IMG/VR virus record: IMGVR_UViG_3300032242_001644
Coordinates: 22,413-86,412 of that record
DNA length: 64,000 bases
Strand: one strand, 5' to 3'
DNA from: a virus
Shown here one piece after another: positions 1 to 64,000 of this stretch. How positions within the stretch are numbered: position 1 is the stretch's first letter; the number at the start of each line of letters is the position of its first letter. The notes beneath the pieces were generated by a model. That model was not told the DNA's origin. It saw only the letters and a list, made by a program, of their open reading frames with translations, and did not search any database. A program made the position numbers and the translations under genes.

Positions 1-1
1 C

Positions 2-1219
2 TTTTAAACTCTGGATGGCATTAAGTCCATCGTCACCCGCTGGGAATGCTTCGCTAACTAACGGCTGTAATTGTCTAATAGCGGCATCGCGTTGTTCTGG
101 GTCTTGGATAGCACTAGTTTCACCTAGTCCCATTACCCATGATTCAAACTTGTCAAAATCAGTGACTTCAATATCTTCTTCTATCTCTTCAGAATTCATT
201 TGTTCAGTAGATGTCATGGCGACTATGTCGTCGTAGCCTACGTCGGACGCTTCTTTCATGAGTCTGTAGATCACTGGAAATACAGATGCAATGTCCTCTT
301 TGAAATTCTTAACTGTAAATTTGTCTGTGTAATCAGCGATTACATCTTCTGGAATTTCTTCTTGAATGTTTGCCTGGAAAGACTCTTTGTATGCTTGGTA
401 GTGGCTTTGTTTTGCTAACTTAGCTAGGGTTTCGCGTAGCTTGTTTAAGTGGCCTTGACTGCGTTCAACGATACCATTTGTATCGCTATTCATTAGATCG
501 TTACGCACAACATAATTACTAAAACTTCTTAATTGAGCAATTTCTTCACTCATGCCTACAATGCTCTTGCCTATGTCGTCATATGGTGCGCCACCATTGG
601 CCACGTGACGTTGCATGGCACGGGCACCTGCCAAGTGGATGAAAGGATATTTAAAACGCTCCCCGTCACCGTTCTCAACAAACAATGCTGAGATGTTTCT
701 GCTTCTAGCACCAGGAGTCATTTCTTCTGGTAGTGCATTTTTATGTTTAATAATTAACCGTGTGTTTTCAAGTTTCTGAAAACTGGTTTTATTTGTACCG
801 TACATTGCTGCTTCACTCATAATACTTTCTCCGACTTGGGCGTTGTTCTGACTTAGGAATTTAAAATCATTTTTATCTAGATTATCTTTGGCAATGTCTC
901 TAGTGTCAAACGACAGTAGACGACTTTTTGCAAACATACGTAATTCTTTTAAGAAATCGTACCATTCATTTTTTTGTACAGGATCCATATCTTCTGCTAG
1001 GTTATCGCTGTAGTAAACTTTCATGCTACCGTTTTCTGCAAGACTAATACTAACATGCCCAATTGGTGTTTCACCGTGCATATAGTCAAAGTCGAAGAAT
1101 GCCGCTTCCTCGGGATTGATAGTCACTTGTCCGTCGGGTGCGCCTAGTGTTAGCCCTGTAAATCTACTTCGAATTTTGTAGAATAGGTCTGTGCTAATTG
1201 ATTTAATCGTGTTTTCCAT
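2..1219 (-). CDS. Phage hypothetical protein, partial (runs off the left edge); not in the ORF track
   Basis: ATG at 1219 opens a frame MENTIKSISTDLFYKIRSRF...GERFKYPFIHLAGARAMQRHVANGG... with no stop before the window edge. A TAAATA box lies 7 nt upstream. Confidence 0.8.
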   Translation of the reverse strand, partial: MENTIKSISTDLFYKIRSRFTGLTLGAPDGQVTINPEEAAFFDFDYMHGETPIGHVSISLAENGSMKVYYSDNLAEDMDPVQKNEWYDFLKELRMFAKSRLLSFDTRDIAKDNLDKNDFKFLSQNNAQVGESIMSEAAMYGTNKTSFQKLENTRLIIKHKNALPEEMTPGARSRNISALFVENGDGERFKYPFIHLAGARAMQRHVANGGAPYDDIGKSIVGMSEEIAQLRSFSNYVVRNDLMNSDTNGIVERSQGHLNKLRETLAKLAKQSHYQAYKESFQANIQEEIPEDVIADYTDKFTVKNFKEDIASVFPVIYRLMKEASDVGYDDIVAMTSTEQMNSEEIEEDIEVTDFDKFESWVMGLGETSAIQDPEQRDAAIRQLQPLVSEAFPAGDDGLNAIQSLK

Positions 1220-1233
1220 GGTAATATATTTAT

Positions 1234-2826
1234 TTAAAATCCAGAACTAAAGAACGGCATTGGAAGTTGTTCTTCCGTTAATCTTTCAGACATTTTGTCA
1301 TAGATTTGTGGATCCCAATCTGCTAGTACATCTGCCATACGTATGCACAATAGCATGGCCATAACTAGGTCGTCGTGCTCGCCTGTTTTTGCACCAAATC
1401 CAACACCATGCGCTACGAATGTTTTTAATTCGGACAACAGGGGTTTAGAGTATATCTGCATTCTACGTGTTTCAATTAGACTCTTGAATTTAGAACATGC
1501 TGTAATCTTACTGCGATGTGTGGTGTTAAAGCCCTTACGGAATTTACGTATATGGCCCTTGCGTATTGGCTCACTTAGGAATAGCCCATTAATCGATTCT
1601 TCGCCAAGGTCCTTAATGACTACCAGTGCTGCTTCACCAATTGAGTTGTTTTCAACACTGTAATAGATATTAGACGCACTGCCAGCGCCACCTTTTTCCA
1701 CCATCTGATCATTAATGTATTTTGTGATATCGCGTAGATGTCGAACTTGAGATTGGATAGGTGTTAGATTATGTCGCCATTCTGCCACCTGTTTCATTGT
1801 GGGCATTTCAAATACTTGAATAGCGGCATAGTCACCGCCTGTACCTAGACTAGGATCTAATGCCACAAGGTACGTGCATTTGGGATCAATTTCTTTGTAC
1901 CAACGAGTTTGTCCCATAGTCATAATAGGATCAACACCTTTCATTTCAGATAGGTGTATGGTGTTGATTAGTGTTTCGTCGAAGATTAAGAATTCACAAT
2001 CAAACTCACGACGGAAACGTTCTTCACCAATTTTGGCACGCTCAACGTTGGCCCATGCTTCGTCACGGAAAGGATTTTCACTCCAGTGTGCAAAGAAAGG
2101 AAAGAATCCATTTACACCTAGCTCAGTTTCGTTTCCATGTTCGTCAAACTTTCTATTAGCTTCTGTCCAGATTAGAGCAAATTGATCTTCATCACTGTTT
2201 GGTGTCGATGTAATCATACACTTACCACCTGTTGACAGCGTAGGACTTAATGCTGTCCAGAATTCTTTGGCTTTTTCTGGCGGTTGTACGAATGCAAACT
2301 CATCACAATAAATTAGTGAAAGGGATTTACCACGACCGGTATTTTCTGTTGTGGTAGTTGCTTGAATACGTGCGCCATTATCGTATTCGATAGTATTTCT
2401 GTTATATGAGTAAACACCGGCACGAATAAAGTCCGGCAAATTTTCGTAACCAAAACGGTAACGATTCATAATATCCTGCGCACCTTCATATTTGTGAGCA
2501 GCGATTAGTACTTGACATTCTGGTATAAACATTGTATACCATAACAGATAACCAGTAGCGCAAGTAGTTTTACCCATCTGGCGCGGTAACATGGCAATGC
2601 TATCTTTGTGATTATGATACGATTGAATTAATCGTTCTTGATATTCGTACGGCTCAAAGGGGATAGCACCTCGAACCGGGTGTTGAATCTTTAGAAACGT
2701 TTTACAAAAATATAAAGGCCCATCTACCGGATCCATACACTTTTCAAGATGTTGAATCTCTTCTAAAGTATATTTCTGTTTGGCGTGGGCCTTTTTAATT
2801 AAGACGCCATCGAGGCTTTTACTCAT
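1234..2826 (-). CDS. gp17: Terminase large subunit (T4 gp17-like)
   Basis: Adenine-binding YEYQ, Walker A PRQMGKTT, Walker B LIYCDEFAF, coupling motif ITSTPN, and RNase H-like nuclease motifs LDPSLGTGGDY and HDDLVMA. Confidence 0.96.
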   Translation of the reverse strand: MSKSLDGVLIKKAHAKQKYTLEEIQHLEKCMDPVDGPLYFCKTFLKIQHPVRGAIPFEPYEYQERLIQSYHNHKDSIAMLPRQMGKTTCATGYLLWYTMFIPECQVLIAAHKYEGAQDIMNRYRFGYENLPDFIRAGVYSYNRNTIEYDNGARIQATTTTENTGRGKSLSLIYCDEFAFVQPPEKAKEFWTALSPTLSTGGKCMITSTPNSDEDQFALIWTEANRKFDEHGNETELGVNGFFPFFAHWSENPFRDEAWANVERAKIGEERFRREFDCEFLIFDETLINTIHLSEMKGVDPIMTMGQTRWYKEIDPKCTYLVALDPSLGTGGDYAAIQVFEMPTMKQVAEWRHNLTPIQSQVRHLRDITKYINDQMVEKGGAGSASNIYYSVENNSIGEAALVVIKDLGEESINGLFLSEPIRKGHIRKFRKGFNTTHRSKITACSKFKSLIETRRMQIYSKPLLSELKTFVAHGVGFGAKTGEHDDLVMAMLLCIRMADVLADWDPQIYDKMSERLTEEQLPMPFFSSGF

Positions 2827-2841
2827 GTACGTCCTTGAATA

Positions 2842-3495
2842 TTACTTGGTTTTGTATTGCTGATACAGATTAGCCAACCCTTCTCTAATTGACTCAACAC
2901 TCTCCATACCCATTGGATTATCACCTTGCTTGTAACTATGCTTGTGCATGGTCTGCTGACGGCCTAAACCACCTGACAACTTGTTGACCATGAAGTCAGT
3001 GTCTTGATACTCTGGATCAGGAGTCGTAGATGCATCATATGCACCTTCTTTTTCCATTTCATCTTCTTCAGATTCGTGATCAGTACTTAGTTCGATGTCA
3101 TCATTGCCGTCGCCGTCGATATCAATACCTATCTCTTTTTCACCACCAAGGTCAACACCGTCAATATCGTGTGTTGCATCATGATTTGGTTCATCAGTAA
3201 CAGCTGGCAACATTTCTGGTTTATCACCCATTGAGCTGATGCTGGCAATGTGCGGTTCAGAAGTCAATGCTGGCATTGCTGGACCTTTCTGGCTAATCAT
3301 ATCAGGATTAACTTTGGTCATTAATTTTAATAGACTTTCAATGTTGTCCATTCCTTGAGCATTTAAATTAACACTCATTGATGGGTGTGATGGAGGCATT
3401 TGGCCGCCTTCTGTCCATTGACCCATGTCACCACATTCTGCAATAACTGGTTTGTCTAGGTCATAAATTTTCTTGTATAATTCGTTGAAGTTCAT
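2842..3495 (-). CDS. Acidic hypothetical protein (possible head or core component)
   Basis: 217 aa ORF with an AAGGA RBS; D/E-rich low-complexity centre including DIDGDGNDD. Confidence 0.7.
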   Translation of the reverse strand: MNFNELYKKIYDLDKPVIAECGDMGQWTEGGQMPPSHPSMSVNLNAQGMDNIESLLKLMTKVNPDMISQKGPAMPALTSEPHIASISSMGDKPEMLPAVTDEPNHDATHDIDGVDLGGEKEIGIDIDGDGNDDIELSTDHESEEDEMEKEGAYDASTTPDPEYQDTDFMVNKLSGGLGRQQTMHKHSYKQGDNPMGMESVESIREGLANLYQQYKTK

Positions 3496-3506
3496 AGTAC
3501 GATTCC

Positions 3507-4094
3507 TTATTCGTTTTCTGGCAGCTTGTTTTGATGCGATCCTACTGGACTAGAAGTTTTACTTCCATAGTCTGGTCCTGCATCCTTTGCGCCTGCCTTA
3601 ACGTCCTTCTGACCTAGGTCTTTTTTACGTTGCTTGGATGCTTTGTCTAAATCTTTTAAGAAACTCTTATTGTATGCATCGCCAAAATAGTTTTTAAACT
3701 TTTCGCCTTTTTCATACGGAGTATCTAATAATGCCTTTGCATTAGTTTTTGCACTTGGATCATAATTAATATCTGCTTCATTAGCACCACGAACGCGAAT
3801 GTGTGCTTCATGCATGCCAAAATCAGCTACTAACATGTTTACAATTTCTGGACTAATAATTGGATAGTCCAGATCTACTTCGTACATGGTAACAGATGCA
3901 TTTTTTACTTCTGGAAAATCCATTGGACTTTCTTGTACAGGAGTAGTTTTAGTCTTTTCAAATCTGCAAACACTGTATTTTTCCAATGCGGCTTTAAATT
4001 TAGCTTCAAAGCCCTCAGGAATAGGACATGCGATTTTAATTTTAAAAGGGTAAACCTTTTTGCTTTCGGTGAGATATTCTTTTAGGGTTTTCAT
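3507..4094 (-). CDS. Hypothetical protein, possible head-internal protein
   Basis: 195 aa. N-terminus MKTLKEYLTES resembles the T4 capsid-targeting sequence. ATAAATA box 5 nt upstream. Confidence 0.7.
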   Translation of the reverse strand: MKTLKEYLTESKKVYPFKIKIACPIPEGFEAKFKAALEKYSVCRFEKTKTTPVQESPMDFPEVKNASVTMYEVDLDYPIISPEIVNMLVADFGMHEAHIRVRGANEADINYDPSAKTNAKALLDTPYEKGEKFKNYFGDAYNKSFLKDLDKASKQRKKDLGQKDVKAGAKDAGPDYGSKTSSPVGSHQNKLPENE

Positions 4095-4105
4095 AGTTGT
4101 ATTTA

Positions 4106-4582
4106 TTATTTTCCGCCCAGTTTTTTCATTAATTCGTTACGGTCAATGTGTACAAAGCCCGCACCATTAATGATGTTTTCCCCGGCGCTTTCCGGAGTAT
4201 CACGGTCAATCTTAAGTTTCTTTAACTGTAGATCAACAACTTTTAACTTTTTATCAAACTTGGCTGCTTTGGCGTCAATAGCATTTTTCAGCATGCCGCC
4301 TGCTACTTCGAATATACGCCCACTATAGCGCACTTCTACATTCATGCCTAGATCCATTAGGTCATCATAGGCTGCTTCTGCCTTGTCTGCTAGTCTATCT
4401 AGTTCCTGATCGCCCATCATTTCGAGGCCATCTAAACTGGGTAAACTTTTGGATATTCTATCAACTTCCTGAAAACTCTGTTCTAAACTACGTACATCTT
4501 CTTTGCTGTCAACAGGAACTGCTTCTACTTTAGTTGGAGTAGAATCGTCAAGATTGAATAATGTTTCTAGTTTCTTTGTCAT
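4106..4582 (-). CDS. Probable terminase small subunit (gp16-like)
   Basis: 158 aa helical protein with YDDLMDL..RIFEVAGGMLK..DLQLKK..RNELMKKL, a pattern resembling gp16; lies close upstream of terL. Confidence 0.6.
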   Translation of the reverse strand: MTKKLETLFNLDDSTPTKVEAVPVDSKEDVRSLEQSFQEVDRISKSLPSLDGLEMMGDQELDRLADKAEAAYDDLMDLGMNVEVRYSGRIFEVAGGMLKNAIDAKAAKFDKKLKVVDLQLKKLKIDRDTPESAGENIINGAGFVHIDRNELMKKLGGK

Positions 4583-4593
4583 AAAACTACTTA

Positions 4594-5031
4594 TCAGCGT
4601 TTGGCACCTTGGTGAAAAATATCATTCTCATTTACGACCCTGAAGACGAGCCCTTGCTGTTTGCACCAAGCGGTTGCTGCTTCCCATTTGGCAAGATTCT
4701 TGATATATTGCTCTTGGTTGTACTTACTCTTACCAACTTGCTCTCTAAAGGTTTGACTAGCGGGTTTAACTTCGATAACTTCTGCATGTTTTTTTCCATT
4801 TTTATCTGCATACACCATGAAGAAGTCCGGAACGTAGATTGTATATCTACCAGTTAACGGATCCTGATAGGGTATTTGTATGCTTTCGCTTGCCCAATTT
4901 AATACACCGGGATTTTCATCAAGCATACGCATAAACACAAACTCCCAGGAACTGCGTGCCAAGGGAGTTTTCTTTCCTACATATTTGTCGGGATTCTTCA
5001 TATCGAAGCGTCCCTGGGCGAATTTAGCCAT
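4594..5031 (-). CDS. gp4: Head completion nuclease (T4 gp4-like, TnsA-type PD-(D/E)xK)
   Basis: Motifs GRF..KNPDKYVG, RSSWE, WASESIQIPY, YVPDF, IEVKP and NLAKWEAA. Confidence 0.9.
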   Translation of the reverse strand: MAKFAQGRFDMKNPDKYVGKKTPLARSSWEFVFMRMLDENPGVLNWASESIQIPYQDPLTGRYTIYVPDFFMVYADKNGKKHAEVIEVKPASQTFREQVGKSKYNQEQYIKNLAKWEAATAWCKQQGLVFRVVNENDIFHQGAKR

Positions 5032-5408
5032 TACTGTACAATATTTCTTGTTTGGTTATATTTGTCAACACTGGCAATTTTAAATCCTAATGTAGACGAG
5101 TTGGACCTGTTGTTATTTAATATTTCTCCAACTAGTGCAGATAATTGTATACCTTCAAAATTCTTCAATGTATCTAATAATTTAAAGACTGGCATTGAAT
5201 CAATCTTTGCCTGTTTTAACAAAACCATTCCCGTGGTCTGTGCGGCCTGATCCCCAAACCCCTTACTGGTAAAAAATCCAATAACTGCATCGACATCGGC
5301 GCCTGCAAACACCAGCGGTACTTGACCGTATTGATCAAAATATAATTTTGTACCAGCGGCACTATCATTAGGAGTTGCCCAAGGTAAATTAGTTTTAGTT
5401 GTGCTCAT
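5031..5408 (-). CDS. Hypothetical protein
   Basis: ORF coupled to both neighbours. The likely start is ATG 5408, overlapping the upstream TGA (ATGA). Confidence 0.7.
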   Translation of the reverse strand: MSTTKTNLPWATPNDSAAGTKLYFDQYGQVPLVFAGADVDAVIGFFTSKGFGDQAAQTTGMVLLKQAKIDSMPVFKLLDTLKNFEGIQLSALVGEILNNNRSNSSTLGFKIASVDKYNQTRNIVQ

Positions 5409-6577
5409 CCGTACCATCCTACATTAGTTACTCCATCCGGAATTACTCGTTGTATAATGTCACCGTTGGGGCCAATAGATGGTATCATTGTATATCCGGG
5501 AGTACTTGGTTCAGTTACTGCTTTGGCAGTAGCAGTGGTTGTATCTTGATTATCGTTTGTATTCTGGCTCTTAGGAAATACTGAGCCAACTAGTCCGCCA
5601 ACAATGCCAACTGCCCCGGCAATGCCAACGGGACTAGTTAAAATATTAATTGCTTCATTCTTAAGACCAGCACTGGTAAGATTTCTAAGATTAGTCATGG
5701 TGTTGACCGCAGTGACCGCAGTTGACAAGAATCCCAATGGACTGTTAAATGCTGTTCCGTCGGCAACACTACCAAACACTGATTCTAATCCAGACAACAC
5801 ACCACCTTGACCAGTTAGTGTTGCAGTGCCGCCACCTGCCATACTTAATGGGCTTGGTAAGTTGTCATAATGTAATGTTGCAAATCCTTTAGGTGTTCCT
5901 TTCTTAACCGCGCCGCCGGAATAGATAACACTTTCGTAGGCAATGGTCATGGTATTTTCCATTGGTGTTTGTGAATCCGATTGACTAACCTGGCCGTGTT
6001 GCCAGGCAGTGATCATTGGGTTAACTAGTGTGTAGCCAAGGAATCTACGCTGACTCATTGTATAGATGCTGATGCTTTTAAAGAATGGTACACTGACATC
6101 ATTATCAAAACCGTTTCTATACATGTTTCCTAGATAAGGATTTGGAGAATAGGCATTTAGTGGGACATTACGATCTCTGTAATAATAGCCGTAGTACAGT
6201 GCCCACATGGCATTGGTTACACCTTCGGAATCATCATGCAAGGTAAGATTAATTGGGTCGTAGCTGATCATTTTCTGCACAACTTTTTTACGGTTATACT
6301 GATTTTTAGTAACAGTTTCAATTGTGAATTTAGGAAGGTCCGCAGTCTTGATCAACATTTCTGTTTCGCCAATGTGCTTGCCCTTGAAAGTTGGGCTTTG
6401 CATGGCCATGGGATCAATTTCAAATACCACATGGTAGGAGAATTTAGTGCGGGGAGCCAGTCTATAGTTACCATCGAGATACAGTCGTTCAGCATGACGC
6501 CAATCACCTAGTTGACCTTTGGGATTAGTGATGCCTTGTGCTACGCCGGTTAAAAATTTTGTAAATGGTGAGGCCAT
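5405..6577 (-). CDS. Tail-tube-fold protein (gp19 paralog or gp54/gp48-like tube initiator) with low-complexity C-terminus
   Basis: KTADLPKFTIET..NQYNRK...YDPINLTLHDD and MTIAYE motifs parallel the tube protein directly upstream. Confidence 0.65.
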   Translation of the reverse strand: MASPFTKFLTGVAQGITNPKGQLGDWRHAERLYLDGNYRLAPRTKFSYHVVFEIDPMAMQSPTFKGKHIGETEMLIKTADLPKFTIETVTKNQYNRKKVVQKMISYDPINLTLHDDSEGVTNAMWALYYGYYYRDRNVPLNAYSPNPYLGNMYRNGFDNDVSVPFFKSISIYTMSQRRFLGYTLVNPMITAWQHGQVSQSDSQTPMENTMTIAYESVIYSGGAVKKGTPKGFATLHYDNLPSPLSMAGGGTATLTGQGGVLSGLESVFGSVADGTAFNSPLGFLSTAVTAVNTMTNLRNLTSAGLKNEAINILTSPVGIAGAVGIVGGLVGSVFPKSQNTNDNQDTTTATAKAVTEPSTPGYTMIPSIGPNGDIIQRVIPDGVTNVGWYG

Positions 6578-6595
6578 TGATGTCTCCGATACAAT

Positions 6596-6602
6596 TATTT
6601 AT
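6596..6602 (-). promoter_or_regulatory. T4-type late promoter box (ATAAATA)
   Basis: Immediately downstream of the gp19 terminator and upstream of the RBS of 5405..6577. Confidence 0.65.
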
Positions 6603-6606
6603 TCAT

Positions 6607-6633
6607 AAAAAAACCCGAGTAAAAACTCGGGTT
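6607..6633 (-). terminator. Rho-independent terminator after the tail tube gene
   Basis: Stem AACCCGAGT/ACTCGGGTT with a 4-nt loop, running into a T tract on the minus strand. Confidence 0.85.
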
Positions 6634-6654
6634 CTTGCCAGAACATAAACGTTA

Positions 6655-7296
6655 TTAAATGTTACCGCCACCTGTAGTAGCTGTACCAAGTGTTCTTGCG
6701 CCGATTGTACGACCAATACCGTCAACAACACCACCTTTATATTGGATAGCGTTATCGTAGCGCAGTGTCAATGCAACTGTTGCTTCTTCGTTAGTTGCAT
6801 AGTTTAGATCACCGTAGTCAGCGGCTTGAACAAAACAGCCATACATTTCAATTGTTTCTAAAATGTTTGGAGTCTGAGCACCGTTTCCGCCGTCCATCAC
6901 TTCAATTTTAGTTGTAAACTTGTAATCTTGTCCAGATGCTGCACCAGCTTGCTCATAGAAGTCTAATTGCTTCTGTAGTTGCTCACCGACTAGACGTTGA
7001 ACGTTGCCTGAAGCATCATCACGTAGAGTAAGTGTCATTGCTTCCCATGTGTGCTTACCAGCCAAATAAACCTTGCTGTTGTAAACGTCTAGGGTGATTT
7101 CTTCAAACGCAACCTTAGGACGAGTTGCATCCTTAACCTGTTTTGTTAATTCTGTAGTAACTGTGCCATTGGCACCGAAACCTTGTAGAAGTACACGGAA
7201 TCTGTACTTTAGTTTTGGCATTAACAAGCCTTGCGAGCTTGAGCTTGCGTCACTTGCTAATGGTACTGTAAATCTTGATAGTGTTGAAATTGCCAT
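6655..7296 (-). CDS. gp19: Tail tube protein (gp19-like)
   Basis: PKLKYRFRV, RPKVAFEEITL.VYNSKVYLAGKHTWE.MTLTLRDD and YGDLNY...LTLRYDNA; directly follows the sheath gene. Confidence 0.9.
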   Translation of the reverse strand: MAISTLSRFTVPLASDASSSSQGLLMPKLKYRFRVLLQGFGANGTVTTELTKQVKDATRPKVAFEEITLDVYNSKVYLAGKHTWEAMTLTLRDDASGNVQRLVGEQLQKQLDFYEQAGAASGQDYKFTTKIEVMDGGNGAQTPNILETIEMYGCFVQAADYGDLNYATNEEATVALTLRYDNAIQYKGGVVDGIGRTIGARTLGTATTGGGNI

Positions 7297-7317
7297 ATTA
7301 TTATGCTCCGGATATTG

Positions 7318-7358
7318 TATTTACCATTTAGGTAAAGTGAGGAATTACCCCCACTTTA
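7318..7358 (-). promoter_or_regulatory. Intergenic hairpin plus late promoter box (GTAAATA) between sheath and tube genes
   Basis: Inverted repeat TAAAGTG/CACTTTA at 7333-7358, then GTAAATA at 7324-7318 and a GGAG RBS. Confidence 0.55.
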
Positions 7359-7360
7359 AC

Positions 7361-10300
7361 TTATCCCTTTAGCTCTCCTGTATTCAATAGACGTAATGGA
7401 ATGTAGATGAATTCGATTGCTTTTACTGGCTCAATCGCAATGTCAAGATACAATTCATTTCTGTCAATTCTAGTTTTTGTGTTGTTAGTTTCATCACAAA
7501 CTACAGCAAAGTCATAGATAGCACGTAGACCGACTAATTCAAGCAATAGTGATTCTGCTGCTTGTTTAATTTCGTCACGTGTAATCTTATCGTTAGGTTC
7601 AAATACATACGGCTTAGCTAGTTTGTTCAACTGGCTACGTAGATATACAACCAAACGTGCTACATTGATACGATCTAAAGCACTTGCGTTTTTAGCACGA
7701 GTCTTCTGACCATAGTTAACTAGGCCAACACCGTTGAAGAATGTAATTGGGTTAACTTTAATATCATACAATGTATTACGTTGACCTTCGTTCAAGCTAA
7801 CTTGTTGGAACTCACCGCTGGCTGCGTCGATATAACCAACTGCTGTTGCGTTGGTAATACCACCACGACGTGTTCCTGCTGGAGCAAACCATGGATAGCT
7901 AACTTGGTCACTTAGCGTGATAGTTTTTAGCATCATGTGGCTAGCTGGAACAACAATATAGTTGCCGTAGTTGTCAGTTGTGTAACCGTTTGGATAAAAT
8001 GCTGCGGTGTACTCGTCGTATGTAACGATACCCTTGTCATTGTTATCCAATGCACCTGCTGCGTTTCCGCCCCAGTTGGTTAGTGTTGTAGCATCTGCTT
8101 TTAAACGTAATGGTGTATCAGCAACTACAAAAGATGTCAACTTACGATCAATGTTCAAGTTAACTAGGTTGCTCATTAGCTCTGGATAACCAGGGCAAGC
8201 AATCAAGTTGAACACACGTAGTTCTGTTTCACGGATATCGCTAGTAGTATCAACAGTGGCTTTCAATGCAGATACAACTGCCTTACGCTGTGCTAAACGA
8301 CCAAATGTACCTGAGCCATCTTCGTTAGTACCGCTTTCACTAACCCAACGATCAGTCAGGTAAGCAGCTTGGCTTTCGTTGTTGAAGCGAACGTTATCAG
8401 CTGTACGGTCAACGTGACCACGTGCAAAACGTTTTACATTGAAACCGCTACGACGTAGGTTCCATAGCAACATACCTGCAGGGTATAGTGCTGGATCTGG
8501 TGCATCTGTATCTAAGAAATCACTAATTAGTAGATCCTTAATTGTTGATGCATGTACACTCTGACCGTTAGTATCCCAACGTGCATCGGCAAACAATACA
8601 CCTTCTTCAGTTGTTTGGTCTGACTTGTCAAGTAAAACATATTTCTGTAGGTCACCGCTGTAACGATAGATAGTTGGATAGTTTTCTAGATCAGCTGTGC
8701 TAATCCATATGTCACCATCAACTAGCATAGTACCGTCACTTTGTGTAGTTGGCTTGCTGGCTGCAACTTGTGGACCTGCTGGGTCTGTGGAAGGGAATAT
8801 GTTTTTATAACCTTTCCATGTTGTACCATTGTGAACCATAATGTCCACTTCTTCGATCATACTTGAATACCATAGTTGACCGTCTAGTGCTTCTTCTAAT
8901 GGTGCGCTTGCTGCTGCAACATAGTCAGAACCTAGTGGCTTCCAATTACTTGCGATGAAATCATCACCTTCAGCAGCATATGCACCTGCAGGAGCCATGT
9001 ATAAATTAGCTGTTGCAGTTAATGCATTTGATCCGTCAAATCCAATAAATCCAATGTCTAAAAACACATCGTCGGTATCAGCAATACGAATTTCACCACC
9101 TAAGATGTGCTTAATTTCAATTCGTCCGCCAACAACGTTTGCAGTGACATTGACTAAATTAGAATTTGTAAATGCTGTTGCAATAGTGTTTGCATCACGA
9201 GCATCGCCAAAGAATTCGCCAAATGTAACAGTTACTGGGCTTGACAATGCTGCTTGGCCTTTTAAACTTTCTCTAATAGTCACTTGAAGTCCGGCACCAT
9301 GTGCTGACAATGTGCCTGTACCAATTATACCGGAAGTAACGGTAGTTGCTGCACCGGCATTAACACGCTTGAATAATTTAAATGATGCTGTTTGTGGAGT
9401 AGTATCATATCCTGTATCTTCTGTATAGTTGTACTGTGCAAATACAGTATTTGTAGGGATAGATAATCCACCAATTTTGTCTAATTCAAAGATAGCAGCT
9501 TGTGGGCTGGCCAATAATGGAGCTGATTGCTCAACCCATGCTAGTGTAGTACCATTCCAACGCTTGACTCTCCAACGTGCGCCTAGATTAGGTTCAGTTG
9601 TTTTAATCCATACGCTACCTGTAGGACGGTTGTCGCTCGCTGCCTTGAATGGAGGAACACTAGTATGTGGAGACATTTGTAATACTGGGCACTTGTATGT
9701 GCCAGCTGTCATACCAATAGTTGCTAGTAGATTAGTTGGACTACCATCTGCTAATGTAATTGTACCATTATGTGCTTCGCCAGTTGTAAACAACTGTAGA
9801 CGACCGTTAACACCTAATGCAGTAACACCCGTAATAGCTAGTGAGTTAATTTTGTTAACTAAACTTTGTAGTGTTGTACCTGGATTACTTACCAGTGTAC
9901 CGTTAATTGTACATGTTGCATCGTTAGCAACTGTTGCATTTGCAGTTCCTACGATTGTAGGGAATGCATTTGTCCACTCGTTGTCACCAACTAGAACCCA
10001 CTTGTTGCTGATCACACCAGTGGATGGGTTTACAATACGCTTGTTATAGAATATTTTTGGTGTTGATGTATATGTAACAACTGCATAATCGCCGGACATG
10101 CCAACGCTGGTCTTTGGAGCCCAACCGTAGTCTTGTGTATTTTCTAGCTTGTCAGCGTCGTCAACTGTTAATACAATTGGTTTTTCGTTCATAAACGACT
10201 GACCGCCATCAACTTTTGCGGCTCCATTCCACTCAAAAATACCATAAGTAGAATTAGTAGTGTCTAACCACCATTGTCCGTTTAATGGATTTGATCCAGG

Positions 10301-10675
10301 TGCAGCAGATTTTGCTGCAAGGTCGTTTAAGTTTACGTTAGCACGTACAACCCATGCTGAATTTGTAACACCCATCAAGCTGTAGGCAGCTTGAAGTCCG
10401 TATTCGTTTTGTTCTCCGCCGTGTACTGGGCTTCCGCTTGCTGTACGAGAAAAAGTTGGAACACCAAAAAGATCTACTAGGTCTCGTTGGCTTGTAACTT
10501 TATATGCTTTACCAGCGTTGGCTTTTAATGTGCCCTGAGCAGTACCGGTACCGCTGGCGTTTGTTTTGTCTTGCGCTGTGGCCACTATAATCAACGGAGT
10601 TGTTCCAGCTTCTGCTGGTGTATAAAAACTCTCGTCGACTACTGTAACTTGTACGCCTGGTGATGATAGTGCCAT
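7361..10675 (-). CDS. gp18: Contractile tail sheath protein (gp18-like), enlarged to 1104 aa
   Basis: N-terminal LSSPGVQVTVVDES; C-terminal PWFAPAGTRRG, YGQKT, ALDRINVARL, FEPND and IEFIYIPL. Confidence 0.95.
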   Translation of the reverse strand: MALSSPGVQVTVVDESFYTPAEAGTTPLIIVATAQDKTNASGTGTAQGTLKANAGKAYKVTSQRDLVDLFGVPTFSRTASGSPVHGGEQNEYGLQAAYSLMGVTNSAWVVRANVNLNDLAAKSAAPGSNPLNGQWWLDTTNSTYGIFEWNGAAKVDGGQSFMNEKPIVLTVDDADKLENTQDYGWAPKTSVGMSGDYAVVTYTSTPKIFYNKRIVNPSTGVISNKWVLVGDNEWTNAFPTIVGTANATVANDATCTINGTLVSNPGTTLQSLVNKINSLAITGVTALGVNGRLQLFTTGEAHNGTITLADGSPTNLLATIGMTAGTYKCPVLQMSPHTSVPPFKAASDNRPTGSVWIKTTEPNLGARWRVKRWNGTTLAWVEQSAPLLASPQAAIFELDKIGGLSIPTNTVFAQYNYTEDTGYDTTPQTASFKLFKRVNAGAATTVTSGIIGTGTLSAHGAGLQVTIRESLKGQAALSSPVTVTFGEFFGDARDANTIATAFTNSNLVNVTANVVGGRIEIKHILGGEIRIADTDDVFLDIGFIGFDGSNALTATANLYMAPAGAYAAEGDDFIASNWKPLGSDYVAAASAPLEEALDGQLWYSSMIEEVDIMVHNGTTWKGYKNIFPSTDPAGPQVAASKPTTQSDGTMLVDGDIWISTADLENYPTIYRYSGDLQKYVLLDKSDQTTEEGVLFADARWDTNGQSVHASTIKDLLISDFLDTDAPDPALYPAGMLLWNLRRSGFNVKRFARGHVDRTADNVRFNNESQAAYLTDRWVSESGTNEDGSGTFGRLAQRKAVVSALKATVDTTSDIRETELRVFNLIACPGYPELMSNLVNLNIDRKLTSFVVADTPLRLKADATTLTNWGGNAAGALDNNDKGIVTYDEYTAAFYPNGYTTDNYGNYIVVPASHMMLKTITLSDQVSYPWFAPAGTRRGGITNATAVGYIDAASGEFQQVSLNEGQRNTLYDIKVNPITFFNGVGLVNYGQKTRAKNASALDRINVARLVVYLRSQLNKLAKPYVFEPNDKITRDEIKQAAESLLLELVGLRAIYDFAVVCDETNNTKTRIDRNELYLDIAIEPVKAIEFIYIPLRLLNTGELKG

Positions 10676-10711
10676 TCGTGTATTCTCCTAATGGTTTGAA
10701 TCTTGTATAGA

Positions 10712-10784
10712 TATTTAGTACCATTTGGCAAAAACACCCCGCAAAGGAAGCCTAAAAAGGGGCGCAAAAGGTCAGCTATAAATA
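10712..10784. promoter_or_regulatory. Divergent late promoters: CTAAATA (minus, 10712-10718, sheath) and TATAAATA (plus, 10777-10784)
   Basis: Exact T4 late consensus TATAAATA 4 nt before ATG 10789; variant box upstream of the sheath RBS. Confidence 0.7.
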
Positions 10785-10788
10785 CATT

Positions 10789-11130
10789 ATGCGTCCATTA
10801 TGTCCATGTTGCCAGAAAAGTCCTCGTGCTATTAATTACTACAAGGACAAAAAGGTATTTTATAGAAAGTTCTGCGAGAGCTGCGCAAAGAACGGGGGTA
10901 AGGACAAGGGTACACCACGCTGGTATCAGCTAGGATACCGTAAGAAAGATTTTTGTGAAAAATGCGGTTTTAAAAGCAAACACTCTGAACAGTTTAACGT
11001 CTTGTTTGTAGACGGGGATCTTAACAACTGTAGGCCTATTAACTTAAAAACAGTATGCGCCAACTGTCAACGCATACTGCAAAAAGAAGGTGTTAAGTGG
11101 CGGCAGGGCGATCTATTACCAGATTTTTAA
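10789..11130 (+). CDS. Zn-binding HNH-fold protein, probably catalytically degenerate
   Basis: Four CxxC pairs. The pattern CEKCGF...DGDLNNC...NLKTVCANC matches small HNH proteins but lacks the histidines. Confidence 0.7.
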   Translation: MRPLCPCCQKSPRAINYYKDKKVFYRKFCESCAKNGGKDKGTPRWYQLGYRKKDFCEKCGFKSKHSEQFNVLFVDGDLNNCRPINLKTVCANCQRILQKEGVKWRQGDLLPDF

Positions 11131-11725
11131 CTGTGTTATACAGTGAGTCAATTGTTCTATTGTTGTCAATAATATGATCAAAGTCTGTTCCTGCCCAGGC
11201 TGTTTCACTAGCGTGTATACCTTCGTCTTTTAGCCACTGAATTGCCTTAGTATCACCCTTGTTGGCTTTACAGGCAATGTCATACCAGTGTGGTATTACA
11301 CCACGCTGTACCCATATGATTTTCCCACCTTGTGCTTTGATAGCTCGAATTTCGTTAGGAAACCGACAGTCGCTAATGACCACATGATCTTTACTGGTTC
11401 GGAGTTTGTTTTCTAGACTAGCAATCCAAATGTCATCATGGAAACCTTTACGACATACTTCTGTGCCCCAGAGTTGCAGCATTAATCGAGGAGTTAGTTC
11501 GGGCATGTTTAAACGAGATGCCCACCACGGATCTACTTGTTCACGCCACTCACGTGCTTCTTTAGTGCGACCTTCAAGTAGTGTTCTATCCCAGCCGAAC
11601 ACTGCTGCCACTGCATCTTTAAGAGTTGATGCAAAACTTTCTCTGCGGAACTCGTGGAAATTTTGTAGGTAATCTGCTACAGTATCCTTGCCGCTACCAA
11701 TAAAACCGCATACGCCTATGATCAT
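11093..11725 (-). CDS. gp1: Deoxynucleoside monophosphate kinase (T4 gp1-like)
   Basis: P-loop GFIGSGKDT, SFASTLKD, TPRLMLQLWGTEVCR, ISDCRFPNE and HASE. Confidence 0.93.
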   Translation of the reverse strand: MIIGVCGFIGSGKDTVADYLQNFHEFRRESFASTLKDAVAAVFGWDRTLLEGRTKEAREWREQVDPWWASRLNMPELTPRLMLQLWGTEVCRKGFHDDIWIASLENKLRTSKDHVVISDCRFPNEIRAIKAQGGKIIWVQRGVIPHWYDIACKANKGDTKAIQWLKDEGIHASETAWAGTDFDHIIDNNRTIDSLYNTVKNLVIDRPAAT

Positions 11726-11744
11726 AATTGTCCTCTTTAGAACA

Positions 11745-11773
11745 AGTATAATACAGTTTTATTAAAAAGTCAA
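11745..11773 (-). promoter_or_regulatory. Sigma70-type promoter for the dNMP kinase gene
   Basis: TTGACT-N17-TATACT on the minus strand, followed by a GAGG RBS and ATG 11725. Confidence 0.75.
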
Positions 11774-11779
11774 AGATTT

Positions 11780-12538
11780 TTAACCAATAATCCAGCTATA
11801 GCCAATGCCGCCGGATGCCGATGTTGCTAATTCGATTGTTAATCGATCTATGTCAGCTTGGCCTTCGGCTTTCATTGCGGCACCGTTTAGACTAGTTCCG
11901 CCCTGTGGGCCAGCAATTTGACTGAACAATTCACGAGCTTGTCCAAGCATGATTTTACAATTAGCCAGTGTATAGTCTTTAATCCACTGTCCTGAATAGG
12001 TGTCGTTGATAATTGCAGCATCTGGTTTTATATTGTAGATCCATAGTAGAATCTCTTCGTCTGAACGCGGACGTTGTTGTATTACTAGTCTCTTGTTTTG
12101 TGGATTCCAAGTAAAATTAATAAACGATCCAAACATTCTACCTACTAGTTCTTGATACTGTGCAAACAATTCGTAGGTCAACAAGCCACCCATATTTGTC
12201 GATGACAACAAATAGGTATTAGTGTAGGCTAGGTTAAACGGTTCAAATACTGTACCACCTTGTCCACCACCTGATCGTGAACCGATCGAACGTCGGAACA
12301 ACTGTCGTACCTGTTGTATTTCTTTGGGCAGTATATATTCGTTCTGATCTACTTTCAGTGTTAAGAACGCATAGCTTTCTTCCACAGCATTATCGCTACG
12401 CTGACGGAATACTGCAAGAGCACGATTAAGTGCTGTTTCATAATGTATAGGGTCTAGCTCTACATCGATCATGCCTTCACCTAGCATGGCTTTGCAGTAG
12501 TTAAACACTTCTTGTTTTGATGGATCAATTTGGCTCAT
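11780..12538 (-). CDS. gp13: Neck / head-tail adaptor protein (gp13-like)
   Basis: YCKAMLG..MIDVELD, WIKDYTLANCK..LGQAR..F..I.GPQGGTSLNG and a C-terminal WIIG. Confidence 0.85.
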   Translation of the reverse strand: MSQIDPSKQEVFNYCKAMLGEGMIDVELDPIHYETALNRALAVFRQRSDNAVEESYAFLTLKVDQNEYILPKEIQQVRQLFRRSIGSRSGGGQGGTVFEPFNLAYTNTYLLSSTNMGGLLTYELFAQYQELVGRMFGSFINFTWNPQNKRLVIQQRPRSDEEILLWIYNIKPDAAIINDTYSGQWIKDYTLANCKIMLGQARELFSQIAGPQGGTSLNGAAMKAEGQADIDRLTIELATSASGGIGYSWIIG

Positions 12539-12543
12539 GCTAG

Positions 12544-12555
12544 TATTTATAAATA
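12544..12555. promoter_or_regulatory. Palindromic bidirectional late promoter TATTTATAAATA
   Basis: Perfect 12-bp palindrome giving TATAAATA on both strands between the divergent gp13 and gp14 genes. Confidence 0.8.
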
Positions 12556-12562
12556 TATGACT

Positions 12563-13927
12563 ATGCCAAGACTCAGTTTATACAAGCCCGAAAAGGGCAA
12601 TAATTACAAATTTATCGATAAAACCGTTTGGTCAATGTTCCAAGTTGGTGGCACCGATGTGTTTGTTCACAAGTATTTAGGTTCAGGTGCGCCTGTTGCT
12701 GGTACTTCAAGTCCTACGATTCCGCAGTATGATGCATTGAATCCGTCAAATATTCAAGATTTGCTGTTCTTGGAAAATAGAGATCGTACTTACGATACAA
12801 ATATCTACCAGTTGCGTGGAGTGTACAATGTGCAAGATACTGATTTTAATCTAAGTCAATTTGGCTTATTCTTGCAAAACGACACAGTGTTTATCAGTTT
12901 TCACATTAACGATACTGTAGAAAAACTTGGTCGTAAAATTATAGCAGGCGATGTTATCGAACTGCCGCATTTGAAAGACGAATATGCTCTTAACGATCTA
13001 ACATTTACTCTAAAACGTTTCTATGTTGTTCAAGAAGTAAACAGAGCCAGCGAAGGATTTTCAGCAACTTGGTATCCACACCTATATCGTGCCAAGTGTA
13101 CACCAATGGTTGACAGTCAAGAATTTAAACAGATCCTTGATGCTGCTGCGGATACTGCAAATGATCGAGGAGTGTGGGCAGAAAATACCACTTACTATCC
13201 CGGTGATGTTGTTAAAGGTGCAGATGGACTATATTATAATGTCATTGCAGAAGTGACAAATATTTCGCCGCCTAACTCGACCTATTATACATTGGCCAAC
13301 AGTCTACGTGATATTGTCAGTACTTACAAGAAAGAACTAGCAATCACACAGGCCGTATTAAACCAAGCAGAAGCAGATGCTCCAAAGAGTGGATTTGATG
13401 TTACTAAATTCTTTACACTCGCTGTTGATTCTGCAGGACACCCAGCACTGGTCACTGCCGATGAAGATACCATTGATGCCAGTACATTTACCATTAGTGG
13501 CGTAGATGGTGAGGCAACTACTGTAGATGCGTCAACTGTGCTGCAAACACCCACTAAAGAAGGATACGATAAAACGTATCTTATTGGCGACGGAGTTGCG
13601 CCAAACGGTGCTCCGTTTACCAGCGGTACAATATTTCCATCTGGTAATCCAGTTGAAGGACAATTCTGTTTACGCACTGACTTCTTCCCTAATAGACTAT
13701 TCCGTTATTCAGGTAAGCGTTGGATCAAGTATGAAGATAATGTTAGAATGAACATGAGTAATATTGGCGCAGACGATGCTGCTGCTGGCATAACCACAGC
13801 CAACGGTATACGTCTTACACAGAAAAGTACGTTTGTTAATAATACAGCAACTGATAATATCAACGGACATATTATTAAAGAAAGACAAAGTCTTAGCAAG
13901 GCTCTTAGACCAAAGGCGGATGAATAA
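12563..13927 (+). CDS. gp14: Neck / head-closure protein (gp14-like) with insertions
   Basis: GGTDVFVHKYLG, QDLLFLENRDR, LSQFGLF, GDVIELPHL and WYPHLYR; lies between gp13 and gp15. Start placed at MPRLSLY (12563; 12557 is possible) because 12530 is upstream of the promoter. Confidence 0.75.
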   Translation: MPRLSLYKPEKGNNYKFIDKTVWSMFQVGGTDVFVHKYLGSGAPVAGTSSPTIPQYDALNPSNIQDLLFLENRDRTYDTNIYQLRGVYNVQDTDFNLSQFGLFLQNDTVFISFHINDTVEKLGRKIIAGDVIELPHLKDEYALNDLTFTLKRFYVVQEVNRASEGFSATWYPHLYRAKCTPMVDSQEFKQILDAAADTANDRGVWAENTTYYPGDVVKGADGLYYNVIAEVTNISPPNSTYYTLANSLRDIVSTYKKELAITQAVLNQAEADAPKSGFDVTKFFTLAVDSAGHPALVTADEDTIDASTFTISGVDGEATTVDASTVLQTPTKEGYDKTYLIGDGVAPNGAPFTSGTIFPSGNPVEGQFCLRTDFFPNRLFRYSGKRWIKYEDNVRMNMSNIGADDAAAGITTANGIRLTQKSTFVNNTATDNINGHIIKERQSLSKALRPKADE

Positions 13928-14454
13928 TGTATATCTATAAATTTACACATATAGAAAACGGCAAGTGCTACATTGGACAAACTATTCAAGATCCAAATCA
14001 ACGTCGTCTAGAGCATATTGCAGATAGTCGATATACTGCTAAGACATACCATTTTCATAATGCTCTACGAAAATATGGCATAGATGCATTTACATTCGAT
14101 GTAATTGATTCTGCAACATCATTAGATGATTTAAATAAATTAGAAGAAAAGTATGTATTATTATTTGATTCGATTAACAATGGATATAATATTCGAAATC
14201 CGGGCGACAATAAAACACATAATCCCGCTAGTATCGAACGTATGAGAGAATCTCAGCGTAATGCTCATGCTAGAAGAAAAACATTAGGTACAGATACGTG
14301 GACACGTAAAGACGGCGGCCCTATGAAGGGTAAGACGCAATCAACAAATACAAAAGAAAAGATGCGAATTGCGCACTTAGAAGCAACACATTGTAGAGGA
14401 AAAACATGGAAATTAATAGATGGAAAACGTGTTTGGCTGGAGGCTTCGGTTTAA
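13927..14454 (+). mobile_element. Free-standing GIY-YIG homing endonuclease (Seg-like) with NUMOD3-like C-terminal motifs
   Basis: MYIYKFT...GKCYIGQT, R.EH, LEEKY and GYN catalytic-domain motifs; HNPASIERMRES and GKTQSTNTKEKMR DNA-binding-type repeats. Confidence 0.9.
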
Positions 14455-14469
14455 CACCGTTGAAATATT

Positions 14470-16089
14470 ATTCAGTTCTTTTATGACGGTCAAATTAGAC
14501 GATATGTAACACAATTTATGCGCATCTTCATTGGGTTTAAGACTCAAGCAGGCGATGGCACACTGAGACAAATTCCAGTAATGTACGGTGACATGACCAA
14601 ACAAGTTGCCAGCATTATTAAAGAAAACAGCGAAAACAAAATGCCCAGTGTGCCTCGTATTGCCTGTTACATCACTGGTATTGAAATTGCACGTGACAGA
14701 CTAAGTGATTCAAGTTTTGTCAGCAAGTTAAACATTAGAGAACGTGCTTATACCACTGCTGCGGGCAACATTGAGTACGAAAATTATCAAGGTGGTGGCT
14801 ATACTGTTGAGCGTTTAATGCCAACTCCGTACAAGTTGACAATGAAAGCAGACATCTGGACCAGCAACACTGACCAAAAGTTACAGGTCATGGAACAGAT
14901 ACTAATGTTGTTTAATCCTAGTTTAGAAATACAAACTACGGACAACTATATTGACTGGACCAGTCTAAGTGTGGTCGATCTAACTGGGACAAATTTTACC
15001 AGTAGATCAATTCCAGTTGGGTCTGCCGACGATATTGATATTTGTTCTTTAGACTTTGAAATGCCTATTTGGATCAGTCCTCCTACCAAGGTCAAGAAAC
15101 TTGGTGTTGTTAAAAACATTATTATGAATATTTTTGGTGAGCAAGGTGATGTTAGTGACCTGTCTAATATATTGTTTAATGATCCAAATGCACAGGCCAC
15201 ATCAACTCCGGGTAATTTTGGAGTAATATTACTCAAGGCCAATAATGGTCAGCCTCATGACTATAATGTTGAAGTGTTAGATGCCAATGAAGCAGTAAGT
15301 GAAGTAGGACTTGAAGCGCCCACTAAACAAAGTTATCGTATTGATTGGCATAAGGTTCTTGAACTGTACGGCGGTTATCAGCCAGGTATCAGCCAGATAT
15401 TTTTTAGACAACCTAGCGGCAATGAACTAGGCGGAACTTTCACAGTTAATGAAATAGATCCGTCGTTTATCGTTGTTACTATTGACCCTGATACAATACC
15501 CACTAATTCGTTAGGTGCAATTACCGCAATTATTGACCCTTATAAATTTAATCCCATTGCAACATTTGGCAGTAAAGCTGATATACCGCAAGGCACACGC
15601 TACTTAATTCTTGATGATATTAACATATTAGAAGACAGGTATTGGACCACAGAAGTTCGAAGAGTAAATGCACTTACTAGCCAATTTGATCTTGCAGTTC
15701 CATTCTCATCACTGACTGCCTATCAGGTGTTTGTTGAAAAGACCGAAGTGATTTCATCGGTTGTTGAACACAACGGCAATGTTAGAGTTGTTCTTGATAC
15801 TGCGGTTCAGAATGCCAAAGTTACAATTAAAACCATGACAGGTTATGACGGCCCAGATGCTTGGAAAAATACCGATATGACTGACACGGTGGTTGCTGCT
15901 AATTCTGTAATTGAATGGAATGGTGCCAAATGGGATGTGGTGTTTGTTCCAGGCCCAGTGGTTAATCCAATCTATACTACAAATGCAAAAACTGGTATAC
16001 AGTACAAATGGGATGGAGAGCAATGGGTCAAGAGTTTCGAAGGCGAATATGCCAGCGGATACTGGCGATTCGTTCTTGACCCAGTATAA
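14470..16089 (+). CDS. gp15: Tail terminator / sheath stabilizer (gp15-like) with C-terminal extension; start codon uncertain (ATT 14470 or ATG 14518)
   Basis: QFFYDGQIRRYVTQF, IPVMYG, VPRIA, MPTPYKL and QVMEQILMLFNP are gp15-type motifs. The frame is open only back to TGA at 14461. Confidence 0.8.
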   Translation: MQFFYDGQIRRYVTQFMRIFIGFKTQAGDGTLRQIPVMYGDMTKQVASIIKENSENKMPSVPRIACYITGIEIARDRLSDSSFVSKLNIRERAYTTAAGNIEYENYQGGGYTVERLMPTPYKLTMKADIWTSNTDQKLQVMEQILMLFNPSLEIQTTDNYIDWTSLSVVDLTGTNFTSRSIPVGSADDIDICSLDFEMPIWISPPTKVKKLGVVKNIIMNIFGEQGDVSDLSNILFNDPNAQATSTPGNFGVILLKANNGQPHDYNVEVLDANEAVSEVGLEAPTKQSYRIDWHKVLELYGGYQPGISQIFFRQPSGNELGGTFTVNEIDPSFIVVTIDPDTIPTNSLGAITAIIDPYKFNPIATFGSKADIPQGTRYLILDDINILEDRYWTTEVRRVNALTSQFDLAVPFSSLTAYQVFVEKTEVISSVVEHNGNVRVVLDTAVQNAKVTIKTMTGYDGPDAWKNTDMTDTVVAANSVIEWNGAKWDVVFVPGPVVNPIYTTNAKTGIQYKWDGEQWVKSFEGEYASGYWRFVLDPV

Positions 16090-16499
16090 TGCATAAAGAG
16101 ATAGATACTAGTATGCAAAAACATGCTGGTATCTTATTCTTATCTAAACAAACCTCCAAGGTCCTGATCATCCTTGAGGACACAAAATGGACAGTGCCCA
16201 CATTCACACGCACAGATGTGGTGTTACAGGATGCTGCTCCTATAATTGAACTCTACTACAACAAACCTGCTAAGTTAATTCCTTTAGAATTATATGTCAG
16301 CAGTGACAGCGGTTTTGAATTTTCCACCTACGTGTGTCTTGTAGATAGTGAGTTCACAATAGAAAAATGCCCAACATATTGCTGGGCAAGTTTTGATCAA
16401 TTACCTAAGAATCTTCACACTGGCTTAAAAACCACATTGACCAACAAGGTTATTAACGATAAAATTAATACCATGTTGGTCGTAGCCAAACAACTTTAA
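16089..16499 (+). CDS. Nudix-fold-like hypothetical protein lacking the Nudix box
   Basis: AGILFLS...KVLII...W and YCW..FDQLPKNLH.GL flanking motifs, but no GX5EX7REUXEE. The start may be ATG 16113. Confidence 0.5.
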   Translation: MHKEIDTSMQKHAGILFLSKQTSKVLIILEDTKWTVPTFTRTDVVLQDAAPIIELYYNKPAKLIPLELYVSSDSGFEFSTYVCLVDSEFTIEKCPTYCWASFDQLPKNLHTGLKTTLTNKVINDKINTMLVVAKQL

Positions 16500-19400
16500 G
16501 CCTGCGCTTCGCCCCAACGTAGAATAACGTTAACTGGGGTATTTGAGCCGCTGACCTTGTACACGTTAATGGCCAATACGTCTGGACCATTAGGGAATGT
16601 ACCGCGTCCACCAATTGCGGTTGATGTCATTTCTTTCAATCCTGATAAGTCTAGCGTATCAGTATTGCCTGGGTTACTAACGAATGAGAAGACTTGCTCA
16701 CCCGGCAATGCATATGCTGATCCAAACTGGAATACTGGCGTTGCACCTGCTGCAATAGTTGCATTGGATGTTTGTGTAAATGTCACACGATAAACAGTTG
16801 TTGCACCAAACGTTCTTGTTGCGGTTGCAGCTACGGATGTACCAGCTGGGAACTGTGTATAGTTAGTTGCAATTTTAGTTCCAAGGTTGGCACCGCTTGA
16901 TGTCCAAGATGCACTGGTAAAGAACAAGTAGTTGGTAATTACATAGTTGGCTGCAGAACCTGCTGCTGTCACTGTAACAGTTTGGTCGTTGCTCGCACCT
17001 GATGCACTAGTGGCGTTTGCCGCAGCACTCATAACAACTCTTGTATAACTTGTACCGCCAATGTTAATATAACTTGGAGTAATTGTTTGAATTGTTTGAG
17101 ATCCAGTTATATAAGTTGCCAAAGATAACGAATCACTAGTTGCAATACCGCTTGATGCATATTGTGTATCAGTGATTAAGAAATCAGTTCTAGCAGTATT
17201 TAATGCACTTCCGTATGTTGATGTTGCCGCTGAAGTAGCAGTGATTGTAATATTATTTCCAGATCCTGCTGTAGATGTATTATTTGCAGGACCGCTCATA
17301 ATAACCTGTGCATATGACACGCCACTAATTGTAGTAAAGTTAGAAACAACGCTTGAGATTGTATGAACTGTTGTAATAAATGTTGCCACTGATAGACTAT
17401 CAGTAACTGATATTGTTATACTGGATAACTGCGATTGCGTTATTAAGAAATCTGTTCTTGACGCACTTAACGCTGTATTATAACGAGCAGCCACTGAACT
17501 TGTTATTGATGCAGTAAGATTTTGTGCTCCATTTGACACTGCGGCCGGACTTGTTCCATTTGCTACCGCAGACATAACAATACGAGTATACGGGATACCA
17601 GCTAGTGTAATATAGCTGTTAGTAATAGATACAATAGTTTGTCCACCAACTACATAACCGGGTATGTTAATACCATCTCCAGTTGATAACGGGGTAGTAA
17701 GGCCGGAAATTATTGAATTAGCAACTAGAAAATCTGACCTTGCAGTACTAACAGCACTGTTATATACTGGACTTGTAGAGGCTGCAAAACTAGCCGCTGT
17801 AATTGTTTGCACTACTGGATTAAATGATATCGCAGTCAATGATGCAGTAATTGGTGCAAAACTCTTGGCTGTTAGCGTGGTTGTAAATGCGCCTTGTACT
17901 ATGGCTGTTGCTGTTGATACATTACCGCCCCATGTTACACTACCGCCGGATGCAACTTGAGCAAAACTTGGCTGTCCACCAGCACCTAACGAGTTCAATC
18001 CAGTCCAGGTGATCAATGTAGGATCAGTTGGATAGTTAATTGGATTCAAAATACCTTGAACAATAATTGCGCCGCCGCCTGACACTGTGTCAGATGTAAT
18101 GGAAATACCCGATAACAATAATTGCGCACGATTTAGCAATTCTCTTACACCCAAGTCACCAGTTTGTGCGTTTGATACACTGGGTGCTAGACGAATTAAG
18201 AAAGCAGTATTAGTGCTAGTACTGGCGCTAACTCCGGTCGCTGCGTAGTTAAAAATGTATCCACGATCGCTGTCAAACTGACCGTCAATCATGTATGCAC
18301 TACCCCAGTGACTGATTAACGGAGTAATTGTATTACTGATTAGGATAACACCAGCATTTACATTATGACTTGCTGCGGGACTTCCTGTAAATGTTCGTTG
18401 GGCACCTGCTGCAAACTGTGATAGACTAGAACCGCGTGAACAACCAACTAGGCTAGTACCGTTGTTTGCTGTATATGAAATTAATTCACTGTCAACAACT
18501 ACTGTTCCTGCAGGTGGAAAGTAGTATGCATTAGTTAGTGGCAATACTGTGTCTGATGCGGTGATCGCTGCGGATAATTTATCTTTTGCACCTTCGTTGA
18601 TAACTTCGTAGCGAACTGGTTGGTTACCTGAACGCATGTAAGCCTCGATGTTGTAGTTGCTGTTACGGAAACGATGCACGAATACATAATTACCGTCGGA
18701 TCCTCTAAGCATAAAATCAATAAATCCAGCACCATACCACGTGTGTTGGATACCAATCATCTGCATTTTAGTAACATCGATATTATAACCACTATCACCT
18801 CGGCCGTCTGCTGTGTCTCTATTCCAATAGGCCTGCGGCACTATTAGATCGTTAGTTTTGGCCATTTTGGCAGAAGTTAAATCAATAGTTCCTCGATAGT
18901 CAGGACTAACTGTTAGACTTGTGTTGCTGTTAATTTGTGTTACCACATGACTCATACCGCGAATAACAACTCTATCACCTGCGGCAAGTTGTTCTGTAAA
19001 TCTTGTACCAGTACCGGTGACTTGGTTTGAGTTTGCAGCAAGTGCAATAGATCCAGCTACTTGAAATGTACTTGAACGTTTTACAACGGCTAATTTTTGT
19101 CCGTCGTATTGCCAGAACATACCGTTTTGGTCGTCAAAAATACCTGCACGAACTGTTGAACCGTGCCATGATCTAACACTTATAACACAAGGATTACCAA
19201 TAGATGCTGTGGTAGCGCCCAGAGTTTGTTGTGCAATTATTGTTAAAATACGTTCGGTTAAAATACTAAACACAGTATAGTTACCGTTGTATCCCGATGT
19301 AATTACACCGCTGATGCTAATTCCGCCGTTAACTTGACAGCCGTGATCAACGTCGTCTAGAACAACAGTTATAACACTACCTACGCCCGTTCCCGAAGAA

Positions 19401-22024
19401 GTGATACTTGCAATGTTATAACTAGGTGCAAATAATGCACCAGTGTTATACATAACACCTTTACCCGATTGATACCGAATATACTTCTTACTCATACGGA
19501 TTGCAGTTGCACCGTGTGTTGGGCCACCAGTTCCTAACATAACACCGCCGTCGAACGGTCTGTGAATAAAGAAACTGTCTGGTCTACCGTAAACGTATCC
19601 AGTTAACGTATTATTGATTGTACCAGCTGCTCTGGCAGTGTACAAGAATGTGTTAGATGCAGGCACTTGTTCAACAAAGAACGGACCTGCTGCTAGTTGT
19701 GCTCCTGTGTCCGAACTGGTAATTTGAATTGTAACAGTATTACCTGGTACAAATCCGTGTGGTGCTGGAAAGGTAACTTGGATAGTTGAAATTGCACTAT
19801 AGGTGATTCCAGTATTGGCATTGGCTATTTGTGCTGTGGTATTTGCATTTAATGTAAATGCACTGATAAAATTAATTGTTCCTGCTGTGATAGGGGTTCC
19901 AGTTATTGAAACAGACTGTATTAATCCGCCTGTGGAAATTGCAGAAATTTGAATAGTGGCATCGTTATTTCCGTCTACAATTGTAACAACATCATTCTGC
20001 GCATACCCTCTACCTGAAGCAACAATAGTTACAGTATCAATTACGCCGCCTGTTGTTGCAATAGCAACTGTTAGGCCAGTACCTAGACCAACGTTGGTTG
20101 TGGTAAATGTACCATCAACGTAACCTGTGCCTGGTACTAAGGAAGCAGAGCTAAGTGATAGTACAGAATTTAATGCACTGGCTGCGGTAACAATTATTGA
20201 TGCATCGTTTGTTGTACTTGCTCCACCCAACAGTGTTCCTGCGGCCGTTAGGGTATTTCCTGAAACATAACCAGTTCCTGGGTTTACAATTTGTGCAGTG
20301 TAGGCAGTTCCATTTCTTAATATGTTAAAAACTGAATTACTACCGTTGCCGCCTGTCGGTGCAACATTTGAATATGTTTGTGTACTACCAGTAATTGTAG
20401 TGGCTAATGAACCGCTTAACGAAACAGTGCTACCAACAACGCTGGTTACTAGCAATGATTGTCCGTCACCTCGGTCAATTACCAAACCTGGACTAATAGA
20501 AGCTGTATTGTCAATCGTAATTGAGTTGGCACCGGATGTTGCTGTTACAGTCAATGTAGTACTGGCCACGGTTCCGCCTGAACCAGTTACTGCTGTGATC
20601 TGTGTTCCTGCAGCAATGCCTGTTCCAGTCAACGGTGCGCCCACAGGAGGTGCACTTCCGCTAAATCCAATAAAGTTTGTACCAGATGCTGAAATCAAAC
20701 TAGTGGTAATAGTTCCAGATGCTCCTGCTGAGTATACGGAAAAATTAGGAATACCAACGCTGGCGCCTGTATAATATGCACCAGTTCTTAACTGAGTATA
20801 GTTTGTACTAAGTACATCACCGTTGTTTGTACCTACCTTGGACTTGGCATAGTAGGTAAATTGAGTAGCAGAAACAACAGAGTTAACTAAAAAACTTCCT
20901 TCTGCACGACTGAATCCTGATACCGAAACAGCCAATGCTTTAATAGTAAATGGTTGATTAACTGTAAAATTATGAGCATTTTGTGTTGTGACTGTGATTA
21001 AACTAGATCCAGACCCACTAGTTCCTGACGATGCATCTGTAACTACGTTAATAACTGGTTGATCACTGTTTGGAATTTCATAGATTGATGGATAATTTCT
21101 CATCAATGCAATTGTTTGCCACTTGGTTGGCTGTAGTCCGTATTCAAAGTCAGCGTCAAGCATACTTTGTGGAATACCAACTTTCATACGTTCCATTGCG
21201 TCACTGGCAATTGGATTTAATTTAACAACCTGTGCAGGTCCTTCAACAAATACCTGAAGAGTATCTGACAACATCATGCCGCTAGTGTCAAAATCAAAAT
21301 AGATTGTTGTTACTTTATCAGCACCGTATAATGCACCAGGAAAATCACTGTCATAACTTTCGCTGGTAGTAAGTTCAATAGGATATGCAGGGTCTGCAAA
21401 ATTATAAATGATTGTATTTTTAGTAGTGTTTGTTATTAACAATACATCTTCTTGGTGGTACATTCCCGGAATTTTTACATAACCACGATTTGTTGATACT
21501 GCAGGGATCGTTGTTGTTCCACTTGTTGCACTGTTAACAATAATGCCAGATAGGGTGCTTAGTGCTGCTCCGACGCCGGTTTCTGCCACATATCCGTTGT
21601 TGATTACTTGAGATACTGTGCTTTGTAGATAGCTAAATGCTGTATTAGATAAAATATAATTTTTTATTAAATTATTAATATAATTGTATGTTGCTGCTTC
21701 TGGTGCTGGAGATACCAGTTCGACACCATATTGCCAGAATTTAGTAGCATTGGTAGTGGTCAACATGTTTGAACCATGACGCAAATCACTGATGTATCCG
21801 TCAATTATTCCGCTAATCTCTTTTCTTAATAATCCAAGATCGTAAACATAATTTGCATAAGGTTGCACACTAAATGATACGTTACGTTGAATAAATGCAA
21901 TTGCTTCTTCTTGTACAAACTTTTTGTTTGCATTAATTAAGAATCTTGCGTTAGGATATAAACTTGTTGTAGGTGCCGCTGTTCCGGGTACAAATTTATA
22001 AGTTGATATCTGCTTCTTTGCCAT
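16496..22024 (-). CDS. Large virion structural / fibre protein (1842 aa)
   Basis: T/S/G-rich beta repeats with globular segments (DADFEYGLQPTKW, YQSGKG, WYGAG, HWGSA); fibre-cluster context. Confidence 0.75.
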   Translation of the reverse strand: MAKKQISTYKFVPGTAAPTTSLYPNARFLINANKKFVQEEAIAFIQRNVSFSVQPYANYVYDLGLLRKEISGIIDGYISDLRHGSNMLTTTNATKFWQYGVELVSPAPEAATYNYINNLIKNYILSNTAFSYLQSTVSQVINNGYVAETGVGAALSTLSGIIVNSATSGTTTIPAVSTNRGYVKIPGMYHQEDVLLITNTTKNTIIYNFADPAYPIELTTSESYDSDFPGALYGADKVTTIYFDFDTSGMMLSDTLQVFVEGPAQVVKLNPIASDAMERMKVGIPQSMLDADFEYGLQPTKWQTIALMRNYPSIYEIPNSDQPVINVVTDASSGTSGSGSSLITVTTQNAHNFTVNQPFTIKALAVSVSGFSRAEGSFLVNSVVSATQFTYYAKSKVGTNNGDVLSTNYTQLRTGAYYTGASVGIPNFSVYSAGASGTITTSLISASGTNFIGFSGSAPPVGAPLTGTGIAAGTQITAVTGSGGTVASTTLTVTATSGANSITIDNTASISPGLVIDRGDGQSLLVTSVVGSTVSLSGSLATTITGSTQTYSNVAPTGGNGSNSVFNILRNGTAYTAQIVNPGTGYVSGNTLTAAGTLLGGASTTNDASIIVTAASALNSVLSLSSASLVPGTGYVDGTFTTTNVGLGTGLTVAIATTGGVIDTVTIVASGRGYAQNDVVTIVDGNNDATIQISAISTGGLIQSVSITGTPITAGTINFISAFTLNANTTAQIANANTGITYSAISTIQVTFPAPHGFVPGNTVTIQITSSDTGAQLAAGPFFVEQVPASNTFLYTARAAGTINNTLTGYVYGRPDSFFIHRPFDGGVMLGTGGPTHGATAIRMSKKYIRYQSGKGVMYNTGALFAPSYNIASITSSGTGVGSVITVVLDDVDHGCQVNGGISISGVITSGYNGNYTVFSILTERILTIIAQQTLGATTASIGNPCVISVRSWHGSTVRAGIFDDQNGMFWQYDGQKLAVVKRSSTFQVAGSIALAANSNQVTGTGTRFTEQLAAGDRVVIRGMSHVVTQINSNTSLTVSPDYRGTIDLTSAKMAKTNDLIVPQAYWNRDTADGRGDSGYNIDVTKMQMIGIQHTWYGAGFIDFMLRGSDGNYVFVHRFRNSNYNIEAYMRSGNQPVRYEVINEGAKDKLSAAITASDTVLPLTNAYYFPPAGTVVVDSELISYTANNGTSLVGCSRGSSLSQFAAGAQRTFTGSPAASHNVNAGVILISNTITPLISHWGSAYMIDGQFDSDRGYIFNYAATGVSASTSTNTAFLIRLAPSVSNAQTGDLGVRELLNRAQLLLSGISITSDTVSGGGAIIVQGILNPINYPTDPTLITWTGLNSLGAGGQPSFAQVASGGSVTWGGNVSTATAIVQGAFTTTLTAKSFAPITASLTAISFNPVVQTITAASFAASTSPVYNSAVSTARSDFLVANSIISGLTTPLSTGDGINIPGYVVGGQTIVSITNSYITLAGIPYTRIVMSAVANGTSPAAVSNGAQNLTASITSSVAARYNTALSASRTDFLITQSQLSSITISVTDSLSVATFITTVHTISSVVSNFTTISGVSYAQVIMSGPANNTSTAGSGNNITITATSAATSTYGSALNTARTDFLITDTQYASSGIATSDSLSLATYITGSQTIQTITPSYINIGGTSYTRVVMSAAANATSASGASNDQTVTVTAAGSAANYVITNYLFFTSASWTSSGANLGTKIATNYTQFPAGTSVAATATRTFGATTVYRVTFTQTSNATIAAGATPVFQFGSAYALPGEQVFSFVSNPGNTDTLDLSGLKEMTSTAIGGRGTFPNGPDVLAINVYKVSGSNTPVNVILRWGEAQA

Positions 22025-22052
22025 TTAAATCTCCATGAGTTTCTGTTTACTA

Positions 22053-22655
22053 TTAACCTAATGCTACACTTAAGGCAATCGTTAATAGTTTAATATTTGA
22101 ACCGCCAACTGTTAATGTTCCGGCCACTGTGGTATTTCCTGCAACACTAACGTTGCCGCCTAGTGCTGTATCATTGCTGGTTGTCAATGAGGTAAAATTG
22201 CCAGCAGCAGGATTTATAGTTCCTATGGCAATGTTATCAATTGTTCCTTCGTTGGTTGGATTAAAAGCAAGATCTCCAGATACACTTAATGTTGTAAATG
22301 TTCCTGAACCGGGTGTTGTTGAACCAATGTTTACTTTGTCTATTGTTCCCACAACTGAAGAAGAATTAATTATAACTCTTCCTGATAACGTTGTAGTTCC
22401 AGATACTGTTAATCCGGATAAGGTTCCTAAGCTGGTTAAACTGCTGTTTGTAACAGTTGAACCTAGAGAGTTAGTACTAATTAGTAGAGTATTGCCGCTT
22501 GATATAGATCCGGTTGACAGTGATAGTGTTCCGCCCAGCGTAAAATTATTAGTTAAACTGAGGTTACCGTTTGCATCAACAATAAATCCTGGGCTAACAA
22601 AGCCCGTAGCGGATCTTAACGGGTCTATTGTAAACGGACTAACTAAATTTGCCAT
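22053..22655 (-). CDS. Short fibre-like protein with hydrophobic C-terminal peptide
   Basis: SSLTSLGTLSGLTV and GTID...IG...P..G.FT.L repeats; ends LTIALSVALG. TATAAATA at 22684-22677. Confidence 0.75.
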   Translation of the reverse strand: MANLVSPFTIDPLRSATGFVSPGFIVDANGNLSLTNNFTLGGTLSLSTGSISSGNTLLISTNSLGSTVTNSSLTSLGTLSGLTVSGTTTLSGRVIINSSSVVGTIDKVNIGSTTPGSGTFTTLSVSGDLAFNPTNEGTIDNIAIGTINPAAGNFTSLTTSNDTALGGNVSVAGNTTVAGTLTVGGSNIKLLTIALSVALG

Positions 22656-22712
22656 ATTGATCTTCCTTATTAATTGTATTTATACGTTAGGTGTGTATGC
22701 TAATTTGTTAAT

Positions 22713-23177
22713 TTAAAAGTTTTTAATGTCAATTGCATCAATCGCTTCATGTGTTGTACATGCCAATACCTCAGCTTCTAACGCATTACTAGCGTCTCGT
22801 ATTGCTTGTCTAGTTTGTAACACCTCTAGCGTTTTAGAAGTTGTATTTTCCAGCTGATCCTGCTCTCTAGCTCTTTCTAGTTTCCAGTCTAATGCCATTA
22901 TCTTTTCGGCGGCTTTATTCTTAATCTGCGGGATTTTTGATTCTTTGTGTTTTTGCAAAGAATCCGCTTCTTTATCTGCATTGTATTTTGCAACCTGCTG
23001 GGCCAGTGTTTTTCCCGGCATAGTATGTACAACTACGCCGTTGATCAATTTTAATGTGGCCAATAATTCTTTTGTCGGATCGTATGGATATGCGTAACAG
23101 GTGGTGTGTGCCTCTGTTTCATTATCAAAATAATTAGTAGCTTCGTTGGTCAGTGTATCAAATGTGAGATATTTCAT
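22713..23177 (-). CDS. Probable tail fibre assembly chaperone
   Basis: Helical C-terminus RQAIRDASNALEAEVLACTTHEAIDAIDI; follows the candidate receptor-binding genes. Confidence 0.55.
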   Translation of the reverse strand: MKYLTFDTLTNEATNYFDNETEAHTTCYAYPYDPTKELLATLKLINGVVVHTMPGKTLAQQVAKYNADKEADSLQKHKESKIPQIKNKAAEKIMALDWKLERAREQDQLENTTSKTLEVLQTRQAIRDASNALEAEVLACTTHEAIDAIDIKNF

Positions 23178-23189
23178 AATTGTCCTGTT

Positions 23190-24593
23190 TTATAAATCAT
23201 TAAATGGTTTTGTATCATACATCAATGGTACAATACATGGGTAGTCTGTGCTGTTGTAATTACTACCAATAATTTGAGTAGCTTGAGTTCGTACTATATT
23301 TGCTCTTGCAGCATCAGCAGTTGTATTCATTAACCAATCACTGGCTATATGTTGAAAATAAAGTCCCGATCCGCCGTCTGCGTTCTCCCCATTTTGGCAC
23401 ATAAAATCGCTTTTGCCAATTGGCGTAAACTGATATCCTCGACTGTTAGGATGCTCAAAGTCATAGATGGTCTTGCCATCGCTCACACGTATCAATGCAC
23501 AATATACACCAGCTTGGTAATAGTAGCTGGCACAGTATGCGAGTACGTATCTACCATCAGAGCTAACCACAAATCTAATACCGTAATATACACCTTGGTC
23601 AATACCATAACTAGTTGTATTGCTTGAACTTATGATTCCACCTTCAGCTAGTCCAGTTGTCCCCCAACGATGTACCCAGAATCCGTAACTAGGAATCATC
23701 TGTACAAACACAATTTTACCGTTGTCGCACATAACCGGAACACCTCGGTAGTTGTCTTCCGTTCCTCCACTGTTAGTTGGAACTCCGGTGCTTGCCGCAT
23801 ACGTAGTACTATAATTACCCACTGTATTAAAATATGTATAAAGATTACTCGAAGTGGCTTGAGTAAATGCTGCTGCTTGTTCTATTGTTCCGTAAAATTC
23901 TCTGTTTGAATATTGACTTAGACGAGGAACACTACTATAAACTACCGGTTTGTGAACATAGCTACCATTACTTTCAATAATGCATAACTGATTTGTTTTG
24001 GCATTGTAGCTAACACGGCCGTATCTAGTGTTAGCATATCCTGTATTTTTTGTAGTAACAGTGGCGTATCCTTCACCTACGTTGAATCGCTGCATGCCGT
24101 ACCAGGTTGCACTTCTTGGTCCAATAGAAATGCTGGTACCGTTATTAAAAATAGCATATACTTGGTCTGACTCATTAACAATTGTACCCACATCTCTAAA
24201 GGCTTGAGCACGGTATGATAATTCTGTACTCTGTCTAACAAGATCGCCAGCAAATCCCGAACCCATTGCATGACTCATGTTACCTAAAAATCCTGCACTC
24301 GGTGCACCTTGACTAAAACAATCACTGGTGCTACCTGGCAAGCCAGCAGTGTATGCATATCTGCTGGCATAGTATCCGTCACTACTAATTGCGCCTGTAC
24401 TGGTCATCTGTGCTCCGCCACCACCTCGATTAGTGTTGGTAATCATAAATCTGCCTATGCAATTATAATTATGATCGTATATAGAATAGCCCCCATAACT
24501 GCCGCCGTTATTAGACCAAACTGCAAAAGCAGCCTGTAAGTATGCATTGCTTGGTGTATAATTTGTTAGTGTATTGCCCAGTAAAGTTGGCAT
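23190..24593 (-). CDS. Putative receptor-binding / fibre-tip protein, paralog A
   Basis: 467 aa, Y/N/G/S-rich beta protein, colinear with 24616..26025. Confidence 0.6.
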   Translation of the reverse strand: MPTLLGNTLTNYTPSNAYLQAAFAVWSNNGGSYGGYSIYDHNYNCIGRFMITNTNRGGGGAQMTSTGAISSDGYYASRYAYTAGLPGSTSDCFSQGAPSAGFLGNMSHAMGSGFAGDLVRQSTELSYRAQAFRDVGTIVNESDQVYAIFNNGTSISIGPRSATWYGMQRFNVGEGYATVTTKNTGYANTRYGRVSYNAKTNQLCIIESNGSYVHKPVVYSSVPRLSQYSNREFYGTIEQAAAFTQATSSNLYTYFNTVGNYSTTYAASTGVPTNSGGTEDNYRGVPVMCDNGKIVFVQMIPSYGFWVHRWGTTGLAEGGIISSSNTTSYGIDQGVYYGIRFVVSSDGRYVLAYCASYYYQAGVYCALIRVSDGKTIYDFEHPNSRGYQFTPIGKSDFMCQNGENADGGSGLYFQHIASDWLMNTTADAARANIVRTQATQIIGSNYNSTDYPCIVPLMYDTKPFNDL

Positions 24594-24615
24594 TTATTGA
24601 TTCCTTGAATTTATA

Positions 24616-26025
24616 TTATGCATTAACATTGAACAATGCAGTGTCATACTGTACAGATGTAAACATTGGATAATCTGTTGAGTAAAAATTAGATTGCATA
24701 AATCCAGGAACATAACTTCTGCACATGTTTGTCTGAGCAAGATCTGCGTTTTCATTCATCAATGCATCACTCAAAATACTTTGATGATGTATTCCAGCAC
24801 TGCTGTCAGCGTTGACGTTTTGCAACATCACAAAATCACTCTTGCCTATGGGAGTATAAAAAAATCCGTAACTTGTATCGTTATTTTCATCCCATATAGT
24901 TTTGCCGTCACTTACTCGTACCAAGAACACTTTGGTTCCTGCGCCGTAATAATAGTAAGGACAATGCACTAATACATATCTGCCATCCGATGATACTTGA
25001 TGTCTAATACCGTATCGTAAACCCTGTGCTACTCCCTGAGTGGTAGTAAGTGATCTATTGATTAATGCTCCAGTGTGTGTGCCGTCTGAATTCCACCGAC
25101 TCATCCAAATACGATTGTTTGGAATCATCTGTATCCAAACAATTTTATCGTTATCACACATAACTGGAATACCTCGATAATTGTCTTCTCCACTATCATT
25201 GGCAGGTTTGCCAGTGGCTGCTGCATATGTTGTAACATAATTATTAGAGTTATTAAAAAATGTATACAATGGCCCACTAGTACCAGCAGCGTATGCGGTA
25301 GTCTGCTCCGTAACTCCCCTAAACAGTGACGGTGCATAATATCTCAAGCTAGGTACAGAACTATATACTGTAGGTCGAGCACCGTAAGAATCATTAACTT
25401 CTATAATACAAACTTTTTTAGTTTTTGCATTGTAACTGATGCGGCCTTGAATACTATTCATGTTATACCCGCTTTGTTTAGCAGTAATTGTAGTATAATT
25501 CTGAGTGTTAACAACTCGCTGATGCACATACCAATTCATACTGCGTTGACCAATACGAAGGTATCCGCTGGTTGACATAAAGATTGCATAGTCTTGATTT
25601 GTTTCGTTTACAATAACTCCGCTTTCTGCAAGGCCGGCAGCACGATTTTCATATCCTGATGATCCCATAATGTCTCCAGCACCATTTGATCCCATGGTGA
25701 ATCCAATTGACAATAAGCAGTTGCCAAGGTAACCGTTATATTGAGGCTGTCCGTAGGTTGCATTAGCTGCCGGAACATCAGCTGATGTTTGTGTGTATGC
25801 ACTGCCAGCATATGTATCAGTAAATTCGTTCGCGCCAGTAGACGACATTGCGCCGCCACCGTTAACGTTGCTGTTATTCAACATAAATCGGCCCATGCAG
25901 TGGAAGTTGTGATCATATACGGACCAACCACCTTGGCTACCATTGTTGCTCCAGCAGGCAAATGCAGGCTGCTTATATGCCTGGCCCGGAACATTTCCGC
26001 CTACAAAATTAGATAATAATGCCAT
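24616..26025 (-). CDS. Putative receptor-binding / fibre-tip protein, paralog B
   Basis: 469 aa; shares WSNNG, YDHN, SYNAKT, EDNYRG.PVMCDN, SSDGRYVL, TPIGKSDF and STDYP with paralog A. Confidence 0.6.
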   Translation of the reverse strand: MALLSNFVGGNVPGQAYKQPAFACWSNNGSQGGWSVYDHNFHCMGRFMLNNSNVNGGGAMSSTGANEFTDTYAGSAYTQTSADVPAANATYGQPQYNGYLGNCLLSIGFTMGSNGAGDIMGSSGYENRAAGLAESGVIVNETNQDYAIFMSTSGYLRIGQRSMNWYVHQRVVNTQNYTTITAKQSGYNMNSIQGRISYNAKTKKVCIIEVNDSYGARPTVYSSVPSLRYYAPSLFRGVTEQTTAYAAGTSGPLYTFFNNSNNYVTTYAAATGKPANDSGEDNYRGIPVMCDNDKIVWIQMIPNNRIWMSRWNSDGTHTGALINRSLTTTQGVAQGLRYGIRHQVSSDGRYVLVHCPYYYYGAGTKVFLVRVSDGKTIWDENNDTSYGFFYTPIGKSDFVMLQNVNADSSAGIHHQSILSDALMNENADLAQTNMCRSYVPGFMQSNFYSTDYPMFTSVQYDTALFNVNA

Positions 26026-26034
26026 TTATTTCCC

Positions 26035-27831
26035 TTATACTAGTTTCCAACCGTAAGTTGCACCCGAATAAACCAGTGCTACACTTACATTTTTTATGTT
26101 TAAAATTAAATCTTCTGCTAGTCCCATGATCAAACTAGAGTTCCTTGCAACGGTTAAATTGTTACGATCAAATGTTCCAGCTAGATCAGCAATATACACA
26201 ATTGCATTTGTTGCAGGAGACGCTGGTAACGCTATTGTAAAAGGTGCCGTTGCAGTATTGGCAAAATATTTTGTACCTGCTGTTGCAGTTATTGCTGTTG
26301 CAATGGTAGTCCAAGCGCCGCCGCCGGAGGCATCAACATAGGCTTTTGTTGCCGCGTCTGAATCAGCAGAAGGAGTTGCAAGGCTTGTAATTTTAAAATT
26401 ATTCATATTAACATTGCCACCAAAACTGCCTGTTCCACTTGCACTCAATGTGGTAAATGCGCCGGCAGACGGTGTTGCAATGCCTATGGGTAAATTTATA
26501 GAGCCTGTTGCTGAATTAATTGCAGTAAGTAGTGCATCAGTTGATATAGATCCAGACAGGCCAGCAAATGAAGTAACTCCGGTATTTGTTATTAACAAAT
26601 TATCACCGTATGTAGCATGATTGTCTTCTACAACAACACTAACACCCGTACCTGATCTAAATTTAAAAGAACTAGTTGCAGTGTTTGCTGCGGTACTAGC
26701 ACCAAAACTATCTGTAAAACCCGAATAAGCATTTACAGTAGAATTTGTTGAAATGGTTATTCTTCCGTTGGCTACTGAAGTAACAATTCCTGTTCCGCCT
26801 GCTATACGCAGATTAAACCCTGTAAGAGATAGTTCGTCATCAGTTGTAAGTGTTGGCGCTCTGCCAGTTACAGTTAGCTGATTGGTTGCCGGATTTGTGG
26901 TCAGTGTTATGCCAGTTCCGCCTACAAGATTTAATACAGATGAGTTTGAAACACTAGTATTCAACGCAGTTTGTCCTGTTACTGCAACAGAATTAAACGC
27001 TTGATTGGCAAATGTAACTTGTTTGTTTATAGCATCAGTTGTTATTAGGATACCGTTGTTGCCTATTAGTCGAATCGTATCTCCGGGTAATGTTGCTTTA
27101 ACAGTGAGCTGACCAGGTGCTTCAATTGATTTAAAATTTTGTGTTGATTGAATAATACTGATAGTATTTGCCGGCTCCGATGGCATTGTGGTAAACACTA
27201 GCTGTTGAAGAGTTGCTGCACTAACCGAGGCAGCAGTTACCCAACCAATTACTAAAATACCAGTTGATGAATTCCAAGAAGTGACTGTGGATATCGACGG
27301 CAAGTTGCTATTTGAAACTAGTTGGCCTATTAAGATAGTTCCAGTTAATTTGTCTAATGGCACAGTTATAGTCAATGCAGTAACATTGGTCACCGCGGAC
27401 CACGATGTACTATTAGCAGTTGCTGGCGCATTTAATGGCACCAGTGCTATGGTTGATCTGGCATAATTACCAAAGAAGCTGACAATACTGCCTTGCACTT
27501 CTAAACTTGCTGGTTCAACAATTAACTGGGCGTAAGAGTTTGTGGCATCTGATCTAATGTTTATCAGCGGTCGGGTTAAATTAGTTCTACCATAGATTGT
27601 TATGGCTGTTTGTCCCGGCATTGCTACCAATGTAGCATGAATAGTTTCTCTTTCGTTTTTTCCAAACTCTACATTAATGATATATTCGACAGATACAAAA
27701 TCACCCACGGGCCAACGATCAATTGCTGTACTAGTATAAATTGCCACACCGGTACTGTGATATGCTAGATTCGTACCTCTATTCAGTACTAATGTTGAAT
27801 TTGTACCTTTTGTAAAAAATGATGTTGACAT
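26035..27831 (-). CDS. Tail fibre-like protein
   Basis: GG.GI...T repeats, fibre motif P.ADSDAATKAYVD, and a C-terminal FTIALPASP...YGWKLV domain. CTAAATA at 27854-27848. Confidence 0.75.
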   Translation of the reverse strand: MSTSFFTKGTNSTLVLNRGTNLAYHSTGVAIYTSTAIDRWPVGDFVSVEYIINVEFGKNERETIHATLVAMPGQTAITIYGRTNLTRPLINIRSDATNSYAQLIVEPASLEVQGSIVSFFGNYARSTIALVPLNAPATANSTSWSAVTNVTALTITVPLDKLTGTILIGQLVSNSNLPSISTVTSWNSSTGILVIGWVTAASVSAATLQQLVFTTMPSEPANTISIIQSTQNFKSIEAPGQLTVKATLPGDTIRLIGNNGILITTDAINKQVTFANQAFNSVAVTGQTALNTSVSNSSVLNLVGGTGITLTTNPATNQLTVTGRAPTLTTDDELSLTGFNLRIAGGTGIVTSVANGRITISTNSTVNAYSGFTDSFGASTAANTATSSFKFRSGTGVSVVVEDNHATYGDNLLITNTGVTSFAGLSGSISTDALLTAINSATGSINLPIGIATPSAGAFTTLSASGTGSFGGNVNMNNFKITSLATPSADSDAATKAYVDASGGGAWTTIATAITATAGTKYFANTATAPFTIALPASPATNAIVYIADLAGTFDRNNLTVARNSSLIMGLAEDLILNIKNVSVALVYSGATYGWKLV

Positions 27832-27920
27832 TTATGATCCTTTTTAGTATTTAGTTGAAAACTACCAGATCTATACTGCCTAACGATTTACACTGATAAT
27901 TAAAATAAGAAGAGGTTTAT

Positions 27921-36423: not shown

Positions 36424-39400
36424 TTATACTAACTCCTGAATTCCAATTGCAACTATATTGACCTGTGCAACGTTACTGCTTGCATACAAGTACGTATTTG
36501 GTGGAATAAGGATTCCAGTTCTTTCAAGAATACCTAATGTTGCAATCAGTGCATCGTATTCTATAAAATCAGCATACAGGGGTAACGGTGTCATTGTTAA
36601 AATATTTGTTCCACTAGCATATCCAGTACCAATTGCTATCGGTCCTCCGTTAGGAGTAGCTGATAGTATAATTTGTGAGCTGTTAAGAACAGCCTTGACA
36701 TAGTAAGCAGGAATCATATAGAACAATTGATTGCTGGTACTTGTTAGAGTAATCGCTGCACCGCCTACTGTTAATGCCAGTGTAAATGTTGTACCGCTTG
36801 CAATACTCTGTATATAGTAGGTTTGAAATGCTACAACGTTACCAGTTGTGGCGCCAGTAAACACTACCGGTTGGCCAACAATTAAATTTGTGGTACTTGA
36901 TGTAGTAACCACGTTTCCTGATGAAGCTGTTGTTGTGCATACATAAGGAAGTCCAATGGTATTTGCCATTGTGATAACACCGCCAAACACCGTACCAGCT
37001 GTATTAGTAAATATGACTGGTTGATTAGGTAAGAAATAATTAGTGCTGCTACCAGTAGCAAGTGTAATAATATTGCTGTTTACTACCACTGTACCTGTTG
37101 ATGTAGACAGCGGTGTAACGCTACCGCCCGATGTAGACGATATTGTAAACGTAAGTGGTGTTGGTACACTCTGCACATAGTAACCGGTATACGGCGTTAA
37201 AGCAGTTCCTGTTGGATTTACCACCTGCATGGTAAATGTATTAGTGCCAGTTGCCCAAGTAATAGCTGCACCGCTAGGTGTTAAACTTAGCGTAAATGTG
37301 TTGGCTGTTGGAATACTCTGCATATAGTAAATTGTGCCTGCTGTAATACCGCTGATAAATGTATATCCAGTGAATACCACAGCTTGGTTAACTGCTAAGA
37401 ATCCAGTGTTACCCGGAGTATATAGTGTTGTGCCGTTAATTGCTGTTACTGTAATAGTTGCGCCAACAAATGTTATTGGAGCATTAGCTGCAATAGGAGC
37501 ATTCATGTTAGCCAATAGCCCGGCTGTACTACCATACGCCGACATGTAACCGTTTGCTGTGGCAGTAATTGATATACTTGTTCCGGCTAGTGCATTGTTA
37601 ACTGTGGTAGCTAAGGTAAATGTTGTTACACTTGGTATTGTAGCCACATAGTATGTGGTGTAAGGCATTAGGCCGGTTCCGCCACTGAATACCGAACCAG
37701 TGAATACCATTGACTGGCCCACTGACAAGTTAGCAGTTGATGGTTGAACATATACACCGCCATAAGAGTTGGTTAATATTGCAACTTGGCCACCCCATGC
37801 TTGTGCCACTGTAAATGTTGTTGCACTATTAATGGTCAATACATAATAAGTAACACCGTTGTTTAAACTACCAATTGCTGCACTGAATACAATTGGCATG
37901 CCAATTGACAGTGCGCTTGTACTTAAACATGTAATCAAGTTAGTACCAATTGCAGTACCTGTAACTAGTGTCAAGTTACCAACAGTTAATACGTTACTAC
38001 TTGTTGTAGTGGTAATAATTGGTAATACCTGTGATTGATACACGTTGTTGGCAGTGACGTTGGTTAACAATGGAACCATCATCATGGCAGCATTTGAACC
38101 ACCGTTTGTACCAACGCTGATTGCAGCGCCACCTGGTGTAGCAGCTACACTGAATGAACCACTGACGCTATCACCAACCTGGGTTGTTATGTAATAAACT
38201 GTACCAGATGTAATACCAGTTCCAAATACAGCATTACTGCTGTTAAGAATACCATAGAATACAACGGCTTGGTTAATCTGTAATTTACTTGTAGATTGAT
38301 ATAGAGTAGCACTACCAGTAGCGGTAGTTAACGGCAATGCTGTACCGTTGGCAAATTGATATGCTGCTGTAACACCCAAACTTCCCGGAGGAGCTAACGA
38401 TACAGATATACGACGCTCGTCGTAAACATTGGTTACATAGTAAACTCTGGCTGCAACGAGCGGGCCAATTGATGTACTCAATGAGAATGGCATACCAACA
38501 TACATGGCAAATGTACTGTTAACCACGGCCAGCATGTTGTTTCCGTTCATTGCCGCGGTAGCGGTCATTGTAAATGTTCTTGGAACTAGTGTAGAACCGG
38601 TTGTGTTGTCAATTACCCAAGATCTGTGTGGGCCAACTTGTACTGACATGTTACCAGTTGTTGCTGTCAATGTAACTGCTGTGGAGTTTTGATATGCTGT
38701 GATGGTAAATGTAGTGCTTGTTGGTACAGTTAAAATATAGTATGTAGTAGCAGCGGATGCATTGCCAAATACTGCACCGTTGAACACTACTGGTTGATTG
38801 ACCTGTAGGAATGTTGTGGCCTGTTGTACGTTGATACTACCTGTTGTGCTAGTCTGTACAAATGCTGTACCGTTAAATGTAGCACTGATAGTAAATGTTG
38901 TACTTGTTGGGATAGTTAATATATAGTACACAGTACCAGATACTAAGTTTCCTAAACCACTACTAAACACCACTGGCATACCAATTGCCAGTGTTGATGT
39001 ACTAGCACAAGTAACTGTATTACCGGTGGCGCTTGTTGCCGTTACGGCAATATTAGCTGTAGTATATGTATAAGGAGCACTGCCAGTACTGGCTGTTACA
39101 AATAACGGAGGTACCGGCATCACACTAGACATTAACATAGATCCAGATGCAGCGGCTGTTAATCCAATTGGCAATATTCCCTGTCCAAGTTGACCACTTG
39201 CACCTGCTGCCTGTGTTGATCCGCCAATTAATGCTATGGTAAATGTGTTGTAACTAGGAGTACTTTGTATGTAATATGTTTGTCCAGCTGCCAGTGCTGC
39301 TGGGATACCAAACGTAGTTCCAGTAAACTGTACAGGTTGTCCTGTTGTTAAGTTTGCTGTAGATTGATAAACATTTAATGTAGTGATACTGGTCACTAAT

Positions 39401-42400
39401 GTAGTTGCAAGTATTGGGCCACCCAATGTAGCAGAAATATTAAATGTTACGCTGCTTAAAATAGCATTTACATAATAGGTTGTACCTGCAGTAATGCCAC
39501 CGAGTGTATTGTCAAATACAACTGGCATGCCCACTGATAATGTTGTAGTAGAAGTACAGGTTAAAGGATAACTAGGGCTAGTTGCACTAGTTGCTGTTAC
39601 TGCAATAGCTGCTGTTTGATAGGCCAGTGTTGTGATAACGTTGTTAGTTAGTGCAATACCAGTAATGGCTGTACCACCTGAGATTGATAATACAGTTGGG
39701 CTTGCGCTACCTGGTTGGATAGGAGTTGCACTCAGTGTGAACAATACTAGACTTTCAATAGATCTAACATAGTAGGTAGTACCCATGGTAATACCAGTAT
39801 ATGTAGTTGCAGCCTGTGTTAACTGGAATTGCATTGCCTGGCTTAGATACAAGATAGACGTAGCCTGTTGCAAATTCATCGATCCAGTTGCTGTAGTCTG
39901 TATGAATACAGGGCCGCCGCGTGTTGCAGACACAGTGAATGTGGTTCCTGATGGAATCGATGCAACATAATAAACCACGTTTGCCTGCAAGCTGCCCATA
40001 CTGCTGCTGAATACCACTGGCATACCCACCGCCAATGCATATGTGCTAGCAATGGTAATTAAGTTTGTTGTAACTGCTGTGGCTGTTACAGCATATGTGT
40101 ACATGGATAACTGGTTACTGCTGACGCTACCGCTGATCATTGGAATTGGTTTTGGACCAATACTGGCAACCATTGTACCGGTAGTACTGGTTAGTGCAAA
40201 TGTAGAACCACCAAGTGTTGTTGAAATAGTAAACGATGTTGTTGTTGGAACTGATGCAACATAGTAGGTCGTACTAGTTACACCAGCTGTAACACCACCA
40301 AACGCACTGCCTGCAAATGTGATTGGCTGTCCAACTGACATGTTGTTAGTTGCTTGAGATACAGTCATTGACGTTGTACCAGATTGTAGAGCAAAAGGTG
40401 TACCACCGTAGGTTGCTGAAATCTGGAATGCAGTACCGCTGTCAATAGTTGCTACATAATACACTGTTCCAGCAACAATATTTTGTCCGCCCGTTGTAAA
40501 CACAACTGGCTGACCCACTGATAATGTTGCTGTACTAGAACAGGTAATTTGATATGGTGCTACGCCACTTGTTGCACTAGTACTAATTGCAGAAGTAGTG
40601 TATGCGTTGGTAGTTGCTGACGACGAACCAATATTAATTGTTGGAACAATTAACAACATCGATCCAGTCATTGTACCAGTTGCCACTGTTGGTGCAAAGA
40701 ATGCACCTCCAAATGTTGTTGAGATCTGGAATGATGTGTTAGAAACAATGTTCTGCACATAGTAAATCTGACCTGCTGTAATACCGCCAATTGTTGTTCC
40801 TGTGAACACAATTGGTTGATTAATCTGCAGTGCAGTAGTTGCATGATAGAAGTTTGCTGTTAAACCGCTGGTAGCTGTTAATGGATATAAACTACCGTTA
40901 GGTGTAGTGGATATTGAGAACGTTGTACTGCTAGCAATGTTTAGTACATAATAAACTGTGTTGGCAACAATAGTTGAAAAACTAGTATCAAAAACAATTG
41001 GTTGACCAGTGGCCAATGTAGTTGTGTTTGAAGTGATTAATCCAGTAGTTGCTGTGGCAGTTACTGCTACGGCCGCTGTTGTCAATGCTGTAACACTAGT
41101 TGAAGCAATAGTCAACGGTACTGGAACTTGCGTTGTAGTTGTTACCATTGTACCACTAGATGTAACCAACGTTACTACTGAGCCGCCTGGCTGTGTTGCC
41201 ACTGTAAATGTTGTCGTACTTGGAATGGTAGAAACATAGTAAGGAATGTTAGTAGCTACGTTACCAAATGTTGTACCAGTAAACATAATTGGCTGGTTCA
41301 ACTGTAAATGAGTTGTAGCCTGTTGCATGGTCACTGCACTAGCACTGGTACTTAGAGTAAATGCGGGGCCGTTTAATGTTGCACTAATGTTAAAAGTTGT
41401 AGTGCTGTAGACGTTTAAAACATAGTAAACTGTACCAGATACAATAGTTCCTACTGCGCCACTGAATACAACTGGCATTCCAGTTGTTAGTGTGTTTGTA
41501 CCACCGGCTGCTGTGGTAAGATAACCGTTAGCACTGGTTGTTGATGCTGTTGCACCAGTTATAGATATCGATTGTGTTGTAAAAACGTTAGTACTTGCTG
41601 TGGTAGCCGTTATAGTTAACGCTTGTAATGTGTTAGGTTGTGTTGAAGTAACAGCATTAGATACTGTTAATGCAGCAGAAGTTGTTACAGTTGGAATATA
41701 GTTAGGAGAAGTTAACTGTAAGGCATACATGGTACCAGTTGCTGTGGTTAGGGCAAATGCTGTTCCGTTTGGTGTGCTAGATACTGTGAATGTTGTGCTG
41801 CTAGAAACTGTTAGTACATAGTAAGTAGTGTTGTAAAATACACCACCAAAAGTAGTACCTTGGAACTGAATTGGCATGCCAATAGACAAGTTACTAGTTG
41901 TTTCTTGTACAGTAAAGTTAATAAATGCAGTGGTTAACGAAACAATTGCACCGTTCCATACTGCAGATACTGTGAAAGTAGTAGCACTTGGAATAGTCAA
42001 CACATAGTAGACTACACCCGCTGTTAGACCACCCACTGATGATCCAAACACCACTGGTTGGCCAACTACAAATGCTGATGTTGCACTAACTGTAATTACG
42101 TTTGTTCCTGCTGTAGTTGACGAACAAATAAAACTAGTTGTTGTAAAAACGTTTGTACTAGTTGTGGTATTACCAATGGTCAATACTTGTTGTGTTTCTA
42201 CGCTGGTTGTGGCTGCGCTCGATGCAGCAGCAAACGGATACAATCCCTGCACACTTCCCACTGTTTGAGCAGCAAGCGGAGTCGATGACAAAGCAAGTCT
42301 TACTTTTGTATCTGTGGCGCTTCTGTTGGTGAAGTTAGTGTTAACTACCGTGTTACTAGGTCCAGTGTTTGCCGGGCTAGTTACTAGCTGGTAATTGAAA

Positions 42401-42447
42401 GGATTACCGTTTAAATCTTGTGCGCCATATTTAGCCGCTGTTGTCAT
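36424..42447 (-). CDS. Giant Thr-rich repeat protein (2007 aa, about 22 beta-domain repeats)
   Basis: Recurring G[QM]PVVF..G....YYV......TFT[VI]S unit; very few charged residues. Confidence 0.85.
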   Translation of the reverse strand: MTTAAKYGAQDLNGNPFNYQLVTSPANTGPSNTVVNTNFTNRSATDTKVRLALSSTPLAAQTVGSVQGLYPFAAASSAATTSVETQQVLTIGNTTTSTNVFTTTSFICSSTTAGTNVITVSATSAFVVGQPVVFGSSVGGLTAGVVYYVLTIPSATTFTVSAVWNGAIVSLTTAFINFTVQETTSNLSIGMPIQFQGTTFGGVFYNTTYYVLTVSSSTTFTVSSTPNGTAFALTTATGTMYALQLTSPNYIPTVTTSAALTVSNAVTSTQPNTLQALTITATTASTNVFTTQSISITGATASTTSANGYLTTAAGGTNTLTTGMPVVFSGAVGTIVSGTVYYVLNVYSTTTFNISATLNGPAFTLSTSASAVTMQQATTHLQLNQPIMFTGTTFGNVATNIPYYVSTIPSTTTFTVATQPGGSVVTLVTSSGTMVTTTTQVPVPLTIASTSVTALTTAAVAVTATATTGLITSNTTTLATGQPIVFDTSFSTIVANTVYYVLNIASSTTFSISTTPNGSLYPLTATSGLTANFYHATTALQINQPIVFTGTTIGGITAGQIYYVQNIVSNTSFQISTTFGGAFFAPTVATGTMTGSMLLIVPTINIGSSSATTNAYTTSAISTSATSGVAPYQITCSSTATLSVGQPVVFTTGGQNIVAGTVYYVATIDSGTAFQISATYGGTPFALQSGTTSMTVSQATNNMSVGQPITFAGSAFGGVTAGVTSTTYYVASVPTTTSFTISTTLGGSTFALTSTTGTMVASIGPKPIPMISGSVSSNQLSMYTYAVTATAVTTNLITIASTYALAVGMPVVFSSSMGSLQANVVYYVASIPSGTTFTVSATRGGPVFIQTTATGSMNLQQATSILYLSQAMQFQLTQAATTYTGITMGTTYYVRSIESLVLFTLSATPIQPGSASPTVLSISGGTAITGIALTNNVITTLAYQTAAIAVTATSATSPSYPLTCTSTTTLSVGMPVVFDNTLGGITAGTTYYVNAILSSVTFNISATLGGPILATTLVTSITTLNVYQSTANLTTGQPVQFTGTTFGIPAALAAGQTYYIQSTPSYNTFTIALIGGSTQAAGASGQLGQGILPIGLTAAASGSMLMSSVMPVPPLFVTASTGSAPYTYTTANIAVTATSATGNTVTCASTSTLAIGMPVVFSSGLGNLVSGTVYYILTIPTSTTFTISATFNGTAFVQTSTTGSINVQQATTFLQVNQPVVFNGAVFGNASAATTYYILTVPTSTTFTITAYQNSTAVTLTATTGNMSVQVGPHRSWVIDNTTGSTLVPRTFTMTATAAMNGNNMLAVVNSTFAMYVGMPFSLSTSIGPLVAARVYYVTNVYDERRISVSLAPPGSLGVTAAYQFANGTALPLTTATGSATLYQSTSKLQINQAVVFYGILNSSNAVFGTGITSGTVYYITTQVGDSVSGSFSVAATPGGAAISVGTNGGSNAAMMMVPLLTNVTANNVYQSQVLPIITTTTSSNVLTVGNLTLVTGTAIGTNLITCLSTSALSIGMPIVFSAAIGSLNNGVTYYVLTINSATTFTVAQAWGGQVAILTNSYGGVYVQPSTANLSVGQSMVFTGSVFSGGTGLMPYTTYYVATIPSVTTFTLATTVNNALAGTSISITATANGYMSAYGSTAGLLANMNAPIAANAPITFVGATITVTAINGTTLYTPGNTGFLAVNQAVVFTGYTFISGITAGTIYYMQSIPTANTFTLSLTPSGAAITWATGTNTFTMQVVNPTGTALTPYTGYYVQSVPTPLTFTISSTSGGSVTPLSTSTGTVVVNSNIITLATGSSTNYFLPNQPVIFTNTAGTVFGGVITMANTIGLPYVCTTTASSGNVVTTSSTTNLIVGQPVVFTGATTGNVVAFQTYYIQSIASGTTFTLALTVGGAAITLTSTSNQLFYMIPAYYVKAVLNSSQIILSATPNGGPIAIGTGYASGTNILTMTPLPLYADFIEYDALIATLGILERTGILIPPNTYLYASSNVAQVNIVAIGIQELV

Positions 42448-42476
42448 ACTTTTTCTCCTAATTTCCTAAATTTATA

Positions 42477-45400
42477 TTACCAAGCATTTGTCCACATTGT
42501 ATTTAGCGAAAGTGCTCGATCAACATATTTCTTATTTGTAATGTCAGTCCCTGCACTTGGCACAGCAGTAATTGTACCAGTTCCGTTGACTGTTAGTGTA
42601 GAGCCCGATGCAAAAGTAGCACTGGATCCGCTGGCCACTGTGATGACCGACCCAGAAGTTGTTACCAATGAGCCACCACTTGTAATTGTAGTTATTGAAT
42701 TTAAATTCGTTGTAGTGTTTAACTGAATTGTTTTACCAGCGGCCGCTGTAATTGCAAGATCTACAGAGTTTTGTGTTGTGATTTGATTTGCATTAATAAT
42801 CACGTTACCGGATGTTAAACTGCTAACTGCCAACACAGCACCACCTGCACCTAGCTGACTGGCCAAGAATGCTTTAATTGCTCGTTGTGTTGGTACTACA
42901 CTATCACTGTTTGCAGAGAATGTTGCATCTGTGGTAAACTGGACTACGCTTGCACCGCCTGATGCAAATTGTAGTGCGTTCAATCCACTCAAGTTAAACA
43001 AATTAGCATTCAATGTTGCAACACCAGTGGCCTGTTGAACTGTGAACAATCCACCTACTCTAAAGTTACCGTCTTGGTCAGTTGATGTAAAGAACACACG
43101 ACCGCCTGCACTATTGATAGTTTCATTCAACTGTACAAGGTTAGCTGTTGAGAATTTATTTGGATAACCCGTTGCTCCAAAGTTTCCAGAACCAACATAC
43201 AAGAAGTCGTGTCCTGTTAAACGTACCTGACTGTACTGAATAGTTGCTGTCACAGTGTCTGCATGATTTGGTGCATTTACTGTGCTAAATCCTGGGTTGA
43301 CTTGAACGTATGCACCGTAATTACCTGGGCCGCCAAGAACAGGAGCAATAACTTGAACAAGTGTATAATAGATTCCATTGCCTTGGAAAACTAGGTTAGA
43401 GCCAGCTACTGGAACCGATTGTAATCCACTTAGGGTGATAAAATAGCCAACTGGTTGAATATCAGCATAGCCGTCGCCGGAAATGGATACAGTTGCATCT
43501 TTATATGAGCTGCCTCTACTGGTCCATGTTGGTTGACCTAACACGCCGCTGGCTTGTCGTCTAACTGTTACGCTTGCTTGTGATGTTGCGTTTGAATCAG
43601 TAATTACAATGGTAGGCGTTGAAACGAATCCAGTACCAGGGTTGATAATTCTAAATTCAGTAATAACACCCGATAATACCTTGGCTCTTACCAGTGCTCC
43701 AGTTCCACCGCCGCCACCGGTGAATGTAACTCTTGGTTCAATGATATATCTGCTAGTGAAGTCTAAGTTAGTAACAACACTGGTTCCAGATACTGCAACA
43801 TCCCATCCGGCTAGTTGCACAGTCATTGTACCAGATGCAGCACTCAATGTGATTGCAGTTCCGCCTGGGCTAGTTGCAATACTGAATGTTGTTGCAGTAA
43901 AGTTTGCGGCTACAACATAATAAATTTGTGTTTGCGTTGTTACGCCACCAAAAGTAGTGCCAGTGAATACAATTGGTGATCCAACTGGAATAGTTGATGT
44001 ATTAGACACATTGAACACTGTTGTTGTGCTGCTAGAAACAGTTAGTGGAGTGAATGATTCTTTTAAGATATTTGCATTCTTTGTAGCGCCATTGTACCCA
44101 GCAATAAATCCATATTGTCCTGCACCTGTACCGTCTGTTAGTACAACTCGCATACCGTTGTAGGCAGCAGTATTGGCAGCATCGGCTGCTGACAATGTTA
44201 ATACCGTCGATGTACCTGTTTGTGCATTATTAACAGCACTTGCATAGTTTGCACCGCCTGTGATAATACGAATTTCAGTAATGGCATTTGAATAAATGCT
44301 AGGTGCCGATACTACTGCCCCAACACCGCTACCAGAAAATATGCTAGTACTTGCAGTTGTATAGTTTTGACCAGCATTTGAGTACTCTAACCATAAGACT
44401 TGGCCGCCGCCTAACAACACGTTAGACACCAATGCTTGACTTGAGCGAGTATTTACAGTACCTGTAATTGGTACTTCTGTCGGACTTCCAGCTTCTGCCA
44501 CGCAACCGTATGTACCATAAGAACTGTTACCGTTGGTAGCACGAATGGCACCACCTGTTTCTGACAAGTAACCTGCATAACCATAGTATGAGAACACAGA
44601 CACTGCTTCAACTTTGGCTAAATTTGTACACCAAACAGCAATACCGTCGGATAAAATATTAGTAAAGTCGTTCAATGTCATTGACTTGTTGCCACCGCCG
44701 TGTAAACTGCCGTCAATCTTACAACCAACGCAACCTGTACCAAATAGCGATACGTTTTGTACATACGGACTTCTTGTACTGATCCAGACACGTTCATCCG
44801 TTGTTCCAGTTCCGGGATCTAAGCTAAAGAATGCTCCGGACGTAGGACGTTTTGTACCATACCCGTTAGCCGTTGTTAGGCCACCAAATAGGTTTTTAAC
44901 AGTCATGTTTCTTGCACCAGTACCGTCTCTCATGTAGAACATGTTGCTCATACTGTAGCCAATGGTAATTGGCCCTGTAACATTTCCAGTAGTTGCTTGA
45001 CTTAATGTAAGTGTATTAGTTGACGAGTTAGTAACTGTTGTGCCATCTGGAATTGACGTATGACCATAAATTCCCATGCCGTTTACAATTCCACTATTGC
45101 TGGTAACTGTTAATGATGTTCCTGAGCTACTGCTGGCTGTGGCCGCAATTGTAAATGGTTGTACAACTACTGTTCTTAATTCATCGCCTACTAGAGACGT
45201 AAATGCAGGCACACTGATTGGCAATATTTCAGAATATGTACCAGTTTTGATATACAGGGTTGTATTTGGTTTAGTAGATGTAGGTATCGACAGGGTGGTG
45301 CCTGCGTTGACAGCATCAGACACCAATGTGATTAAACTCTGTGCCTTTGTTGATGTTCCTGCTTCAGCAGTATACGAACCGTTAATTGTCTGTGTTACTG

Positions 45401-47897
45401 GTGAGCCCACACTGTTAAGAGTTTGATAATTGCTTGCAGGTGCAGTATTGGCTAAAATATTAGCCGATATAGTCGACAAGTAGTTCAACGCAGCAACAAT
45501 TTGTGCTTTTTGTTGAAGTGTATTAGTTGATGCATATGTTGTTTGGCCACTATAGTATAGTTGCGCAGTAATAGTTGATTCAACATTTCCGCCGCGGCCA
45601 AGATCAAATATAGCTGCATCGATAACATATCCTGCATCTCTTACTGTTACTGCAGAATCGTAGTAGTACTTACCGGTTGCTGTTCCTGTACCACTTGCTG
45701 GTCCGGCTGTGCCAAGGTATGTTGCAGCCAGGGTAAAGCTGGTATTGGTAGTAATAGCACTGACATAATAAGTTGTTGTGGTGTTTAGTGCTACGCCACT
45801 TAATTGTAACGCACCTGTTAAGCTAGAAAACCTAATTGGCATACCAACTGTTAAGCCGCTGGTATCGGTTGTGGTAAATGCACTAGATGCAGTACCTGTC
45901 ACACTGACTTTGTAAGTATAACTTAGATAATTTGTTACTTCGGCGGTCATAAAACTCTTATTGGCACCCAACAAGAATTGTGCGTTTGGATTTGCAGGAC
46001 CCAATGCTATCTGGGCACAGGCATAAGCAATAGTTTTCCAAGGTTTATCAATACTGACACCATAGCCAGCACCATCGGTACCGTTTATGGATACATAATA
46101 AACATCACTGACAATACCATAGCTAGTCCACTGTGGATCTGAGCCAACAACTTTTAATACTTGTCCATCTGTGCCAATCGGCAATCTAGCGTTGCCTGCC
46201 GCGGAGTAATAGATCATATCTCCGCGAGTGGTTGTTACATTGGTTGCAGCGCCTTGAGATAATGAATTCCAATATGTCCCACTAATATCATTATCAGGAC
46301 GAGTTCCTGTGGTTGAACTATGAGCCAAAATACAGATATAACTGTTTGATGCATAGCCAACAGCATCGCCTAATTTATAAGCAGTGCTGGTTGCCCAAGG
46401 TCCTTTCCAAAAAATACCAGTGTTTAGCAATGACCAAGAAGTAGTGTCTACTGATGGATTAGTATTGGCATTGTCGAGTACAGCAACGTATACATATGCG
46501 CCATATGTTATAACATCACCTGTACGGTATGTAGGACTGGCGCCTGCTGACCATGCTCCACGAGTATTAAATCCTGTAGTTACTACATCCCAGTAGGTAG
46601 TTGAAGTGCTTGGAGTATGACCAATGTTGTTTGTCGATTTAGATACGTATACATATCCTCCATAGGTTACAACATCGCCTAAAATATAGGAAGTTGACGG
46701 ATTATAACTATTTGTGTATTCTAAACCTGGTACAAATAATGAGAAGTTTGAAAGATTAATTGTGCTGCCGCTGGATGTATGAGCAGTTGAACATAGGTAC
46801 AGATCAGCGCCGTACTTTACAATATCATTTAAATGATAATCAGTGCCAGTTGTCCAGCCTGCAGATATCCAATTAAAGCCTTTGGTTACTACGTCCCAGT
46901 TGCCAATGGTAGCTTCGAGGGTGGTTAAACTCAAATGGCCTGTATTACAAATATAAACAATGCCGCCATATTTGACAATATCACCAATCTTGTAGTAAGT
47001 AGCAGTTGTCCAGCCTGCGCTGATCCACTGCATACCGTCATTCATTAGCTGCCAATTGCCTGCGGTTAAATCGGTATAGAAACCGCCGTTGAGTGTTACA
47101 CTAGAAGTATGTCCGGTTGTACAGATATAATCCTTGGCACCGTATTTGATAACATCGCCAATTTTATAAAAATTGTTAGTTGTCCAAGTATTTTGCCATT
47201 GCATGCCATCAACTAGTAATTGCCAGTTAGCAGCATCTCCGTAAAATCCACTGTTAACAGTTCCACTGGAAGTGTGACCAACTGAACAGATATAATCTTT
47301 TGCGCCAAACTTGACAATGTCACCGATCTTATAGAAAGTTGATGTTGCCCAAGTATTTTTCCAAGTGATACCGTCGGCAAACAATTGCCAATTAGCACTG
47401 TCGCTATAGAATCCGCTGTCTGCTACTGCATTAGACGAGTGTGCTGTGGTACAAATATATTCTTTTGCGCCAAACTTGACAATGTCACCAATGTAATAAA
47501 AGGTAGTTGTTGCCCAAGTTGATCTCCACTGTGTACCGTCAACTAGTAGTGTCCAGTTGGCTGAAAGATCTGTATAGAAACCGGTGTAGTCAACATTGGT
47601 AGAGGTATGGCCAGTTTTACAAATGTAATCTTTGGCACCTATTTTAATGATGTCATTAAGTTTATATACTGTATTCTTGGTCCATGTTCCTGCCCAAGCA
47701 ATACCGTCGCTCATTAGCGACCACTTTGCTGTTGCATTGTTAAGATCGGTGTAGAATAGTGTGTTAGCTGTATGTCCAACTTTACAAACATAGCTCTTAC
47801 CACCGTAGGAAACTATGTCATCTTTAACATAATTGGTGCCGGTGGCCCATGGGCCTTGCCATACAAATCGTAATCTACCTAGTTTAAATTCAGCCAT
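42477..47897 (-). CDS. Large virion fibre protein with N-terminal W/Y-rich (CBM5/12-like) repeats and a beta-helix-like region
   Basis: About ten W..T.Y..GD[IV]V.[YF]G...Y.C...H repeats; YYVSINGTD..KPWKTI motif; ITNKKYVD near the C-terminus. Confidence 0.8.
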   Translation of the reverse strand: MAEFKLGRLRFVWQGPWATGTNYVKDDIVSYGGKSYVCKVGHTANTLFYTDLNNATAKWSLMSDGIAWAGTWTKNTVYKLNDIIKIGAKDYICKTGHTSTNVDYTGFYTDLSANWTLLVDGTQWRSTWATTTFYYIGDIVKFGAKEYICTTAHSSNAVADSGFYSDSANWQLFADGITWKNTWATSTFYKIGDIVKFGAKDYICSVGHTSSGTVNSGFYGDAANWQLLVDGMQWQNTWTTNNFYKIGDVIKYGAKDYICTTGHTSSVTLNGGFYTDLTAGNWQLMNDGMQWISAGWTTATYYKIGDIVKYGGIVYICNTGHLSLTTLEATIGNWDVVTKGFNWISAGWTTGTDYHLNDIVKYGADLYLCSTAHTSSGSTINLSNFSLFVPGLEYTNSYNPSTSYILGDVVTYGGYVYVSKSTNNIGHTPSTSTTYWDVVTTGFNTRGAWSAGASPTYRTGDVITYGAYVYVAVLDNANTNPSVDTTSWSLLNTGIFWKGPWATSTAYKLGDAVGYASNSYICILAHSSTTGTRPDNDISGTYWNSLSQGAATNVTTTRGDMIYYSAAGNARLPIGTDGQVLKVVGSDPQWTSYGIVSDVYYVSINGTDGAGYGVSIDKPWKTIAYACAQIALGPANPNAQFLLGANKSFMTAEVTNYLSYTYKVSVTGTASSAFTTTDTSGLTVGMPIRFSSLTGALQLSGVALNTTTTYYVSAITTNTSFTLAATYLGTAGPASGTGTATGKYYYDSAVTVRDAGYVIDAAIFDLGRGGNVESTITAQLYYSGQTTYASTNTLQQKAQIVAALNYLSTISANILANTAPASNYQTLNSVGSPVTQTINGSYTAEAGTSTKAQSLITLVSDAVNAGTTLSIPTSTKPNTTLYIKTGTYSEILPISVPAFTSLVGDELRTVVVQPFTIAATASSSSGTSLTVTSNSGIVNGMGIYGHTSIPDGTTVTNSSTNTLTLSQATTGNVTGPITIGYSMSNMFYMRDGTGARNMTVKNLFGGLTTANGYGTKRPTSGAFFSLDPGTGTTDERVWISTRSPYVQNVSLFGTGCVGCKIDGSLHGGGNKSMTLNDFTNILSDGIAVWCTNLAKVEAVSVFSYYGYAGYLSETGGAIRATNGNSSYGTYGCVAEAGSPTEVPITGTVNTRSSQALVSNVLLGGGQVLWLEYSNAGQNYTTASTSIFSGSGVGAVVSAPSIYSNAITEIRIITGGANYASAVNNAQTGTSTVLTLSAADAANTAAYNGMRVVLTDGTGAGQYGFIAGYNGATKNANILKESFTPLTVSSSTTTVFNVSNTSTIPVGSPIVFTGTTFGGVTTQTQIYYVVAANFTATTFSIATSPGGTAITLSAASGTMTVQLAGWDVAVSGTSVVTNLDFTSRYIIEPRVTFTGGGGGTGALVRAKVLSGVITEFRIINPGTGFVSTPTIVITDSNATSQASVTVRRQASGVLGQPTWTSRGSSYKDATVSISGDGYADIQPVGYFITLSGLQSVPVAGSNLVFQGNGIYYTLVQVIAPVLGGPGNYGAYVQVNPGFSTVNAPNHADTVTATIQYSQVRLTGHDFLYVGSGNFGATGYPNKFSTANLVQLNETINSAGGRVFFTSTDQDGNFRVGGLFTVQQATGVATLNANLFNLSGLNALQFASGGASVVQFTTDATFSANSDSVVPTQRAIKAFLASQLGAGGAVLAVSSLTSGNVIINANQITTQNSVDLAITAAAGKTIQLNTTTNLNSITTITSGGSLVTTSGSVITVASGSSATFASGSTLTVNGTGTITAVPSAGTDITNKKYVDRALSLNTMWTNAW
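47296..47489 (+). repeat. Exact 29-bp direct repeat with 165-bp period inside the W/Y-rich repeat array
   Basis: TCTTTTGCGCCAAACTTGACAATGTCACC at 47296-47324 and 47461-47489. Confidence 0.85.
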
Positions 47898-47945
47898 TTT
47901 CTTGTATCCTTAGTCTTACAGCAGTTATAATTGACTCTTTATTTA

Positions 47946-48305
47946 TCATGCATTACCCTGGTCAGGATACGTGTAAGATTGGTTTATCCTAACCACTAAT
48001 TCGCCGTTGTCGTTCAAGTAGTAGTACATACTTCGGCGATCCCATCGATATTGTTCATAATTTAAATTTGGATAAACCAAATTATGATAAACATCACGAC
48101 CTTCAAAGAAGTCTACTCCCATTTGAAAATCTGTATAATCGTCATTTCCGTCTGCTGGATTATTAATAGTAATCGAGTCAGTGCCAGTTAATTGATCAAT
48201 TCTGGCAAAATATAAATCCCCGTCGTCTGTTCTGCGGAGAGCATACATATATCTCTCATCATCTTCTAACATTTGATCCGGATTATGTCCAATATAGTGT
48301 GTCAT
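47946..48305 (-). CDS. Hypothetical protein (acidic, Tyr-rich)
   Basis: 119 aa ORF with an AAGGA RBS inside the structural operon. Confidence 0.75.
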   Translation of the reverse strand: MTHYIGHNPDQMLEDDERYMYALRRTDDGDLYFARIDQLTGTDSITINNPADGNDDYTDFQMGVDFFEGRDVYHNLVYPNLNYEQYRWDRRSMYYYLNDNGELVVRINQSYTYPDQGNA

Positions 48306-48314
48306 AAATTATCC

Positions 48315-48644
48315 TTAAATTAGTTCAACGTAACTTATAATTGCATCAACGCTGTCATCCAGGTTAGAATTAATATATAAGGTGTTACTAGTCGACATGA
48401 TGAGCTTCTCACCACCGTTAACTACTCTCATACTTGAATTTGGAGGTAACACTAGCCCCTTTGCATAGTATGCAGTCACTGACGTGTCGTCTTTTAATTG
48501 AATATCAATCATAACAACTCCGTCGGTTAAATTTGCAAGACTAAAACCAATGATCGTTGTGCGACTGTTTGCTGCCGTAGCAATTGCTTCCACAGGAACT
48601 TTTCCTATGTTTTTAATTATTGCGTTTCTAAAAAATGATGCCAT
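48315..48644 (-). CDS. Small beta-sandwich adaptor-like protein
   Basis: 109 aa; pattern ..LANL...I.L...YAKGLVLPPNSS...KLIM..; similar layout to 60544..60885. Confidence 0.75.
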   Translation of the reverse strand: MASFFRNAIIKNIGKVPVEAIATAANSRTTIIGFSLANLTDGVVMIDIQLKDDTSVTAYYAKGLVLPPNSSMRVVNGGEKLIMSTSNTLYINSNLDDSVDAIISYVELI

Positions 48645-48649
48645 GTTCT

Positions 48650-51600
48650 TTATCCAAAAATGATTGCACTTAAAATACCAATGTCTTGCGCTTCTGCTGC
48701 ACTGACGCCGCCGCCTGCACCCTGACCTGCGTTAATCCAATTTGATCCGTCCCAAATTTCAACACGGAAATTGCCCGGATCTACGTTATATCTCATCATG
48801 CCTACGGCAAACAACGGTGGGCGTTGTTCAGTTAAACCTGTAGGAATTACAAAACCACCGGTACTGTTAATCTTAAAATAACCATTGCCGGTTTGATTAA
48901 TATAGGTGATACTGTTATTTACAGTATTTGTAATTGTGTTATCTTTAAACGAAAAATTACCAGTACGAACTGCGCCTGCACCATTTGGTGCAAGTATTAA
49001 ATTTTCATTTGTGCTAGTTGTTGATATTGTGTTACCAGTAACATTGATATCACCCGCTGTTAATGTTGTTACATTAAATCTTGTTGAATTTAAATCAGCA
49101 ACCTGTGTACCATCAGTATAAAATCTAATAGTGTTGTCATTTGCACCAGGCGTTAATTCAGCGGTAATTTTTGTATTACCATCTGCATCTTCCACACCGT
49201 CTAATCTAACCCAAGTAATACCGTTATATCCTTCATAACGAGCCAGTGTGGTATTGAAACGAATCATGCCCTCAGTTGGAGTTACTGGTCGTTGATTCTG
49301 ACTAGTTCCCGGAGAGTATGCACTGTCACCTGTACCAGATGGTAATTTTAATGCCTGATTAGAATTGATACTGACAATACCGGTACCGTTGGGTTGCAGT
49401 ACTAGATCTGTATCTGCAGCACTGATTCTAATGGTGTTATCTTGGATTTCGAATTGTTCTAATTCAATAAATCCGGTTCCAGCTGCTTTTAATTGTAAGT
49501 TACTGTTAGTAGCAGTAGTTTGAATTATATTACCGCTGATGGTTATATCGCCATCATTAAATGTTGCCGCAGTAATTGTGCCGCTGTTGTTGATAATACT
49601 AGTGGTTGTTGTACCTGTAACTGTTAAGTTTTGATCAATTGCAACATCATTATTTGGAACGTATATTCTTCCAGTTCCCGCTGCCTGTAGATTAAGATCA
49701 TTATTGCCAATTGTAGTGGTAATAACATTGTTGTCAATCTGCACATCCTTAAATTGTGCAGTTGCACCCACAGTCAAGTTACCGTTTAAGGTATATGTGC
49801 CGGTTTGTGTTACATCGCCGGTTTGTGTAGTTGCACCAGTTTGTGTTACAGTTCCTACTATTGTAGTACTGGCCAGTGTGGTTAATCCAACCACAGTCAA
49901 TGCTTGATCTAGTTGAACGTTATTATTTGGAACATAGACTTTTCCACTGCCATTGGCCTGTAACTCTAAATTAGAATTAGAAACGGTTGTAGTAATTACA
50001 TTACTGTTGACCGTAATATCACCTGTACTGAATGTTCCCGATGTGACAGTTCCAGTATTGTTTATACTGGTAGTAGTAGTAGTGCCAGTAACAGTTAATG
50101 TTTGATTTAATAAAACATTGTTACTTGGTACTAGAACTTTGCCAGTACCGCTAGCCTGTAATAATAAATCATTAGAACCAATAGTGGTTGTGATAACATT
50201 ATTGTCAATCTTAACATCTTTAAATTGTGCTGTATTGTTTACAGTTAAATTGCCTGTTAAGACAAAATTACCAGTTTGATTGGTATTACCGGTGTGGGTT
50301 GTATCACCGGTATGTGTTAAGGTGCCTGTTATACCAGTTGTACTTAATGTTGTTGTTCCGCTGACCTGTAATGTTTGACCAAATTGAACATCATTAGTTG
50401 GAACTGTAATTTTTCCAGTACCTGCTGCAATTAATTCTAGATTCGAATTAGTAACAGTTGTACTAATGGTATTGCTGGTTACTTGAATATTTCCGGTACT
50501 AAAGGTTCCCGATGTAACTGTTCCGGTATTGTTTATTGTTGTTGTAGAACTAGTACCAGTTACTGTTAACCCGTTGGCAATTTCAACATTATTACTTGGA
50601 ACTAGTACACGACCAGTACCTGCCGCTAGCAGTTGTAAATTATTATTACCAATAGTAGTGGTAATGACATTGTTGTCAATCTGCACATCTTTAAATTGTG
50701 CTGTATTATTAACTGTTAAATTACCAGTTAGAGTAAAATCACCAGTTTGTGTAGTATCACCAGTTTGTGTAGTTGCACCAGTATGAGCTAGTGTTCCTAC
50801 AATAGTAACATCAGCGGTAGTTGTAGTGCCAATAACTCTTAACTGTTGTGCCAATTGCACATCGTTAAGAGGAACAATTATTTTACCTGAGCCGTTTGCA
50901 ATTAATTCTAAATTACTATTTGATTGTGTAGTTGTGATATAATTTTGAGAAATTAGAATATCACCAGTTGAAAATGTACCGGCTGTTACTGTGTTAGGTG
51001 TGGTAAGAGTAGCAATAGTTGCTAGTCCGTTAACTGTTAAATTGTTATTAATCAGTACATTTGCTGTTGGTATAATTACCTTTCCGGTACCGTGCGCATT
51101 TAGATTTAAATTATCGTTTCCTACTGTTGTAGCAACTGAATTTCCAGAAATTAATATATTGTTAAATTGTGCGTCACCGCTGACTGCTATTCTACCAGTA
51201 ACATTTAAATTACCAGTTTGGGTGACTGTGCCCGTTTGAACAACATCGCCAGTTTGGGTGACTGTGCCAGTTATATTAACATCTTTTGTATTGGTTGTGC
51301 CGTTAACTGTTAAGTTCTGAGTCAGCTCAACATTATTACTAGGTACTAGGATCTTTCCGGAACCGTTTGCACGTAATTCTAAATTTGAGCTTGAATCAAT
51401 TGTGGTAATAACATTAGAATCAATTCTAATACTGCCAATGTCTGCTTCTGTGGCATAGATTCCTTTCCACTGTAGCGTTGGACTACCTAGATTATATGTG
51501 CTGGTAGTTGTAGGGAGAATATCGCTGTTTACACCTGCAACAAAACTAACAGTATCAGTAGTTTGGTCACCAATAGTAATATTACCTGCAATGGTAACAT

Positions 51601-54600
51601 TACCAACGACATCAAGATTACCTGCAACATGCACATTGCTTTGTAGATTAATTAAATTACTTGCCGCGGTTACATTAAAGTCTTGTGATAATGTTTGTAT
51701 TGTGTTACCAGTGATTCTAAAATCACCAGTTTCAATTTTGGTGGCATCAACATAGGTTATGTTGCCTAGACCATTGTTAAAGGTCAGGCTTGTTCCAAAT
51801 GTAACATTACTATTAGTGAAATTAACTTCGCCAGTGTGTTGATTAACAGCAAAGTGATCACCAACATTAAAATTTCCTTCATTGTCAACATACGTATAAT
51901 AAATCTGTGCGCCGTTTGTTTTAACAACTTCATTACCATCAATTTTATCGTTAGGATCGTTAGTTGTTAGTTTGCCTGCACCAATATATGCAACGTTATG
52001 ACTGATAAAATATCCAACAACCCCAACACCGTCGCCAACAATACCATAATTTCCATATACGCTTGCTGATCCAATTGAACGCATTTCAGCGCCAAAATCT
52101 GAATAATCGGCAAAATCAATTATTGTTGAGCGGCCGCCTGCACTGGTTCTAATATCTTGTTGTGTGTAGCCGTCATCGACCATTGCTGTGGAATTATTTG
52201 CACCATCAAAGTGCATCATCAATACGGTGTTGTTATCTGGCTTTAGGGCTGCGGTTGGTGCTGTAAAGTTTGCAGTATATTTTGCAACGCCTTTTTCAAT
52301 TCTTAGATCGTCTATGTATCCGTAAAATAAACTAGTTTGAGTAAAATTAGCTCCGATAACCACTGGACATTGAATATAATTGTTGTTGTCTGTATATGTG
52401 GTTCCGCTTTGTGTTCCATTAACAAACATTTTAGTGCTTGTTCCTGATTTAGAAACAGCAATATGTGTCCATGTGTTTAATGGTACTGCGGCGGCACCTG
52501 TGATTACGTTAACACCATTAACAAGAAATGTTGGAACATAAGTGGTGTTTAAATATAAAACAGGAGTCACTGATGGATTTGATGGTCGGAAGTCTGTTAA
52601 GATTTGATTTAATCCAACTCCGCCTGTTCTATACACCCACAGTTCAATAGTAAAGTTTCCTGTACCAAACGCAAAATCAGGTGACGATGCTAGACTAAGA
52701 TAATCAGTAGTTCCGTTTAATATTAAACTTGCAGTACCATATTTGTAAATTGATGATGATAATTTTGCTCCACCGTGTACTGTTATAGTTTTGCCAGGAC
52801 GGTTAGTGATCGTATCAAATCCCAGTACGCGGCCGTTAATATTATAAAAGTCGCCATCAATACTGCTAATTGTGCCTGTTGCTAGTACTGTAGACCCATC
52901 GGCAGCAAAAGATGTCAGTGTATTGCCAACTGCCCACGTGCCTGTCTTGTTGGTAATTTTAATTCTAGTTTTGCCGGCGCCTGCAAATCCATTTGTACTG
53001 CTGTAAAGGTAAAAACTACGTCCAGCAAAATATGTAAAAGAATTTAACCACTCAATTCTAGTGCCGTTGGTTGCTGCAATTGCGTCGCCGCCGGGAACAA
53101 TAAATGTAGCATTGTGGAATAACATTGCTGCTTCGTTACTAGTTGCATCTAAGATGGACCCGTCAACATATGCGCCCATTCCGGCGTCACCTCGATCATA
53201 CCCACGAGGATCGGGTGTTGGCTGTGTCCAAAATGCTAACCCTGCATACACCGAGTGTTCATTTCCGCCTCGAACTATATCATAGATCATAGCATCAACT
53301 ATCACGCCCATATTATTCTTAGTTGATACTGGATCAAATGTTGTAGGTGCGTAGGTTACTGTTGCGTAGGCATATGCTTCTTCTTTAAGAAATTCTTTGT
53401 TTAGTGAAAGAATAGTGGCAGCATTGACCAATACGCCCGATGTAACGGCTGCGCTATTGGCTGTTATGCTTGGAAGATTTGCTTTTAATGTTCCATTATT
53501 AATAACATAATTTACATTATCTAATAGACCTTGTAGTTTTGTACCTGTAGTGCCGTCTGATGCTAGCGGTCCTGCACTGGGATTTAATGGGTTAGACGGG
53601 GTTTTGGTAACTGTTCCGTTAGTTACCAGGGCTGTAATTATATTTTTAATTCTAGTAACAGTACCAACAGTTTGTGTTTTAATACTGTTAACAGATAATA
53701 CACTGGCGGTACCTTGTGTAATTACAGATATGTTTTTAACATAGGGACTACGAGTAGTTACCTTTCCGCCAGATTGGAATGAAAATGCATGTCCTGTATT
53801 GTTAGCGGCATCGTGATAAAAATTACCAAAGGTGCAATCTTCAACAGTAGTTTCACCTGTTAATGCAACAGCATTTTTATACATAGTTGATGCTGTTGGA
53901 TAGATGAATACACTTCGTATTCCTGCACCTTTAACAGATACTCCCGCAGGAACAACTAGAGGAAACGTTTCTTCGTAACGACCAGGGTAGATGAATACTG
54001 TAGTGCCAGACGTAGCTTGACTAAGTGCATGAGAAATAGTTGCAAATGGATCGTTTTGATGTGTGCCGGACTTTGTATCATTGCCGTTAGTTGCAACATA
54101 GATAATATTGCCCTGCGTTAATGATAAATTAATTCCATTAATAATTAACGAGTCAGCGGTTACAGTTTGAGAATGTAAATTCTGAACCCAAAGATCTTTC
54201 CAGTGTTTATCGCTACTGCCTAATGAGTATAGATCAGTTGTACTTGGTATAATATTGCTGTCAATTTTAGCATTAAAAGTAACAGTGTCGTTATAGGGAA
54301 CTGCTTGATTAGTACTACCAATTTGTATATTGCCATCAGCACTGATATTGCCCGTTGCGGTAATGTTACCGGTAACATTGGTATTACCATAGATATCAAC
54401 AGTTCCGGTACCGTGAGGACGTAGTTCTAAGTTTGCATTGCTAGCAGTTGTTGAGATTGTATTATTTTCTAATTTTAAATCATCAACTAGTAATTTTGAT
54501 TGATATACAACTAGGCCACCTGCAGCACCTGCTAGATTTAGCGTGCCTGTATTGCTGGTAATTGTACTACCAGAAATATTGATATTTCCAATATTAATAT

Positions 54601-54808
54601 TATCGCTGGTAATATTAATAGTGCCGGTACGTGTTGTACCATTTACTGTCAAGTCTGCTGTTATGTCAGTAGGATTGGCGACATTTATGCCGATGCGCTT
54701 ATTATTAACATCTAGATAAAGTAGGTTCGTCTCGAAGGCTAAATCCACACCATTTCTGATGAGGTTGTTCTTCAAGAGCGGACCGCTAATTCGACCAAGC
54801 TGGCTCAT
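48650..54808 (-). CDS. Giant fibre protein (2052 aa) with a LamG/ConA-like domain and beta repeats
   Basis: LamG motifs FTIELWV..WTHIAV..GYIDDLRI; I..N.ITTT..N..L.L.A.GTG repeats; ends GILSAIIFG. Confidence 0.85.
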   Translation of the reverse strand: MSQLGRISGPLLKNNLIRNGVDLAFETNLLYLDVNNKRIGINVANPTDITADLTVNGTTRTGTINITSDNINIGNINISGSTITSNTGTLNLAGAAGGLVVYQSKLLVDDLKLENNTISTTASNANLELRPHGTGTVDIYGNTNVTGNITATGNISADGNIQIGSTNQAVPYNDTVTFNAKIDSNIIPSTTDLYSLGSSDKHWKDLWVQNLHSQTVTADSLIINGINLSLTQGNIIYVATNGNDTKSGTHQNDPFATISHALSQATSGTTVFIYPGRYEETFPLVVPAGVSVKGAGIRSVFIYPTASTMYKNAVALTGETTVEDCTFGNFYHDAANNTGHAFSFQSGGKVTTRSPYVKNISVITQGTASVLSVNSIKTQTVGTVTRIKNIITALVTNGTVTKTPSNPLNPSAGPLASDGTTGTKLQGLLDNVNYVINNGTLKANLPSITANSAAVTSGVLVNAATILSLNKEFLKEEAYAYATVTYAPTTFDPVSTKNNMGVIVDAMIYDIVRGGNEHSVYAGLAFWTQPTPDPRGYDRGDAGMGAYVDGSILDATSNEAAMLFHNATFIVPGGDAIAATNGTRIEWLNSFTYFAGRSFYLYSSTNGFAGAGKTRIKITNKTGTWAVGNTLTSFAADGSTVLATGTISSIDGDFYNINGRVLGFDTITNRPGKTITVHGGAKLSSSIYKYGTASLILNGTTDYLSLASSPDFAFGTGNFTIELWVYRTGGVGLNQILTDFRPSNPSVTPVLYLNTTYVPTFLVNGVNVITGAAAVPLNTWTHIAVSKSGTSTKMFVNGTQSGTTYTDNNNYIQCPVVIGANFTQTSLFYGYIDDLRIEKGVAKYTANFTAPTAALKPDNNTVLMMHFDGANNSTAMVDDGYTQQDIRTSAGGRSTIIDFADYSDFGAEMRSIGSASVYGNYGIVGDGVGVVGYFISHNVAYIGAGKLTTNDPNDKIDGNEVVKTNGAQIYYTYVDNEGNFNVGDHFAVNQHTGEVNFTNSNVTFGTSLTFNNGLGNITYVDATKIETGDFRITGNTIQTLSQDFNVTAASNLINLQSNVHVAGNLDVVGNVTIAGNITIGDQTTDTVSFVAGVNSDILPTTTSTYNLGSPTLQWKGIYATEADIGSIRIDSNVITTIDSSSNLELRANGSGKILVPSNNVELTQNLTVNGTTNTKDVNITGTVTQTGDVVQTGTVTQTGNLNVTGRIAVSGDAQFNNILISGNSVATTVGNDNLNLNAHGTGKVIIPTANVLINNNLTVNGLATIATLTTPNTVTAGTFSTGDILISQNYITTTQSNSNLELIANGSGKIIVPLNDVQLAQQLRVIGTTTTADVTIVGTLAHTGATTQTGDTTQTGDFTLTGNLTVNNTAQFKDVQIDNNVITTTIGNNNLQLLAAGTGRVLVPSNNVEIANGLTVTGTSSTTTINNTGTVTSGTFSTGNIQVTSNTISTTVTNSNLELIAAGTGKITVPTNDVQFGQTLQVSGTTTLSTTGITGTLTHTGDTTHTGNTNQTGNFVLTGNLTVNNTAQFKDVKIDNNVITTTIGSNDLLLQASGTGKVLVPSNNVLLNQTLTVTGTTTTTSINNTGTVTSGTFSTGDITVNSNVITTTVSNSNLELQANGSGKVYVPNNNVQLDQALTVVGLTTLASTTIVGTVTQTGATTQTGDVTQTGTYTLNGNLTVGATAQFKDVQIDNNVITTTIGNNDLNLQAAGTGRIYVPNNDVAIDQNLTVTGTTTTSIINNSGTITAATFNDGDITISGNIIQTTATNSNLQLKAAGTGFIELEQFEIQDNTIRISAADTDLVLQPNGTGIVSINSNQALKLPSGTGDSAYSPGTSQNQRPVTPTEGMIRFNTTLARYEGYNGITWVRLDGVEDADGNTKITAELTPGANDNTIRFYTDGTQVADLNSTRFNVTTLTAGDINVTGNTISTTSTNENLILAPNGAGAVRTGNFSFKDNTITNTVNNSITYINQTGNGYFKINSTGGFVIPTGLTEQRPPLFAVGMMRYNVDPGNFRVEIWDGSNWINAGQGAGGGVSAAEAQDIGILSAIIFG
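49700..50720 (-). repeat. Three diverged tandem coding repeats of about 470 bp (AQFKDV.IDNNVITTTIG units)
   Basis: Near-identical TTGTCAATCT...AAATTGTGC segments at about 49731, 50202 and 50673. Confidence 0.7.
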
Positions 54809-54916
54809 GCGCTCTCCTATTGACCCCGTGTTTCACGGTTAACCACCTTGCATTGCGGGTTTACCACAGTTTAATATCGGGGACTTTTGGTCAAATCCCT
54901 CAGTAATAGTATTTAG
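54809..54916 (-). ncRNA. Candidate structured 5'-leader RNA of the 2052 aa fibre gene
   Basis: About 100 nt, GC-richer than its surroundings, between a CTAAATA box and the AGGAG RBS; several hairpins. Confidence 0.5.
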
Positions 54917-54928
54917 CGAATTTGGAAA

Positions 54929-57900
54929 TTAACCCAGGATCAAGCCCCAAAGATCAGTAATGGCAGCAATCTCAGCAGCATTTAACAGAGCAACATTACC
55001 GCCACCTAACGATACATATTCAATTCCGTTAAAAACCTCGGCCACACTTAAATTTGTATTAAATCTAAAGTCACCAAGCACTGGATTTGTTGGGCGACTA
55101 GCTTCATCACCTGCTGGGATACCAATTCCGCCTGCGCCGCCGAACTGAACATACCCGTATCCTGTATTTTGCACAACAATAGCAGAAGTGGGGTCTTCGT
55201 TTTGTATATTGTTTGTGTTAAATTCAATGTTACCAAGTTTTAATTGACCAGCGTTATCCGGAGTTAGTACAATATCGGACCCAACACTAGTTGATGAAAT
55301 TGTATTTCCGCTAAACTGTAAATTATTGTTCACTAACATCGAATTGAGATTCAATCCAGCTGATGTCAGTGTCATTGCTGTGGTGTTATTGGCTACAAAA
55401 TTAATGCTGTTGTTGGTAGGATGGGCAAGAACTGTAGTTCTACGATCTGTTGAAAATAATCCGCCAAACGTAACTCTAGCTCCGTTCCATCCTGAAAATA
55501 ATGTATCAGATGTGTTTAATCTAATGTCTCCAATATTGTTTGTACTACGGGCAGCGGTAGTACCTGAAGGAATTTTTAATGCATTAGTGGCTGATATTAT
55601 TGCGCTGCCTGCACCAACTGTTAGCTCAATGTTGTCATTCAATGCCGTTGCTTTAATACTATTTGCATCGAACGTAATTTTAGGTAATGTTACATTTCCA
55701 AGACCTGCTGCAACTAATTTAATATTTGTAGAGGGCTGACTTGTTATATAATTCTGAGAAATTATTAAATTACCGTTGGTAAACATATCGGAGTATACAG
55801 TTCCGCTATTGTTAATAGTAGTGGTTGCTGTTGTTCCATTGACCCGCAATTGATTTGTTATTGCTACATTGTCATATCCTACACGTACAACTCCGCTGCC
55901 TGCGGCACGTAATTCTAAATCGGCATTAGATGCTGTGGTTGTAATCACATTATTAACTATCGACATTTCAGCAAAAAACGCACTAGTGTCAGTTACTGTT
56001 AAATTATTAGAAATACTAAAATTACCAGTTTGAACAACATTGCCAGTTTGTGTTTTATTTCCTGTGAGCAATTCGTTAGCAATTACAAGATTCTTAATCG
56101 AAGTGGCACCTGATACTTTCAACTCGTGATCAATTAACAGTGGATCATAGGCTAAATGTATATCTTTTGTTGCTCTTAACACTAAATCAACATTGCCCAA
56201 TGTGGTAATGTAGTTGTCTTTAAAAACAATGGTACCATCGCTGAAACGATCCGAAGTAATTGTTCCGCTGTTTGTTATTCCTGCAGTTGTTGTTGACCCG
56301 TCAACTTGTAAATTTGCCGCAACTCTAAATACATCATCAATTACCACGCGACCGGTTCCTGCAGCACGTAATTCTAAATCTGCGTTTGTATCAGATGTAG
56401 AAATTATGTTGTTAACAATATCAACATTGTTAAAATATGCAGCTTGGGTAACCGTTAAATTATTAGATAATGTGTAATCGCCTGTTTGATTAGAATTACC
56501 TGTTTGATTGCTAGTGCCTATATGTGTCAATAGTACCGGTGCAAGTGCATTACCAATGACAGTATTGCCTAATGTTGATGTTCCGGTAACAGCCAAATCA
56601 TTACTAATTAATACACTATTAGACGCTGCTGATACTTTTCCAGATAAATTAGGGGACAATATTAAATTATCATTGCCCACGGTGGTGGCAATATAGTTTT
56701 GTGTTATTACTATGTTGCCTTCTGTAAATGTGTCAGCTGTTATAGTTCCACTGTTGGTAATACCGTTTGTGGTAGTGGTACCTACAACACGTAAATTATT
56801 TGTAATAGTTAAATTATCATTGACTAGAACTTTGCCAGTACCTGCTGCACGTAGTTCTAGATCAGAATTGGTATTAACTGTGGTAATTTGATTGTTAACA
56901 ATATTAATATTATTAAAATATGCTGCTTGAGTAACGGTTAAATTACGAGATAAGTTATAATTACCGGTCTGTATAGTATTGCCTGTTTGGTTACTAGCAC
57001 CGGTGTGGGTTATTGCTCCGTTAATAACAGTATTAGCCAGTGTTGATAATCCGTCTACTTTTAGATTGTTTGTAATTTCAACATTACTAACACCTATAAC
57101 TTTTCCGGTTGAGTGTGCTTTTAATAATAAATTATGATTTAATCCTGTTGTAGCTATTTGGTTATCAAAAATAACGATATCACTATCATTTAATCTAGGT
57201 AAAGACAGTGTATCGGTAATTGATGCATTACCAACTGTGGTTATACCCAACGCATTTAAATTATTTTGTATTTGTACATCTGCTACAGGAACCAAAACTT
57301 GTCCGCTACCTGCTGCATATAATTCTAAATCGGCATTAGATGCTGTGGTTGCAATTTGTCCAGCTGACACTGTGATAGTTTCGAATGCCGCTTGCACAGT
57401 TGCAGATATATTTCCAGTAAGTCCGATGCCGTTAGATACGTTTCTATTGCCGGTTTGTGTTGTTGACCCAGTTTGATGAATATATCCAGTTATATTAACA
57501 TTTTTTGTTGTGCTAGTACCATTAACTGTTAGTTGATTACTGATCAACAACTCATTATTTTCAAACAGAATCTTTCCGGACCCGTGAGTTCTTAATTCTA
57601 GATCTGCATTAGAAAGGGTAGTTTGTATAATATTGTCAAAAATTTGTATATTACTATCGATTACGGATAACTGATTGATTATTTTATTCCATCGTTTACC
57701 AGGTAATATTAATGGTTCGCCTAGCCCTGTTACAAATGTATCGTTACCTAAACTAAATCTTCGATCAGCTGACGGTAAAATATCCGAACTAGTGTCTGCT
57801 TTAAACTCAGTCATATCAACAAGTTGATCGCCGAGAGTTAATGTACCTTTAACGGAAAAATTGTTGCCTACTGAAATATCTTTATTTGCTAAAATATTTT

Positions 57901-59698
57901 GTGTTAAGTTTAAATTGTCAGTATTTGATACTAGATTAACATCTCCATATGTACTTGAAATTGTATTTCCGTTAAATTTTATATTTCCAGTAGAAACTAA
58001 AGTTGAATTAATTTTAGTTTCAGATCCAGCAGTGGCAAAATTAATAGAAGATGCCCCTTGTGCGGTTACACCTACTCCATTAAATGTTACATCTCCCGTT
58101 GCATGGTCAACTGAAAATGCATCGCCTACACGAAATGTTCCTCTATTATCTAAACTTTGATAATATACACGGCCGCCGCCTATTTCAATAACTTCATTAG
58201 TTTGATTGTTTACTGACGGATCGTTAACAACATCTGTTCCGGCACCCACGTATGCAAAATTATAATCAACAAGATATATTAATGTATTTGGGCCATCTGC
58301 ATATGCACCATATATTCCGTATACTGTGGCAGATCCAATACTTCTTACCTCGGCACCATATCTAGTAACACCAAGATTTGCGTCGTATCTTCCGATACCT
58401 GTAGTTGCATGAAGAGAAATATTTGCAAAGTAGGTAAAACAATTTAACCATTCAACACGCACACCGTTAGTCATGGTCAATGCATCGGCGTTGGGCGTAA
58501 TCATTGTTACGCTTTGGAATAACATACTTGCTTCTTTAGTTGAAGTATTTGCCACGGCGCCGTCAACCAGTGCTCCTCGACCAGCATCGTGGGCATTGAC
58601 CATTGTTTCTTTGGTAATAATAGAAACATTTTGGATATACGGGCTACGAGTTGTTACCTTAATGTCCGATGCAAATCTAAAAGCATATCCAGTATCGGCA
58701 CTACTACTATAATAAAAATCCTTAACTGTTAAGTCATTAATGGTAGTTTCACCATTTAATAAAAATACATCTTTGTTATTTGTCCCAACTGTGGGTACAA
58801 TAGTAACTGATCGTATGCCAGTTCCTCTAACAGTTACACCGGCCGGCACTGTCAACGGTAGTATTTCAGTATATGTTCCAGGGTATATTAAAATCTCATC
58901 ACCTGCTGATGCCGATAGCAATGCTTTTTTAATTGTTAAAAATGTATTGGCTTCATGATCACCATAGTTAGCGTCGTTACCGTTTACTGACACATACCAA
59001 AGTTTACCCGGACGTAATGTTAAATTTACACTACCTGATTCAAAAACATCAGTAGTAATAGTTTGTCCGTTTAATAAGTTTGCATAGGTATTAAGCCACC
59101 TGTTTCCACCAGTTGCAGGATCTTCGCCTAATGAATAAAAAGTATCCTGTGTTGGCAAGAAGTTGCTGTTAACACCTGCTGCAATATTAACTTGATCTTG
59201 AGAACTATTGTTACCAAATACAATAGTACCATCAATTAAAATATCCCCACTGGCATAGATATCTCCAGTTACATTTAAATTAGTTGGGATTTCAACTGTG
59301 CCAACACCGTGTGGGCGTAGTTCTATTGATTGGTTAGTTGTTGTAGACGAGATAATATTATCATTGAAATTTAAATCGTCTGTGCGTATATTAGGAGATA
59401 TAATGCTGCCAAGTGCATTTAAGTATAAATTGCCCGTGGTAGAGCTAATTGTATTAGCATTAGGAGTGTTAATTGTTAAGGTTGGTAATTTAAGAGCGTT
59501 TGCAATTAAATCAGTTGTCTTAAAAGATGAATTTACGTTTAATGCAGTCTGTGCATCAGTTGCGCTGGTGTTTATACCAATGCTTTTATTAGTAACATCA
59601 AGGTATAGTAGTGTATCATCTACTGAAAGATCAATACCTTGTCGCTCAAGGTTGTCCCTGAGCATTACACCTGAAATTCGCCCTAGTTCTTGTCCCAT
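54929..59698 (-). CDS. Giant fibre protein, paralog of 48650..54808
   Basis: Shares LGRISG..L..NL.R.G.DL, KVTTRSPY..N.S and EWLN.FTYFA with the neighbour; ends DLWGLILG. Start set at ATG 59698 (GGAG RBS; ATAAATA at 59720-59714). Confidence 0.85.
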   Translation of the reverse strand: MGQELGRISGVMLRDNLERQGIDLSVDDTLLYLDVTNKSIGINTSATDAQTALNVNSSFKTTDLIANALKLPTLTINTPNANTISSTTGNLYLNALGSIISPNIRTDDLNFNDNIISSTTTNQSIELRPHGVGTVEIPTNLNVTGDIYASGDILIDGTIVFGNNSSQDQVNIAAGVNSNFLPTQDTFYSLGEDPATGGNRWLNTYANLLNGQTITTDVFESGSVNLTLRPGKLWYVSVNGNDANYGDHEANTFLTIKKALLSASAGDEILIYPGTYTEILPLTVPAGVTVRGTGIRSVTIVPTVGTNNKDVFLLNGETTINDLTVKDFYYSSSADTGYAFRFASDIKVTTRSPYIQNVSIITKETMVNAHDAGRGALVDGAVANTSTKEASMLFQSVTMITPNADALTMTNGVRVEWLNCFTYFANISLHATTGIGRYDANLGVTRYGAEVRSIGSATVYGIYGAYADGPNTLIYLVDYNFAYVGAGTDVVNDPSVNNQTNEVIEIGGGRVYYQSLDNRGTFRVGDAFSVDHATGDVTFNGVGVTAQGASSINFATAGSETKINSTLVSTGNIKFNGNTISSTYGDVNLVSNTDNLNLTQNILANKDISVGNNFSVKGTLTLGDQLVDMTEFKADTSSDILPSADRRFSLGNDTFVTGLGEPLILPGKRWNKIINQLSVIDSNIQIFDNIIQTTLSNADLELRTHGSGKILFENNELLISNQLTVNGTSTTKNVNITGYIHQTGSTTQTGNRNVSNGIGLTGNISATVQAAFETITVSAGQIATTASNADLELYAAGSGQVLVPVADVQIQNNLNALGITTVGNASITDTLSLPRLNDSDIVIFDNQIATTGLNHNLLLKAHSTGKVIGVSNVEITNNLKVDGLSTLANTVINGAITHTGASNQTGNTIQTGNYNLSRNLTVTQAAYFNNINIVNNQITTVNTNSDLELRAAGTGKVLVNDNLTITNNLRVVGTTTTNGITNSGTITADTFTEGNIVITQNYIATTVGNDNLILSPNLSGKVSAASNSVLISNDLAVTGTSTLGNTVIGNALAPVLLTHIGTSNQTGNSNQTGDYTLSNNLTVTQAAYFNNVDIVNNIISTSDTNADLELRAAGTGRVVIDDVFRVAANLQVDGSTTTAGITNSGTITSDRFSDGTIVFKDNYITTLGNVDLVLRATKDIHLAYDPLLIDHELKVSGATSIKNLVIANELLTGNKTQTGNVVQTGNFSISNNLTVTDTSAFFAEMSIVNNVITTTASNADLELRAAGSGVVRVGYDNVAITNQLRVNGTTATTTINNSGTVYSDMFTNGNLIISQNYITSQPSTNIKLVAAGLGNVTLPKITFDANSIKATALNDNIELTVGAGSAIISATNALKIPSGTTAARSTNNIGDIRLNTSDTLFSGWNGARVTFGGLFSTDRRTTVLAHPTNNSINFVANNTTAMTLTSAGLNLNSMLVNNNLQFSGNTISSTSVGSDIVLTPDNAGQLKLGNIEFNTNNIQNEDPTSAIVVQNTGYGYVQFGGAGGIGIPAGDEASRPTNPVLGDFRFNTNLSVAEVFNGIEYVSLGGGNVALLNAAEIAAITDLWGLILG

Positions 59699-59746
59699 AG
59701 TAGTCTCCAATAGTATTTATTGGATATGAGAGCTATTGACTTTTGG

Positions 59747-60547
59747 TTACGTGTCGAAACCTGTAATTACAGTAACGTATACTGTACCATACACGCCCAG
59801 ACTTGGCACAGGAGTGGCAAAGTTAATATAATAACCTGTTGGGTAGGCAAGATTAGTCAGAGTTGATTTACCCACAATAGTAACACTTGGGCCTGCAACG
59901 GCTGTGTTTATTGTTTGTGAAACAACAATAGTTGATGCTGTTACACCAGTAACTGTTAGATTACCGTTGTTAGTGGTGCTGCCGGATACTGTAATAGTTT
60001 GTCCAGTATGGAATCCAGCTGTTAAAAAATTTATTGTTGCAGTATTACTACTGGTAATTGTTTTTGTGCCTGATGTAAAACTAATAATTGTACCTGTTAC
60101 ATTACAGGGATTTTGTATAACTGTATAGTTGGTTCCAAACAGTTGAAATACGTTTTCAACATAGACCATTAATTGTGCGCCGGTCCATGGTGCACCGTTT
60201 TCAATAGTCGCTGGAGGTGTTGGACTCAATGGTCCGAATAGTGTTTCAACTGTATCACCAGAACCCAATGTGCTGTAGGTTACCTGTGATGGTACTTTAA
60301 ATTTAACGTTACGCCATGCACCTGCTTGATACACTTCAAATTCGCCATAGCCTGCACCAAGTACCTGCGTGTTCATTCTCATTTGGCCTTCTTTTGCTAA
60401 ACTAGTTTGTGGACGTTGAGCATCATTTCCAACAGGAATCTGTAGACTATTCTTCGAATTAGTTACAATTCTGCCGTAGGGATTTACAAGAAGTGTTCGA
60501 TCACTTACAGAAAATTTAGAAATGTTTTTTGTTTTTAAAAATTTCAT
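59747..60547 (-). CDS. Virion structural protein (hypothetical)
   Basis: LQIPVG.DAQRP...EGQMRMNT...FEVY motif shared with the C-termini of the giant fibres. Confidence 0.7.
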   Translation of the reverse strand: MKFLKTKNISKFSVSDRTLLVNPYGRIVTNSKNSLQIPVGNDAQRPQTSLAKEGQMRMNTQVLGAGYGEFEVYQAGAWRNVKFKVPSQVTYSTLGSGDTVETLFGPLSPTPPATIENGAPWTGAQLMVYVENVFQLFGTNYTVIQNPCNVTGTIISFTSGTKTITSSNTATINFLTAGFHTGQTITVSGSTTNNGNLTVTGVTASTIVVSQTINTAVAGPSVTIVGKSTLTNLAYPTGYYINFATPVPSLGVYGTVYVTVITGFDT

Positions 60548-60885
60548 ACTGTTAATGTACTAACTGTTGCTGTAATTCTTCCAGATCCGTTGATTGCTGT
60601 TAGTTTACCCGATACAAAATCAGTGTTGGCCAATACTAGTCTTTCAGTATCAAAGAATACTGTTTCTCCTGCAGGAATATTTAAATTTTTAACAATGCAA
60701 TTATCGTCACTTACAGTCAATCCGCCACGTATCACATGCAGTTCTAAAGAAACTGCATTTATAGTTTCGTCGGCAGCATTAGGAGTTGCAGTATTGCAAA
60801 AAATCATAACTGTAATTGCATTTGCTCCTGAGCTAGTGTACAGAGTTGTATCTGTTCCGCTGGTAATTGGTGTACTTGTAATCAT
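60544..60885 (-). CDS. Small beta-sandwich adaptor-like protein
   Basis: 113 aa; TLYT...IFCN...IVKNLNIPAGET...RLVL. Confidence 0.7.
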   Translation of the reverse strand: MITSTPITSGTDTTLYTSSGANAITVMIFCNTATPNAADETINAVSLELHVIRGGLTVSDDNCIVKNLNIPAGETVFFDTERLVLANTDFVSGKLTAINGSGRITATVSTLTV

Positions 60886-60894
60886 CGTAATCTC

Positions 60895-61839
60895 TTAAAA
60901 TAACATGCTAAAAACTAATGCTTTGTTTTTACTTATTAACTCATCGGACTTGGATGAATTAACGAAATATATTCCACTATCTGCTGCACCGGGCGTTTTA
61001 CTATAAACAATGCTGGTTCCACTAACTGAAGATGGATCTACAGTTATTTGATCCAACTGTATTGCATAATTTGTTTCTACCTTACCTGTTCCGTTGGTTA
61101 ACAATAACAGGTTGCTAGTAGAATTTGTATTCTCAATAATGTTTTGTCTAAATTCAAGATCATGAATAAATGTTTTATCAGAAAACGCTGTTACATTATT
61201 GTGTCCATCAACTGTTAATCGAATAGAGCTAAAAGAAACACCGTCATTTAATACGTCTTTATCTCTTGCAATAACAGTAGTATCATCAGATCCTAACGAC
61301 GGTTGAGGAGCTCTGTTGGCAATGGCATAGTCAACATATCCTTTGTTGGGAATATCGTTGTCTCTACCTCTATTTCTAATCTGTGTTGTATAATCGTTTG
61401 GTGCCATTATTGTTGGCACGGTAATTACACCTATGTGATCACCAATTAGAGCTAGATCACCACCACTGACTGTGGCATCGGTAATAATTGTTCTTACCTT
61501 AATTTTACTATTTGTTGAAGTATAGCCTGCTTGCGTATTTTCAACAAACTCCCACGCTGACGACGTTTCGTTATACAGCACTGCAACATTATTTGCACTA
61601 CCTCTGTTAACTTCAATGCCTGCATAGGTTAATGTAATACCAGAGTGACTTGGGGACTCTCCAGTATTGACATTGATAATATTATCTTCAATGTATAAGT
61701 TATTCACATTTACGTCGGTACGTGTACCCTGAACCGTGAGGTTCCCAGTTATAACAACCAAACTAGTATCTAAGGTAATAGTTCCGTTGTTAGTTGCCTG
61801 TACTTTGTAGTCGCCGTTGGTGCGAATAACTTGAGTCAT
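60895..61839 (-). CDS. Fibre-like structural protein
   Basis: ITGNLTVQGT..IEDNII..N...AGIEVNRG and IPNKGYVD motifs; ends KALVFSMLF. Confidence 0.75.
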   Translation of the reverse strand: MTQVIRTNGDYKVQATNNGTITLDTSLVVITGNLTVQGTRTDVNVNNLYIEDNIINVNTGESPSHSGITLTYAGIEVNRGSANNVAVLYNETSSAWEFVENTQAGYTSTNSKIKVRTIITDATVSGGDLALIGDHIGVITVPTIMAPNDYTTQIRNRGRDNDIPNKGYVDYAIANRAPQPSLGSDDTTVIARDKDVLNDGVSFSSIRLTVDGHNNVTAFSDKTFIHDLEFRQNIIENTNSTSNLLLLTNGTGKVETNYAIQLDQITVDPSSVSGTSIVYSKTPGAADSGIYFVNSSKSDELISKNKALVFSMLF

Positions 61840-61853
61840 TGTCTAATCCTAAA

Positions 61854-62249
61854 TTAGTATTTGCCAGTTACTAGTGTTAGCTGAATATAATCTTCAGAAG
61901 AATCATTCACTAGAACCCATGTGTAGCGATTACCACTGAAATCAGTAGCAGTACGCTTGTGCAATTGGCGAATAACCACTGGGCCGTTGTCTGCTGCTTG
62001 GCCTTGATTTGTGTAACCAGTCATGACCATTTGTCCCGCAGCAGTAATACTGGAGACTAGTAAACACTTGCCTGTACCGTCGGCGTTGGTTACTTTGTAA
62101 CTTCTTGATCCTGTTTGTTTTACAATGTAGGCTGCTTTTGCAGTACCAAATGTAGGAATACGGGCAGATACTTTGATACCTGCTTGTGTTGTTGCGTAGT
62201 CACCAAATACTAATGTACCGGCAACATCTCTTTTTACTGGGCGTCCCAT
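61854..62249 (-). CDS. MGRP-family small protein (possible capsid-associated)
   Basis: MGRP start and YIVKQTGSRSYKV motif shared with the N-terminal domain of 62346..63416. Confidence 0.7.
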   Translation of the reverse strand: MGRPVKRDVAGTLVFGDYATTQAGIKVSARIPTFGTAKAAYIVKQTGSRSYKVTNADGTGKCLLVSSITAAGQMVMTGYTNQGQAADNGPVVIRQLHKRTATDFSGNRYTWVLVNDSSEDYIQLTLVTGKY

Positions 62250-62339
62250 TTTGTTTCTCCTTAATGTATTGACGTTCTAGGTCTACGGGGATGGTACCCC
62301 ATAAAGTCCGGACCTATTTTAGCGGACAGTTATATTTAT
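62250..62339 (-). ncRNA. Conserved structured leader, copy 1
   Basis: ATAAATA box, hairpin UAUGGGG/CCCCGUA, GACCUAGAACGUC, then an AAGGAG RBS. Confidence 0.65.
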
Positions 62340-62345
62340 TACAGA

Positions 62346-63416
62346 TTAAAATCCGCCTGTTGCTGTGTTATAGGCAAACTGAAGACCCGGTCCGTTTAGT
62401 TTTGTACCATCTTGACCAAGTGCAAATAATTGAAAATTACATCCGCCATTGTACTCGGTCATCCAAATACGGATTGGATACCATTTTGTAGAATCCATAG
62501 TTAAACTATTACGAGCACCACATTGAGCAGCTTGCCCTGGCATAGTTTTATTTGAACTATATAAATCATAGTTTGAAACAGTATATCCGCTTACTGCGTT
62601 ACTACCGATCCATACTGCGTTGTCATCGTCTGACTGACTAAAGAAGTTCCATTTTTGTGTTGTTGGAACTTTTACATAGCCCAGCCACTCCATTGAGAAG
62701 TTTTGTTGTCCTAATACTGCTCCATCGCTTTGCTGACCCCAACTTATGTATGTATCAACTACATCTGCTAAATGTTGGCCAGTTGTAAACAACGAAGTGT
62801 TCCAAGAACCGATAGCAGAACCTGCGGCAGTACCTAAATTACCATTGTATTTTCTACGTAGTAATCCTGTAGCTGAGTTAGATACTGTACTAATACCACC
62901 GCTGGCTGTGGCCGGAGTTCCTCTATCTGCATAGCTAACACCAGTAAATGCTGTAACTGCTGTTTTGAATGTTCCAGAACCTGGAATTGGGTATGTTACG
63001 TCAATGTCATCACCTTCTAAATCAACAGAGTTATTCATTGCGGCATTTGTACCAGCTTCTTCAACTTGCCAACGTCCATCAGTTGTACTTGTATCAAAAC
63101 TCCATGGCATGCTACGATCTTGGCCGTTGTAATAGAACGTTGCTTTGTGGCGGGCAATTTTTGTTGCCTGTTGAATTGTGTTGTCATCATACTTAAATGT
63201 GATAGACATTTCACCTGCTTGTAGGTCTGCGCTGGCTTTATCTTTTAGATAACAAATAGCAGTAACGCCATTCTCATCTTTGCATTTGAATCTTTTAGAA
63301 CCTGTTTGTTCTACAATGTAACCTTTGACACTTGAAGTACCATTATGAAATTGTACTTTAAGATTATTGAGTACATTTGCACCAAAGAATTGTTGTTTGC
63401 TTAATGGACGTCCCAT
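62346..63416 (-). CDS. MGRP-domain protein fused to a PA14/GLEYA-like carbohydrate-binding domain
   Basis: PA14 signature FSMEWLGYVKVP....WNF...SDD...VWIG...YPIRI..EY.GG; gene follows gp23. Confidence 0.75.
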   Translation of the reverse strand: MGRPLSKQQFFGANVLNNLKVQFHNGTSSVKGYIVEQTGSKRFKCKDENGVTAICYLKDKASADLQAGEMSITFKYDDNTIQQATKIARHKATFYYNGQDRSMPWSFDTSTTDGRWQVEEAGTNAAMNNSVDLEGDDIDVTYPIPGSGTFKTAVTAFTGVSYADRGTPATASGGISTVSNSATGLLRRKYNGNLGTAAGSAIGSWNTSLFTTGQHLADVVDTYISWGQQSDGAVLGQQNFSMEWLGYVKVPTTQKWNFFSQSDDDNAVWIGSNAVSGYTVSNYDLYSSNKTMPGQAAQCGARNSLTMDSTKWYPIRIWMTEYNGGCNFQLFALGQDGTKLNGPGLQFAYNTATGGF

Positions 63417-63487
63417 TTGTTTCTCCTTAAATTGACGTTCTAGGTCTACGCGGTGGGTGCCGCATAATAATTAGACATAGTATTTAG
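63417..63487 (-). ncRNA. Conserved structured leader, copy 2
   Basis: CTAAATA box, hairpin UAUGCGG/CCGCGUA, GACCUAGAACGUC, then an AAGGAG RBS. Confidence 0.65.
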
Positions 63488-63491
63488 CCAC

Positions 63492-63521
63492 AAAAGAAAA
63501 AGGACTCCGAAGAGTCCTTTT
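63492..63521 (-). terminator. Rho-independent terminator with cUUCGg tetraloop after the major capsid gene
   Basis: AAAAGGACTC-TTCG-GAGTCCTTTTTCTTTT on the minus strand. Confidence 0.92.
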
Positions 63522-63548
63522 CTTGTTTAACAAACTATTAGGTTTGAA

Positions 63549-64000
63549 TTAGCTGAAAGATACAGAAGTATCAGTAATGCCAACTTGACCTAGGTAGTCA
63601 GCTGCGTTACCTAGAGAAGACGCAGCGTTAGACAACTCAACATAACCATAACGTGTCATGAATGAAACGACTGGTTCGAATGTTGATGGATCCAATACAA
63701 CACCACTGCTCATCAATGGAATGTATGGGCAATAGAATGCAGGAGCGTCAGACTCAGAAGCGCCTTTGTAACCAACTAGTACGCCTGTGCTGTCAGCGGC
63801 ATAACCGTCAACATAAACACGCATAGAGCTGTTCAATGTACCAACGAACTTAGTGTTTGTTGGAGCTTCGAATGTGCCTTCTGTAGTACGAGCAAACGCA
63901 CTGGTTGTAGCAGACTGAAGAATTGTCAATGCTTGGTTAGAAACAACAGCCCAGTTACCAGAACCACGACGTGTACGTTGAGCAATCAAGTTGCTAACAC
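63549..64000 (-). CDS. gp23: Major capsid protein (gp23-like), C-terminal part
   Basis: IAQRTRRGSGN, VGYKG, AFYCPYIPL and DPSTFEPVVSFMTRYG; the frame continues off the right edge. Confidence 0.95.
   Translation of the reverse strand, partial: VSNLIAQRTRRGSGNWAVVSNQALTILQSATTSAFARTTEGTFEAPTNTKFVGTLNSSMRVYVDGYAADSTGVLVGYKGASESDAPAFYCPYIPLMSSGVVLDPSTFEPVVSFMTRYGYVELSNAASSLGNAADYLGQVGITDTSVSFS

Follow-up and report, generated by a model that had tools for sequence, protein, structure and literature searches.

The window, a 64,000-nucleotide stretch of viral DNA, carries a homing endonuclease gene between a gp14-like gene and gp15. The features of this locus are listed below.

12557..13927, + strand: gp14-like virion structural (neck-region) gene (open reading frame; PHROG 11591, virion structural protein, E 3e-81)
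13925-13927, + strand: stop codon TAA of the gp14-like gene
13925..13929, + strand: TAATG stop-start overlap, in which ATG 13927-13929 overlaps TAA 13925-13927
13927..14454, + strand: free-standing GIY-YIG homing endonuclease gene, 175 aa (open reading frame, Pfam and PHROG)
13930..14472, + strand: 543-nt insert relative to the empty site, comprising the endonuclease body and a proposed 3' initiation module (empty-site joints)
14439..14443, + strand: GGAGG Shine-Dalgarno (SD) sequence, within the final codons of the endonuclease gene (G/G.GG columns invariant across 52 distinct junctions)
14444..14462, + strand: short predicted hairpin, core CGGU 14447-14450 / ACCG 14456-14459, closing pair C14444-G14462
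14463..14472, + strand: A/U-rich spacer, with the tandem codons ATT 14467-14469 and ATT 14470-14472 at its end
14470..16089, + strand: gp15, tail sheath stabiliser / tail terminator, from the proposed ATT start (PF16724, PHROG 227/11196, 4HUH/3J2M)
14518..14520, + strand: earliest canonical ATG in frame with gp15, encoding a conserved Met that is internal and not the natural start

A gp14-like gene lies upstream of gp15 in all relatives. The initial annotation had described the stop codon of this gene as overlapping an ATG that now starts the GIY-YIG reading frame, and this was confirmed at the positions given above. The same TAATG that starts the endonuclease here starts gp15 in endonuclease-free relatives, and the overlap with gp15 is kept in most of ~76 endonuclease-free loci. 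Takeover of the TAATG start of gp15 by the endonuclease is thereby supported. A megablast search of the region against GenBank phages gave 0 matches.

The product of the inserted gene matched the Pfam GIY-YIG family (PF01541; E 1.3e-6, 29 bits against a cut-off of 22.6) and the homing endonucleases of PHROG 314/5123 (E 1.6e-26 and 3.4e-19). Alignment with 22 homologues revealed that the IYKF, YIGQT, R, E and N columns are kept; the predicted enzyme is apparently intact, with every family-invariant residue present. A PDB sequence search with the endonuclease gave no match at E up to 1. The gene has its own start and stop, accounts for 528 of the 543 inserted nt and lies outside any intron or intein, an Rfam scan of 13500-15000 at E up to 1 having returned no intron and no other family.

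The limits of the insert were given by empty-site joints. A contig of run X4 joined 13929 directly to 14473 (the form TAATG-CAG), while one of run X2 joined 13929 to 14472 with AG in between. Empty sites were also present in contigs L004-L006, and the close relatives L004 and L005 read TAATG-AGT-CAG. The predicted position of the insert, at the very start of gp15, was therefore correct, although L004 and L005 are one codon longer than predicted; the TAATG-CAG form expected of endonuclease-free relatives is known only from the X4 contig, which is 151 nt long and has a depth of 2. The endonuclease is mobile: genomes that are 90% identical either carry or lack it at a single fixed site, and endonuclease-bearing alleles are scattered over the gp15 tree. 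The family occupies the gp14-like/gp15 junction in ~60 loci by one count and in ~100 viral contigs (61 distinct junctions) by another, and across these the flanks have diverged far more than the cassette. The cassette of the window is 76-87% identical to those of L084 and L085, compared with 45-65% in the flanks, while the backbone is ~90% identical to the endonuclease-free L004. These comparisons indicate that the tandem ATT came with the cassette.

The gp15 frame opens only past TGA 14461. It continues with AAT, ATT 14467, ATT 14470, CAG 14473, FFYDGQIRRYVTQF and ATG 14518, and its first residues read N-I-I-Q-F-F-Y-D. The initial annotation had noted the lack of an ATG before 14518, and every sequence statement that it made on this point checked out. 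The protein is 96-98% identical to gp15 of the endonuclease-free L004. It matched PF16724 (E 1.4e-26), its residues 6-234 aligning with positions 2-216 of the profile; the match covers the N-terminal FYxxxxRRY segment, and the profile begins 1 residue before F 14479. It also matched residues 3-150 of T4 gp15 (PDB 4HUH/3J2M), with residue 3 of 4HUH aligned with Q 14473. In the ~76 endonuclease-free relatives, gp15 starts 2-4 codons before FYD, with ATG or, in one case, TTG. Both the relatives and T4 gp15 thus require that translation start at ~14464-14473, an interval in which the two ATT codons are the only near-cognate codons in the gp15 frame. It had been considered that ATT might be a sequencing error for ATG. 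This was ruled against by a Logan contig of run X1, which matched with 0 differences, and by the independent contig L194, which carries the identical spacer, TTGAAATATTATT followed by CAG; the junction is consequently not an assembly slip.

The last 34 nt of the cassette make up the proposed translation-initiation module, in which GGAGG, a short hairpin and an A/U-rich spacer are followed by ATT, ATA or ATC directly before codon 2 of gp15. This phage uses SD sequences: an SD-like motif was found at -16..-7 of 28/40 long open reading frames in the window, compared with a background of 4.7%. The hairpin proposed in the initial annotation (CGGT/TTAAC/ACCG) was upheld in its core, but not in its extension by TTC/GAA, which needs a 2-nt bulge; comparison favours closure by C14444-G14462. 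The core can pair in 52/52 distinct sequences, with U-A and U-G at 25:25, and the C-G closing pair is present in 51/52. One junction type (L099) has compensatory changes in the core, and the G of the NTG that follows the hairpin (TTG/ATG/CTG/TCG/GAG) is kept for the closing pair. The loop, UUAAC, contains the stop codon of the endonuclease, UAA 14452-14454. The calculated energy of the hairpin is only -4 kcal/mol, and single-sequence folding of 14425-14490 and of 14439-14475 was not better than that of shuffles. Covariation in the hairpin was not significant against shuffle controls on the alignment, in a test that had low power because the module is almost invariant and many of the sequences were gathered by exact pattern. 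No intrinsic terminator was found on the + strand at the hairpin. Measured along the sequence, GGAGG lies 26 nt from the codon at 14470 and 23 nt from that at 14467; with the hairpin looped out these distances would be 7 and 4 nt.

An exact 21-nt form of the module occurred in 82 viral contigs, each time directly upstream of gp15, and the N-terminal motif of gp15 was intact in 82/82. In a variant cassette (L086), GGAGG, an 8-bp hairpin and 8 nt precede a true ATG. The module persists after loss of the endonuclease, being kept in 29 alleles that have only a shortened endonuclease or none at all, with gaps of 34-272 nt. On the gp15 tree, two large clades, of 23 and 15 rows, consist of module alleles only, which indicates that the arrangement is stably inherited. 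In the remnant alleles, a mini-ORF running from the coupling ATG to the loop TAA was in frame in 20/24; counted as distinct deletions this is 16/20, against an expected 1/3 (~2e-5).

The codon preceding gp15 codon 2 was then compared across the 61 distinct module junctions. It was ATT in 13, ATA in 10 and ATC in 18 (together 41/61), and ATG in 1; with 5 more that have an in-frame ATC one codon earlier, an in-frame AUG or AUH (AUU, AUA or AUC) lies within the last two codons in 47/61 types. Among the 62 junctions lacking the module, ATG, GTG or TTG was present in all but three T7-run types. The initial annotation had suggested that GGAGG, the hairpin and an ATT start might be supplied by the mobile element. 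The near-invariance of the module and the retention of AUH at the junctions are strong comparative evidence for this candidate signal. In the remaining 14/61 types there is no in-frame near-cognate codon and gp15 is still intact, showing that near-cognate initiation is not the whole explanation for the cassette family. No phage initiator-like tRNA turned up when the window was scanned for tRNAs.

We propose, with a probability of about two in three, that gp15 is started at AUU 14470 or 14467 by means of a hairpin-bridged SD, probably with the help of termination-reinitiation. A GIY-YIG cassette has homed into the gp14-like/gp15 stop-start overlap of a freshwater jumbo myophage, and the TAATG coupling start formerly of gp15 now serves the endonuclease. 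The hairpin would loop out 19 nt, bringing the SD to 7 (or 4) nt from the codon, and gp15 would be initiated with fMet at AUU 14470, possibly at 14467. Ribosomes that stop at the loop UAA while still paired with the SD would probably reinitiate at AUU, and de novo 30S binding may also occur. That AUU is the start codon, that the hairpin takes part and that the two genes are translationally coupled is inferred. A low output from AUU should be tolerable, as each virion requires few copies of gp15. In E. coli, AUU, AUA and AUC starts give ~1-2% of the output of AUG (bioRxiv 10.1101/063800), a figure that serves as a guide only, as the phage host may differ; elsewhere AUU output has been put at 6-8 times below that of AUG (PMC3592434). 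At the infC-type junction UAA-GGU-AUU, reinitiation and de novo initiation both occur (PMC3592434).

The 14 types without an in-frame near-cognate codon raise the possibility that ribosomes enter the gp15 frame independently of such a codon. In this explanation the SD-hairpin module would itself fix the position of the ribosome, or an initiator bound to AUC or AUU would slip by +1; some alleles would have a four-base AUCG start, and the ATT of the window would be one tolerated variant. In all 14 types codon 2 is preceded by A(A/C)ATCG, and there is no in-frame AUG, GUG, UUG, CUG or AUH. Their ATC is, without exception, 1 nt out of frame and followed by G, and the distance from hairpin to codon 2 is constant at 13 nt. 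Synonymous changes between L111 and L169 indicate that reading in the gp15 frame begins with codon 2. The out-of-frame AUC with its invariant G suggests a four-base AUCG start or a +1 slip of the initiator tRNA in these types. Such a mechanism would not, however, conserve the in-frame AUH or AUG seen in 47/61 types; UAAAUCG can also pair with the CGGUUUA of the module, so that ATCG might be conserved for a reason other than decoding; and a codon-independent or four-base start has no bacterial precedent. We therefore regard it as a tentative and rather improbable account that the module sets the gp15 start without a standard or near-cognate triplet, with the avoidance of ATG (1/61) reflecting selection. 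If it were true, the G of the start codon could belong to the endonuclease target, and immunity would cost gp15 its AUG. Two frameshift routes were rejected. A start at TTG 14460, or at the ATG found past the hairpin in other types, followed by a +1 shift, is contradicted by the triplet being TCG or GAG in 8 types, by the conservation of only its G (the closing pair), by mini-ORFs that in many types end as early as the second or third codon, and by the lack of a common shift site. A +1 shift further downstream on the U-run of the ATCG types does not fit gp15-frame residues and synonymous changes that begin at codon 2.

Initiation at ATG 14518, which would remove the first 16-18 residues of gp15 and leave the upstream open frame as a relic, is unlikely. 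The frame has no other canonical start, and the Met is conserved in close relatives, but this ATG has no SD upstream, compared with 28/40 of the long open reading frames. The initial annotation had recognized that homologues normally starting at this Met would undermine its case; none was seen, and the residue aligns with an internal M or L in all relatives. The 16 codons before it carry 8 family-invariant residues (Y5 D6 G7 Q8 R10 R11 Q15 F16) and a predicted helix 1, from an AlphaFold2 model of the N-terminal domain that was of moderate quality (pLDDT 59.5) and was used for the N-terminal helix only. An untranslated stretch would not have stayed intact in 82/82 module-bearing contigs across deep divergence. 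The annotation had also offered a second signal, complementarity between the junctions, through which the 543-nt insert might be excised from RNA or ribosomes handed from ATG 13927 to CAG 14473. In the window, TGAATAATGT (13921-13930) does pair with ATATTATTCA (14465-14474) over 10 bp with one G-U, at -10.1 kcal/mol, a value matched by 4% of shuffles, and joining ATG to CAG yields a natural MQFFYDG, the empty-site form of run X4. The complementarity is not conserved, being better than shuffles in 3/22 endonuclease-bearing junction types and absent from the other 19/22. The Rfam result and an open reading frame filling 528/543 nt both count against excision, and no matched in-frame take-off and landing codons surround TAA 14452 and CAG 14473. 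An identical right junction serves gp15 in alleles with just 34-77 nt between the genes, where there is nothing to excise or skip. Excision or hand-over across 543 nt is accordingly unlikely, and the least probable of the explanations considered. Nearly as improbable is a gp15 that is non-functional here, whether as a defective variant or through faulty assembly, or that is made as a read-through fusion with the endonuclease. The two reading frames (13927 and 14473) are in the same phase, but TAA 14452 and TGA 14461 lie between them, and a spacer of 14 nt, in the types that have it, puts them out of frame; the junction sequence was reproduced by an independent assembly and by other, independent contigs, and the arrangement is retained with an intact gp15 in ~100 contigs. 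Endonuclease-gp15 read-through, a gene-60-like hop and a late-promoter or leaderless transcript from the spacer were ruled out on sequence.

Parts of the AUU-initiated arrangement proposed here resemble known systems. It is already established that free-standing homing endonucleases embed promoters for the downstream gene: those of T4-like phages (segG before gene 32; segA, segE, mobB and mobC) hold expression signals of that gene (PMC2988022). As with segG and its like, a promoter-less cassette lies between essential genes and is read from host signals, and signals of the downstream essential gene lie inside the endonuclease coding region, favouring retention (PMC2988022). In the T4 cases, however, what is embedded is a promoter, and each downstream gene retains its own AUG; here the signal would be a translation-initiation module, gp15 is left without its AUG, and the module remains when the endonuclease is gone. 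The split SDs of T4 genes 38 and 25 are brought by a hairpin from 22 and 27 nt to 5 and 11 nt (PMC3014915), comparable to the 23-26 nt that would become 4-7 nt here. Those sites have AUG and no mobile element, in contrast to the proposed AUU within a cassette, and the hairpin predicted here is shorter (a 4-bp core and closing pair) and its loop holds the stop codon of the upstream gene. Aeh1 mobE in nrdA and T4 mobA/gene 60 likewise place an endonuclease in an essential coding region or on its border, and the interrupted gene needs an unusual route of expression (PMC2988022). There the outcome is two polypeptides or a 50-nt hop; here only the start codon is separated, and hop signals are absent.

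To our knowledge, infC and pcnB are the only AUH-started genes confirmed in E. coli. Like gp15 in the proposed arrangement, they have a near-cognate AUU that follows an SD, with the upstream stop only a few nucleotides before the codon, and at the infC-type junction output is held low (PMC3592434; bioRxiv 10.1101/063800). The AUU of infC serves IF3 autoregulation, whereas here the codon is borne by a mobile element and lies on a virion gene, with AUU, AUA and AUC freely interchanged. Our literature search found no description of a cassette that takes a start codon, supplies in its place a ribosome-binding module whose start is obligately non-AUG, and leaves the module as a lasting scar once the endonuclease has decayed. 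If AUH initiation is true, the essential virion gene gp15 would, in a large group of uncultured freshwater jumbo phages, be among very few natural AUH-started genes, the locus would clearly exemplify how a selfish element can alter the translation of its host gene, and the ~60 natural variants could be used to study split SDs, reinitiation and start-codon choice.

In ~100 contigs, gene callers can be expected to truncate gp15 at the Met equivalent to 14518 or to miss its start.

The locus lies on an 86-kb IMG/VR viral contig of a jumbo myophage group. Among isolates the nearest are PA5oct-like, Atu_ph07 and Phosso, with less than 40% identity in gp15. Three genes are concerned:

12557-13927, gp14-like virion gene (PHROG 11591)
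13927-14454, GIY-YIG homing endonuclease, 175 aa, read from ATG 13927 (Pfam PF01541 above cut-off; PHROG homing endonuclease, E 1.6e-26)
Next gene after the endonuclease, gp15, tail sheath stabiliser/tail terminator (PF16724, E 1.4e-26; T4 gp15, PDB 4HUH)

The sequence features described in the initial annotation were found in the window. The gp14-like stop (TAA 13925-13927) overlaps ATG 13927, and the gp15 frame is open only past TGA 14461, reading AAT ATT ATT CAG TTC TTT TAT GAC, with its earliest ATG at 14518. The endonuclease retains all residues invariant among 22 homologues.

Comparison with empty sites supports capture of the gp15 start by the endonuclease. In the related contig L004, whose gp15 is 96–98% identical to that of the window (DNA about 90%), and in L005, the site reads ...GAATAATG AGT CAG TTC; in L006 it is TAATG AAT TTT. 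A contig from sequencing run X2 jumps from 13929 to 14472 with AG between, the L004 form, and one from run X4 (151 nt, depth 2) joins 13929 straight to 14473. These joints define an insert of 543 nt (13930-14472) between the gp15 start codon and the remainder of the gene, as had been proposed. The predicted TAATG-CAG site itself occurs in the run X4 contig, but L004 and L005 carry the additional AGT codon.

The natural start of gp15 is consistent with this reading. In Cassandra, Phosso and Atu_ph07 the gene begins 2–4 codons upstream of an invariant F-Y-D, mostly with a TAATG overlap, and about 76 endonuclease-free contigs (of 79 related viral contigs) all start at that position, with ATG (TTG in one). 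Q 14473 aligns with T4 gp15 residue 3. Homologues starting at Met 14518 would have overturned the proposal; that Met is a conserved internal residue. No Shine-Dalgarno sequence (SD) precedes it, as compared with 28 of the 40 long ORFs of the window that have one (background 4.7%), and a gp15 begun there would lose eight invariant residues and the predicted N-terminal helix. Nor does ATT appear to be a sequencing error for ATG. The Logan assembly of run X1 shows 0 differences from the window (depth 16.6), although this counts only as an independent assembler because run X1 is the probable source sample. L194, an allele from another sample in which the endonuclease is deleted or reduced (a scar), has the identical spacer TTGAAATATTATT before CAG; in L084, L138 and L198 the spacer differs by one base and ATT ATT is retained.

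Most cassette copies end in (A)AGGAGGCTTCGGTTTAAC(A/G)CCG, followed by 13 nt and gp15 codon 2. An exact 21-mer of this 3' module occurs in 82 viral contigs; it always immediately precedes gp15, whose N-terminal motif is intact in every one of them. Over all loci there were 123 distinct junctions, 61 with the module and 62 without.

Codon before gp15 codon 2 in the 61 module-bearing distinct junctions
ATT, 13
ATA, 10
ATC, 18
ATG, 1 (L120)
TCG, 19 (in five types, preceded directly by an in-frame ATC)

The 62 module-free junctions have ATG, GTG or TTG, save three types with a run of seven T. By the spacing between the gp14 stop and gp15, the junctions form three groups: 529–587 nt (full endonuclease), 104–272 nt (remnants) and 34–77 nt (endonuclease gone). 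The module is seen in the two shorter groups, and therefore it and the non-ATG start outlast loss of the endonuclease. The endonuclease C-terminus EASV* (GAG GCT TCG GTT TAA) is unchanged even where the C-terminal domain differs (L096, L111), indicating selection on nucleotides rather than peptide. Forty-one types carry T, A or C, freely interchanged, at the third position of the proposed start, and one carries G; although ATG is a single change away, its recovery in only 1 of 61 suggests selection against it, for which target-site immunity and dosage are candidate causes. Run X1 also contains a second, commoner relative (contig depth 38 versus 17). Over window positions 13922-14507 its endonuclease remnant spans 36 nt, the module is the same, and ATC GAG stands at the start of gp15.

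An endonuclease protein search returned 62 loci, nearly all with the endonuclease between the same two genes, which are just 40–60% identical to those of the window. The cassette (about 13880-14510) is 76–87% identical in DNA to L084 and L085 while the flanks are 45–65% identical, indicating that it moves horizontally. In the gp15 tree the window joins three endonuclease-free alleles (support 100), and cassette or scar alleles alone make up two large clades, of 23 and 15 rows. Other inserts or ORFs occupy the gp14/gp15 junction upstream of gp15 in L055-L057, L067, L071, L030 and L068; one terminates with the Cys-rich motif ...CSDCECETC... and others are 164–191 nt. They leave gp15 with a normal ATG, marking the junction as an insertion hot spot. 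Endonuclease codons 3–6 (ATC TAT AAA TTT) spell TATAAATT at 13936-13943, which agrees with the T4 late-promoter box at 7 of 8 positions and is conserved in most cassette copies and several remnants. A transcript begun just past it would include the gp15 module without the endonuclease start.

Rescue of gp15 by an SD, a hairpin and ATT is supported by comparison of the junctions, from which we infer the mechanism. The core CGGU/RCCG pairs in 52 of 52 distinct sequences (U-A in 25, U-G in 25), the C14444-G14462 pair is present in 51 of 52, and the L099 type exchanges C-G for U-A and U-A for C-G. Support for the hairpin is limited: the helix is weak, at -4 kcal/mol, and single-sequence folding and shuffle controls both fell short of significance. 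Looping out of the 19-nt hairpin would place GGAGG at a distance of 7 nt (ATT 14470) or 4 nt (ATT 14467) from the candidate start. This is the architecture of the split ribosome binding sites of T4 genes 25 and 38 (PMC3014915). In a variant cassette, L086, GGAGG is followed by an 8-bp hairpin and, 8 nt on, by a true ATG. The triplet past the core (TTG, ATG, CTG, TCG or GAG) was rejected as a start codon; only its G is constant, as expected for part of the stem.

Within the hairpin loop is the UAA that ends the endonuclease, 8 nt past GGAGG and 15–18 nt upstream of the ATT codons. In remnant alleles, a mini-ORF from the gp14-coupled ATG is in frame to this UAA in 20 of 24 (16 of 20 distinct deletions; ~2e-5 against a one-third expectation), and L099-type junctions have the stop of the endonuclease and the start overlapping as TAATC. 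Together these point to termination-reinitiation, in which a ribosome held by the SD would end at the loop UAA and reinitiate at the gp15 start. De novo initiation there is also possible. Each T4 tail carries a single gp15 hexamer, so a low output is plausible. At the infC-type UAA-GGU-AUU junction both reinitiation and de novo initiation have been measured (PMC3592434). In E. coli, AUU, AUA and AUC are at about 1–2% of AUG (bioRxiv 10.1101/063800), or 6–8 times lower than AUG in one SD context (PMC3592434).

Complementarity of the two junctions had been put forward as a sign of RNA excision or ribosome hand-over. The 10-bp pairing is real in the window (-10.1 kcal/mol, reached by 4% of shuffles), but of the 22 junction types that carry the endonuclease, just 3 have complementarity better than shuffles. 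Rfam gave no match at the locus, there is no room for a ribozyme (as had been noted for a group I intron core), and the same junction serves the scar alleles; excision or hand-over is therefore unlikely.

Initiation at an ATT-type codon does not account for every allele. Fourteen distinct module-bearing types (L169, L093, L111, L171, L172, L192, L219, L152, L168, L188, L178, L146, L174 and L203) have ...TA(A/C)ATCG before gp15 codon 2. Their gp15 frame holds a stop, then just A(C/G)T A(A/C)A TCG, and no canonical or near-cognate start in any of the 14. ATC is always there, one base out of frame, with G always next, and gp15 is intact, its frame showing synonymous changes from codon 2 onward. 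UAAAUCG can pair with the module's CGGUUUA. In view of these alleles, a more unusual mechanism of entry into the gp15 frame may operate in the whole cassette family.

A different endonuclease 3' end, GGAGGGTAAG(C/A)A GTG GAT, 7 T, ATGAC, was observed in four contigs from different samples, L094, L095, L098 (about 3040-3070) and L118 (about 3040-3065). These have a good SD and a well-placed GTG that is +1 to the gp15 frame, and 7 T as compared with 8 T in canonical relatives; making gp15 would take either a -1 slip at U UUU UUU or slippage of the polymerase.

Follow-up and report, generated by a model that had tools for sequence, protein, structure and literature searches.

The analysed window is a 64,000-nucleotide stretch of the viral record IMGVR_UViG_3300032242_001644, and the genes in the region considered here are all encoded on the minus strand. 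The most upstream of these is a major capsid protein gene of the Gp23 family, the 3' part of which is present (63549-64000, minus strand; Pfam PF07068, E 1.4e-42) before the gene runs off the window; it shares ~70% nucleotide identity with the capsid genes of Rak2-like and PA5oct-like jumbo phages. It is followed by an intrinsic-terminator-like hairpin with a U run (63497-63522, minus strand; 11-bp stem, UUCG loop, then CUUUUG), behind which lies a late-promoter-like box, CTAAATA (63481-63487, minus strand). Two leaders, copy 2 (63414-63485, minus strand) and copy 1 (62247-62327, minus strand), precede open reading frames for a 356-aa protein (62346-63416, minus strand) and a 131-aa protein (61854-62249, minus strand), respectively, both of which start with MGRP. 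A second late-promoter-like box, AATAAATA (62333-62340, minus strand), is located upstream of copy 1. The initial annotation had described duplicated leaders with an identical core, a swapped hairpin and a mini-hairpin, placed behind late boxes and ahead of two MGRP paralogs, and this arrangement was confirmed; the two paralogs are virion-protein genes adjoining the capsid gene.

Both boxes are predicted to be T4-type late-promoter-like elements, the criterion being a TATAAATA-like box ~6-8 nt before the transcript start and no -35 element. T4-type late-promoter boxes are also carried by the homologous leaders of the IMG/VR set, where TAAATA is at least 90% conserved at the position of the copy-2 box (111 aligned homologs), and a few nucleotides separate the beginning of the structured motif from the predicted start of late transcription. 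The capsid gene is covered by contigs of relatives (80-95% alike) from RNA libraries, and a few metatranscriptome contigs of low depth, e.g. at 62224-62332 and 63301-63448, cover the leaders. As such contigs cannot show transcript starts, ends or strand and may derive from DNA carry-over, no claim on expression or processing is made.

The two leaders share an identical core of 20 nt, CGUAGACCUAGAACGUCAAU, at 62268-62287 and 63431-63450, a 19-nt version of which has exactly two matches in the window compared to 0.02 expected by chance. In both copies, the core is followed by the ribosome-site stretch UUAAGGAGAAACAAA(A)UGGGACG, with the extra A in the copy at 62250. The Shine-Dalgarno (SD) sequence AAGGAGA is located at 62256-62262 in copy 1 (start codon 62247-62249) and at 63422-63428 in copy 2 (start codon 63414-63416). 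A hairpin, hereafter P2, reads UAUGGGG-UACCAU-CCCCGUA in copy 1 (62284-62303, minus strand) and UAUGCGG-CACCCA-CCGCGUA in copy 2 (63447-63466, minus strand); the loops differ, and the exchange of a C:G for a G:C pair is a genuine compensatory change. The mini-hairpin GAC-CUAGAAC-GUC (P3) is the same in both (62271-62283 and 63434-63446, minus strand). The leaders are 82% identical from P2 to the AUG (49/60), whereas BLASTP aligns the proteins at only 33% identity over 81 residues, in line with the earlier observation that the proteins have diverged further than the leaders; an alignment of the initial 210 nt of both genes has 133 matches in 247 columns. When folded individually, the window leaders have unremarkable energies (z -0.9 and -1.3), and the minimum-energy folds of the single sequences swap the 3-bp P3 for upstream chance pairings.

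The paralogs share their N-terminal domain, to which the 356-aa protein adds a C-terminal GLEYA/PA14 lectin-like domain (Pfam PF10528, E 6.7e-13; PF07691, E 3e-7). For the 131-aa protein, two small beta-barrels are predicted (AlphaFold2, mean pLDDT 83), with structural matches in the jumbo phages Atu_ph07 (Foldseek E 1e-6 to 3e-4, TM 0.6-0.7) and fHe-Yen9-04, including a 'possible surface protein'. It has no match in Pfam or PHROGs and no Foldseek match in the PDB at E ≤0.001. Its N-domain is SH3/Tudor-like at Z ≤4.7 only (VIA-align), a weak resemblance that would fit many functions and does not argue for RNA binding. The MGRP-start virion proteins of PA5oct, Atu_ph07 and fHe-Yen9-04 have N-terminal domains homologous to those of the window proteins; identity to the PA5oct homolog EST35_0383, whose record carries the annotation 'structural protein' and a note of ESI-MS/MS, is 39% over 67 aa of this domain. 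The lectin-like C-terminus together with the PA5oct structural homolog fits a virion surface protein.

Both window elements represent the freshwater-2 RNA motif (Rfam RF02980), which Rfam lists as type Cis-reg with function unknown. The covariance model matches the copy-1 leader with 49.1 bits (E 4e-6 with 1.4 kb searched, 6e-8 with the 86-kb record) and the copy-2 leader with 46.9 bits (E 1e-5 and 2e-7, respectively), in each case over model positions 1-84 of 84 and with all helices aligned. The initial annotation had considered the motif undescribed and had named a match to a known Rfam family beforehand as the refutation of this claim; as both copies align end to end with RF02980, the claim has to be withdrawn. 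In the model, which derives from freshwater viral metagenomes, P1 is a variable hairpin situated two nucleotides before P2, to which GUCCG-(12 nt)-CGGAC (62306-62327, minus strand) corresponds in copy 1. As in the model, the P2 hairpin UUAUGCgG-loop-CcGCGUA forms 7/7 pairs in both copies, and P3 with its loop CUAGAAC follows directly after P2 using 3/4 model pairs. The 3' end AAGGAGAAAAcAAAUG is likewise shared, and the copies terminate at the starts of the two open reading frames. The gathering score of 49.9 bits is missed by 0.8 bits in copy 1 and by 3 bits in copy 2 because P3 comprises 3 bp compared to 4 bp in the model, the spacer between P3 and the SD sequence is shorter, and a real P1 is missing in copy 2. 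The model P1 of copy 2 coincides with the promoter box and includes four non-standard pairs; it is therefore weak or absent, and the copy-2 transcript probably lacks P1. Homologs from related contigs score above gathering (67.9 and 59.5 bits), and relatives in near-complete jumbo-phage contigs have a single match each at E ≤0.01 with 46-68 bits. The Rfam gathering score misses genuine members, here by the stated margins. A third candidate in the record (G000 57989-58062; 13.7 bits, E 0.76) was rejected as noise. The source of freshwater-2 is reportedly the 224-motif comparative screen of Weinberg and colleagues from 2017. The motif is not named in the main text of that paper (Weinberg et al., 2017; PMC5737381), and a full-text literature search for 'freshwater-2' returned nothing relevant.

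Approximately 185 homologous leaders were gathered from IMG/VR, with the order of T4-type late box, variable P1, P2 (UUAUGCNG...CNGCGUA), P3 with loop CUAGAAC, SD sequence AAGGAGA and MGRP/MARP-start gene. The invariance of CGUA, CUAGAAC and AAGGAGA in this set is partly ascertainment, as the search patterns required them; the Rfam consensus also shows all three in capitals. The pairing proposed for the window copies is conserved in the homologs, with P2 99.6% and P3 99.1% paired in 136 distinct leaders. Changes on both sides of a pair occupy 224 cells compared to 55 in shuffles of these leaders, and neither any of 500 shuffles nor any slid register comes close to the observed P2/P3 pairing. 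All four model pairs of P3 show both-side changes, and P2 covaries at two positions across the family. A U:G pair in P2, conserved in 132 of 136 leaders, would be a mismatch on the opposite strand, and the fold is therefore that of the sense RNA. In contrast to these two helices, P1 is variable (92 distinct stems, mean 5.6 bp vs 4.1 in shuffles) and has a stem of ≤3 bp in about a tenth of the homologs, while the SD sequence and the A-rich spacer are unpaired in the consensus. Family-wide covariation and the excess of leader over protein identity thus bear out the proposal of a structured cis-acting leader RNA under purifying selection. An upstream open reading frame starting at the AUG within P2 was also considered and rejected: its frame, stop position and length (2 to 541 codons) are not conserved, and the AUG is missing from the inferred P2 5' strand in 13/142 leaders, some of which are mis-parsed.

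With the exception of L070, an evident chance match to the search pattern, all parsed leaders precede an open reading frame starting with MG(R/K) or MA(R/K/N). Codons 2-4 of the linked genes vary synonymously, and the N-terminus is therefore conserved as protein. In 136 loci the Gp23 capsid gene lies upstream of the leader on the same strand, often 140-190 nt away, and the tandem layout of a long and a short gene, each with its own leader, was found again on contig L057. Near-complete genomes contain 1-2 copies, always on the MGRP/MARP-start gene family, and covariance-model searches identified no RF02980 motif at other late genes of the 86-kb record. Among the isolated phages of the INPHARED set, no such leader was identified, only protein homologs of the PA5oct group. 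The freshwater-2 leader is restricted to one phage lineage, uncultured T4-like jumbo phages from freshwater, where it forms the 5' leader of a late mRNA. The PA5oct homolog likewise has a late-promoter-like box upstream but differs in its short unstructured leader without a freshwater-2 match; the RNA is therefore one lineage's addition and no universal partner of the protein.

Beyond the helices of the Rfam model, which stops at the AUG and treats the P2 loop as single-stranded, the start codon and codon 2 find a complement in the 3' portion of that loop. In copy 1, loop nucleotides CCAU (62291-62294) are complementary to AUGG (62246-62249), and in copy 2, CCCA (63454-63457) is complementary to UGGG (63412-63415). 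Across the family this complementarity covaries, with CCCA in the loop accompanying AUGGG and GCCA or AGC accompanying AUGGC. The longest loop:start complement averages 4.0 nt, compared to 3.33 ± 0.06 nt when the loops are shuffled; AUGGG genes have loops that fit AUGGG better than AUGGCA (4.04 vs 3.02), and the loops of AUGGC genes have the reverse preference (3.91 vs 3.28). GCC or AGC is present in the loop of 31/43 AUGGC genes vs 5/99 AUGGG genes (Fisher p 1.8e-16), and with the register held fixed, 92 sequences have C:G and 15 have G:C at column pair 32-105. Using all branches of the protein tree, 13 independent G/C contrasts comprise ~5.8 same-direction and ~0 opposite changes (median p 0.03); a strict independent-pairs test on well-supported branches, which leaves 5 pairs only, was not significant. 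The paired loop bases abut the P2 3' strand, the geometry of a classical H-type pseudoknot. The putative second stem is short (only 3-4 bp) and differs in register from lineage to lineage, and roughly one leader in ten has no convincing loop:start match (e.g. L058, L141, L174, L158 and L170). The complementarity and its covariation suggest an H-type pseudoknot over the start codon, absent from the Rfam model.

On balance we favor, with moderate confidence, the reading that freshwater-2 leaders of late mRNAs form such a loop:start pseudoknot and function as translational operators, possibly autogenous ones, which is also the most likely function that we infer for the motif. The last 3-4 nucleotides of the P2 loop would pair with the AUG and the adjoining first bases of codon 2, the resulting pseudoknot would stack on P2, and P3 and the ribosome-binding site would be accommodated in the long connecting loop. 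By holding the initiation codon, the fold could determine the level of translation or act as a switch. A protein repressor would likely recognise the invariant P3 loop together with the closing pairs of P2, which are conserved; the encoded MGRP-family protein, when not taken up by assembly, would be the simplest candidate. The exclusive linkage to one gene family and the loop:start-codon covariation lend indirect support to an autogenous operator, which would be of the kind known for Escherichia coli rpsO/S15 and T4 gene 32. The E. coli rpsO mRNA operator is a pseudoknot stabilised by ribosomal protein S15. By analogy, the freshwater-2 leader may resemble it in a hairpin loop whose pairing with the beginning of the coding sequence encloses the initiation site in a pseudoknot, and in a linkage to one gene family suggestive of product feedback; there is no sequence or family relationship, however, the product is a virion protein and not a ribosomal one, and binding is putative here. 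The T4 gene 32 mRNA leader contains a pseudoknot for autogenous translational control, located upstream of the ribosome-binding site, where it nucleates cooperative binding of gp32 to single-stranded RNA. The possible parallels are a T4-type phage, a pseudoknotted 5' leader and translational control of a protein whose amount has to be set, whereas the second stem proposed here would extend over the start codon and belongs to a late structural gene.

Several of the same features would also be expected of a constitutive leader with neither regulator nor switch, a possible but less probable reading, in which the compact 5' fold, perhaps with the pseudoknot as part of it, guards the late mRNA from 5'-end-dependent decay or tunes or boosts initiation at a ribosome-binding site that is very strong, and in which promoter, leader and N-terminal domain were inherited and duplicated as one cassette. 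The proximity of the motif to the predicted start of late transcription (a few nucleotides) and the unpaired SD sequence and spacer agree with such a role, the homologous PA5oct genes work without freshwater-2, and descent alone could explain the constant gene family at 1-2 copies per near-complete genome. However, a pure stabiliser could do without the invariance of the 7-nt P3 loop and without a loop that follows the identity of codon 2, and the motif is absent from the other late genes of the 86-kb record. A more specific version of the autogenous operator, in which the SH3-like N-domain of unassembled MGRP/MARP protein would lock the P2-loop clamp on the start codon by binding the P3 loop and the base of P2, is put forward tentatively and is rather doubtful.

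Far less probable is a two-state RNA switch, in which upstream UAGGUC or GUCUA would compete with P3 for the invariant GACCUA/UAGAC. The initial annotation had noted these complementary segments, which are indeed found in both window copies and contribute to their single-sequence minimum-energy folds, but complementarity between the upstream and P3 regions is at chance level across 142 homologs (5.19 vs 5.33 nt when shuffled), and in homologs with another P3 (GGC, GCGG, CGGC and others) the upstream sequence has not changed to match. It is equally improbable that the motif is a small-molecule or ion riboswitch controlling a late gene: conserved unpaired nucleotides, the 5' leader position and the Cis-reg type would suit one, while the conserved core spans only ~50 nt, virion structural proteins rather than metabolic or transport functions are encoded downstream, and the motif is confined to one phage lineage. 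Recent duplication, gene conversion or a short upstream open reading frame without RNA-level selection, for which the identical 20-nt block and the frame from the P2 AUG to the UAA of UAAGGAG in both window copies could speak, is already refuted by proteins only 33% identical, the unconserved upstream frame and the covariation of P2 and P3, which argues for RNA pairing; the recurrence of the tandem layout on contig L057 also speaks against it.

As the motif was already catalogued, no new RNA class is described here. An orphan environmental Rfam motif has instead been placed as the late-mRNA leader of virion-protein genes beside the Gp23 capsid gene, in uncultured jumbo phages that are abundant in freshwater. 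The start-codon pairing is new relative to the Rfam model and points to translational control. The earlier suggestion that the RNA might couple decoration-protein synthesis to assembly is a reasonable idea. If the more specific version of the autogenous operator is correct, each of these capsid- or virion-surface proteins would be throttled until assembly consumes it, which would be the first such feedback described for jumbo-phage structural proteins and would give a function to an orphan Rfam motif.

In this region the genes are on the minus strand, where the terminal (3′) portion of a Gp23-family major capsid gene (63549-64000; Pfam PF07068, E 1.4e-42) is followed by a terminator-like hairpin (63497-63522), a CTAAATA box (63481-63487), leader copy 2 (63414-63485) and its 356-aa ORF (62346-63416). 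Then come a AATAAATA box (62333-62340), 84 nt further on in mRNA sense, leader copy 1 (62247-62327) and its 131-aa ORF (61854-62249). The source virus record comprises 86.4 kb and is approximately 24% complete (CheckV), and its capsid gene DNA is approximately 70% identical to counterparts in Rak2-like and PA5oct-like jumbo phages. Many contigs 80-99% alike to the capsid segment 63576-64000 (minus strand) occur in four freshwater metatranscriptome libraries, and relatives of the phage appear in RNA libraries of several studies; the summed word depth of capsid-like metatranscriptome contigs is in the thousands, contig data being unable to rank expression. A 1593-aa fibre-like, repeat-rich ORF (54929-59710, minus strand) lies downstream of the two leader-bearing genes and three small structural ORFs, and neighbours at 59747-60547 and 60895-61839 show weak PHROG matches to 'virion structural protein' and 'head protein'. 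The sequence ATAAATA is scarcer than expected in the whole window (11 copies vs approximately 25), with nine of the 11 on the gene (minus) strand, which fits a late-promoter signal avoided elsewhere.

Every leader element listed in the initial annotation lies where it was placed, including a 20-nt identical block (62268-62287 and 63431-63450), a ribosome-site stretch to which copy 1 adds a single A, the swapped hairpins UAUGGGG-UACCAU-CCCCGUA (copy 1) and UAUGCGG-CACCCA-CCGCGUA (copy 2), and the mini-hairpin GAC-CUAGAAC-GUC. A 19-nt version of the block has two exact matches, compared with 0.02 expected. As had been claimed, the encoded proteins are far more diverged (33% identity over 81 residues) than the leaders, which agree at 49 of 60 positions from the swapped hairpin to AUG; over the initial 210 nt of the genes, only 133 of 247 aligned columns match.

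The motif had been proposed to be undescribed, a view against which the annotation itself would have counted an Rfam match. In an Rfam 15 scan, both leaders matched RF02980, 'freshwater-2 RNA' (type Cis-reg), over its full length, scoring 49.1 (copy 1) and 46.9 bits (copy 2) against a gathering score of 49.9, with E values of 4e-6 and 1e-5 on 1.4 kb and of 6e-8 and 2e-7 when the entire 86-kb record is searched. Among the successive hairpins of the model (P1 to P3, 5′ to 3′), the swapped hairpin aligns to P2 and the mini-hairpin to P3 with its conserved loop cUAGAAC, and the model ends with AAGGAGAAAAcAAAUG. The sub-threshold scores stem from a 3-bp instead of a 4-bp P3, a shorter spacer and, in copy 2, the lack of a real P1. 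As Rfam at gathering thresholds reported nothing anywhere in the window, routine annotation would miss both leaders, which join a known orphan family as new members scoring slightly below threshold. The observation in the initial annotation stands, its interpretation is partly supported, and its view of the motif as undescribed is refuted by this match. Freshwater-2, typed by Rfam as Cis-reg, is not known to have an assigned function; it reportedly goes back to the 224-motif comparative screen by Weinberg et al. (2017).

Three pattern scans of IMG/VR yielded at least approximately 185 homologous loci; the patterns required CGUA, CUAGAAC and AAGGAGA, so that the invariance of these three in the set is not independent evidence. 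Except for L070, an evident chance match to the search pattern, the listed loci share the order (A/C)TAAATA box, variable hairpin, P2, P3, AAGGAGA and ORF. A capsid gene lies upstream on the same strand in 136 of them, encoding a protein 78-90% identical to that of the window, and its distance to the leader is often only 140-190 nt, as in the window. Three near-complete genomes (318-374 kb) each contain one RF02980 match at E 0.01 or better, and scores over the five contigs searched range from 46 to 68 bits. Contig L057 repeats the tandem of the window: genes for 367 aa and then 133 aa, each preceded by a leader of its own. Together with the low identity of the window's paralogs, this recurrent layout argues against a recent duplication; both leaders have been kept. 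In a sub-lineage (L004, L007, L015, L019, L026, L031 and others), a conserved AUCGGRCUUCU lies between P3 and the Shine-Dalgarno sequence; it is absent from both window copies. Its CUUCU can pair with the Shine-Dalgarno AGGAG or UUCU with the P3-loop AGAA; such pairing would be a lineage-specific add-on.

Aligned with MAFFT, 136 distinct leaders show conserved pairing: 99.6% of P2 and 99.1% of P3 cells are paired, and the figure falls to 28-40% when the 3′ partners are slid by 1-3 columns. Cells changed on both sides number 224, compared with 55 ± 6 in shuffles, and none of 500 shuffles reached the observed covariation. P2 position 6 is G:C in 76, A:U in 38 and U:A in 16 sequences, and position 5, where the C:G to G:C swap had been noticed, is C:G in 126 and G:C in four. 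Homologs display more than 15 kinds of P3 stem and 92 different P1 stems. The opposite strand would have an A-C mismatch in place of a conserved U:G pair of P2, which puts the structure on the sense RNA; it is predicted to lie at the extreme 5′ end of a late message.

At the listed loci, freshwater-2 is linked exclusively to a single family of virion proteins, whose N-terminus is conserved (MGRP, MARP or MARG). Codons 2-4 vary synonymously (GGA/GGU, CGU/CGC/AGA, CCN), and hence this terminus is conserved as protein, not as RNA. ORFs encode 117-521 aa, with a common N-domain and varied C-termini; GLEYA/PA14 lectin-like domains occur in three of 122 members, including the 356-aa protein, whose carbohydrate-binding-type domain at the C-terminal end (residues ~224-330) points to a virion-displayed, lectin-like protein. 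For the 131-aa protein, two small beta-barrels are predicted (mean pLDDT 83). It structurally resembles uncharacterised proteins from the jumbo phages Atu_ph07 and fHe-Yen9-04, that of fHe-Yen9-04 being labelled 'possible surface protein'; solved structures gave only generic SH3/Tudor-like barrels (Z 4.7 or less). Pseudomonas phage PA5oct encodes a homolog recognisable by sequence, EST35_0383, whose annotation reads structural protein and carries the note ESI-MS/MS. At the PA5oct locus (MK797984, 262300-262390), the MGRP-start structural-protein gene has a CTAAATAG box and a short, unstructured leader without a freshwater-2 match; the protein family is thus broader than the RNA and reaches isolated phages.

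The P2 loop tracks the start-codon region, a pairing that lies outside the RF02980 model. Its 3′ end is complementary to the start in copy 2 (CCCA/UGGG) and copy 1 (CCAU/AUGG), and over 142 leaders the longest complement averages 4.0 nt, compared with 3.33 ± 0.06 for shuffled loops. Genes at the listed loci start mostly with AUGGG (Met-Gly) and otherwise with AUGGC (Met-Ala). Loops with GCCA accompany AUGGC genes in several lineages differing in P1, P3 and spacer; one AUGGC lineage has AACAGCAA or AAAAGCAA, with AGC pairing with GCU, its Met-Gly sisters have AAAUCCAA, with UCC pairing with GGA, and a single AUGGGC gene has CGCCU. GCC or AGC is found in the loop of 31 of 43 AUGGC genes vs 5 of 99 AUGGG genes (Fisher p 1.8e-16, uncorrected for relatedness). 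Start type changes 13 times on the protein N-domain tree, and among 13 independent contrasts the loop change is matching in ~5.8 and opposite in ~0 (median sign-test p 0.03); a stricter built-in test on well-supported branches only (five pairs) was not significant. At the fixed-column pair 32-105, 92 sequences have C:G and 15 have G:C. The match is missing in L058, L141 and L174 and uncompensated in L158 and L170, and the stem is short. Judged from these sequence comparisons, the pairing probably forms; as the paired loop bases adjoin the P2 3′ strand, the fold would stack on P2 as a classical H-type pseudoknot, with a long connecting loop that holds P3 and the ribosome-binding site.

Such a pseudoknot would hold the initiation codon and thereby set or switch translation, and the invariant P3 loop and P2 base may form a protein-recognition surface. 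The simplest regulator would be the gene's own product while not consumed by assembly, for which S15/rpsO and T4 gene 32 provide models. We tentatively read the leader as a protein-regulated operator, at slightly below even probability. A constitutive leader that stabilises or tunes the message is distinctly less probable, and a riboswitch very improbable. Equally improbable is the two-state switch of the initial annotation: family-wide, complementarity between the upstream segment and the P3 region is at shuffle level (5.19 vs 5.33 nt). An upstream ORF was excluded as an explanation. What the analysis adds is the biological placement of freshwater-2, together with its probable start-codon pairing.
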